A stretch of 64,000 bases of DNA from Octopus vulgaris (taxonomy: Eukaryota), in contig OX597836.1 in NCBI GenBank assembly GCA_951406725.2, forward strand, positions 24,614,001 to 24,678,000, in the 5' to 3' direction. The position numbers and the translations under genes are program-made. The notes beneath the pieces were generated by a model. It was not told where the DNA came from. It did not search any database and saw nothing but the letters and a program-made list of their open reading frames with translations. Positions 1 through 64,000 of the stretch are shown in pieces. How positions within the stretch are numbered: the stretch's first letter is position 1; every line of letters begins with the position of its first letter.

Positions 1-255
<255 letters not shown>

Positions 256-629
256 TAAAAGAAATCACAACTTATATTCAGTACCAACTTTTGTAGTATT
301 TAAGATTGACAGAGTACCTGGGATTTGTAGGGAACGAGTTCGATCGATTGACTCCTCAGTATAAGACTGGGGCTTATTTTACCGATTTCGTTGATTCTGA
401 CCGAATAGGATCCCAGAGAAAAGAATTAAAGGTAAAGATTTGCTAGTTAGAATCAAGACTAGATTTTATAGTGAGGTGGGTTGGAGTTTAGTAATCGTCA
501 TTGGTTTCTGTACAAGATGTTAATCTCGGCTTTTCAATCTGGGGGGATGAAAGGAAAGTCGGCAACGATCAGGTTTAAATTTAGGACGTAAATGGATTTA
601 ACTAAACACCGGAAGGCACTTTGCCCATC

Positions 630-1820
630 GGAACTGTTGCTAAGGAAACGGAGCTAAAGTACTAAGAGTGAAGTCGTTTGACACAAATTGACCTTGCACT
701 CTGTCGCGCATGCACACTAAGTTATAATGATCCCGCTCGCTTCCATTGTTTATAGCAGTGCTTGAAAATAAAGTGTGTCGAGTGTGGTCACCTCAAAGAG
801 AAGATCGAGTTTCAGCTGTACGAGATCCCCTAAATGGTGCCGAGGAAAACGAAAGCCTTTTGAAAACGGTCGTAACATGTGACAAATCATGGGTTTATAG
901 CTATAACTACGAAACTAAGGCTCGGTCTTCGCAGTGGAAGACCCCAACAAGATTTTAAGAGTTGAGGAAATCAAAGAGAATGTGACAGGACAGCTGCTCG
1001 CTCTCCCTCGAAAAGGGTTCCAGGCAGTGGCGGCTCATATATAGGCACTGCGGAACTACAGCAGCCCTTATTTTCCACTGATATTATCGATAACATTCAA
1101 TATAATGAGCCCTTTTTAAAAAAATTCCTTCTTTATACTTGTACATTATACAATCCTTAAGCTTAATCTCAGTAACCATCCCCTAGTTTATGAAAAAATA
1201 CAAAAATCCTTGTATAGAACTGTGCTTCACAGTTTCAACGACGCGGTGTTTGGCTGTTGTGCGCATGCTCATATGTCCGAGATAGGAAGCTTCACGCTAG
1301 GAAGAGATAGCACTGTCGTTCACGCAGTACCAGTGAACGTGTTTATATTCTTGAATGTGATAAAGTGTAGAATTAGATTATTGTCCTGCTTCCAGCTTCA
1401 GTGTTACTGCCGAGATTTGAAAAATAGGGCAGATTCTCCCCCCCTTATTTTGTGATTTGGGGGTGGGGGTGAAAACCAAGAGGGAATTCGCGGCGGTGTT
1501 CAGTGAAGAAATGAAACACACTACCCGGCAGTAGCTAAAACGCGAACCGATCAAGTTTATGTATAAATATTCTTTTCATATGTTTCTTTCCTTTTACACA
1601 ATATTAAAACAACGGCTAAAAATTTTCTGAAGCAGTACCCCAACTAATTTTATCTACGAGCCGTCACTGGTTCCAGGAATGCTTCCATGAATGGAAACGT
1701 CGCTGGATAAAGTGTGTGGCTTCAGAAGGAGACTACTTCGAAGGAGATTAAATGCCCAGTTGATATGCGTTGTAGTTTGGTTTTTACAACACCAGTCCCC
1801 AATTTTTTTTTTATCAGACC
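630..1820 (+). mobile_element. Decayed, internally deleted mariner (Tc1/mariner) transposon, interrupted by a hAT MITE
   Basis: ORF 746-958 contains LLKTVVTCDKSWVYSYNYETKARSSQWKTP, matching the mariner ITGDETWVYxYDPETKxQSxQW motif. After removing 1025-1677 the sequence reads roughly KGFQECFHEWKRRW...CVASEGDYFEG, the mariner C-terminus. Boundaries are approximate. Confidence 0.85.
1025..1669. mobile_element. Non-autonomous hAT-type DNA transposon (MITE), 645 bp
   Basis: TIRs CAGTGGCGGCTCATATATA and TATCTACGAGCCGTCACTG match at 16/19. A perfect 8-bp TSD GTTCCAGG lies at 1017-1024 and 1670-1677; 8-bp TSDs are diagnostic of hAT. Confidence 0.9.
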
Positions 1821-2645
1821 TTTTAGTTTATGTTGTCATTTAACTTCATGCCAGTCTTGCTACATCAGACCGAAGATAAAACAAGTTCCAGCTAAAGCCA
1901 TTCCATGTTTTTGCAGGAATTAGAACAACATTATGCATTATCTTTCTCTTAATTGAAATAAATCAATGAAAGTGAAAGTGCTGCTACGTGGTCGCGCGAA
2001 GTTTCAGAAATAGCAGCCAAATCTTTCTCAAATTTCATTACCGTTTAAAAAAAATGAGACACAACCGACAATCAAGTCATGAAGAAAGGCGAAAGAGGAA
2101 ACAAATGGTTACATACAAGAACCGAAACCAGGACGCAGTCACTACAGCGTTTGCTACATGGTATTGGTTTTCATACCCACATCCGACTGCGTGACCAAGT
2201 GGTCATGATTTCGAATTCCAGCCTGGGTGATGCGTTGCGCTCTTGAGTAACACTTCATTTCACATAGTTGCAACCCACTCAGCTGTGAATGAGTTACTCT
2301 CATCGGAAGGATTAAAGAAGCTTTTTTGTTGGGGTAGGAAGAGTTGCAATCGAATTGATAATATATGTCCAGAGTTCTTTAATGATTCTCGAACCAATAT
2401 TTGCTGGAGTTTGGCAGAGACGTTTGTCATCGTAGAGCACCGATCTAGGTGTTTTCCACTTTATCTCAAATACTTCACAGTAGTGACTCGTTTCTGAATT
2501 GGACGATGTCGTCAACCCCAGTCGCAGTAAAATAGATACCAGTAATATACGGTGGATCGCGTAGAAGAAGTATTTTCCTAAAGAGCAGTGATTTAGTAGT
2601 ATCGGTAGAGTGTCTGACAAAATGCCTAGCGGTATTTATTAGCAA

Positions 2646-2877
2646 AGGCGGCGAGCTGGCAGAAACGTTAGCACATCGAGCGAAGTGCTTAGCCGTATTT
2701 CGTCTGCCGTTACGTTCTGAGTTCAAATTCCGCCGAGGTCGACTTTGCCTTTCATCCTTTCGGGGTCGATAAATTAAGGACCAGTTACGCACTGGGGTCG
2801 ATGTAATCGACTCAATACCTATGTCTGTCCTTGTTTGTCCCCTCTATGTTTAGCCTCTTGTGGGTAATAAAGAAATA
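2646..2877 (+). mobile_element. tRNA-derived SINE family A (Meta/MESC-like central domain) with L1/Tx1-like tail
   Basis: Head GGCGGCGAGCTGGCAGAA..., B-box GAGTTCAAATTCC, core GCCTTTCATCCTTTCGGGGTCGATAAA, and 13-bp TSD GGTATTTATTAGC. The domain name is from recollection. Confidence 0.88.
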
Positions 2878-2891
2878 GGTATTTATTAGCC

Positions 2892-3092
2892 AGGCGGCGA
2901 GCTGGCTGAAACGTTAGCACGCCGGGCGAAATGCTGTCGCTACGTTCTGAGTTCAAATTTGCCTTTCATCCTTTCGGGGTCGATAAATAAAGCGCCAGTT
3001 ACGCACTGGGGGTCGATATAATCGACTTAATCCGTTTGTCTGTCCTTGTTTGTCTTCTCTGTGTTTAGACCCTTGTAGGTAGTAAACAAATA
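2892..3092 (+). mobile_element. SINE family A, second tandem copy with internal deletions
   Basis: Same head, core and tail as 2646-2877. Confidence 0.85.
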
Positions 3093-3536
3093 GGTATTTC
3101 TTAGCGTACCTTTACAATATGAGTTCAAACCCAGCTGAAGTTTACTTTCCCTTTTATTTTTTCTGGGTCACGATTAAATAAATACAGCTGAATCCTGGAG
3201 GCGATTAAATCGGCTCTTACCCATCTTTTACGTTTGCAACCCTGTGCCTATAAAATATATCACAAATGCATTAGACTTATTATATTGGATCATGTGTCCT
3301 CTAGTTAAAATATATGTCGGAATAAATCGATATTTTTTTTTTAGTTTATTCAGCAGTAATCATATTAATATGCGTCAGTTATTTTACTTCGAAAGTTTGG
3401 TATCGTCTAACAAAACAACGAACTCCAGTGAATATGTATGTAAGACTTAACCTTCATGGTGTCGGAAAGAATTCTCTCCCTTGTATACTAGTGTTGCCTC
3501 CCTTTAGTAGTTTTCACATTTTCGCTTTAGAACGTT

Positions 3537-3757
3537 TGGCAGAAACATTAGCGCGCCGGGCGAAATGCTTAGCGGTATTTCGTCTGCCGCTACGTTCTGA
3601 GTTCAAATTCCGCCGAGGTCGACTTTGCCTTTCATCCTTTCGGGGTCGATTAAATAAGTACCAGTTACGCACTGGGGTCGATAAAATCGACTTAATCCGT
3701 TTGTCTGTTCTAGTTTGTCCCTTCTGTGTGTAGCCCCTTGTGGGCAGTAAAGAAATA
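3537..3757 (+). mobile_element. SINE family A
   Basis: Near-identical to 2646-2877 and flanked by an AGAACGTT direct repeat. Confidence 0.85.
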
Positions 3758-4396
3758 AGAACGTTGCAGACAGTATGCATGTATGCATGCATACATACAT
3801 ACATACATTTTGAGAGAGGGAGAGAGGGAAAGAGAGAGAGAGGGAAAGAGAGAGAGAGGGAAAGAGAGAGAGAGAGAGAGTGTGTGTGTAGAGAGTGTGT
3901 GTGTGTGTGTGTTTATGTGCGTTGGAGAGAGAGAGAAAGAGAAGAATTGATCTCCCCTCCCCCAGTATCTCACTGATACTTTATCTATCAAGTCCCAGAA
4001 GAATAAAAGGCAAAGTTGATCTCGGTGAAATTTGAACACGGAACGCAAGGAACTAGAACAATTATAGCAAAGTATTTATCCAACGCTCTAACGACTCTGC
4101 CACACAAGTAAGCCTTTATCTTTATCTTCTTTTCCTCTCGTCTCCCCCCCCTCTTTCATTCTTATTCACTCTCTCTCTCTCTCTCACGCGCGCGTTCCTC
4201 GCATTCCTCTCTTTCACCTTACCTTGATTTTCCCCTCTCTTTACTCTTTCTACTTCCTCTTCCCACACTTCTCACATCCCTCCCTCTCCCACTAATTCTT
4301 ACTCTCACTTTCACTCTCATTACATTCATCATTCTCTGTTCGCCTGTTTATCGCATTAATATATCTCTCTGCAGATTATCTCAAGCCTCACACACA

Positions 4397-4447
<51 letters not shown>

Positions 4448-4692
4448 ACACACTCTCTCTCTCTTTCTCTCTCATTCTCTCCCTTCCTTCTCCCCTCTAT
4501 GCCCCTCTCTCATTTCTCTCTCTCTTTCTTCCATCTCCCCTCTCTCTCCCGATCCTACCTCTCCCTCCATTCCTCCTTCACTCACTCTCGCTTTCTCTCT
4601 CTCTCTCTCATTCTCTACACATAACCTACTTTAAATATTCCCCTAACAAACATTTCTCCCTTTTTTACTCATTCATTTAATCCCTTTGTTTT

Positions 4693-4740
<48 letters not shown>

Positions 4741-4963
4741 TCCCTCTCTCTCTCACTCTCACTCTCTCTCTCTTTCTGCAAATGTATGCGTGTGTATGTA
4801 TGTATATATATATATGTGTGTGTTTGTGTTTGTGTTTGTGTTTCTGCATGTGTGCGTGTGTTGGTATGAAGTGTACGTGTATATGTATGTGTGTTCATGT
4901 ACGTGTATGCATGAACGTATGTATGTAGATATGTATGCATGTATATCCCCTGTATCCCCAACC

Positions 4964-5071
<108 letters not shown>

Positions 5072-5204
5072 GTGTGTTTGTTTGTTTTCCTTCCTGCTTG
5101 CCAGCCTGTCTGTCAGTATTTCTCTCTTCACAAAAAGAACCCCGTCATCAAACTAACAAGAACAACAAAACCAATAATAATAATAATAATAATAAAAACA
5201 TCTT

Positions 5205-5710
5205 TTTTATTGACCATAAGGGGCCTCACACATCCAAAACATTATAAACAAAATAGTTTCCAACATATACGATAGAGAGGAGAGAAAACCAGAACATAAA
5301 CCATGAAAAACTTTAAAAATACAATAGATGTTAAAAATTTTTTTTAATGTTTTTCCATCCGTTTTGGGGTAGGAATCACCTTCCATAGAAGATCAGAATA
5401 TCCCAACGTGCCGACCACATTCCCCCTTTGACAGTTGTCCTCTCTTGACAGCTAATTCCAGACTGATGCGTACTGGTTCCTTCATTGGTAACCATTTTAT
5501 ATCGACTTGAAGATGATAAGAGCTTGGTCTGAGGCCTGACATCAATTATTTCAAACGAGTCAGGCATTCAACCTCTTTCACTAAACAAAGAAATACTTCT
5601 CGTCCCTTCAATCGGGTGCTCTTTACAAAGGACATAATTCCACACGTAATCAATGTTCCACGTCCAGAATGAACGAAAAACGGTTAGTTTCTTTGGCTCG
5701 GGTAGAATTA
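5205..5710 (-). mobile_element. Degraded 3' fragment of an L1/Tx1-like LINE
   Basis: The minus strand ends ...GTGTGAGGCCCCTTATGGTCAATAAAAAA, like the tail at 7871. Residual translation GREVFLCLVKE resembles the C-terminus AFVVLVALVKE of the 7.9-10.9 kb LINE. Confidence 0.45.
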
Positions 5711-5728
5711 ACGGTACTTCCGCACCTC

Positions 5729-5961
5729 AAGGCAGCGAGCTGCCAGAAACGTTAGCACGCTGGACGAAATGCGTAGCCGTATTTCGTCCGCCGCTGCGTT
5801 CTGAGTTCAAATTCCGCCGAGGTTGACTTTGCCTTTCATCCTTTCGGGGTCGATAAATTAAGTACCAGTTACGCACTGGGGTCGATGTAATCGACTTAAT
5901 CCGTTTGTCTGTCCTTGTTTGTCCTCTCTGTGTTTAGCCCCTTGTGGGTAGTAAACAAATA
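5729..5961 (+). mobile_element. SINE family A
   Basis: Full head, core and tail match the other copies. Confidence 0.85.
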
Positions 5962-6075
5962 AGTACCTTCTGAATAGATGAACTTTCGGCAAAACGATGT
6001 GAAGGTCGAAACTCGGAACGTAAAGACGGACGAAATGCTGCGAAGCATTTTGTCCGGCGTAATAACGATCCTGCC

Positions 6076-6130
<55 letters not shown>

Positions 6131-6178
6131 CGACGACGACGACGACGACGATGATGATGATGATGATGATGATAATAA

Positions 6179-6375
6179 TGCAGTATCAGACAGTGGCTCT
6201 AATGGCTTCTGATCTTAACTGATTGGAAGTGTTATCATGTACATTGTTTTGTCTTGGTATAACAGTTGGGCTACAGCAAACATTCTGCTCAATACCACAG
6301 ATTTGCTTGTCAGTTGTTTGACCATAAGCAGTTGACCATGTCCCTTAGTGGCTGACGATATGTGCATCTCTGACC
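6179..6375 (-). mobile_element. Terminal fragment of an unclassified interspersed repeat (same family as 24881-25383)
   Basis: Reverse complement of 25233-25383 plus extra terminal sequence; it abuts (TAA)n/(GAT)n. Confidence 0.75.
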
Positions 6376-6556
6376 ATACATGCATACATACATACATACA
6401 TACGTACATACATACATACATACATACATACATACATACATACATACATACATACATACATACATGCATACATACATACATACATACATACATACATACA
6501 TACATACATACATACATACATACATACATACATACATACATACATACGTACACACA

Positions 6557-7128
6557 GGTCTAAGAAATAAGGATTCATTGTATGGTAGAAGCCATAGCCT
6601 CTCTTAATAAAAAAGAATACTGGTTAAATGCTCGAATGAAGACCTCAATAAAATGTAAGCACAACAGACCTGATATCATGATTTGGGATGGAGAAGAGAA
6701 ACTGTGTACAGTTGTGGAAATCAGCTGCCCAGCTGATGTTAACATAAAGCTGAAGATCAGTGAAAAAGAGAACACCTACGCTGAACTATTGAGAAATCTG
6801 CAGTTATTCTATCCACATTACAAGTTCGGATATATACCTGTAATTATTGGGGCCCTGGGATATGTAACACACTGCCTAAATACCAATCTTGAGAAATTAG
6901 GCTTCTCAAAACCGGAAAGGAGAAAGCTAATTCGAAGGCGACAGATCCAATCCATCAGTGGAACTGTAAAAATATGTAACACTTTCCAGAAGTTTATCAT
7001 TTAAATATATATGAGAATGTCTAGATATGCAACTATATGCATGAGAATACATACATAAAACATACAAATCAGCACATATAAACATACATACACACATACA
7101 TACATACATACATACATACATACATACA

Positions 7129-7162
<34 letters not shown>

Positions 7163-7267
7163 CAAAAATACCCTGTTGTTGATGTTGAAATTCCAATGAA
7201 GGAGCCTTGGATCTAGTTAGAAACCGCTTCTTTCTCTATTGGCAAAAGATCTTGAAATAAACTGAAT
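6557..7267 (+). mobile_element. 3' fragment of an R2-superfamily (R4/Dong-like) non-LTR retrotransposon with restriction-like endonuclease
   Basis: ORF 6582-7004 has HNRPDIMIWD...CTVVEISCPAD.N...EKE..Y..L...IPVIIGALG, the PD-(D/E)xK RLE domain of R4/Dong/NeSL elements. It is followed by a 3' UTR and is 5'-truncated next to (CATA)n. Confidence 0.88.
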
Positions 7268-7295
7268 AATGACATACATATATACACGCACACAC

Positions 7296-7474
<179 letters not shown>

Positions 7475-7777
7475 ATCCTGAAATATATTCACAAAATAAA
7501 AATTATCATCTTATCGAAAGGATAATGAGATATTTATCTAAATTGTTTAGATTGCCTTATCTACCATCGCGTAAAAGCCCATACTGGAGCACCGCCAATA
7601 TCAATTGACAAATCCCTTATACATCTAAGAAGCAAATACTGAAATATAATGACTATTATATTCAGTTGTCTGTGAGTCTCTTTAGCTTCTAAGATTTCTA
7701 CTCACTTGGCGAGATTGACACTAATTGGTTCCTTTGAGCTTTAATAAAGCAGCAAATATATATAGATAGGTAGGTGC

Positions 7778-7850
<73 letters not shown>

Positions 7851-7870
7851 CAGATAGATAGATAGATAGA

Positions 7871-8137
7871 TTTATTTTACCACATAGGGCTTAACACAAA
7901 GGGGACAATACAATGTAGAATTTTTGTTTTTTGAAATCGATCAAAAGGGATCGAAAAAAGACGTTTTTGGGAGCGTGTACACAAAGAGATTACAAGGTGA
8001 CGTTTTTATTACCAATCTGAATTCCCAAAAGGAGAAGATATAACATTGACTACAGTTATCAGTGGAAACAAAAACATACGAAAAATAACCACGGTAACCT
8101 TTGCAAAAGGAAAAATCTATGAGAGCAAAGTGCTCCG

Positions 8138-8170
<33 letters not shown>

Positions 8171-10950
8171 GTTATACAGGTTTACACACAAAGTGGTTCC
8201 GTCATTCATGCGTACCAGTTTTGCTACATTCACCCAACTTTTATTACATTTTTCATTAGACAAAACTTCCTTCTCTACTTTTACTTTCCTTTTCAAGTGA
8301 TACTAGAAAAAGTTGATGAGAGATTGGCCACGGAGGAAAGTATTTGTCTCTAAACCTTTCAACCGAATCCACCACACACATTCTTTCACCAAAGCCACCA
8401 GTACGACAAAAGCTGCCTCGCTTTCTCGGTTAAAGGAAGGTGGTAGGCAATATTCACGATAGACTCGGCTGACAAACGGATTCGTCCCACACGCGACAGC
8501 AACCGTTCAACATTGGTCCACAGCTCTGAAATATGTGGACACTGCACGAGTGCGTGCAGAAAGGTTTCGTCGTTCTGACCGCATCTCTTGAATCATATCT
8601 GTAGACCTTCTTACGAACGGGTAATGCTTCCCGATAGGACTGCCAAGCCAGGGATCTCTAGAAATTGTCCACAGGTCCCGGTCCGAAAGTGGTCCTGAAG
8701 AGGCGGGTCAGGTATTTCCTGTCGACTCCCAGATTCTCCCCTCCACTTGTCCTCTATAGAACGCCTTGATGGATCTGAAGTTACACAAGTCTGAACCAGG
8801 ACGACAAAGCTGCTCCAGAGCTTTGCGACACTCGCGGTGCCATTCGACTACCCTCGGTCTCATGATTGCAGTTCGATCAAAGAGACGAGCTGCGGGAAGG
8901 CGCGTCTCATAAACGGCGTCCACACATGTTCACTGTCATCAAAGAAACGCTGGAGATGTCGCAGTCTCAGCGCATGCTTACGCATCATTAACCACGGCAT
9001 ACCTAGCCCTCCTTTTAGCAGATGTTGACAGCAAATGGATCGCCTAACCATCGGAACGCTTCCCTTCAACAAAAGGCGGAAGAGTATGCAGTCCCGTTTT
9101 GTGATAGTAGGGTCGGAACAAGGTTCGATGGTCACGGTAGTAGATGACTCATGCGATGTACGCATTCGCCACCTCAGTCTGACCTTTTGGAGATGGCTTC
9201 CACTCGGCCCATAGCTGGGTGAGAGTGACCACTCCTATTCGTTATCTCATCCCAGTTCTTCTCCACTTGGAGGTCTAAATCGAACCATACCCCAAGTAAT
9301 TTAACCGGTCCGTCGGTCCAGCGTGCCACGGCGGAGACGCTGTTGGACGGCATGGGCTTCCTTCTGCAGGTGCCGATCCGCAAACCCATTGACTTTTCCG
9401 AGTTAATTTTTGATCCTGTTATCGTTTCGTATTCTTTTAGTGTTTCGCCTAGCAGGCCGATATGCCTTTGGCTCGACACTACGACGGTGACCTCGTCCGC
9501 GTATGCAGACACGCTCGTCCCACATCTCAGTTCTCGCAGGATATCCCCTCAGCGTCGCCAGCTTCCGCAGTGGTGCCTCAAGAGCCAATACGTACAGAAG
9601 TGACGAAAGGGGGCATCCCTGACGGACCGAATGCGTGATGTCGAAAGGTTTGAACAGATGGCCATTCACACGAACTACTGAGCGGATGCCGCTGTATAAA
9701 GCAGCGTTCCAACCGCGGTAGACGGGACCGAAATCAACCACCTTGAGGATAGCCGCAAAGTATTGATGGTCGACCCTATCGCAGGCTTTTGATTGATCCA
9801 AATTGATCAGTATCCCACCCATACCAGGTTTCTTAACTACCCAGTCCATGATGTATCGCATGAGGTGGAGGTTGTCATGGATAGTTCTTCCCGGTATGCC
9901 TTGTCGACCAGTTTCTCGATGACAAGCGCCAACCTCTCGGCTAGCACTTTGGCCAAAATTTTCAAATCTGCGTTGGGCAGAGTGATGGGCCGAAAATTGT
10001 CTATAACGTTCCCCTTGTGTGGGTCTTTCTTTAGCAGTGTAACAGCTCCTCGGCTCACAAAACTGGGGATATTCCTGTTTTGCTGCCAGTTGTAGTAGAT
10101 TGTTGCCAAGAGATCCCCAAACAAGTCTGGCATATGACAATAAAGGTCGTGGGGAAGACCGTCCAAGCCCGGCGACTTGTCGCTCGCGCAGCCTGCCATC
10201 GCATGCCGTACATCAGCGGCTGCGATGGGACCTTCACAACACTCCGCCTCTCTTGCAAAGAGTCGTGGCAGGCCGTGCATCCTTTCGGGCTCGAGTAAAT
10301 CGCGCCCCTGTTGAATCTATCGGAGATCGAATGGTGGCTTTGTTGCTATGTTGCGCCTCCGCCACCAGGCTCTCCCGTGCGGCTTCAATTCCCTCGTTTC
10401 TTCGGGCACGCATCCTATCTCTGACAACGCAACCTTCGTGTTTGGCGTTGACGTGTTGGTCAAGGGCCAATCTCACCGCCAGCACGTTGGTCGCGCTGCC
10501 ACTTCTAAGTAACTCTTCTAATTTCTTAACTAGTTCTCCTTCTACTCTATTTCGATCTATCGCTGACGTGGTAACCCGGGCTCTGTAAACCTGTAGCTTC
10601 AGGAGCGACGCGTTCAGTTTCCAGTAGCCGGGTCTCTGCCTATGATTCTTATCTAAGTCGAGCGTACAGGTCACGAATTTGTGATCTGTGTAGCTAACTA
10701 CTGTCCTACACAATACTCTATCTAGATATAATCTGGACGACCCGATACGGTTTGTCCATGTCCACATTGGCACATTCGGGTGGTCCAATCGGTAGCTGTC
10801 AGACAGTTGGAAACGTCTGAGCAGGTCATTGATGCATTTACATTCCTTCCTCTTTCTATCTCTACCTACATAGTAATATTGCTCTTACTTTGAGGTCCAG
10901 ATTCTTCCGAAATAGTACTGCGGTACCACTACCGCCCATTCTCGGCAGAC
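7871..10950 (-). mobile_element. 5'-truncated, frameshifted L1/Tx1-clade LINE (APE endonuclease + reverse transcriptase pseudogene)
   Basis: Overlapping minus-strand ORFs give GTAVLFRK, WTWTN..SSRLYLDR, TDHKFV and PGYWKLNASLL (EN), then KSPGLDGLP, NFRPITLPNADLKILAKVLAERL, SVRQGCPLS and YADEV (RT), then GGLGMP and LVKECVWW. There are multiple frameshifts. The 3' end AATAAA is at 7871, and both flanks are (GATA)n. Confidence 0.93.
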
Positions 10951-10966
10951 ATGGAGAGAAATAAAC

Positions 10967-11021
<55 letters not shown>

Positions 11022-11068
11022 AAGATAGATAGAGAGAGAGAGAGAGAGGTAGGTAGGTATGTAAGTAA

Positions 11069-11154
<86 letters not shown>

Positions 11155-11821
11155 GACGGACAGATAGACGGACAGACAGACGGACAGACAGACGAGCAGA
11201 CAGTCGGATGAACAGTCCGACAGACAGACAATACACCAATTGTGTGCTCTCGAGTAACGCATATATCAGTAATCCCATGGTAAATATTATTGACAGAAAA
11301 CAATGTTCAGTCGACAAGCAAAATGTCACCGAATTCTTTCGTCCGAAATAAAGAAAAGAAATTTAAAAAACAACTTTCTTCTGATTTAACCTTTCTCCCC
11401 ACCTCGCTCTCCCCCCTCCTCTCTCTCTCTCTCCCTACCCTTTCTACCGTACACACACACATACATACACAATATCTTATATATTTTATTTGTTTCAGTC
11501 ATTAGACTGCGGCCATGCTGGGGCACCGCCTTCAAGAACTTTAGTCAAATGAATCGACCCCAGGACTTAATTTTTTTAAGCTTGGTACTTATTCCATCAA
11601 TCTTGCAGAAACTACTAAGTTACGGAGACATAAACACACCAATACCGGTTGTCGATCGGAGATGGGTGAACAAACACAAATACAAAAACACATACATTAA
11701 GATATATATATATATATATATATATAGTTAATCCAAACAAGAAAACACAAAAAAACACAGCAACGCGAGGACGTGGAACAAATAAAGTATTATTGGACGC
11801 TCAGGAAAGATGGGAAGGAGG

Positions 11822-11856
11822 GTTTAACGTTTCGAGCGGAGCTCTTCGTCGGAAAC
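11822..11856 (-). ncRNA. Minimal hammerhead-like motif (U4C core variant) in a ~200-bp repeat (11727-11926) inserted in (TA)n
   Basis: Minus strand: GTTT-CCGACGA-A-GAGC-TCC-GCTC-GAAA-CG-TT-AAAC. Stem I GTTT/AAAC, stem II GAGC/GCTC, palindromic stem III AACGTT. Confidence 0.55.
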
Positions 11857-11923
11857 AAAGGAGAAGGAAAGATCCGAGAAGGGAAGACAGAGGAAAAAAA
11901 ATTGCTGGCGGTGCTCACGAGGT

Positions 11924-11990
<67 letters not shown>

Positions 11991-13139
11991 TAGATGCAGC
12001 ACGAAGCTTGTCAGTGAACAGGTCGCGGTCTCAAAGCGATGAAAATATTTTGACAAATTAATTTAAATGTTGAAGTGAATCTAACGGTTTTGTGTGTTTC
12101 TTAAATGGCTTATAAACACCTTCCACGCTGCAATTGTTTTCGTTCCAGCACACGATCTCAGATCAAGTCACTCGCTATGCAAGTACATCTCAGTAATATA
12201 TATATGGCTGTGTTGTAAGAAGTTATCTTCCCAACCGCAGGGTTCCGGGTTCAGTTCCACTGCGTGGCATCTTGAGCAAGTGTCTCCTACTATAGGCTCG
12301 GGCCGACCAAAGTGAGTGGATTTGGTATGTATGTATGTATGTATGTATGTATGTATGTATGTATGTATGTATGTATGTATGTACAGGGTGCGTAAGATAT
12401 TTGAGGACAGATTTATGCTTAAAAAACCCAGATAATAACTATTTATCAAAAAATGCTATGATGATAAAAATAAACTTTCTTTTCTATAATGTTACTCAAT
12501 AAAGCCACCATGAGCTTCAACAACTGCTTCTATATGAGATCTAAATCATCTACATGATCAAATCAAGTCGTCCTGGTTTATTTTGGACATTACTCTGACT
12601 ATACCAGCTTTCAAAATGTGTATGTATGTACGTATGCATGTATGTATGTATGTATGTATGTATGTATGTATGTATGTATGTATGTATGTATGTATGTAGG
12701 TAGGTAGGTAGGTAGGTAGGTAGGTAGGTAAGTAGGTAAGTAAGACGCCCATCGGTCACTAATACTAGCTCCCATCAGCTCTATCAGTGGTACTCTATAC
12801 CACATGTAAGAGGTACCCTGTCCCATCGTTCAATAGTACCATATACCATTTCACATAGCCTTCGTCACCAGTGCTATTGTGTCCTCAGTAACTATCTACC
12901 ATTCTAGGGTCACCAGTGCTATGACACTAGGTACCATATCGTCCAGTGGTACTGTCGCCTACCATATACCATATCTCTCACCAATGCTACGCACCACTAC
13001 ACTCCATCTGTACCAGAACTAATTAACCATCGCTATCATCACCACCATCATCATCATAATCATCATTAGAGTCTTCTGCTTCACCATATTAATCATTTTT
13101 TTCTCTCCATATTCTTCTTCCTTATCTTCAACTTCTTTC

Positions 13140-13410
13140 CCACTATCACAACCACCACCACCATCACCACCACCACCACCACAACCACCACCACCACCAC
13201 CACCACCACCACCACCACCACCACCACCACCACCACCATCACAACCACCACCACCACCACAACCACAACCACCACCACCACAACCACCACCACCACCACC
13301 ACCACCACCACCACCACCACAACCACCACCACCACAACCACAACCACCACCACCACCACCACCTCCACCACCATCACCACCACCACCACCACCACCACCA
13401 CCACCACCAT
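13140..13410. repeat. (CCA)n trinucleotide tract followed by CAG/TAG/TTA tracts to ~13950
   Basis: Directly visible. Confidence 0.95.
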
Positions 13411-13498
13411 CATTATCATCTTCGTCGTTGTCGTCATCATCAGCACCATCAGCATCATCTTCAGCAACAACAACGACAACAGTAGCAGCAGTAGCAGC

Positions 13499-13532
<34 letters not shown>

Positions 13533-13784
13533 GCGACTTCTTTTACTTCGTCATCATCTTATTTATCTCTTTAATCTCTCTGATCTTCATTATCATCATC
13601 ATCACCACCGCCGTGGCCGCCACCAGCACCGCCACCACCAACCGCCACCAACCATCATCACCACCACCATCATCACTATCATCATCATTCATTATTTTCA
13701 ATATACTACTACTACTACTACAACTACTACTATTAATGCAGTAGTTATTACTGTTGCGATTGTAAATATTGTTGCAGCATTAGC

Positions 13785-13859
<75 letters not shown>

Positions 13860-13902
13860 GGTGGTAGTAGTAGTTGCTGTTGTTGGTATTGTTGCTATCA
13901 TG

Positions 13903-13950
<48 letters not shown>

Positions 13951-13958
13951 GTTATAAA

Positions 13959-14175
13959 AGTGGCGTGCTGGCAGAATCGTTAGCACGCCGGGTGAAATGT
14001 TAAGTGGCATTTCGTCTGTCGCCTACGCTTTGAGTTCAAATACCGCTGAGGTCGACTTTGCCTTTCATCCTATCGGGGTCGATAAATTAAGTACCAGTTA
14101 AGTACTGGGGTCGATGTAATTGGCTTAACCCTCCCCCACAAAAAAATTCAGGTCTTGAGCCTCTAGTAGACAGTA
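13959..14175 (+). mobile_element. SINE family A (alternative tail)
   Basis: Same head and core; the tail is of the ...CCCTCCCCC...CAGGTCTTGAGCCT type. Confidence 0.8.
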
Positions 14176-14719
14176 TTATTATTATAATTATTATTCTAAG
14201 CACAACGCCCAACATATTTTATATATTTTGTACAAATTACCAAATTTCGCGACTAATATGGCGAATTCATTGTTTTTAATATGTTCAAGAATATTCTAGA
14301 ATGTTCATCGGTCAGTATTTGGGTTACCGCGGCAAGCGGTGAGTCTGGTTCTGCCGTACCACGTAAATCAAACTCTTAATATCTCTCACCAAACAATTTC
14401 ACAGAATTATAAATATTTTCTATTGAAACAACGCCTGTCAAGACGCCAGTTTTTCAATGGAAACAATAAACGCCATCAATGGTGCTTGCTTCATATATAT
14501 TAACATCAGAACTTTTCTATGTTAACAATGTCTATCATCAAAATAACAGCAGTGAAGAGGAAAATTAAATGACAACGCTTGACCTCACAAATAAACAAAT
14601 TAAGAGTCGCTTACATAACAAATTTGTAACCCTGTGCCAGTTCTGCTGAGTTTTATTCGTGAAGAACCATCAACCATCGGAGTAGGACACCATTAGAATA
14701 CTCTAGATTTTTTATTATT

Positions 14720-14925
14720 TTATTCTTTTACTTGTTTCAGTCATTTGACTGCGGCCATGCTGGAGCACCGCCTTTAGTCGAACAAATCGACCACAGGACT
14801 TTTTCTTTGTAAACCTAGTACTTATTCTGTCGGGGTTTTTTGGCCGAACCACTAGGTTATGGGGACGTAAACACACCAGCAACGGTTGTCAAGCGATGAT
14901 AGGAGGGACAGACACAGACACACAA

Positions 14926-14996
<71 letters not shown>

Positions 14997-15150
14997 CGAC
15001 GGGATTCGTTCAGTTTCCGTCTACCAAATGCACTCACAAGGCTTTGGTTGGCCCGAGGCTATAATAGAAAACACTTGCCCAAGGTACCACGCAATGAGAC
15101 TGAACCCAGAACTATGTGGTTGGTAAGCAATCTACTTACCACACAGGCAT
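14720..15150 (-). mobile_element. SINE family B (bipartite, internal TA/TG microsatellite)
   Basis: Reverse complement of 24439-24855. Confidence 0.85.
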
Positions 15151-15260
15151 TCCTGCTTACAGTACAATATTTTAGAAATAATCTATTAAAGGCGCAAGCG
15201 TAACTCTGTGGTAAGAACTTTTACTTCCCAACCACATGGTCCCGGGTTTACATCACAAAG

Positions 15261-15343
15261 CTGTTACCCAGAGTTTCACGTTTCCATTCATCAGACAGAT
15301 CGCAACTGTCTGACGAACGGAAACATAAAAATCCGAGTAACAG
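15261..15343. ncRNA. Head-to-head pair of minimal hammerhead motifs (intact on - strand 15261-15298; degenerate on + strand 15306-15343)
   Basis: Minus: CTGT-CTGATGA-ATG-GAAA-CGT-GAAA-CTCTGGG-TA-ACAG. Plus: CTGT-CTGACGA-ACG-GAAA-CAT-AAAA-ATCCGAG-TA-ACAG. Confidence 0.72.
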
Positions 15344-15776
15344 TTTTGTGTTGTTTTTGCAGCTTTAATAAAAAGCATATTACTCCGCCTTCGGTAATCG
15401 AGTACTATTATTTTCGCCTTATTTTACATTTATGTGCTTACTCGTGTGTGTATACATATATACATATACATACATACATACATACATACATTATGTATTT
15501 TTCGGTGGTAGCAATAGCGTGGCGGCGTATATATGTTCTGAAAGCACATATATAACTCTGAGTTCAAATGACACCTAGGTCGACTTTGCCTTTTATCGTT
15601 TCAGGGTCGTTTCAGAGTTTGCTTATCTGCCCATGACTCCGTGGTGTCTTACACCCAACACTTTGGGAGTGTATAAACTCCGTCACGCTTTTTGCAGCCA
15701 TGGAAAAATATATACAAAACATGTACATTATGTATGTGTAATTAGCAATATTTATTATACTAGAGCTGCTGTTAGT

Positions 15777-15827
<51 letters not shown>

Positions 15828-16326
15828 CGTGTGTGTGATTGTATGTGTCTGTGGGTGTGTGGGTGTTTGTGTACGTTTGTGTGTGTCTTTGTGTGTGTGC
15901 GCGTGTGAGTATGTGTGTTTGTGTGTGTGAGGGTGTGTATGTTCGTGTGTGTGTGTGTTTGTGTGTGTTTGTGTGCGTGCGTGTTTGTGTGTGTGTGTCG
16001 TGTGTGTGCGTGTGTGTGTGTGTGTGACCACCGCTTGAATACCGACGTCAGTGTGTTAGCGTCCCCGTAACTGAGCGTTTCAGCAAAAAGACCGGTAGAA
16101 TAAGTGCCAGGCTCAAAAAGGAAATCAGTAGGAGAATCGATTCGTTCCACTACAAATTCTTGACGGCAGTGCCCCAGTATGGCCGCGGTCTAATGCTTGA
16201 AACAAGTCAAAGAGAAACGAGAAAAGCTCTTTTAGGCTGTTCAGGAAGACGAGACCGAACGACTTCATGAAGTCAATATAACTGAAACCGGTAAGAGATA
16301 AAAGATATATATATATATATATATAT

Positions 16327-17262
16327 AATTAAACAATTTAGGAATGGCCTTAATAGGCCATTCGTCCACTAGAAAGAGCAGCCATAACTCAAACCGCTAA
16401 GTAGTAATTCAGAAATTAGGTGAACATTTAAAAACATTTAATCAATTTAGGGTAGCAAAAAATTCAATAGAAATTTATCGCTACCAGCGGTCTAGTGGGA
16501 AAGAGAAAATAGTCAAAGACTAAATATATAAAATTAAAATTAAAATTAAACAATTTAGGAATGGCCTTAATAGGCCATTCGTCCACTAGAAAGATAAATT
16601 AGGGTAAACGTTTTTAAATTTTCACCTAATTTCTGAATTACTACTTAGCGGTTTGAGTTATGGCTGCTCTTTCTAGTGGACGAATGGCCTATTAAGGCCA
16701 TTCCTAAATTGTTTAATTTTAATTTTAATTTTATATATTTAGTCTTTGACTATTTTCTCTTTCCCACTAGACCGCTGGTAGCGATAAATTTCTATTGAAT
16801 TTTTTGCTACCCTAAATTGATTAATTGATAATTTTCTGACTAATTCTGAGATTGAATCGGCAGTTTATATTTACTGCTGATAAGTTGGCGCGAAAACGAT
16901 GGCATTGATACAGACGCCTCGTGTATATCAGTCTCTCCCGGTTTCTTTACTGATGAAGTGTAACCCATGGTAGATTGACTTAATTTAATTTAATTAAGCT
17001 AGTTTACCATTAAAAACACCGAAACGATGCATCGTATAAAGATGAATTAGGGTAAACGTTTTTAAATTTGCACCTAATTTCTGAATTACTACTTAGCGGT
17101 TTGAGTTATGGCTGCTCTTTCTAGTGGACGAATGGCCTATTAAGGCCATTCCTAAATTGTTTAATTTTAATTTTATATATTTAGTCTTTGACTATTTTCT
17201 CTTTCCCACTAGACCGCTGGTAGCGATAAATTTCTATTGAATTTTTTGCTACCCTAAATTGA

Positions 17263-17266
<4 letters not shown>
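16327..17266 (+). mobile_element. Penelope-like / retrozyme-like non-coding element: 448-nt unit, partial tandem direct repeat and two inverted 5' fragments, inserted in (TA)n
   Basis: Direct repeat 16590-16824 matches 17038-17266. Segments 16327-16440 and 16438-16594 are reverse complements of parts of that repeat. A hammerhead lies at 16944-17042, and (TA)n flanks both sides. Confidence 0.85.
16944..17042 (+). ncRNA. Type I hammerhead ribozyme with extended stem II
   Basis: TCTTTA-CTGATGA-A-GTGT...ACAC-C-GAAA-CGATGCATCG-TA-TAAAGA. It has a 6-bp stem I, a perfect core and a palindromic stem III, with predicted GUA cleavage after 17036. Confidence 0.85.
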
Positions 17267-17335
<69 letters not shown>

Positions 17336-17383
17336 AAACAAGTCAAAATAGAAAATGCTAAAATAATTTTATAAAGAACATTT

Positions 17384-17421
17384 CAGTACCGGTTTCGGTC
17401 ATTTTGAGACCTTTTCAACTG
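17384..17421 (-). ncRNA. Minimal hammerhead ribozyme with compensatory U3-A8 core, in a ~210-bp insert (17332-17543) between (TA)n tracts
   Basis: Minus strand: CAG-TTGAAAA-GGTC-TCAAAAT-GACC-GAAA-CCGG-TA-CTG. Confidence 0.72.
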
Positions 17422-17539
17422 TAACGATTAAATAATTAAATTTAGAAAAATTAAAAGAAAAGTTTTTTTAAAGGAATATTTGTATAGTGTTCAAATATAA
17501 GTGGCATTCTGCCTTTCTCTGTCTCCCTTGTTTGCACAC

Positions 17540-17570
<31 letters not shown>

Positions 17571-17634
17571 CCGGAGTAAACACATAAATGTGAAACAAGG
17601 TGGAAAAAAGAGTACTCAAATACCAGTGGTAGAG

Positions 17635-17637
<3 letters not shown>
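17571..17637 (-). mobile_element. Terminal fragment of the same repeat family as 15250-15445, in (TA)n
   Basis: The reverse complement aligns by eye with 15380-15445 (TACTC...GAGTACT...CATTTATGTG.TTACTC). Confidence 0.7.
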
Positions 17638-17719
<82 letters not shown>

Positions 17720-18346
17720 TGTATGTATGTATGCATGCATGTATGTATGTATGTATGTATGTATGTATGTATGTATGTATGTATGTATGTATGCTTGTAT
17801 TCACACGCACACTTACAGGCCTCGCACACACACATACACGCACACGCACACAGACGCACACAGCTGACAACCTTGTAGATTGTAAGTTATATATGCTGAG
17901 AGATTAGGATTTCACAATGAACTTCCCCTTTTATTTGTTCTATTCATCCCTTTCACGCGTTTTCATAAAAAAAATGACTGACATTCGTTCAATGACAGAA
18001 ATATTTGGATTTCGACGTCAACTGCCACACCTCACCCTCTCGTTTGTAGCTCATAGGATCTCATCGATGAAAACGCCACCTGATACAAGGCTTAGAGGAG
18101 TCGAGATCTATCCCACACCTTCCTGTCTTCTAGGTTGGTGTTGTTATCATTAGTTGACCTACTGAATATAGCAACCAAACATTGCAACAGACTTTAAAAT
18201 GAATGAACAGAATTTTAAGACCTAGATTTTGGTTCCGAGAATGATCTTCACAATAAAGTGAGAATGACGAGGCGTGAATCAAAGTGCTCTTGTTAGTTGT
18301 ATCATAAATGAAGTGATCTGGGTTACAGTTTCCTCGTTTGTCGACT

Positions 18347-18432
<86 letters not shown>

Positions 18433-20226
18433 TATTAAATATATTTCTATTGAAACACACCTTACGGAGACTCTTGTCTAGATTTACTTGGTTACGGTTT
18501 ATGGGGCAGACATTCTGATCTTAAATTACTTCATTTTTTAATATTAAATCATCAGATATACGACTATTAAAATACTACGGGAAATCACTACACATGAAAC
18601 AATCTCGCAATAACAAGAATGATAATGATGATGATGATGATTTCAAATTTTGGCCCAAGCCAGAAAATTTCGGGGAACGGTAAGTTGGTTATATCACCCT
18701 AGTACTCCAGTGGTACTCATTTTATCGACCGCGAGAGAATGAAAGGCAAAGTCGGCCTCGGCAGGATTTGAACTCAGAACACGAAGACAGACGAAGTGCC
18801 GCTAAGTGTTTTTCCCGGCCTACTAACGATTCTGCCAGCTCGTCGCTTTAATAATAATAATAAGGATAATAATAATAACAACAACAACAACAACAACAAT
18901 AATAATAATAATAATAATAATAGTGTTCCAACAATTTCGAATATTTACAACCGAGGGACTCCAGTAAAATCACTTGCGGTCCTGGGTTCAACGAGGTGAT
19001 AGATTAAGTCTCCTATCGAAGAACAGGCACGGTCAGAGGGGATTCCACACAGTTTCCATCGAGTCAATTTCACGCAAAATATTCAGATGAACCCAAGCTA
19101 AGGTTGTAGATACTTCCCTTGTGTGCAACAGAAGACGCCTTTACTCACCACCGAAAATCCGGCAAGGTGACCACCACCCAGGAGAGAAAAATGATGTCTT
19201 CGGGTAGGGTTTGGCAAATAATACGATCCGAAGAACTATGAGCAAAATTTCTTGGTGGATTTTGGGATCCGTAGATAAGGAGGCAAAATATATAGATGGA
19301 TATTGGGATGAAATAGAGAAGGGGACACACTATTTTAATGTACATTGATAGATAAAATATCTTTGTGGATATTGGGAACAATTAGAGAAGAGGAAAAAAT
19401 ATTTTGTGCTTTGCTTAAGTTTGTTTTTATGTTTTGTGAAAATCCTGTCGTGATGAACTTTGCTTTTCATCGTTCCAAAATGGATAAACTGTCAGTTTCA
19501 AATTCTGTCAGAATATAATCAACCATATTCCACCCAACATTGGTTTCAAATTTTAGCACAAGGCCAGCAATTTTGGAGGAGGAGATAAGTCGATTCCATT
19601 GATCCCACTGCTCAACTGGTCCTTACTTTATCGACCCCTGAAAAGATGAAAGGCAAAGTCGTCTTCGGCGGAATTTGAACTCAGAACGTAAAGCATTTGG
19701 CTAAGCATTTGGCCCGGTGTGCCACCCGTTCTGCCAGCTGGCCAACTTATATTCCATCCCATATAAAAAGCGGAGGACTTGACAGAATTGTTAGCATGCC
19801 GGGAAAAATGCTTAACAACATTCCGTTCGTCTTTACGTTCTGAGTTCAAATTCGGTCATGGTCGACTTTGTCTTTCATCCTATTGAAGTTGATAAAATAA
19901 ATATCAGTTGAGTGCTGGGGTCGAGTTAATCGACTGTCGCCCCTTTTCCGAAACTGCTGCCAAATTTTGAAACCAGTACCAGGAATTATCCATCTGTATT
20001 AGAAATCCTGATTAACACAGATCATTAATTTCTTAAGTGGGATGTGAGCTCCTTCGAAATGTTACATTGCTGTTCATGACATATTTGTAATAGCTATATA
20101 CATGAGCCACTGCTGGGAGAGAACCCACGTACCTTAGTTTTGCACAGTGTTGTATTTCTCTTATCTAATCAGTTGTTCAGGATTTTCAATTCGGGGTGTT
20201 TTCAGTGAAAAATACACAAACATAAA

Positions 20227-20266
<40 letters not shown>

Positions 20267-20432
20267 CTACACACGCAGAGAGAAAGAGAGAGAGAGGGAG
20301 GGAGATGGGGGAGAGAGAAGTGACCCGTAAAATATTAATTCTTCGTCAGATATTTGAGTAGTTGTGACATTCGTGCCTTTCCCCACGTGAATTAGCCTCG
20401 ATGATGCAGCTTCCGATGAAATCCATCACTGC

Positions 20433-20468
<36 letters not shown>

Positions 20469-20675
20469 AACTACAATGCTGGAATCGAGCCTAAATTGTT
20501 TTCTGAGTTTCGAAAGAATTTAATGCGTTCCACGACGACATCAGACGAGAGACGAGATAGCCATCTTTTGTTGTCGGAAGAAAGTCCAAAGAAAATAAAG
20601 AGAAAGTTTAAAGACAACAATTTCTTTTTTTTTTTTTACTGATTGCACACCGATTTGATGAGAACATACAACAAC

Positions 20676-20766
<91 letters not shown>

Positions 20767-22021
20767 TCTCTCTTTGTCTCGGTTGCTCTTCTCTCCCGCC
20801 CATCACACCCTCTCTCTATTTTGGCAGTAGGCAATAATGTAAAAATGCTGATTTATCAGTTTCACTCCCACTCGCACACATTCCAACAACAACAACAGCA
20901 ACAATAACAAACACGAAATAAAGGTTTGTTTGGTGTGTTTGTGTTTGTAGTAATTATTACTCTGCATGCAGTGGCGACGGTGGTGCTGACTGCGGTGATG
21001 GCGGTGACGCCGGTGGGGGGAATGTCGGACTAAATACTTTGCTGTGTTCACTTACGTCACTTTCATAAATACCGAGTTCAAATCCTCCCGGAAGAAGTCA
21101 ATTTTGCCTTTTACCTTTCCGTATATCGTTTGAATTAGGTCCTTGCGAAGTGCTGAGGTCGATTAAGTACTTGCGAAGTACTGGATTTAATTAAGGACGT
21201 TCGAAATACTGGGGGTCGATTAAGTAGACGATGTCTCCCGACAAAATTATTGACCTTGTAACATTTTAAAAATGTTTTTATTGGATAAAAGCGGAACGGA
21301 AGTACTCGTGACCTTTAACACGGCCTCCATAAAATGGTGGAGTGGAGGGTAATAATCTTCAGACCGGAGACCTGGTCTTAATGTTTGCAGCGGGGTGTAG
21401 TACACCCAGGGACCAGGTGTTGTTGTTAAGCACAGCAACGTATTAAGTCTACCACCCAAAACCAAAAAAACTACCCCCTCTCCAACGTACATACCCGATG
21501 GGCATCCGTACATTTCCATACTTAAGTCTGTGGTTGTGGGTAACTTAGCAAGGGTGACACGAAGTGGGACTGAACCAGGGACTTACTAGTTGCGAACTTT
21601 CTGATCGTTACAAAGCCATACCTGCACCTGTTGGATGGAAAGATCGGATGTTGACAAAGAAGTACCAGTCGCATACTGGGAGTCGTTTAAGTCGACAATA
21701 ATTCTCCACACCTCACCTCAGTCATCTTCCGATCTTTCTTTCTTCTCCCACTGTCGTTATCTTCAATATCCTGGTTGAAGTCACGTAACATTCGTCCGTC
21801 TCTTGTTATCACTTATATTACTGTTGTTATTATCACCAGACATCAAGTCAAAAAACAACAAATTATTATCTGAACGTTTGCTTAATTTCATAACTGAAAT
21901 TATTTCATGATGAATATAGTGATAACGGTTGGTTGTGTGTGTGCAGTTTCATGGTATTTCGGCGAACATATTGCTTTTTTTATAGCCTGGTGTATGTGTA
22001 TTAATATTGTGTGCGCACACA

Positions 22022-22058
<37 letters not shown>

Positions 22059-22278
22059 GTAGATAAAGGTAGATAGAAAGGTAGATAGGTATATGTGTGT
22101 GTATGGATGTCTGCGAGTGTAGACACGGATATTAATGTATCTGTATCTACTTGTATACTTGTAAAACAACGGGTCCATATTTTGGTAACGTATATATATA
22201 TATATATATTTCTTTTTTTAGAGCTGCGGCCATGCTGATGCACCGCCATATATATATATATATATATACGCATACATG

Positions 22279-22342
<64 letters not shown>

Positions 22343-23357
22343 TGTGTGTGTGTGTGTGTATTGTTTTCTTCCGGATCACCATTTATCTAATGTAGTCTCA
22401 TCTGAAATAGCACAGCAATCTTGTTTTAGGTGCTGGGCATATTAAGTTTTCTCTCTGAACACTATCTCCAGGCCCATGAGTACCTTCATGGGTATTCGCT
22501 TTGTCGCAAGTATTCGAACTAAACACCCATCCGAGGATTATCTTTCAATCATAACACATTGACACCCTCTACCCAGATGCCTACTCCTAAAACTAAAGGC
22601 ACTGGACAATTATCCCCGCCTCTCACCTTCTCTAACATCAAAAGACTCCAATCGAACTTCTAATTTCCCCCCTCAAATCCCCCTCCGACTTTTCAAGGAA
22701 GTCCTCGGACTTCTCCAAGAAGTGCTTCCTCCACTTCTTCCATTTCCTCCCCGTCAACTCACACTCCTTGGACATTTCCAGGAAGTCCATCCCCGTCAGA
22801 CTTTTTCCAGGAAGTCCTTCATCCCCTCCCACCCCTTGTACCCCTCTGAGAACAAACTTTGCACAAAATTTGCGCCATGTTCAGATCTTCATGCATAATT
22901 CTGCCGCACCATTTCCAAATTGTGTCTTTATGGACTCATGACAGTTTTCATGCAAAGAATTACGAATCTTCTCCCATACCTCTCATCGTCTCTCATCTCC
23001 CCCTGCCGTCCTCCAATTTCTTGTGCCAGCGATAAACAGACGCTCGGCTCTTACAAGTTCATTCATAAGTTTGCATAGCATTTTTCTGCCCAGTTTAACT
23101 CAAAACTTTATTGCATACCGAGCATCCAAATTCTCTTCACGTGCCGAGTGCGTTCTCTAAACTAGTCAGCGGTGACAAGTTGGGTGTCTTCAAGGTTGCT
23201 GGTACAGCCGTCTCATTCAATCTGGAATAAAAAAAATAAGCTGGCAAGTCAGCTTATTCGATGTATTGTAATGATATACAAAATTGTAATAGTCTACGAA
23301 AGTTATAACTGCTTCTCCTAAAACAAAGTTTCGAAACTTCTGGGATGCATCTCGTAT

Positions 23358-23388
<31 letters not shown>

Positions 23389-23631
23389 TTGTGTGTGTGT
23401 GTGTGTGTGCATCTCTCTGTCTATCTATCTATATATATATACATATATATACATATATATATATACAAAATCAGAAAATGGAGAAACATACCTAAATCAA
23501 TCATCAACCATCAGATAATACCCAATCAATACTTTATTAAACCATTACACAACAGCAATGACATTATACATAATATATTACAAATATAACTAGACATAGA
23601 AATAGAAATAGAAAATACAATTACATCGTAG

Positions 23632-23740
23632 CTGACAGCTGTTTCGGCCGTGAAGATAGGTATGTCCTATTTAACCTATTAGCCATATAAAGCAGGTATA
23701 CATGAGACATTAACAAGAATGTCTCACGGCCTCTTCAGAG
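23632..23740 (-). ncRNA. Hammerhead motif with large branched stem II, in a ~285-bp insert (23465-23750) between (TA)n tracts
   Basis: Minus: CT-CTGAAGA-GGCCGTGA-(70 nt)-TCACGGCC-GAAA-CAGCTG-TC-AG. Stem II is 8 bp, stem III is palindromic and the triplet is GUC; stem I is only 2 bp. Confidence 0.68.
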
Positions 23741-23756
23741 AATTTAATATATACAA

Positions 23757-23803
<47 letters not shown>

Positions 23804-23804
23804 T

Positions 23805-23881
<77 letters not shown>

Positions 23882-23993
23882 TGTATGTATGAATGTACAG
23901 ATTATTAACTGAAGTTTATTTCACAATATAGCTCGGAATACTAACTTAATACTGTAATCTTCAAATAATGATATACGTACACATAATTTATTA

Positions 23994-24094
<101 letters not shown>

Positions 24095-24438
24095 GAGAAT
24101 AATTATAAAAAATCGAGGTCGTAGACGAAGTCAATTCAGTCTGAAAGCTGTAGAAATGAATGTATGGTAATGTTGCTGTTGTTGTTGTGAGTTTGTGAGG
24201 CGGTGGGGATTAATAAACCGCTTAATCTGGAATTTAATAATTTCAAGAATAGCCAGCAGGAAAGTCGCTATAAGTAAGACGGTCTCATTATTGTAATTAC
24301 TTTCTTATGACTTGGCAGAACGGCATTCGAGATTTGGAGGAAATTGGAAGGATTGACTAGACACAAATACAAAAATTGTTGTTGCTGTTATTATTTCTTG
24401 TATTTTTGTGTTAAAAATAATAACAATTGGTTAACAAT

Positions 24439-24855
24439 AGGCGCAGGAGTGGCTGCGTGGTAAGTAGCTTGCTAACCAGCCACATGGTTCCGGGTTCAGT
24501 CCCACTGCGTGGCATCTTGGGCAAGTGTCTTCTGCTATAGCCCCGGGCCGACCAATGCCTTGTGAGTGAATTTGGTAGACGGAAACTGAAAGAAGCCTGT
24601 CGTATATATGTATATATATATGTATATGTATGTGTGTGTGTTTGTGTGTCTGTGTTTGTTCCCGTAGCATTGCTTGACAACCGATGCTGGTGTGTTTACG
24701 TCCCCGTCACTTAGCGGTTCGGCAAAAAGAGACCGATAGAATAAGTACTGGGCTTACAAAAAGAATAAGTCCCGGGGTCGAGTTGCTCGACTAAATGCGG
24801 TGCTCCAGCATGGCCGCAGTCAAATGACTGAAACAAGTAAAAGAGTAAAAGAGTA
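24439..24855 (+). mobile_element. SINE family B, full length (tRNA head, CORE-like segment, internal microsatellite, 3' half ending GAAACAAGTAAAAGAG)
   Basis: Head GGCGCAGGAGTGGCTG.GTGGTAAG...GGGTTCAGTCCC and CORE-like CTTGGGCAAGTG. Many dispersed copies occur in the window. Confidence 0.88.
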
Positions 24856-24880
24856 ATTGGTATTTTATTATTATTATTAT

Positions 24881-25383
24881 TGAGTGAGAGAGCAGTTCAT
24901 GCCATCAAAGTGACACTGGAGTAAAATATACGAAGCCCAATATACCCATCATGACTACCCGTCTGATAAAGGTACACCAGGCACATGCATCACAACCATA
25001 TGTGCGCGACATGGTGATCTCATATCAAGATAAACAGCACATGACCTTGCAGGTGGGACCCAGTTAGAATTTTCTTCAGGTTGAGTAGCCCATCCCGCTC
25101 AAACGGTCCCTGAATAAGGGTTGTTTAAGGATGTTGAAAGAACCACCCATGTTTCCAGAGGTGAACTATTCAAACCCCAAAGAATCCCTCTCAACACATG
25201 GCTATGATGCTCCCCCACTACTTCTGCTCTTGATCAGAGATGCACATATCGTCAGCCACTAAGGGACATGCTCAACTGGTTAAGGTCAAACAACTGACAA
25301 GCAAATCTGTGGTATTGAGCAGAATATTTGCTGTAGCCCATCTTTTATACCGAGACAAAACAATGTACATGATAACACTTCCA
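24881..25383 (+). mobile_element. Unclassified non-coding interspersed repeat starting in (TTA)n
   Basis: Shares ~150 bp with 6179-6375 in opposite orientation; no credible ORF. Confidence 0.72.
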
Positions 25384-25518
25384 CCTCCTCCCATGAAATT
25401 GCTGGCCTTGTGCCAAGATTTGAAACCAATATTTACACACTGTTATTTATAGCTTTATCTACTTCGAGCTCAGCCGTTAAAATGAATTATTTGATATACA
25501 TACATGCATATGTATGCT

Positions 25519-25574
<56 letters not shown>

Positions 25575-25987
25575 TACACACACACAATCCGACACGCGCG
25601 GAGTCTAATATTTGCGATAATCTTGTTGACAATGATGTGGAAGTCACTCCCAACAAAATTAATATATACTGTATGTGTGCATGTGTATAAGCGTGTGTAT
25701 GTGCATGAGTGTGTGTGTGTGTGTGTGTGTATGTGTGTGTGTGTGCGTGCGTGTGTGTGTGTGCGCGTATGTCTGTATGTGCGTGTCTGTGTAATTTTTG
25801 TTTAATATTTCTTTCAATCAATCAAAATCACATCCCAGGGAGGCTATAGTCGCAACTCCCTCCCCTCCGCCATCTTTTCTTTTCATCTCCTGATCTCACG
25901 TTTTCCACCATATTTGGTTCCTAATCCTAATTCATTTCTTGGTAATTCCCAATCACCGTCTTCCAGGTCTTTCTCCATCTCTTTTAC

Positions 25988-26290
25988 ACCAACGTGCCCG
26001 TCAACAAGAGCGTGGGATGTATTTGGAATTTCATATTATCGAGTAACCTCGATTTGGAGACTTTGCCGAACCGCTAGCTCACAGGAACATAAACAAACCA
26101 ACAGTGGTGGTCAAGCGGTGATGGAGAACAAAGACACCAACGTGCCCGTCAACAAGAGCGTGGGATGTATTTGGAATTTCATACCATTTAGTCGAGTAAC
26201 CTCGATTTGGAGACTTTACCGAACCGCTAGCTCACAGGAACATAAACAAACCAACAGTGGTGGTGAAGCAGCGGTGATGGAGAACAAAGG
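25988..26290. repeat. Local tandem duplication (~149-bp period) of a degenerate SINE B segment plus flank
   Basis: ACCAACGTGCCCGTCAACAAGAGCGTGGGATG...GGAGAACAAAG occurs twice in tandem. Confidence 0.9.
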
Positions 26291-26813
26291 CAAAGACAAA
26301 GACCACCCCCTCATCCATATCTCTACGTATACTTGAAACTCTTGCATTTGCTAAGCATTTAAGGAATTGTATTTCTTTGTAAGTCTAGTCCTTACTCTAT
26401 CGGTCACTTTTCTCGAACCGCTAAGTTTCGGGGACAAACACAGATACAAAAGCACACACACACACACATAAATATGTATATATACATACACACAAAGGAA
26501 ATCTACGCACACACACACGCGTATGGCTTAAACATACAGATTTAAGTTTCTGAAAATTCAATGCGACATTGAGTCATAATGATCACAAGAGATTCAACTT
26601 CCACAAGAGGTTTGGGATGGCGCTTTCATTCATTTGTAGAGTTACCTATATTTACATTTAAAACATGACACAGAATTTCATTTTATAATGTTTTGCAGAT
26701 ACAACCAAAAAAATAAACAAGACAAAAATATAATCTGATCGTTCGAATGCTTCCCCACTGAATTAAGCGTCCAGTCAACTGAATGTCTTTATTTATTTAT
26801 TTCTTTATTTATC

Positions 26814-26869
<56 letters not shown>

Positions 26870-26988
26870 GTTATTATTATTATTATTTTTTTGGTGTCTC
26901 TGAGTCATAGAGAAATACAATTCTGATTCGAGTTGTTAATGCAAATATTTAAACATTGCGAGACATGTTCAATGCTCTTTTTCCGATG

Positions 26989-27028
<40 letters not shown>

Positions 27029-27106
27029 ATATGTATGAATATATGTATACCTGTATATATAAAAGTATATATGTGTATATATATATGTGTATATATATAT
27101 GTGTAT

Positions 27107-27192
<86 letters not shown>

Positions 27193-27309
27193 ATATATAT
27201 ATATATGTCCATATATATATATGTGTATACATATATCTATCTATATATCTATGTACATATAAATGTGTGTGTCTGTGTATGTACACATGTATATGTATAT
27301 ATATATTTG

Positions 27310-27439
27310 ATTCGCATCCACTTGGTTCCGGTTTCAGTTCCACTGCATGGCACCTCGGGCAAGTGTCTTCTACTATAGCTCCGGGCCGACCAAAGCTTTG
27401 TGAGTGGATTTGGTAGACGGAAACTGAAAGAAGCCTGTC

Positions 27440-27487
<48 letters not shown>

Positions 27488-27742
27488 GTGTGTGTGTATA
27501 TATATATATGTATGTATATATATGTGTGTGTGTTTGTGTGTATGTATATATACATATTTATGTGTGTGTGTGATTTTGTATCTGTGTTTGTCCCCGAAAC
27601 TTAGCGGTTTGAGAAATGTGACCGATAGAATAAGGACTAGACTTACAAAGAATAAGCTCTGAGGTCGATTTCTTCAGCTAAAGTCGGTGCTCCAGCATGG
27701 CCGCAGTCACCTGACTGAAACGTGTAATAGACTAAAAGAATA
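27310..27742 (+). mobile_element. SINE family B (diverged)
   Basis: Both halves and the internal microsatellite are present. Confidence 0.8.
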
Positions 27743-28293
27743 AATATATATATATATATAGCACGCCAGACAAAATCCTTAGGTGCATGTAGTCCGCCTT
27801 CACATTTCGAGTTCAAATTCCGCCGAGGCCGACCTTGCTTTCATCCTTTCTGGGTCGATAAATTAAGTACCAGTTGAACACTGGGGATTGATGTGATCGA
27901 TTCACACCCTTCCCCGCTGGAGTGGAGGCAGCAAGTTCTTTGTCTATCTCTTTAACTTCTTGGAGATTTTAGGTATAATTATACTAATGTGTCCATCGGG
28001 TTTAATTTAATTAAATTCTATGTCTTTGTGCAACTGAGGATTGCTCTGCATTTTAAATTGATGTAATGATTGCATTGTTCAATTAAATGGAGTTGCATGG
28101 AACGATCGTACTGTTTTACCTCCACATATTTCTCTTTTCCATTACAGCTTTTTTGTCTACGGGAACCATTTTAGAAACTAATGAGATTGTTCTTAGACTA
28201 AAATGAAACACCGCTACTACATATCTTGAATGAGAATAACCTGTTCTTTTAAATAATATTTTGTTGTCTCTTTTAATATTCTGAGATGCACCT

Positions 28294-28350
<57 letters not shown>

Positions 28351-28554
28351 TTTTGTGTTCCTGGATCTGGTATTGTTTTCTTTCGTGTCTGATGTCGAAA
28401 TCCATTTTCCTTGGTTTAAATTGTTTTCTGTGAATGGCATCTCCTGAAACTATTTTAAGCTCTTCTTCCTTCCTTGTATTTTCTTCTTCTTCTTCTTCTT
28501 CTTCTTCTTCTTCTTCTTCTTCTTCTTCTTCTTCTTCTTCTTCTTCTTCTTCTT

Positions 28555-28585
<31 letters not shown>

Positions 28586-29377
28586 TTCTTCTTTCTTCTT
28601 TCTTCTTCTTCTTTCTCCCCCCCTCCTCTTATTTCTCTAATATTGGTTTTAAATTTTGGCACAAGGCCAGCAGTTTCAGAGGAGAGGAGCCAAACAATTA
28701 TATCGACCCCCCACTTCTTAACTAGTTTTTTTTATTTTATTGACCCCTAAAGTCAACCTCGGCAGAATTTGAACCTGGAACGTAAAAACACTAAGCGTGC
28801 TAACGATTCTGCCAGCCCGCCGTCCCCTTATTTCCCTACTACTGAGATGATATGTTTCTTCTGATAGTTTTGAAAATAAAGTTAAGCATCCCCTGCCCCC
28901 CCTTTTAAATTTACATACATACATAAATACATACATAAGTGTGTGTGAGTGTATGCTGTAAGATTTTCTATTGATAGAACCGTTAGAGCATCAAACAGTG
29001 ATACTTCTCACTACTTTCTGAGTTCAAATAACATCGAAATAATTTTGCCTTTCATCGTTTGAAGGTTGTTAAATAAGGCATCAGCACAACGTTTGTGTAA
29101 GCCCTTCATTTACTTCAGCTTTAACCTCTTGGATATCGTCGCAAGATCAATACTAAGCAGGCCGGGAGAATCTCTGTGCTTGTTCGCCATTGGGTTGGTG
29201 CCTAAAAGACATTAACCAAAACCTGGTCTATTCTGATACCACGTCATCCTCGATTTTGAGTGATGGTCGTATTTATCCAGTACGTCGCTTCCTTTAGTGA
29301 CAACTAAGTCAGTGGTGAGTAGAATGGACACGATTGGAGCCCCACAGTTGCTATTTCTCTATATCTATTATTAAAGT

Positions 29378-29690
29378 GCTCAGTGGTTAGAGTGTCGTGA
29401 GGTTGTGAGTTCGATTCCCGAACAGGGCTGCGTGTCGTGTTGTTGAGCAAGACACTTTATTTCACGTTGCTCCAGTTCACTCAGCTGTAGAAATGAATTG
29501 CGACGTCACAGGTGCCAAGCTGTATCGGCCCCTTTGCCTTTCCCTTGGATGACATCGGTGGCATGGAGACGGGAGGCTGATATGCATGGGTGACTGCTGG
29601 TCTTCCATAAACAACCTTGCCCGGACTTGTCCCTCGGAGGGTAACTTTCTAGGTGCAATCCCATGGTTATTCATTACCGAAGGGGGTCTC
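29378..29690 (+). mobile_element. tRNA-derived SINE family C
   Basis: A-box CTCAGTGG, B-box GTTCGATTCCC; body shared with 36665-37010 and 47187-47530. Confidence 0.85.
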
Positions 29691-29872
29691 TTCCTATTAT
29701 TAATATCTGTGTGTGCACCCCTGTATAATGTTTCATTAGGGGTATAATGAAGCTATTGACGTTGTTGTGTTTGTTCTGTTTGTCCAGACTGAATGGTGTT
29801 TGATAGGTCCTTTTATGGTGAAATTCTCGTTGCGTTCTGGTGTGTTGATGTGTCTGTTTGGTTGGAGATGTG

Positions 29873-30200
29873 AGAAGGCTCGTGGCTTAGTGGTTATGGC
29901 ATGCGGCTCACGATCTTAAGATTGTGAGTTCGATATCCGGTGGCACGTTGTGTCCCAGAACAAGATACTTTATATTTCACGTTACTCCAGTCCACTCAGC
30001 TGGCCAAACAGAGCACTACCCGTAATTTCAAAGGGCCGGCCTTGTCACATTCTGTATCACGCTGAATCTCCCAGACAAAATACGTTAAGGGTGCTCTTGT
30101 CTGTGGGGTACTCAACCACTTGCACGTTAATTTCACAAAGCAGGCTGTTCCGTTGATGTTGATCGGACTGACTGGAACATTCATCGTCGTTACCGACAGA
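29873..30200 (+). mobile_element. tRNA-derived SINE, family C head with alternative 3' body
   Basis: The head resembles family C; the body is shared in reverse with 50235-50410. Confidence 0.7.
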
Positions 30201-31678
30201 GTGCCACGTATGGAGCGGCACGATTGAGGCGGTAGGGGGTGTTACAGTTTGCAAAAACAACAAACTCTCTCCCTCCCTCCCTCCCTCCCTCCCTCCCTCT
30301 CTATTGACTATTACTTCCGTTTGGTGTTCTCCAGGTGTGGTTTCTCCGTATCTTGTGATGCGCTGTTGTTTTGCTCCTTTGTCATTTGTTGTGGTTCTGC
30401 TGCAGAGAGATTAGGGACCCAGGCAAGGCAAGGCATCATTCACCAAGGTCGTTGTTGCTGTTGTTGTAGTTGTTAATATTTCTGCTGCTGCTGTTGTTAT
30501 TGTAGTTACCCTTGTTATTTTATTAGCAGTTCCTGCCGCTGCAGCAGCAGTAGCCGCAGCAGCAGTAGTGGTGGTGGTGGTGGGTGGTAGTGGGTGGTAG
30601 TGGGTGGTGAAGGTGTCTTCGGTGAATGTCACTATGTTGTGTTTTCTATGACTAATCTACAATAACAATAATCTCCACAATTCCAACAACAATAACACAA
30701 TGGGAAAGATACTATTTCTAATACCAACAGCTCAGTCATGACACTAGTGCTGTTGGTGGTGGATATGATAGCAGCGCTGGTGGTGGTGGTGGTGGTGATG
30801 GTCGTGTATATGATAGCAGTAGTGATGATGATGCTGATGATGGTTATGAACATGGTGGTAATGGTGACGATGGTAAGATTTACAGTGAAGCTTACTAATC
30901 CTTTCTATTATAAACACAAGGCCCGAAATTTTAGCGGCAGGGGTCTAGTCGATTACATCGACCCCATTGCGTAACTGGTACTAATTTAATCGACCACAAA
31001 CGGATGAAAGATAAAGTCGACCTCGGCGGAATTTGAACTCAGAACATGAAGACGAACGAAATACCACTAAGTATTTCGCCCGGCGTGCAAACCATTCTGC
31101 CCGCTCACCGCCTTAATCAATGGTTTCAAATTTAGGGACAAGACCAGCAGGTTTGAGGGAGGGGGCTGAGTCGATTAAATCGACCCCAGTGTTCAACTCG
31201 TTCATATTTTATCGACCCGGAAAAAATAAAAAACAAAACTGACCTCGGCAGAATCTGAACTCAGAACGTTAAGCCCAAAGAAATGTCGCTAAGCATTTGT
31301 TTCCGGTTCGGTAACGACTCTGCCAGTTCGCCGCATTCTTCTGGTGGTTGAGACTGCTCAGGTTATTGGTACTTGTTGTGCTAGTGACGGCGGCGGCAGC
31401 GGTGGTGGTGGTGGTTGTGGTGTAGGTGGTGGTGGTGGGTTTTCGATGGAGAGGTCGTAGTTGTATTGGTTGAAATTTTATAAGTGGTAGCAGTGGAGGA
31501 TGTTGTGCATTAAATAAATATTTGGCGAAAGAGACTGTTGGTGTTGTGTAGGTGGTGGCGTAGAGGGGGTTGTTCCTCTGCCTGCATCTAAATAAGGTGT
31601 GTGTCTTTATATGCATGAATGTAATATCTATATGTATATATGTACGTATACTTGCATGTATGTGTGTATGTGTGTGTA

Positions 31679-31716
<38 letters not shown>

Positions 31717-31824
31717 CACACACACAAATATCTATATATGTATATACATACATATACACACACACAAATATCTATCTATATATATATATATACATACATA
31801 TATACATATTTATATATACATATA

Positions 31825-31876
<52 letters not shown>

Positions 31877-32015
31877 TTATGTATGTATATATATTTACCC
31901 TTTACCCTTTTATATATGTTTATATATTGTATATATATGCATATATATATGTGTATATATATATATACATACATATATATTTACACACACATATATATAC
32001 ACATATATATATATA

Positions 32016-32069
<54 letters not shown>

Positions 32070-32262
32070 ATACACACACATATATATGCACACACACATA
32101 TACACACACACGCACACACCCACAAATATATATGATATATATAATGTATGTATGTATGTATCTGTATAATATATACAACGAGGGGAAACCACCTCAGCTG
32201 TAGAAGATATAAACAAGGGAGTTCTTTTGGTGTTTAGACTAGAAGTCATCATCATCATCATT

Positions 32263-32294
<32 letters not shown>

Positions 32295-32674
32295 TATCAT
32301 CATCATCATTATCATCGTCGTCGTCGTCGTCGTCGTTATTGTTATTGTTGTTGTGGTTGTTATTGCTTACATCATTATATTATATATGTGTGTATTAAAA
32401 AAAGCAAACAGTTCACAGATGACTGTGGAGCAGGCAGTAGCAGTTTGTTGGTCGACAACTGCTTTAAACAACGGCATCATTCAACAACACCGGCAGCAGC
32501 AACACCCCCTCTACCACCACCACCACCACCACCACCGACAACAACAACAACAACAACATCAACAATAACAACAGCTAGAGAACAACACTACAGCAGCAAT
32601 AACAACAACAGCTTTAGGAACCTCATCAGCTACACCCCCAAACAACATCATCGTCATCACCGTCATCGCCATTA

Positions 32675-32712
<38 letters not shown>

Positions 32713-32863
32713 GTTATTATTATTGTTATTATCAGCACACACCACACACACACACCACACACCCCACACCCGCATCCCACCCGGCACTGTTATCTTCGTC
32801 GGGTTGGGTTTGTCAAATGTTTGGAACAGGCCGAAAATCCGAAGCATAGCATCGCCCGACGAT

Positions 32864-33380
32864 ATGGAGATCAAACGCACAGTGGGTCCCTGTCTGCATC
32901 TTCCCCTTCTGGGATGTTGGGGCTTGTTTATTGTGACAGTGGTCTACCCTAACTGTGTTTTGTCTCTACTAGCACCGCAGTTAAAGCCATTAACGTCGTC
33001 GTCGTCATCTTCTGCCTCCTCCTCCTCCTTCTCTTCATTATTGTCATCATCATCATCGTCGTCATCATCATTAAAGACAAAACATGGAAATAATAATGCT
33101 GCTGCTGGGGATCCGAGGCGGGCTCGAAACAGCAGCGCACGGCCGCCGAGAGCGCCGCCGCGAGTCGGCCGACTCGCTGCTGGGGATCCGAGGCGGGCTC
33201 GAAACAGCAGCGCACGGCCGAGAGCGCCGCGAGTCGGCCGATTCGATTGCGTCGTCAGTGCCTGGTCGTCCTGGACCCGGTCAGGAGCCTTCCAAGTGAG
33301 ATATAGGTCCCGCTTACAAAAATCAAGAAACGGGGGTTTACGATGTCCTCCGCTCGTCACAGCCAGGAAGATTCGACACA
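32864..33380 (+). CDS. First coding exon of a predicted secreted TSP1 + vWA domain protein
   Basis: The ATG is in a good context (GATATGG). The N-terminus MEIKRTVGPCLHLPLLGCWGLFIVTVVYPNCVLS is hydrophobic and is followed by a poly-Ser tract and an in-frame duplicated repeat. DCVVSAWSSWT...RYRSRLQKSRNGGLRCPPL is a spondin-type TSP1 signature. The exon is a GC-rich island ending at a canonical donor A|GTGAGT (phase 1). Confidence 0.82.
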
Positions 33381-33733
33381 GTGAGTAGAACGTTTTATAT
33401 TTTGGTTTCTGTGAGATGAATGTCTAGAAATGCACCCTACCAACGTTAAAACACGGCTTCGTGCAGACAGGGACACAAGCGCACGCACGTATGCATGTAT
33501 GCATATATCCGTATATACGTGTGTGTGTGTGTGTATCCATATGTATGAATGTATGTATGTATGTATATATGTATGTATGTATGTATTGTACATGTATTGT
33601 ATATATGTGTGTGTGTATATGTTTGTATATATTTATGTTTGTATATATGCATGTATATATGTATATAGGCACGCGTAACTAGCTCTATTTCTCTCTCTCT
33701 CTCTATCAATATATCTATCTATTTATCTATCTA

Positions 33734-33804
<71 letters not shown>

Positions 33805-33821
33805 GTCTATCTATCTATCTG

Positions 33822-33938
<117 letters not shown>

Positions 33939-33973
33939 TTCTCTATTTGTCTGTCTAGCTATCTATCTATCTA

Positions 33974-34006
<33 letters not shown>

Positions 34007-34286
34007 GTCTCTCTACCTCTTGTGCCCTTTCTGTAAAGATACGTATATAGTACACCTTGATGTACATGTAACCTATACACACACTTCACACACTTGTAAA
34101 CATAAACACACAAATCCGAACTGCCGCATAAAATTTCATGTACAAGCACGTGTGTGCATGTATGTATGTATGTATGTATGTATGTATGTATGTATGTATG
34201 TATGTATGTATGTATGCATGTATGTATGTATGTATGTATGTATGTATGTATGTATACATATGTATGTAGATATATGTATGACTATG

Positions 34287-34368
<82 letters not shown>

Positions 34369-34562
34369 TGAGTGTGTGTGTGTATTTATGTGTGTATAAA
34401 CACACACATACACATAGATACACACGCATACACACATGTATCAGCACATAGATATGTTCACGGTTGCTATATACATATACATTTCTATAAAATTCATTCT
34501 TGTATGTAATGTTTAGAAGTTTCAATATGTGACCTCCAGAAAAGTATTATAGCCATTGTGCG

Positions 34563-34673
<111 letters not shown>

Positions 34674-35001
34674 ACGTATCAATTGTGCGTTTACACTTAG
34701 AAATACAATACATACATACGGAGAAAAATCTGAACATTTTTTAAATAACGGTTTGGGATTTTGGCCCTAGGCCAGCAATGTTAAAGAAGGCGGGGAATTC
34801 GATTTCATCGACCCCAGTATTCAACTGGTACTTATTTTATCTACTCCGAATGGATAAACAACCCGGAGCAAACAGACGGACGAAATGCTGCCGGTCGTTT
34901 TGTCCAGCATGCGAACGAACGGTCCGACAAGCTCGCCGCCTGCCTTAGAACGTTTCTATTATAATGATTGACACAAACATCTTGTTAAATGTTATTTATG
35001 C

Positions 35002-35233
35002 TAGGCGGCGAGCTGGCAGAAACCTTAGCCCGCCGGGCGAAATGCGTAGCGGTATTTCGTCTGCGTTACGTTGTGAGTTCAAATTCCGCCGAGGTCGACT
35101 TTGCCTTTCATCCTTTCGGGGTCGATAAATTAAGTACCATTTACGCACTGGGTGTCGATGTAATCGACTTATTACCTATGTTTGTCCTTGTTTGTCCCCT
35201 CTATGTTTAACCCCTTGTGGGCACTAAAGAAAT
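35002..35233 (+). mobile_element. SINE family A
   Basis: Full-length match to other copies. Confidence 0.85.
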
Positions 35234-35479
35234 ATATTTATAGCATCTGCAAATATATTCATTATTGATACATTGTGAAGACAGAAGGCAGTGATCATTG
35301 CCTTCGCGGGTCGTCTGTTACTGCTGGGGTTAATATCGTTAGTATTGTTATTAACTACAACAGCTGACTATGCTTGGACGACGTCTATGGGCTTTAGTGT
35401 AAGCCACCAGGAGAGTACAGAGCGTAGCATCAAATGATAAATGACAAAGGAATAAGCTATGTAATCACTTTCTTTAGTC

Positions 35480-35530
<51 letters not shown>

Positions 35531-35566
35531 TTATATATATACATACACACACTCACCCACGAACAC

Positions 35567-35626
<60 letters not shown>

Positions 35627-35696
35627 TATCGTATGCATACATGTACACATACATAGTCTTGAGTGTATGAATATACAAACGCACATACATACATAC

Positions 35697-35763
<67 letters not shown>

Positions 35764-35923
35764 CACACACACTCACATATGTCATCATATTTACACAAAC
35801 GTACAGACATAAATGTTGGGATGTCTTCGTTTAGTATGACGTATACATTAATTAAATCATCCTATGCCGTTTCTAAATTAGTTCCACATATATGTATGTT
35901 TGCACGTTTGTGTGTGCGTATGA

Positions 35924-35956
<33 letters not shown>

Positions 35957-35970
35957 CATACATACATACA

Positions 35971-36089
<119 letters not shown>

Positions 36090-36104
36090 GCGTGTGTGTG
36101 TGTT

Positions 36105-36137
<33 letters not shown>

Positions 36138-36154
36138 GTGTATAAATGCGACCT

Positions 36155-36393
36155 TTTAAAGCCTAGCCAGGCTCATGGGCCCGGTTTCCCGGTTTCTATG
36201 GCGTATGTGTTCCCCAGCTGGACGGGATGCCAGTCCATCGCAGCGTCACTCATTTTGCCAGCTGAGTGGACTGGAGCAACGTGAAATGAAGTGCTTTGCT
36301 CAAGAACACAACGCGTCGCCTGGTCCAGGAATCGAAACCACAATCTTACGATCATGATGCTGACACCCTAACCACTAAGCCACGCGCCTCCAC
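36155..36393 (-). mobile_element. tRNA-derived SINE (family C head, short tail)
   Basis: Minus strand begins GGAGGCGCGTGGCTTAGTGGTTAGGG...GGTTTCGATTCC. Confidence 0.82.
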
Positions 36394-36563
36394 ATGTTTA
36401 TTTATACATGTCTAAATACACACGCACAATCACACACAATTATACACATGTCTGTATAAGTATATTTATATACGTACATACCTATATACGTGTATACCTA
36501 CATACGTACATATTTATACATAACACGTATATTCATTTCCATATATGTATATATGTGTGTGTA

Positions 36564-37010
<447 letters not shown>

Positions 37011-37013
37011 TTA

Positions 37014-37074
<61 letters not shown>

Positions 37075-37402
37075 CACGCACTCACACACATAAGCACCTA
37101 AATACCAGCTTCCCATGCAGTCGTGTATGACGCGGTGTCAGCACACCGGGAGCTGGTATTTCGCTTGGACTCGATCGCGTCGGAACGAGTCACACGCCCA
37201 ACCTCCACCGCCCGTCACACTTTCACCTTTGACACAGCGTAATGGCCAAAACGTGACAGCTGAAGGCTGATCCGTTCAACATACAGCGGGGCGCGTATAT
37301 ACACTTTAATAATTATTTGTATGTTTCTGTGTGCATATATGTATGTGAGTGCGTGTAGACACACGCACGTGCAAACACATACACACACATATATATATCA
37401 TG

Positions 37403-37466
<64 letters not shown>

Positions 37467-37515
37467 TTCAATGTATTGTATTGAAATTATATACTTTCAG
37501 TCCGCCTGTTTACAG

Positions 37516-37633
<118 letters not shown>

Positions 37634-39029
37634 AGATATATCGTCATACATACATTCATTCATATATACACCTATATATACATACTCACATACATACACG
37701 CATATATACACACATGCACACATACGTATATGACCTTATTTCACAACCTCCTACATATATATTCTATTTGTTTTGTGTTGTGTTTCTGTAACTTGTTTCT
37801 TGCCGTCCCACCAGCAACACCCTCACCCCCGCCTGCCTTTCAAAACAGACACTTTAATGATAATAAGCGCTGGGGGTGGCGAACGTGGGTGGTGTGTGTA
37901 TTTATTGAAATGTTAGCAAACAATCATTTCAAAGAGGATGAATGAAATCTTTTAGGAATTTCTGGGTCAATATTTGGCAGTTGGACTATCTACATGATAA
38001 CTCATTAGAATTGTATTACAAAGATCTCCGTAAGTCACACAGTTTTCTTTAAACTCAGGATTTGCTGTCATTTGAATGGTTGATATTGACAGCTGGTGTG
38101 TTTCCTAGATAGGACACCAGGGTATAGCAGGTAGGACCTATAAGGAAAAGGTTCAGCCAGTACATCGGTACGAGAACAGCATAAATAGAGTGGGCAATGA
38201 ATAGGTTCCACGCTAAAGACAAAAGGACCCACGTTAGGGCACTTTTGAATTTAGAGAGGTAAGAATGGCCCTCAAAAAGATCGTCTTCAGCCTTAAAAAT
38301 TTTTTTTATCAGAGGTCCTGATGGTTGTTAAAGGTCTAGAAACTAAATATTTACATATACATCCTCCACTTGCTTTCGAACGGGAGATGAGCGATATCAC
38401 TTGCAAAAATCCTTCAGCTCGTCAAGACAATTATCCGAACCGTGAAGGATGCCTCCATCCATTGCAAAGCCTGCAAAATCATTTACCTTTCAAACTATAG
38501 CCGACTCTTTGGGTCCGTTGCTAAAAATATTCCTGCCAACATGACAGAATCCTTCTTCACTACTAGGACAGTTCTGTTTGCATTACTCCCACAGAGAAAT
38601 CTTCTTCATTTGAAACTCCTTTTTCATCCAGTTCTTCCTTGCACACAAAAAATAAAGCACTTCTCAAATCATCCCTTTCCACTGCACCATCCTCAGTATA
38701 CACCCAACAAATACACGTCATGTGCAATAATATTTCCGTTCGCTTCAAACCGGTGTGGCCACACAACTGACGATGTCTCTTCTATTATCCTCAACTCTTC
38801 GTCCAGTAAAGAACCCACCCCAGAAACAATGCTCTCCATCCTCTACAAGCTCTCCAAAGTTGTTCTTCCTTCCCTCCAATCTCTCTCCCCGTACGTATTC
38901 CAATCATTGGAAATACGCTGTCAAATTACTGTCAGAGCACAGCGAATTCACCTCTCACCTGCAACAATGGCTCACCTGGTTTAAATGACAGTAAAGCAAG
39001 CTTTACAGTGGAATCACCAGCCACTGTTT

Positions 39030-39248
39030 ACAGAAGGGCTAAACACAGAGAGGACAAAACAAGGACAGACAAACGGATTAAGTCGATTATATCGAGCCCA
39101 GTGCGTAACTGGTACTTATTTAATCGAGCCCGAAAGGATGAAAGATAAAGTCGACCTTGGCGGAATTTGAACTCAGAACGTAACGGCAGACGAAATGTCG
39201 CTAAACATTTCGCCCGGCGTGCTAACCATTCTGCCAGCTCGCCGCCTT
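39030..39248 (-). mobile_element. SINE family A
   Basis: Reverse complement of the family A consensus seen elsewhere. Confidence 0.85.
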
Positions 39249-39284
39249 TAAGCAGTGGGTAGTAAAGTGGGTAGTAATGAAATA

Positions 39285-39670
39285 GGTATTTCGTCTGCCG
39301 TTACGTTCTGAGTTCAAATTCCGCCGAGGTTGACTTTGCCTTTCACCCTTTCGGGGTCGATAAATTAAGTACCAGTTACGCACTGGGGTCGATGTAATCG
39401 ACTTAATCCCTTTGTCTGTCCTTGTTTGTCCCCTCTTTGTTTAGCCTTTTGTGGGCAATAAAGAAATAAGAAACGTTGGCATGTCGGGCAAATTCTTAGC
39501 GGCATTTCGTCCGTCTTAATTTTCTCAGTTCAAATTCCGCCGAGGTCGACTTTACCTTTCATCCTTTCGAGGTCGATAAATTAAGTACCAATAAAACACT
39601 GGGGTCGATGTAACGGACTTAACCCCTCCTCCGAAATTACTGGTCTTATACCAAAATTTGAAACCAATAA
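39285..39670 (+). mobile_element. Two tandem 5'-truncated SINE family A copies
   Basis: 39285-39468 has the L1-like tail; 39469-39670 has the alternative tail. Confidence 0.83.
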
Positions 39671-41345
39671 TAAACTACAAACAAACAAAAATCCCCGCCC
39701 CACGCTGTCTAAAAAAACCCACCTCCCCACCACCGACACAATGAAACAATAATAGGAAAACTAAAAGATTTACACACGGGACAGAGTTTATTGCCGCAGT
39801 AAGCTTCAACTGACAGGGTCCCTGGCATTACATAAGAACCGCCTCCAAACAACCAGATACACATGTACAACACGCCGGTGCAATATTACAACATCTTAAA
39901 CACATTATCTCTTACCAATTAGTACAGACAATCAAAAACACTCACAGAAATAACTGTAACAGGCAGAGTGTCACTCGTTCCTGACACTCTACTAGGCAGT
40001 CGGTGGGGGGGGACTAAAAGAACAGAGAGAGGGGTGGAGGGAGAGGGGGGTGAGAGAATGCAACATGTTCAGACATTTACTTGACACTTTATGCAAATTT
40101 ATCTCTTGTCAGTGTTTAGTGTGGTCAACAGTTGTGGTCGTGGGGAGATTGTGAACCAGAAGAAAGGTATCTGGGAGTTGCATCTCACCGTTCTGCCGTC
40201 TTTCTGAGCACCATTAGGATTGCTCGATCTAGGCTGACCTGTTGCTAATAACAACGAGTAAACTAGGGAGCATCTACTACAGAGATGGCGGACCTTTATA
40301 TAACCAGGAGTGATTTACAAGTGAATAATGCCTATGGGAAGTGTCTCTGCTGAAATATTAGTTAATCTTTCGTTTATTAAGTTATAGGTTACCAGCTTAT
40401 ATTAAATTATTGCTTTGGTGTTGAAGGCTTAACCGTATTTTACATATGTGTGTGTTTTGTGAGAAACTCTGTGAGCGAGCGATTTTATGTTGGAAAAAGG
40501 GTGAAGTGTCGCGACACTTTACACCACTGCTCAACCTGCTAGAAATAGCAACTAGTTTTCCCTGACAATGTTTTTAGGGAATGAAGGACACATTGACCAA
40601 AAATATGCAGGTATGTTACGGTTGAAACGCCTTTTATCATGGTTCTGAACAATAGAGGCTGATTTGGTGCTAAACAGCCCCATCATTACTATCGCCACCA
40701 TCTCCATCACCCCTTTCCCACATTATCAACACAACTCCCGTCACCCTCAACATCACACTACTATCACCATCGCAACAATAACAACAACAACCAATACTAG
40801 TCACAAAATATTTCTTTCAGTGATTTTCCGACAGATATGTAGGCAAGGAATTTGCCTTATCATTCTCACCGATCTAGGAGGACCTTTAAAGGTAAAGAGT
40901 ATTACCTTGCTCCACTGAGTAACGTATAAGATATTAACATTATAAGAAAAAGAATTGTGTTGGAGAAAAGTCTCACGTCTGAATGGATTTCACTGAAACA
41001 TGATCTGCTAGAAGCATTAACAACGGCTGAACATGTAACGCCAACCAACTTCCTTGCCACACTGTAATATATCCTCAGAAAGAAAGTATTTGATTAAGAA
41101 ATTTCTTAATTAAACACGTATGTTTCGTTGCAAGGGTAAAGAAGCAAATCTAATAATTGAGGTCCTTCGCCCTTTGTCCAAGTGCATTAACAAAATCATT
41201 GAACTAAAGCAGCGATTTAATCAAAAGCCCGCTCGTTAATTCAATTATTCCATAATTTTCATCCAAACCTAGATACGCTTTTAATCTTTTTGTTTTAATT
41301 ATAAATACTTAAACCGATAAAACTGAATAGAAATTTAGTACAGTA

Positions 41346-41520
41346 AAGGCGACGAGCTGGCAGAAACGTTAGCACGCCGGGCGAAATACTTAGCGGTATT
41401 TCGTCTGCCGTTACGTTCTGAGTTCAAATTCCGCCGGGGTCGACTTTGCCTTTCATCCTTTCGGGGTCGATAAATTAAGTACCAGTTGAATGCCGGGGTC
41501 GATGTAATTGACTCTCTCCT
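41346..41520 (+). mobile_element. SINE family A
   Basis: Head and core match. Confidence 0.85.
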
Positions 41521-42292
41521 CAAAGTTGAAGTGAGGCTGACCAACAACTTTGGGGTAGTGACAGTTAGGTAGAGAAAAGAAGGGCTTTCACAGATTGACC
41601 CCATCGACAACTTTGAACATGCAACTGGTTGTATGTGTACAGATGTACACCTATGTAGGTGGACGTGTTTATATAATTCTTCACGATGCGAAAAGAAACT
41701 AGTAAAAATTGGTTATCGGTTTCACGTGATGTGTTGGTGTAGTCTATGGAAGAAGGCAAAACCGAATGGCGCAGAAGTTCGCTTTGCAAATCTGAGGGTT
41801 TGGGATCGAACCTATTGCGTTGTGTCTTCGACAAGCGCATTCCACCATAGTTTCGGATTGATCCAAACTTTGTAAATGAAATTCAACAAAAGGAAACTGT
41901 GTGGAAGCCTACCAGATGACATGTAACTATGATTCACAAGGGCGGGTTCTCTCACATGATGACTGTGCTTGAGAGCTACATTGAAGGTATGCGTGACTGT
42001 GGAATACTCAGCCGCTTACTTAATAATTCATTGACTGGACAATTGTAATATTCGTCGTCGAGTCTGACGGAAAACCTATTCATTTCCGTCTTCTCTTATA
42101 AATACAACTGAAGACAGCAGGGAATGGTGTGATGAAGGTTTTGGTTTCGAAATCAGGAAGACGATTCGCGGGTTGGTTCATGATTATATAAGTAGATATA
42201 TATCCATCCCCCCCCCCCCCACACAGATATATTTGTTGAGAGACAAACAGACAGATACATACATAGATAGATAGACAGACAAACAAGCAGTC

Positions 42293-42371
<79 letters not shown>

Positions 42372-42376
42372 CAGAC

Positions 42377-42423
<47 letters not shown>

Positions 42424-42424
42424 C

Positions 42425-42501
<77 letters not shown>

Positions 42502-42520
42502 TAGGTGATAGATAGACAGA
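42293..42520. repeat. (GATA)n microsatellite
   Basis: Directly visible. Confidence 0.97.
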
Positions 42521-43098
42521 CAGAAATCATGCCGTAGTGTCTTGTTCCAAGGTTTGTCGTAGTAATGACAAAACGAACAAGAAGAAGGGGGCGGTTGTGC
42601 GAAATCTGTGTGGTTCCCATTCACACTCTCATGTCGGCAGTGAAACTTGCAACAGTTACGTTGCCAACTCAGAAGAATATCCCTTTGAGACGTTGAAAGG
42701 CTGCCGAGATGCACATCTTTCTAATGTTGTAGCTCAGCCATCTGGAAAACGTTTCTAACGAAGGTAAAACGGCTCACATCGTTTCACTGATTTCACAATT
42801 AGTGATATGAAACTTGAAAACATCAGCAGTGTTGGGTCCCTGGGTATATATCAAAGAAAGAGCGCACGAAAAATAGAACAGCCATTACTGTAGGCGGTGC
42901 TACAGCTTGGCCCGACATACCATGCGTACAACGAACTAATAACCTAAATGATACGCACTCAAAAACGCATCCATCTACCTGCAAACACACACAAACACAC
43001 ACATATTAGTTATATATTACAAGCTCTACTGTGTATGAGGACACATACACACATATACACACTTCTACGTGCATGCGTGTGTGTGTGTATGTGTGTGT

Positions 43099-43144
<46 letters not shown>

Positions 43145-43763
43145 TTCTGATTTTAATCATTTAAATTCTTCCTCTCAAGAATTCTTCTAACAAAGATCCA
43201 AAGCTCCATCGTTCAAACGTAAACAACAAAAGCAATGCCACATTTTAAACTTGAGAAAAGTCTTTCACATTTTTACTGTTCCACTTACAAATTGTGTTTG
43301 TGATGTACAAGTGAGTATGTGTATATGTATGGATGGTGGTAAGACTCCAGCTCGGGAGTTCTGGAGTCTGGAGAGTGGGGAGTCAGCCCTTAACTACCAT
43401 TACTCCCAAGTCCGATATGTGATGCACTAAGTAAACCCTCACACGTGTGTCTCGTTTCAGACCAAGGGTATGATTTTCTATGTCATTGCTAAGGACACAT
43501 ACAATGTCTTGGTGATCGAAACCTAAAGAGCGCCACGCTCTATGAAAGGGACATCCATGTCTCACTCAGCCAGCTACAAAATACCATAAGTATCAGTTGG
43601 ACTAAAATGTGTACGTAGAGGGCTTCGCAATCAAATTAAATGACATTTTACCAATAGAAATAGCAAACTTTCTTCTGCCATCAAGACACACACATCTGAA
43701 CCGAAGATGAAGATTAGATAATCAGTCTGTAGGATAGAATAACCATTGTTTAGAATAACCCCT

Positions 43764-43809
<46 letters not shown>

Positions 43810-44049
43810 ATCCCCAACCAATATTGCATTCTTTCCCCTGTCAACTTTACTCCCATGACATTAGCAAACTCAATGAACTCGATTCCACTACAGGTCTAAA
43901 TAACAGTTATGCCATCAATCGAGATGTCATTTGCCTTCACATCCCTGCACCCGTTCTCGTTGTCAACGCAATGAGAAACCGGATCATTTCTTGTAACATC
44001 TACTGTCTCGGTCTTTGGCCTCAACCAGCTTGTGGCCATTATTATGAAC

Positions 44050-44352
44050 GGAAGCACATGGCCAAGTGGTTAGAGCGGCGGACTCGCGGTCGAGGGATCG
44101 CGGGTTCGAATCTCAGACCGGGCGATGTGTGTGTTTATGAGCGAAACACCTAAGCTCCACGCGGCTCCGACAGAAGGTAATGGTGAATTCTGCTGACTCT
44201 TTCGTCACAACTTTCTCTTACTGTTTCCTCCTGCATCTTGCAGCTCACCTGCGACGGACCGGCGTCCCGTCCAGGTGGGGAACCTATACGCCAAGGAAAC
44301 CGGGAAACCGGCCCTAATGAGCCAGGCATGGCTCGAAATAGGAACAAACAAA
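44050..44352 (+). mobile_element. tRNA-derived SINE (family C-related)
   Basis: TGGCCAAGTGGTTAGAGCG...GGGTTCGAATCTC head; the tail resembles that of 36155-36393. It is flanked by the direct repeat CATTATTATGAACG. Confidence 0.82.
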
Positions 44353-44636
44353 CAACATTATTATGAACGACTGCTATTTCCATTCTAGTAGCCCCCACCA
44401 ACGAATAAACATCGAGATTGCTAACAGGTCTTGGCCTATCGGATGTGCTGACCATCACATACAAGGACCAGCTAAAACACGGTGTGTTGAACACTTGCTA
44501 TTGCCGTGCTTTGTCCCCGGATATATGTGCATGACATCGTAATGTTTATTTCTCGTGACGAAGCAGACGTTATATTTTGTAGATTCAACTGAATGAACGA
44601 CCATATAGATTTTAAGATACAACATTACACCCACAA

Positions 44637-44698
<62 letters not shown>

Positions 44699-44749
44699 TA
44701 CGTACATATATATATATACATATATACATGGCATCATTTATCTTTTATT

Positions 44750-45385
44750 TTTCACTTGTTTCAGTCATTAGACTGTGGTCATGCTGGAGCACCATCTGGA
44801 AGAATTTTAGTCAACGAATTGACCCCGGTACTTTAATTTTTCTTAAGCCTGGCACTTATCCTATCGGTCTCTTTTGCCGAACTGCTAAGTTACGGGGGTA
44901 TAAACACACCAACACCGGTTGTCAAGCACAGAGGACAAACACAGACACAAAGGCACACACACACACACACACATTCTATATATATTAAAGGCGGCCAGCT
45001 GGCAGAAACGTTAGCATGCCGGGCGAAATGCATAGCCATATTTCGTCTGCTGCTACGTTCTGGGTTCAAATTCCGCCGAGGTTGACTTTGCCTTTCATCC
45101 TTTCGGGGTCGATAAAGTAAGTATCAGTTACGCACTGGGGTCGATGTAATCGACTTAATACCTATGTCTGTCCTTGTTTGTCCCCTCTATGTTTAGCCCC
45201 TTGTGGGTAATAAAGAAACATATATATACATTCACGGCGGGATTCTTTCTGTTTCCGTCTACCAAATCCACTTACAAGGCTTTGATCGACTCGAGGCTAT
45301 AGCAGAAGGTACTTGCCCGAGATGCTAGGCAGTGGGACTGAACCCGAAACCATGTGGCTGGCAAGCAAGTTACTTACCACGCAAC
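44750..45385 (-). mobile_element. SINE family B interrupted at its internal microsatellite by a + strand SINE A (44988-45220)
   Basis: 3' half at 44750-44960, SINE A insert, 5' half at 45232-45385. Confidence 0.8.
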
Positions 45386-45389
45386 AACT

Positions 45390-45437
<48 letters not shown>

Positions 45438-45706
45438 AAGAAAGAAAGAAAGGGAGAGAATGTCACCTTTATAACTATTGGTTAGATTATAGAACAGAGT
45501 TGATTGCTTCGAGTGGAAAGCGTTATTACTTTATTAGTTGACAGTGTATCCATCCGTGGCCTCTGTGTGAACTTGTGTGAAACACGTTTCACCAGATGCA
45601 TTAAACACATCATTTACACAACACAAACTCCGCCAGGTGCAATGCTCACTCTCCAGGAAAGAGTTCATCATTATCATCATGGCGGTCTTCTTTAGTGGTT
45701 TAATAT

Positions 45707-45708
<2 letters not shown>

Positions 45709-45763
<55 letters not shown>

Positions 45764-45965
45764 TGTGTGTGTGTGTGTATGTATTACTAATGTCACTATG
45801 TGCGCTCATGTCTATGGGTGTATGTCGACATGTGTGAGTTCATGTGTATATCTATTGTGTGTGTATATGTGCATCTATGTGTGTATTTATCTGTGTATGT
45901 GTGTTTGTGTGTGCATGTGTGTGTGTGTGCCTGTGTGTTTGTGTGTGCGCGCATGTGTGTGCCTC

Positions 45966-46005
<40 letters not shown>

Positions 46006-46063
46006 CGTGCGTTCATCTGTGTATGTGTGCTTGTGTGTGCATGTGTGTGTGCGTATGTGTGTG

Positions 46064-46119
<56 letters not shown>

Positions 46120-46140
46120 TGTCTGTCTGTCTGTCTGTTG
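45709..46140. repeat. Degenerate (TG)n tract
   Basis: Directly visible. Confidence 0.95.
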
Positions 46141-46233
46141 TGCAGAAGGTTAGAATGGTAAACAAACGTATGGCCTATTCTGAATGTTCCACGTTATGAA
46201 GACGAAAAGGGTTTTGTTTGAAGAAGGCAAGGA

Positions 46234-46300
<67 letters not shown>

Positions 46301-47186
46301 GGTGAGGGACGGGTGGGGGCAATCGAGGTAATTAGCTCGTTAAACAGCTGGCGAGATTAACGTCCTTTCAGAAAAGATATTACAACAGTGGAAACCAAAA
46401 AGAATCTTCTCTTTGCTTTCCACACAATTAGTTTTGTGCTTCCAGATTGCTGTTGTTGTTGTTGTTATTGGTGCACTTCTTGTTCTTCTTGTTCTTGTTG
46501 TTCTTGTTCTTGTTGTTCTTGTTCTTGTTGTTCTTCTACTTGTAGTTATTGTTGTTCTTCTTCTTTTCTACTCTTCTTTTCTGCTTCTCTTTCTTGTAGT
46601 TGTTGTTATTGCTGTTGTTATTGTTCTTCTTCTTCTTTTTCTTCTTCTTCTTCTTCTCCTCCTCCTTCTTCTTCTTCTTCTTCTTCTTCTTCTTCTTCTT
46701 CTTCTTCTTCTTCTTCTTCTCCTCCTCCTCCTCCTCCTCCCCATCCTCCTTCTTCTTCTTCTTCTTGTTCTTGCTGTCGTTGTCATCGTTGTTGTTGATC
46801 CTGTCGCCGTTGTTGTCTTTGTTATTGTTGTCTTAATCGTTTAACTCCAGGTCAGCCTTGATTATGCAAGCCTTTTGATCAAATGCATTCCAGCCGTGAC
46901 CATCCTATTTATTCTCGTGCACCAGGAACCTAGGACCTTATTATCGATTGTGCCTTTTTCTAAGGCAATAGAATGTAACTTGAGAATGTGCTGTTATTTC
47001 TAGCCCGTCGAATGACCACTTACAGGCTGCCTCGTTAATACACTGTGGGAAGTTGGTAGAAGCGGCACACACGAATTGGCACTTAAAGAAGGGCGCAAAA
47101 AACTGGGCTCCGTGGGACCACTTCAAAACTAAATAGAAAATAAAAGCAAAGAAATAAAATTTCTTTTGTGTGATGTATATCAGCCT

Positions 47187-47530
47187 AAGGCGCATGATTC
47201 AGAGGTTAGAACGTCAGTCTTACAATCATGAGTTAGTGAGATCGATTCCCAGACTAGGCTGTGTGTTTTGTTCTTGAGCAAGACGCTGTCTTAGACGTCG
47301 TTCCAGTTCACTCATCTGTAGAAATGAGTTGTGACGTCACTGGTGCCGAGTTGTATCGGCCCCTTTGCCTTTCCCTCGGATGCCATCAGTGGTGTGGAAA
47401 GGGGAGGCTGGTTTGCATGGGCGACTGTTGGTCTTCCATAAACAACCTTGCTCGGACTTGTGCCTCGGAAAGCAACTTTCTAGATGCAATCCCATGGTCA
47501 TTCATGACCGAAGGGAGGTCTTTACCCTTT
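47187..47530 (+). mobile_element. SINE family C (diverged)
   Basis: Colinear with 36665-37010. Confidence 0.83.
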
Positions 47531-48333
47531 GCTCTTTCATCAACTTAAGATATTGCTATGTAATCAAAAGAAACATTGAACCTAAACTAATTACAAATGC
47601 TGGTTTCAAAGTTTTGTCACAAGGCTCGTAATTTCGGGGGAGGCGGGGATGAGTCGATTACAACGACCCCAGTACTCAACTGGTACTTATTTTATCGACC
47701 CCCCGAAAGGATGACAGGCAAAATAGATCTCACTGGGATCTGAACTCAGAATGTAAAGACAGACGAAAAAGCCGCTGAGCATTTTGTCCGGTATGCTAAC
47801 CATTCTGCTAGCTCGCTGCCTTCACCTAGTTATTTGGAAACAAAGTCAACAATTTCGGAAGCAAGTTCTGAATTAAAATTCCGCTGATGTCGACTTTGCC
47901 GTTCATCCTATCGGAGTCGATAAAATAAGTACCAGCTGACTACGTGGGTAGGCGTAATCGTCTAGCTCTCTCTCACCCCCGAAATTGCTAGCCTTGTGCC
48001 AAAATTTGAAATCAATATTTAACCGAAGCCTTCGCGAATCAAAGCAAAACTGTTACGAAACATGTATGGTTAATACCCGAACCCCAAACTCACCACCAAT
48101 GGCTAAAACAGAAGGTATTGGTATGATCCTGTAGGAACCGGTTTCGATTTCGTTACGAATTTCATTAGTATTTCGGTAGCTTGGTTCTTGTAAATGGTGA
48201 TATTACAAGTGTTGTTATTGTGGAGGCGCGTGGCTTAATAGTCAGGGCGCTGAACTCATGGTCTTATTATTGTGGTTTCGATTCCTGGTCTGGGCAATGC
48301 GTTGTGCTTTGCCCCAGTCCACTCAAGGTGGCT

Positions 48334-48711
48334 AGCTGGTAGAATCGTTAGCACGCCGGGCGAAATGCGTAGCAGTATTTCGTCTGCCGCTACGTTCTGA
48401 GTTCAAATTTCGCCGAGGTCGACTTTGCCTTTCATCCTTTCGGGGTCGATAAATAAAGTACCAGTTACGCACTGGGGTCGATCTAATCGACTTAATCCGT
48501 TTGTTCTTGTTTGTCCTCTCTGTGTTTAGCCCCTTGTGGGTAGTAAAGAAATAGGTATTTCGTCGTCTTTACGTTCTGAGTTCAAATTCCGCCGAGGTCG
48601 ACTTTGCCTTTCAACCTTTCGGGGTCGATAAATCAAGTACCAGTTGAGTGCTGGGGTCGATGTAATTGACTCTCTCCTCAAAATTTCAGGCCTTATGCCT
48701 ATTGTAGAAAG

Positions 48712-48715
<4 letters not shown>
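48334..48715 (+). mobile_element. SINE family A (L1-like tail) followed directly by the 3' part of another SINE A
   Basis: The tail AAAGAAATA is joined to GGTATTTCGTC, resuming the SINE body. Confidence 0.85.
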
Positions 48716-48780
<65 letters not shown>

Positions 48781-49635
48781 CTTGACACCAGAATATAAAG
48801 GAAACATTGCAAATAAGAAGTTAACTGAATCAGCAAATATTTTCTCGCGATTTAAATACAGCGGAAGTTAACTTCAATATTGTATCTATAAGCTATTCAC
48901 CGTTTCCGGATGTCTAAAGCCGACTTCCTTCCTAAACTATTAACTTGACTGAATTCCATTAAATGGAATACGGAAATTGGGTTTTATAACGTTTTATTGT
49001 TACTTAACTTATTATAAACGGTCTACTGGGCCAGGTAGGAACCCACTAGTGAGGCTCTATGTAATCGCTCTACGCGCTAGAAATAGTAGCAATATTCTAC
49101 TCTCATTCCCTATCGTCTTGAAAATAACGAAGACTATATCGGATCTGACTTACACTTGACAACCGACAAATGACCGAAGTAGAGAAAAAAAAATCTTTCT
49201 TTTGTGAGACCACATCCCGTCACTTTTTCTTATGAATTTCTATCTCTGCCGTAAGGCTTCATTTACACACGCGCCAGGTTAATTCAATTCGTCCCAAGTC
49301 GAAAGACACCTGTTGTTATGTCCTGTTACTATTTTTATTGTATTTATATTGTATTTATACTTGTGTAACATCGTCTGTTTTTCCGTCCTTGTTTTTGTAT
49401 ACATTCGATGCTTTCTTCCAAGGAATCTAATGATCTTAGCTTAGTTTTTCCTTGGGGCTGGCCTGATTGGACGAAATTGCGAGGATGATCTGGTTTTTGA
49501 CAGAGGAAAGAAAGCTTTGAATGACCCGTCCTTGTTTTTTTTTGTATCGTCTATCTGGATGTTTTATTGTCCCTTTTTGTATCACCTAGTTGTCCGGATG
49601 TTTTGCGTTCTTGTCTCATTTTGTATTATATATTA

Positions 49636-49737
<102 letters not shown>

Positions 49738-49947
49738 TATGTATGTATAACCAAAGTATACAAGTAAATATTCATTTTAGCCAATCTTACCTATCGGTTT
49801 CACAACGGATTTTGAACGGTTATCTGAATACCAGTACTCTTCAGAGGCGGCAGGTATATTGACAAATATACGAATGCCTATTTTTCATATATATGGATTC
49901 TTAGACAATATATATATACATACATACAGTCCACATACGCACACACA

Positions 49948-50170
49948 CAGAAGGGGGCGCTAAGAAGTTTTGGGCTTTGGGCAAAAGAAAATACAGGAGG
50001 TTCAGTTAATTATGATTTTTTTTAAAATTCAACATATTCCCAGATCCACACACTTATTGTAACGGTCCTTCAATTTTTCTCATCCCTTTAAAAGAACTCA
50101 GAAGTTTGGACCACCAACCAGGCCTTTCGAGACACCCTTAAAACTAGGAAATTTTCAACACCCTCCTCGT
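49948..50170. mobile_element. Mariner-derived MITE
   Basis: Degenerate TIRs GAAGGGGGCGCTAAGAAGTT / AATTTTCAACACCCTCCTCGT; same family as 63423-63582. Confidence 0.7.
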
Positions 50171-50234
50171 GTGTGTGTGTGTGTAAAGACAGCAGAGTAA
50201 GCAGCGTCCAGTTCACTTTCACTTACCGTGGATG

Positions 50235-50602
50235 GAAGCACTCCGTCGGTTACGACGACGAGGGTTCCGGTTGATCCGATCAACGGAACAACCTGCTCGT
50301 AAAATTAATGTGTAAGTGGCTGAGCATTCCACAGACACGTGCACCCTTAACGTAGTTCTCGGGGATATTCAGCGTGACACAGAGAGTGACAAGGCCGGCC
50401 CTTTGAAAAACAGGAAGTAAGAGTGAGAGAAAATTGTGGTGAAAGAGTACAGCAGGGATCACCACCATCCCCTGCCGGAGCCTCGTGGAGCTTTAGGTGT
50501 TTTCGCTCAATAAACACTCACAACGCCCGGTCTGGGAATCGAAACCGCGATCCTACGACCGCGAGTCCGCTGCCCTAACCACTGGGCCATTGCGCCTCCA
50601 CG
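50235..50602 (-). mobile_element. tRNA-derived SINE (family C-related)
   Basis: Minus strand head GGAGGCGCAATGGCCCAGTGGTTAGGGCAGCGG; the same head occurs at 54484 (+). Confidence 0.85.
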
Positions 50603-50846
50603 CACTTACCGTGCCTACGTGGGCATATACAGCAACTGCATCAATCTAAAGAGTCTCAGAGGTATGTGAAGATCATCTCCTAATCTATCAAAGATAAGAT
50701 TTCTCTAAAATAGTGTCCAGACAGGTCATTCGTCTTCGAGAGAAAAAAGAAATCATTAATAAAAGACAAGAGGAAATAATATCGCGTTTATCAGACGAGT
50801 CTGAAATCTGGCAAATGTTTTACAAAATTTAAGTCAAGAATCGGGT

Positions 50847-51018
50847 AGGCGCAGGAGTGGCTGTGTGGTAAGTAGCTTGCTTACCAACCACATGGTTCCG
50901 AGTTCAGTCCCACTGCGTGGCATCTTGGGCAAGTGTCTTCTGCTATAGCCCCGGGCCGACCAATGCCTTGTGAGCGGATTTGGTAGACGGAAACTGAAAG
51001 AAGCCTGTCGTATATATG

Positions 51019-51071
<53 letters not shown>

Positions 51072-51272
51072 TTGTGTTTGTCCCCCTAGCATTGCTTGAC
51101 AACCGATGCTGGTGCGTTTACGTCACTTAGCGTCACTTAGCGGTTTGGCAAAAGAGCCCGATAGAATAAGTACTGGGCTTACAAAGAATAAGTCCCGGGG
51201 TCGATTTGCTCGACTAAAAGGCGGTGCTCCAGCATGGCCACAGTCAAATGACTGAAACAAGTAAAAGAGAGA
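50847..51272 (+). mobile_element. SINE family B, full length
   Basis: Near-identical to 24439-24855. Confidence 0.88.
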
Positions 51273-51356
51273 AATAGAGAAATCGACCGTAAGAATCACT
51301 TTACAGGCAGTTCCTAGTTCAGAGAGAGGGGGAAAAGGGAGGGAATAGGGAGAAAA

Positions 51357-51409
<53 letters not shown>

Positions 51410-51882
51410 AGATATTTGAAGACAAAACAATGTCGGTAATTAGATTGGACAGGTGGGTTAATCACGTGGTGATGTGGTGATCCACCAGCCGGGGAAAAAA
51501 AATTCCCACAGAACCTAAGAAACATCATATCTTTACTCTGTTTCACTTAAGATAACATTGTTCATCGACTCGGAAGATAAGATGTGTTGTGCGCGTGTAG
51601 GGTGAGCGTGTGTTTTGCGCGCACGCGTACATATGTACATACGTACACGCAAATGCATGGACATAAATATGTGTTTGTCTGTATGTCTGTGAGTGTGTGT
51701 AGGATATATGTATATATATATATGTAGATATAATTATATGTACGCGTTAATATATGCGTGGATAAATATGTACATAAGTATGTGTCCACGTATGCATGTA
51801 TGTATGTATGTATGTATGTATGTATGTATGTATGCATGTATGTAGGTATGTATGTACGTATGTATGTATGTATGTATGCATG

Positions 51883-51918
<36 letters not shown>

Positions 51919-51973
51919 CGTGTGTGTGTGCGTGTGTGTATGTTTGTATGCAGCATGTATGCATGTATATATA

Positions 51974-52103
51974 CAAGGGGTGTATGAATAATTTTGAGCC
52001 TCAAAAAAAACCAAAAAAAAACATGGTACAAGACTTCTGATGAAAGTACAAGACTTCAAGGCTCAAAGGCCTTGAAGGGTCAAAACCTTTCATACACCCC
52101 TCG
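51974..52103. mobile_element. Short mariner-type MITE with TA TSD
   Basis: TA-CAAGGGGTGTATGAA...TTCATACACCCCTCG-TA terminal inverted repeats. Confidence 0.8.
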
Positions 52104-52153
52104 TATGAATGTATGCATGTTTGTGTGTATGTTTATATGTACGTTTGTATGTT

Positions 52154-52188
<35 letters not shown>

Positions 52189-52891
52189 ATTTATGTATGT
52201 ATATGTCTGTCTGTATGTATGTATGTATGTGTGTGTATGTATGTATGTATGTATGTATGTATGTCTGTCTGTATGTATGTATGTATGTATGTATGTATGT
52301 ATGTATGCATGTATGCAAATATGTATGTATGTAATACGTTTGTGTGAAATTGGTAACTATAAGTAGCAAATTAATTTATTCTCTAAATCTAACTCTATTT
52401 AGTCTCCAAGAACTCATCAAATTTCAAAATTCTAAAACGATGAAAGGTTTCGAAGTTCCTTTCTTCCGTTATAAACAAACGAAACGTTATCTTTGAAAGA
52501 AATGTTTCAGAGATAAGGCATTACGCCGAATATACAACAGAGTTACGTTCCGCGTTCTTTCTCTTTCTCTTCCTGTCCCTCTCCCTCCCTCCCTCCCTCC
52601 CTCACACCACCTTTATCTCTCTTCTTTAATTTACTTCAGGAAGTCTTTAGTCTATAGTCGACACGGCAGAAGGCTGCAAAAGGAGAAGGTGGAGGTGATA
52701 GTGAACTTTCAGCGGCTGGACGATGGGAGGTGGGAGGCTGCGTGGGGGCAGGGGTGAGACCAGGGGTTGTAGCGTGGGAGATGGCCACCCATTAGGAACT
52801 GTTTACAATTGTGTATATCAGCGACTGACGCACTATCAGCTTAAACAGTACCACGCGGCAAAGTTGCTGACGTTTGGCTAACGAAATCATG

Positions 52892-52922
<31 letters not shown>

Positions 52923-53349
52923 CGTGTGTGTGTATACACATATAGATATATGTACACATATATACATATATATGCATATAGATGCATACACGCACACACA
53001 CATAAGTGTAAGATAAGACGCAACGACGGCTAAATTTTGTCTGCGTCCCTCTCGTGATCGCTTCTGGGTCGATTTCGTTTCGCCTGGCTCTTAAATATAG
53101 TGTATCTTTTAACACTACCTGTCTTTAAAGGGACGTTTCCTGGGCAAAAAAACATCAACTTCCGGCGTTTAAACGACGCGCAATCATTAAGTATGCTGTA
53201 TTAATAACGCTTTTTTGTTTGGCGGGGATATTCGTTTGTTTATTTACAACACGTTTTATTTAATTATATATAGAAATGGCATGTCAAATTTTCCGTTTGT
53301 TATCTTCTTTTTATTTAATTCTGACAAAAAATATATATGATATACATAC

Positions 53350-54162
<813 letters not shown>

Positions 54163-54377
54163 CAGTTTCCGTCTACCAAATCTACTCACGAGGCTTTGGT
54201 TGGCCCGAGGTTATAGCAGAAGACTTCTGCCCAAGGTGCTACGCAGTGGAACTAGACCTGGAACCTTGTGATTGGGAAGCAAGCCTCTTACCACACAGTC
54301 CTGTTTCAGTCCAATTGCGTGGCACCTTGGGCAAGTGCTTTCTGCTAACGAAACGACACACATTTTTTTCTGTGTCC

Positions 54378-54413
54378 TTTTCTGTAGAAGAGCGTAGGCT
54401 CGAAACGTAAAAG
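54378..54413 (+). ncRNA. Hammerhead-like motif with non-canonical core (A6U)
   Basis: TTTT-CTGTAGA-A-GAGC-GTAG-GCTC-GAAA-CG-TA-AAAG; same architecture as 11822-11856. Confidence 0.45.
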
Positions 54414-54631
54414 ACTTTTTCTATTCTTGAGTGTTATACTAATACATTCTGTTTGTTTTGTACACCACCTGTCTTCATCTATGTGGAGACGCAATGGCCC
54501 AGTGGTTAGGGTAGCGGACTCGCGGTCGTAGGATCGCGGTTTCGATTCCCAGACTGGGCGTTGTGAGTTGTTTATTGAGCGAGAACACGTAAAAGCTCCA
54601 CGAAGCTCGGCAGGGGGTGGTGATCCCTGCT

Positions 54632-54694
<63 letters not shown>

Positions 54695-54917
54695 TTATGT
54701 ATGTATGTGTGTGTATATGTTTGTGTGTCTGTGTTTGTCCCCCCAACATCACTTGGCAACCGATACTTGTGTGTTTACGTCCCCGTAACTAGCGGTTACC
54801 GATAGAGTCAGTACAAGGCTTACAAAGAATAAGTCTTGGGGTCGATTTGCTCGACTTGAGGCGGTGCTCAAGCATGGCCGCAGTCAAATGACTGAAACAA
54901 GCAAAAGAGTAAAAGAG

Positions 54918-54960
<43 letters not shown>

Positions 54961-55558
54961 TCTAAGCAGTAGCCAGCATGTCGAAAGATAGATTACATTA
55001 AATGTGTATTTAAAAACGTTTCAAAGAACGATAAGTACTGTTTTACTGATAACCTTCACTTTTTACAGCTATACACCCACCCAATAATCCACCTCCCCAA
55101 CAGTACCAGGGAGAACATACGCACACACACACACACACACGCGCACTTACACATACATTTAAACTACCTTTCTTATACCAATATGTTCGGTTCTTTTATA
55201 TATTCATTTTTGCTTGGCCTGTTTATTTAAAAATTGCATGCCTATGGAATTTGCCTTTATATCTTTGCATATCAGCGTGTATATATATATATATATATAT
55301 ATATACATGTGCATACACACATACATGTATACACACACACATATGTACATACATACACACACACATAAGGAGATGTGTGTTAAATCAATGGCAACATGGA
55401 AGAAACTATGTGACCAAGTTATCCGAATATACCATCAGCTACCAGAATGTTTATGTTAGCAGGGTACATGTTCCTTAGTTTTATAACAGCCTCACACATG
55501 CGCATACATACATCCATACATAATACATATATACATACTTACCTATATGCAAGCACAC

Positions 55559-55594
<36 letters not shown>

Positions 55595-55692
55595 TAGTTC
55601 TTAGACTTTTACATGACTGATTCGTACTTTGCATATACATAGAAATATAGAAACAAACATATTAATGCAAGTGTGTATATATATATATATAC

Positions 55693-55725
<33 letters not shown>

Positions 55726-56076
55726 TGTGTGTGTATGCGGCAATAGTTTTTCGTATCACCGTGCTGTTAAAAGCACGATTACGTTGAAGTTTTCTCTTTC
55801 TCAGCAAGATTTTGTCTGTCACGTTTTCTGATGACTTCCGTATAGTTTGTTTTAATTTGTTGAAAATGATGAAAGCCCCCAAAACCCTGTCCCAATGTCC
55901 GCCATTAATCTCATGGAATTAGTGTTGCCTACTACAAAATGGCAGGAACCCACGCCAACACCAACGTCTTCAGTCTGAATCTGTTTCTGTGAAGGTCTGG
56001 AAACGTTGATGGTGGAATATAGAATGTTTCTTCTCCACACAAACTACAAAGAACTTATCAGAGAATATGTGAGAAA

Positions 56077-56114
<38 letters not shown>

Positions 56115-56232
56115 CTGATTCGATTGTGAGGGATAAGCAATTTTGATATCTTCTCGCACGTTAATTAAACTAAGAGTTCTCTCAAGATATGAAATCGTAA
56201 GTAACGAAATGCTGACAGCTGGACCATAGCGA

Positions 56233-56299
<67 letters not shown>

Positions 56300-57169
56300 T
56301 GTGAGTGTGTGTGTGTGTTGACAGATAGAAAATGACTCAGTGTTGTTTTCTTCATCCCCCGAATGTATTGTTCTGATTCGTTGTTTTGAACATCTGATTT
56401 ATATTATTATGTTGCCCTCTACTGTATTCCTCATGCTATGGTTGATAGGGATTTTGGTGTAAATTTATGGTTCGTGTGAATCCGAGAACCGTATTTTATG
56501 AAGCGGTAATAATCGGGAGATTCCTGTCCTTCAAAATGTTGCTATCTGTGTGTCCTAAAAACTAAGATGATGCAGAGGTTGTAGGATTGAAAGAAATATT
56601 GGTTTGAATTTTTGGCTCAAGGCCAGCGGGGCGGGTGGAATGAGTCGGTTATACCTAACCCAGCGTTTCACAGGTACTTATTTTATAGACATCGGAAGGA
56701 TGAAAGGCAAAGTCGACCTCGGCGGAATCTGAACTCAGAACGTCAAGGCGGACGAAATGCCGCTAGGCATTTTGCCCGGCACGGTAACGATTCTGCCAAT
56801 TCCCTGCCTTAACGGAAAAAAAATATTGTTTTCTATTAAAAGCACAAGGCCTGAAATTTTGTGGGAGGGAACAAGTTGATTGCATCGACCCCAGTTCTCG
56901 ATTGGTACTTATTTTATTGACCCTGAAAGGATGAAAGGCTAAGTCGGCCTCAGCGGAATTTGAACTCAGAACTTGAAGTCAACGAAATGCCTCTGAACTT
57001 CTAGCCGAGTGTGCCAACGATTCTGCTAGCTCGCCGCCTTAATTGAAAGAGATTTTAACAATATTTAATAAGCCACAAATGGTTCTATAAAAGCAATAAT
57101 GGGCCGATTTTATGCTATCGCTGAGTCAAAAGTATTTCCTCTTCTTCTTCTTCTTCTTCTTTCTTCTTC

Positions 57170-57236
<67 letters not shown>

Positions 57237-57619
57237 GATTATTATTCAAAACACTTGGTTTTCGTAAAATACAAAGACAAGTACTGTTTCTTGAATTAGT
57301 TTTTGACTAAAACTGGCAATGGCCCGTGGTCCCGACCCGCTATATTTTGAGCTCAAATGCCGCGCCGAAGTCAATTTTCTTTTATTCTTTCAAGGTCGTG
57401 AAAAGCAGTACCAATCTGGGGCAGATAATGTAAGCACGTTGTTGAATCGGGTGTCTTGCAGTATTTCATTCCGATTCCTTGCACTCTGACAGCAACATCT
57501 GCGATGATAATGGTGCCAAGCTGTATGGGCCCGTGTTGACGGCTTTTTTTCTTGAACAAAAATCAGAGATATGACGGACATAAATGTGCAGATGCTTGAC
57601 CGATGGAAAACCTACATAT

Positions 57620-57829
57620 ACTCTTTACTCTTTTTACTTGTTTCAGTCATTTGACTGCGGCCATGCTGGAGCACCGCCTTTAGTCGAGCAAATCGACCCC
57701 GGGACTTATTCTTTGTAAGCCCAGTACTTATTCTATCGGTCTCTTTTGCCGAACCGCTAAGTGACGGGAACGTAAACACACCAGCATCGGTTGTCAAGCA
57801 ATGCTAGGGGGACAAACACAGACACACAA

Positions 57830-57860
<31 letters not shown>

Positions 57861-57985
57861 CATATATACGACAGGCTTCTTTCAGTTTCCGTCTACCAAA
57901 TCCACTCACAAGGCATTGGTCGGCCCGGGGCTATAGCAGAAGACACTTGCACAAGATGCCACGCAGTGGGACTGAACCCGGAACG
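57620..57985 (-). mobile_element. SINE family B, 5'-truncated
   Basis: Reverse complement of 50895-51272 with high identity. Confidence 0.88.
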
Positions 57986-58567
57986 ATAAAGAAAATTCAA
58001 TTGTCTTTTTCGCAAAATATTCTAAGAAAAACCAAAATATTTAGTATGACTTCCAAATTCTGTTGCCACATCAAATATTTTTGTCTAATTAGGACGTTCT
58101 ACATAAATCAAGTACATGTAGAAAAATTCTCTAGTAGTAGTAGCCTCAGCATAATCCAGGCGTAGCACAGCATGACAAAATGCTCAGGCTGGGTGACAGT
58201 TGGAGATTTCAAAACTATTGCTGCCGTGATATAATAAAGGCGATGTTGAAGAGCCAACATCGCCGTACAAATAGAAAACATATGAAGTAAACAGTTTGGT
58301 GAGCGAGGAATACGGTGAAGAGGTTTTGGGCGAGAGAAATAGAGTCTTTAGGGCAAGAAGTGGAAGGAGTCTCCCTTCCTCCTCTTCTTCTCCTCCTCCT
58401 CTTCTCCTCCTCCTCCTCCTCCTCCTTCATTGTTGTAATTTTGCATCTCACTAGAAAATCTGGAACCGAACACCCACCAACAGCAACTCACGCACATCAA
58501 GCTAAGAGTGGAACACTATGTTGTCACTTGACCTGCTAGAAATGGAAGCTAAATTTCTCTCTCCCCT

Positions 58568-58607
<40 letters not shown>

Positions 58608-59010
58608 ACTCTTAGATCTCACCCTACCATAACGAATAAGATAAAAAATGCATTAAATAATCTAGTCCTGCAGATGAAAGGGTCAAGGCTGGATTGAGGT
58701 TAATCATAAGACAGCTGCACCAGCAAATATAATACTCTCATATATACATATATGTGCGCATACATACATACATAAATATATAAATATTATATATTCATGT
58801 ATACTTACACGCGCGCGCGCGCGCACACACACACACACACATATATAGGATAATAATAAAGCTGGGGTGGAGAACGAGTGCATAGTGTGTGGGGTTATTT
58901 GGCAAAAACAAATGGAAAGAAAAGAGCATTCCCAAATATAACCATTTCTGTTTCAACATACGACTTCTCAGCAGGAATCTTGCAAAACAAATGCATACAC
59001 GCGTGTAGAT

Positions 59011-59091
<81 letters not shown>

Positions 59092-59860
59092 CAGACAGAC
59101 AGACAGACAGACAGATATATATATAGAGAGAGATAGAAAGATAGATAGATAGATAGATAGATAGGTATGTATGTATGTATGTATGTATGTAGGTAGGTAG
59201 GTAGGTAGGTAGGTAGGTAGGTAGGTTGGTTGGTTGGTAGGGAGGTAAGCAGGTAGATAGATAGAGATGTAGAGGTGGGGAGAGATGTATGATAAAATAG
59301 CGTTCCAGCGCTGACCATCCATTAGTGTATATCAAGAACTAACATTGTCCAGTGTACGAGTCATTTCGTCCGATCTTCCTATCAGTCACCCAATTCGCCG
59401 CCTGTGAAAAATAAAAAGAAACAGAAAACGGACTGGATTACCACGGATGGAACGCCTCCGAACAGTTCGATCAGAGCTGATAAGGGTATTAGCAACAACA
59501 ATAACTAAGCAAAGCGAATTATCAAATCTAATTGAGAATTTCATTATTTTATTTGCACGCCGGGCGAAATGCTTCCTTGTCTTTACGTTTTGAGTTCAAA
59601 TTCCGCCGAGGTCGACTTTGCCTTCCATCCTTTCGGGGTCGATAAATTAACTACCAGCTGCGTGCTATCGGCTGGTCTCCTCCCCCACCCAAATTTCGGG
59701 CCTTGTGCCTAGAGTAGAAAAGATTATTTTCTTATTTGTTTCTAGCAATTTATTCGACGTTGACGGTGTTTCAAACCCGGCTTAAATACGCCGGGATTAA
59801 AATTCAATAAAGGAAAGTTATGAATTTTCAAATAAGGCTATCTCCACCATCACCACCTCT

Positions 59861-59891
<31 letters not shown>

Positions 59892-60057
59892 CCACAACGA
59901 CCACCACCACCTGTTTTTAATCTCAATTAATTTACAACTTGTTTTTAGTTACATAATTGAATTAGTTTCTGCGATAGTAATAATTACATGTGTGAGGGGA
60001 TTTTCCGTGCGCACGCGTGTATAAATATATGTAGGTGTATATACATACATACATACA

Positions 60058-60093
<36 letters not shown>

Positions 60094-60596
60094 TATGAGA
60101 ATTTTAATGGAGATAAAACTCCTGTATATAGTACAACTGTTTTTTCGCTCGTATATGAGGTAAAGGTTAGTAAAGTTTGGTGTACGATAAAAATTTCAGA
60201 TATTTGTCTTAAGCATTCGGACAAGCAAATTCATAATTCAGAAGTATAACATGAGGTATTATTCTATTCAAATAACCACATATTTATATTAAGAGTTAGA
60301 TGATAAGAATATAGAAATATAAGAATATAAGCATAAAAAATAAAAACATTAAAATATATAAGGGGTACCATGAAAGTAGAAAATATATTAAAAGAGGCCT
60401 ATTGAAAGGATCAGTCCAAACCTACGGCCGTTTCAGATATAAGTTTTAAGGGGGCTGTAGGAAATAGTAAAAGTGTTCGCAACCCGGTATGGTCAATAGA
60501 CGCTGAAATATTCTCACCTAAAAAACATTTTAAAATTATTGAGGATGTAAACTTTCAATAATGAGAAACTACAATGCTACATGTGTGCTCATGCGC

Positions 60597-60650
<54 letters not shown>

Positions 60651-60808
60651 TTAAGCGCAGGTGTGTGTGTGTGGTTCGAAGCATATTTCCTCAACAACAT
60701 AGTTCTGGGTTCAGTCCCACTGCATACGACATTGGACACGTGTCTTCTACTATTATCTCTTCTACTATATATGTGTGTATATAAAAGAATATATATATAT
60801 ATATATGT

Positions 60809-60941
60809 ATCGTTGGCGATTTTTTTCCTCTGTCTTCCCTTCTCTGGATCTTTCCTTCTTTCCTGAGCGTCCAATAATACTATATTTGTTCCACGTCCTC
60901 GCGTTGTTGTGTTTTTTTGTGCTTTCTTGTTTGGATTAACT
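60809..60941 (+). mobile_element. Second copy of the 11727-11926 repeat family, lacking the hammerhead segment
   Basis: Aligns to the reverse complement of 11727-11910 except for a 54-nt deletion; embedded in (TA)n. Confidence 0.85.
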
Positions 60942-60957
60942 ATATATATATACTTAC

Positions 60958-61003
<46 letters not shown>

Positions 61004-61004
61004 T

Positions 61005-61060
<56 letters not shown>

Positions 61061-61143
61061 ATGTATGTATGTATGTAAGTATATATATATAGTTAATCCA
61101 AACATTAACTATATATATATTGGATTAACTATATATATATACT

Positions 61144-61258
<115 letters not shown>

Positions 61259-61898
61259 GTATGTACCTATGTATGTATGTACGTACATATACACCCACAG
61301 ACAATCGAATAAAGCAAGTACATTGTTCCTTCGCTATCATGCACCTGCTCATATTCGCATGACTCAGACAACTTTTAACTCCTGACATTTGCTTACGCAC
61401 GTCCACAGAGCTATTCACGTGCATGCGCAAACATTACCATACACTATTATATATATATATATTTATATTTATATATATATATATAATGTCACACGACTAT
61501 CTCGACGAGGTCACATTGACTACGACATTCATTGCACAATAGATACAAGGTCTAGTAACACACGTACACACACGCACATTATTATATTTATGTATGTGTG
61601 TGTGTGTGTGTGTGTGTAATGCATGTTTGTGTGGATACTGTTAAAGAGTTATATCTTAAGTTTTGTACAATCAGTTCATAGTCTAGATGCCACGAGGTCA
61701 TTTTTCTTTTTCAGACTTCGTAAATACGGTTAGTGTATAGGAATGTGTAGTGACATCTTTTGCGGAGTTGGCGTAAGGAGCGGAAGTGGACGGTGGGGAA
61801 TTTTCTATTTCCGGTTTATAAACATGCGAAATGGTTGAAAAATTTTTTTTGCGTGATTGCTTTAAATTCGACACATACTACAGGTTCTTTTCTTTGTT

Positions 61899-61943
<45 letters not shown>

Positions 61944-62279
61944 TGTGTGTGTGTGTGTGATGAGAGATTTAGTGAACGTTTCTGTGTCCATGACGCATAT
62001 TTCGGCAGAAAAACGTTCCCACAACTACTCTGTCATCTCCAGGAACATCACCCCACAAAAAACAAAAAAAAAAAAGCAAAAAAAAAAAAAAAAAGAGCAT
62101 ATATGGGGAATTAAATAAAACCGTGATCGACCCTTAACAGGAAATGATTATATCAGACAAATTATTATGAACAAGTAGCAAATCCACGAGAATCCAAACA
62201 GTCACTTTTATCCTTTTATTCTTTTACTCGTTTCAGCCATGCGGCTGCGGTCCTGCTGGAGCACCACTGTGGTTTTTTT

Positions 62280-62735
62280 TATTTCCTCAGTCTGGGGTAT
62301 TTCACATCACCACTTCTGTATGTGCCTTTGTCCCAGCTGTTGGTTCATTTGGTGTATAAGGGAATTTGATTCCGCTGCCCTTGTCTGCACCTTATGTCGG
62401 GTTGTTGGTTCATCCGGTATTGTCTAGTTCGATTTTTGCAGATTTCTTAATTTTTGTCGCAGTATTCGAGGTGTGTCCGTACAAAGAAGGAGAAAAGAGG
62501 AATAATGACACCTTGTTCTCGGGACCCGAAGGTTCTTAGTATCTAGGAGCTCATCCTACGAACTATATCGACCTTATTGTTGATGGGGGCGCCCCAGCTG
62601 AGTTTGTTATCAACAATGACTCCTATGTCTCTGACATTATTAGATGCTATGAGCGGTTCCCCTGAAGGAAGAGAGTATGGTTGTTTTAGCATAGACTTTC
62701 TTCCAAAATGCATCAGCTCAAATTTTCCTTCGTAA
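62280..62735 (-). mobile_element. CR1/L2-like LINE reverse-transcriptase C-terminal fragment
   Basis: The minus strand translates to EGKFELMHFGR...NVRDIGVIVDNKLSW, matching the K...MHFG...RDLGV.VD..L.W motif. Confidence 0.75.
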
Positions 62736-62897
62736 TGTAATTATAAAACCTGTAAATTACTAATGAGTTTGCTTAAATCAAAACATTTTAAACTAAAAAT
62801 GAAGACATTTAATGATATGTAAGGTAAATAAACTGAAATTAAAAGAAAAAAAATTGTAAACTTTTTTACTGAAGGCGAATTTTTAATATATTTTCAG

Positions 62898-63371
62898 ATC
62901 GTCAACACTCGGCCCAGTTGCCATTCGCTGAAGCCAGTCGTCGCTTTCTCAGCAACGTCATCAGGGGTGGATCCCTTGCTGGAGATGAAGCAACAAATTT
63001 GAATAGCTTCTCTCGTTCCAGGGACCACAGTAACAACAGTTATATTGTGAAGCACAAAGTATGGCCGGAACGCTTGCTGCTAACAGTCCTTGATGACAGC
63101 CTTTGCGTGATAAGCTCAACACTCGGCTTGAAGACCAAGTTCCTTGTTCTCAGTTTATTGGAATCCCTGTGTGGCAGTACCTTCGATAAGAATGCTCCGA
63201 CTGTAGGTCTTCAGACGTATTCTGTCAAAAGCCGGTTAGTCATGCCTCTGAAGAAGCCGGCAACGAAACACGAACTGCGACACGCTGTCTTATCTTACTA
63301 CACTCATTCTGTGAAACTTCTGCAGCTCGATCGTGCTTTGGACCGCACTGTGTCCATCTTAAATACAACCA
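62898..63371 (+). CDS. Internal coding exon: linker + N-terminal part of a von Willebrand factor A domain (same gene as 32864-33380)
   Basis: Acceptor TATTTTCAG|AT and donor A|GTAAGT bound a 474-nt, phase 1-1 exon that is open throughout. LLLTVLDDSLCV...KTKFLVLSLLESL...TVGLQTYS..SRLVMPL...TKHELRHAV follows the vWA beta1-alpha1-beta2-beta3-alpha pattern. Confidence 0.85.
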
Positions 63372-63422
63372 GTAAGTAAAACATTTGTTCATTGTTTTCC
63401 TTTTTACTTTTATCTTCATTTT

Positions 63423-63582
63423 ACGAGGGGGCGCTGAAAAGTTCCTGGATTTAAGGGTGTCGAGAAAGGCCTGGTTGGGGGCCCAACCTTCCGAGTTCTT
63501 ATATAGGGCTTAGAGAAAACTAAGGGACTGCTACAGTATTTTCTTTTAGCCAAAGCCAGAAACTTTCCAGCACCTCCTCATA
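63423..63582. mobile_element. Mariner-derived MITE
   Basis: TA-CGAGGGGGCGCTGAAAAGTTCCTGG ... CCAGAAACTTTCCAGCACCTCCTCA-TA TIRs. Confidence 0.78.
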
Positions 63583-64000
63583 TCTTTTGACCTTTGATGC
63601 TGTCTCTTATTATTTATCAATTTAAAGAATGGACAAGATAAAACAGTCTAACATACCATACAATGGCATTGTGCAGGATAATATAAATTGAATACGGGGA
63701 GATAATATAAAGAAAATTGAATTGCAGAATTTTTAAGTAGAAATTTATATGTTTCGATACGAGACGATGTAAATGATGATTTCAGTGGAAAACCCATAAT
63801 ATTGAATCGATCCCAATAGATGGCTGGTGTTTACTTTTTCCGCCGCATTCTTGGCCACGAATTTCTCAGGTGGGTATTGTCAAATAAATAGTTCCAGTTA
63901 TATTATTTTATCGGCTACAGAGGAAAAAAAGACAAACCACCTTTGATGTGATTTGAACGAAGAAACCAAACGTGACGAAATTAAAGCCAAGAGATTATTC

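Follow-up and report, generated by a model that had tools for sequence, protein, structure and literature searches.

A non-coding hammerhead repeat of Octopus vulgaris forms head-to-head insertions in (TA)n tracts with two paired internal end sites

The window, a stretch of 64,000 nucleotides of the Octopus vulgaris genome, holds one copy of a repeat family whose non-coding units of about 470 nt each contain a hammerhead motif, and whose insertions are built of head-to-head arms that lie in (TA)n and end at two fixed positions in the unit, sites A and B. By its anatomy the family is a non-LTR retrozyme, and a new one with unusually clear insertion mechanics, for which cleavage and a circular RNA are predicted from sequence. 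We are highly confident of this identity and of priming at two sites, taken together. The whole account, in which a Penelope-like reverse transcriptase-endonuclease (RT-endonuclease) probably acts in trans on a predicted circular RNA monomer, is one that we consider reasonably probable. The first-pass annotation of the window had suggested a retrozyme or the pseudo-LTR of a Penelope-like element (PLE), and the hammerhead units, the two-arm anatomy and the one-sided tail agree with that assignment, with RNA processing as a predicted trait. In the open literature, we found no description of the family and none of a retrozyme whose two sites are strictly paired; an annotation may already exist in subscription papers, supplements, Repbase or Dfam.

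The window copy (Table 1) has a layout that is both tandem and inverted, without LTRs. It is wider than the span originally annotated, because an inverted arm reaches left to about 16328, and both of its ends sit in (TA)n, where a target-site duplication is unreadable. The stop-to-stop frames that overlap it are all shorter than 150 aa, and the 2-kb bin that contains the element has a GC content of 0.32. A direct repeat (16587-16727 versus 17035-17175, 98% identity) has a spacing of 448 nt, which drops to 442 beyond a 6-nt indel, and the direct arm spans 677/448 = 1.5 turns; the 448-nt period with about 1.5 copies read earlier from 16590 and 17038 is thus borne out. The period is peculiar to this copy, which has a 32-nt deletion and a 12-nt insertion relative to its close relative at locus L002 (468 nt). 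The inner and outer parts of the inverted arm are linked by a same-strand jump over a TAAA microhomology, with the ribozyme skipped. Same-strand template jumps within an arm over short microhomology were seen at 16435-16441 of the window, where the jump lands on site B, and at L206:2290. In the flanks, the minus strand at 17332-17470, across the right TA tract, looks like the 3' terminus of a different element, whose variant hammerhead core (TTGAAAA ... GAAA CCGG TA) is similar to that of the 781-aa RT+GIY-YIG family described below. On the left, a short interspersed repeat of a common kind is followed downstream by a degenerate hammerhead-like stretch at 16255-16304, which runs up to the TA tract.

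Table 1 Features of the family member in the window
Feature	Coordinates	Strand	Basis
(TA)n target, left side	16305..16327		sequence
Inverted arm, outer part; unit positions about 17-129; ends at site A, into (TA)n	16328..16440	-	repeat comparison
Inverted arm, inner part; unit positions about 80-224; ends at site B	16438..16594	-	repeat comparison
Head-to-head junction of the arms; inverted microhomology AAAGA/TCTTT	16590..16594		sequence
Direct arm, 1.5 turns, ends at site B	16590..17266	+	repeat comparison
Site A signal, first turn: hairpin then CCTAAATTG; second turn at 17130-17159	16682..16711	+	62 exact (TA)n junctions at site A
Type I hammerhead; long stem II, palindromic stem III, A.C beside A9; predicted cut after 17036	16944..17042	+	structural scan, covariation
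Site B signal: hairpin then CCTAAATTG; direct arm (3') and 100-nt tail both end here	17219..17266	+	77 exact (TA)n junctions
(TA)33 target, right side	17266..17331		sequence

The hammerhead was the single match of a structural scan of both strands of the window, and the stretch 16935-17050, with the long stem II, folds with a z-score of -3.65. A full core and a cut after A17036 had been proposed for it, and all core bases are indeed present: stem I pairs 16944-16949 with 17037-17042 (6 bp), CUGAUGA occupies 16950-16956 and GAAA 17021-17024, and a palindromic stem III is followed by the GUA triplet at 17034-17036, after which cleavage is predicted. The caveat is the position beside A9, where A16957 faces C17020 instead of the usual G-C. 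A G-C pair there requires one bulge on each side in this copy; a bulge after A9 has been described for Penelope ribozymes (PMC4209133, in the part of the text consulted). Probably because stem II is long, no hammerhead family appears among the best 150 Rfam matches for the window (120 weaker ones exist besides), which are miRNA and snoRNA models driven by microsatellites. The isolated hammerhead fold has an energy of -15.3 kcal/mol, compared with -25.1 kcal/mol for a fold with stems I and II and without stem III, a difference that carries little weight.

A type I hammerhead is present in every tandem unit of the family, with core changes in some copies. In an alignment of 25 rows, 94.6% of cells are paired and four pairs in stems II and III show double changes; the paired fraction falls to about 40% or less once the fold is slid along the alignment, and none of 500 shuffles scored as high, in a control that ignores the relatedness of the rows. 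Stem III occurs as three palindromes in these rows and as a fourth in a sister family. This conservation supports selection on the hammerhead, whose self-cleavage is predicted. The position beside A9 is unpaired in 18 of the 25 rows and in most of the youngest subfamily, where it reads A.A; cleavage, and hence circle formation, should therefore be weakened in the latter. At four loci (L007, L025, L084 and L094) the canonical G-C is present but U4 of the core has changed to C (CCGA), while the G-C is missing from most copies whose core is intact. Weakened ribozymes in the family seem to have arisen by more than one route.

Searches of the 2.8-Gb genome recovered 94 matches with the 677-nt query, from 40 scored of 2313 candidates, and 408 exact matches with a 20-nt ribozyme pattern comprising stem III and the cut motif, which had none in the control. 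Complete units are 468-479 nt long, with 474 nt (35 of the 61 measured) and 473 nt (13) as the prevailing lengths. Because units on different chromosomes differ by as little as 0-1 bases, part of the family has moved recently. Assembled contigs of three runs guessed to be RNA and of one unlabelled run cover the unit, in contigs that carry no end, strand or circle information. The sister family (L237-L266, for example L256; also L137:430-780 and L027:2401-2616) has a 470-nt unit of 73% identity and a canonical hammerhead with G-C beside A9. Its stem I is swapped and its stem III palindrome kept, and the A/B layout is the same, with a motif that reads CCTTATATT at both sites.

Arms end in (TA)n at site A, about 125 nt past the predicted cut, or at site B, 224 nt past it, with roughly 100 nt between the two, and each site is preceded by a hairpin and CCTAAATTG. 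The site hairpins are kept across 30 aligned copies, with some double changes. For statistics on arm ends we picked insertions by their 3' junction alone, to avoid bias: 77 exact junctions with (TA)n at site B and 62 at site A, the latter adding 52, with none in reversed-pattern controls. The first copy search was left out, except for four loci that also have an exact site B junction, because a query that starts at the cut favours copies that start there. The resulting 129 insertions comprise 220 arms, with the likely duplicates L095/L096 and L102, which is cut by the locus edge, kept in the sample.

A second, inverted arm is present in 91 of the 129 insertions. The script assigned 52 as B+A, 30 as A+B, one as A+A and one as B+B; in seven the second arm ended elsewhere, and 38 had none. 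On inspection, the A+A case and one of the seven proved to be A+B, which adds two insertions to the 82 paired by script. The sole B+B call is the window copy itself, whose inverted arm jumps from a B-ended segment to an A-ended one further out. No clean A+A or B+B insertion occurs among the 129; independent choice of sites would yield many same-site pairs. Automatic A+A calls at L131, L204, L210 and L221 came from internal TA-rich tracts or short arms, and these are likewise A+B on inspection. Arm pairs that stop at the same place are in excess: the two stops lie within 10 nt of each other in the unit for 13 of 50 pairs, against 3.7 by permutation (0 of 20,000 as high). In 19 of the 50 pairs, sequence missing from the B arm is present in the A arm, which is therefore more than a fold-back of the B arm. 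The tail stands at one end only and corresponds to two internal start sites, both downstream of the hammerhead; by analogy with PLEs the A and B ends are a Penelope-like signature of a 'tail' and internal priming.

These observations can be arranged into a mechanism of five steps. A tandem locus would be transcribed, its hammerheads would cut some transcripts to unit length and the ends would be ligated. A protein would nick both strands of the TA tract and prime reverse transcription inside the RNA, by extension from the anole Poseidon element (PMC11167929, in the part consulted). The end positions place one start at site B and the start on the other strand at site A. From there, arms run for variable distances, from under 50 nt to 6.8 turns in L205, which has more than two turns on its opposite arm as well, and pass the cut site without a scar; copying beyond one round of the unit, as the annotation had envisaged, is plainly seen. 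Finally, the cDNA ends would be joined through short inverted microhomology or a few added bases.

The composition of multi-turn insertions bears on the template. We compared 64 units from 24 young insertions (28 loci were given, 4 of them without a complete unit in range) at 18 informative columns. The 24 insertions carry 15 haplotypes, and 16 of 19 multi-unit insertions are uniform at all 18 columns, the other three differing at one column. Unit pairs from opposite arms are identical in 24 of 28 cases, versus 9% of pairs from different insertions (mean of 6.6 differences). Such uniformity over turns and arms favours one circular monomer as template, on the inference that new variants can fill every turn of both arms only if lineages pass through a single unit, a passage that a circle would provide simply. 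Circles cut by ribozymes and ligated were proposed in 2014 as templates for reverse transcription of more than one unit (PMC4209133, as consulted), and we lean towards a circular template here. L105 and L111, in which a variant is repeated in alternate units, weigh against it, because one monomer circle does not predict them. We also entertain, more tentatively, that a dimeric Penelope-like enzyme primes both TA strands from one 470-nt circle, with one subunit per site, and rolls around it several times. This arrangement would explain the strict A+B pairing, the single haplotype in both arms, the multi-turn arrays and the arms that stop at the same place.

The same element with the same two-site priming could instead copy an uncut, multi-unit linear transcript of a tandem locus, with a ribozyme of low activity or with a role at another stage of the cycle. 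For the anole Poseidon element, the consulted part of PMC11167929 gives uncut RNA as the chief substrate in vitro, and the non-canonical pair beside A9 in most young copies and the alternating variants of L105 and L111 point the same way. Passage through the cut site is equally expected of this template, and a homogeneous array would also yield pure daughters without being cut, but 15 haplotypes in 24 insertions, nearly pure over turns and arms, call for repeated passage through a single unit. Daughters could moreover be no longer than their source array and should inherit mixtures, and no array of more than ten ribozymes occurs among the first 100 of the 408 matches listed. We therefore regard an uncut template as unlikely.

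Of the readings that involve cleavage, the one originally put forward takes a linear, ribozyme-cut RNA as the template, with copies beginning at its 5' end, and names a pile-up of genomic 5' ends at the cleavage site as the check. Arms reach the cut site 190 times and read through it in 181 of these passes (about 95%). The nine stops within -3 to +5 nt, one of which is the window copy, compare with 5.1 expected from the flanking 100 nt (P = 0.078). Another of the nine, L215 at -2, is an alignment over-extension into TA and not a true end. Exactly at +1 we count 1 stop in 185, against 0.6 expected. A wider interval, -3 to +12, chosen after seeing the data, contains 16 stops versus 9.2 expected (P = 0.026), with 3 versus 2.0 in the loci fetched later, and the 9-nt interval at the cut ranks third of 52 such intervals, tied in rate with the second. 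Arms ending at site B cross the cut at least once in 43 of 77 cases and twice in 16. In the sister family (30 similarity-ranked loci, 2 of them unanchored and two pairs of which are the same insertion), 25 reach the cut; the script finds no stop there and inspection finds one (L258). With 9 of 190 against 5.1 expected and 0-1 of 25 in the sister family, the ends are scattered rather than piled up, and any weak excess at the cut is not more than small, under twofold. A cut linear template is therefore already refuted as a rule for the family and is very unlikely overall, even though the window copy starts 1-6 nt past the cut and one arm of L004, from the similarity-ranked set outside the 129, starts exactly at +1. 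A circular template predicts no pile-up, so the half of the earlier idea that invoked a circle survives and is strengthened.

The start of the window copy deserves separate consideration, as it was the coincidence of copy boundary and cleavage site that first drew attention. The boundary does lie near the cut, and not exactly at it. The first base past the cut should be T, whereas 16589 is G, and AAAGA at 16590-16594 is common to the direct and inverted arms, a 5-nt inverted microhomology that accords with the caveat, raised with the claim, that the first matching bases are shared with the inverted fragment; for these reasons we place the start 1-6 nt past the cut. The direct arm most likely halted there because the microhomology lay there. 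Proximity to the cut is probably chance aided by microhomology, it is doubtful that the boundary reflects a cleaved RNA end, and the coincidence has little weight in itself.

Growth of short insertions into arrays by later unequal crossing-over, in the manner of a satellite and as proposed in a 2026 preprint (10.64898/2026.07.22.740005, part consulted), would accommodate the 469-nt variant unit found twice in L016/L111 and the alternating variant of L105, but is the most improbable reading, as the inverted arms of the arrays both still end at the fixed sites A and B, units 0-1 bases apart on different chromosomes leave it little time and both arms are multi-turn in L205 and L208.

The trans-acting enzyme was sought among elements with an RT and a GIY-YIG nuclease. 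The octopus element itself contains no RT plus GIY-YIG ORF, and the window gave no tblastn match. A genome search for GIY-YIG returned 148 matches from 150 scored of 6136 candidates, including a young RT+GIY-YIG family with an open 781-aa frame in which GIY-YIG scores above the Pfam cut-off and RVT_1 just below. A CxxxxCxxC linker, of the type given for Neptune and Nematis in the consulted part of Craig et al. (PMC8557442), precedes the nuclease. Nine copies differ at 8-83 positions in 2343 nt, and they target (TA)n with two 3' ends 40 nt apart (a 40-nt tail). None of the 42 GIY-YIG loci tested of the 6136 candidates has an autonomous element whose pseudo-LTR shares sequence with the unit, so the 781-aa family is a candidate helper only. 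Searching by way of the diverged sister family turned up no ORF but a further family, itself non-coding, and L144, the one locus with a hit, was rejected as a helper, since the hit is a nested fragment absent from 19 relatives. In L172-L183, some 950 nt beyond the stop codon of the 781-aa family, lies a hammerhead-like fold with a palindromic stem III and a core that begins TTGATAA rather than CTGANGA, and several copies have a second long frame upstream of the ORF. Locus L060 has a truncated copy of the young PLE at 1-1275 (97.6% protein identity); a TA tract lies between it and a site B end some 225 nt away.

As far as the consulted parts of the cited papers go, the closest relatives by anatomy are the animal non-LTR retrozymes of Cervera and de la Pena (2020, PMC7229834), which likewise have a type I hammerhead per unit and form short, low-GC, non-coding tandems from dimers to multimers. 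Their units are 150-450 nt, whereas the octopus unit is about 470 nt with a long stem II. The octopus family strictly targets (TA)n and has paired head-to-head arms whose ends are fixed; the text consulted of that paper describes neither (no hits for 'microsatellite' or 'rolling'). Circular RNA has been shown for those retrozymes, whereas the octopus family is known from its genomic record. Plant LTR retrozymes (PMC4918200) are also non-autonomous and hammerhead-bearing, with a proposed circular intermediate, but have type III hammerheads, LTRs and 4-bp target duplications, none of which is found in the octopus family, where stem I is open and the units are in tandem.

The insertion anatomy is instead that of PLEs. 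PAc Poseidon of the green anole (Frangieh et al. 2024, PMC11167929) similarly uses two internal RT starts downstream of its hammerhead, with a tail between them at one end. In PAc Poseidon and other PLEs (PMC11167929; Craig et al. 2021, PMC8557442), both target strands are cut and extended and an inverted, 5'-truncated arm results; shared as well are partial tandems, AT-rich or (TA)n targets and no pile-up at the ribozyme cut. The octopus family differs in having no ORF, a tail of about 100 nt versus 30-40, and sites formed by a duplicated hairpin-plus-motif signal. Its A and B ends are strictly paired in the genome, whereas PAc Poseidon showed no strand difference in vitro (PMC11167929). The 2026 preprint (bioRxiv 10.64898/2026.07.22.740005), in the part consulted, derives retrozymes from PLEs as non-autonomous forms and calls the mobilisation mechanism unresolved. 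The octopus family matches its description in co-occurring with RT+GIY-YIG elements, in forming monomers, dimers and multimers, and in a unit within 51-972 nt. The preprint argues from co-occurrence and pLTR similarity and invokes growth of the satellite type. For the octopus family it is the anatomy of the insertions that makes the link, with no pLTR similarity seen in the 42 GIY-YIG loci compared.

The value of the family lies in its insertion record, which ties two-site internal priming, shown in vitro for one PLE, to a retrozyme. If the dimeric-enzyme, one-circle reading is true, that record would amount to evidence at the genome level that an animal retrozyme undergoes rolling-circle reverse transcription, in a family that was active recently and whose candidate helper is still intact. 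As a test system the family is compact, with start sites mapped on a 470-nt RNA, canonical and weakened ribozymes in different subfamilies, near-identical young insertions and an intact candidate enzyme.

Another hammerhead repeat, whose stem II is long and whose stem III is palindromic, is present at L150:130-570 and at the far end of that locus, its inverted copies flanking a nested Penelope-like fragment. The flanks of PLE copies at L149:2480-2790, L173, L179 and L181 contain more short elements, arranged head to head within TA tracts and similar at their ends to sites A and B; several non-coding families may have the machinery in common. Within the window, the 183-nt period at 53506-53936 combines a long TA tract with a short unique piece that resembles the ends beside the PLE copies in L150 and L184.
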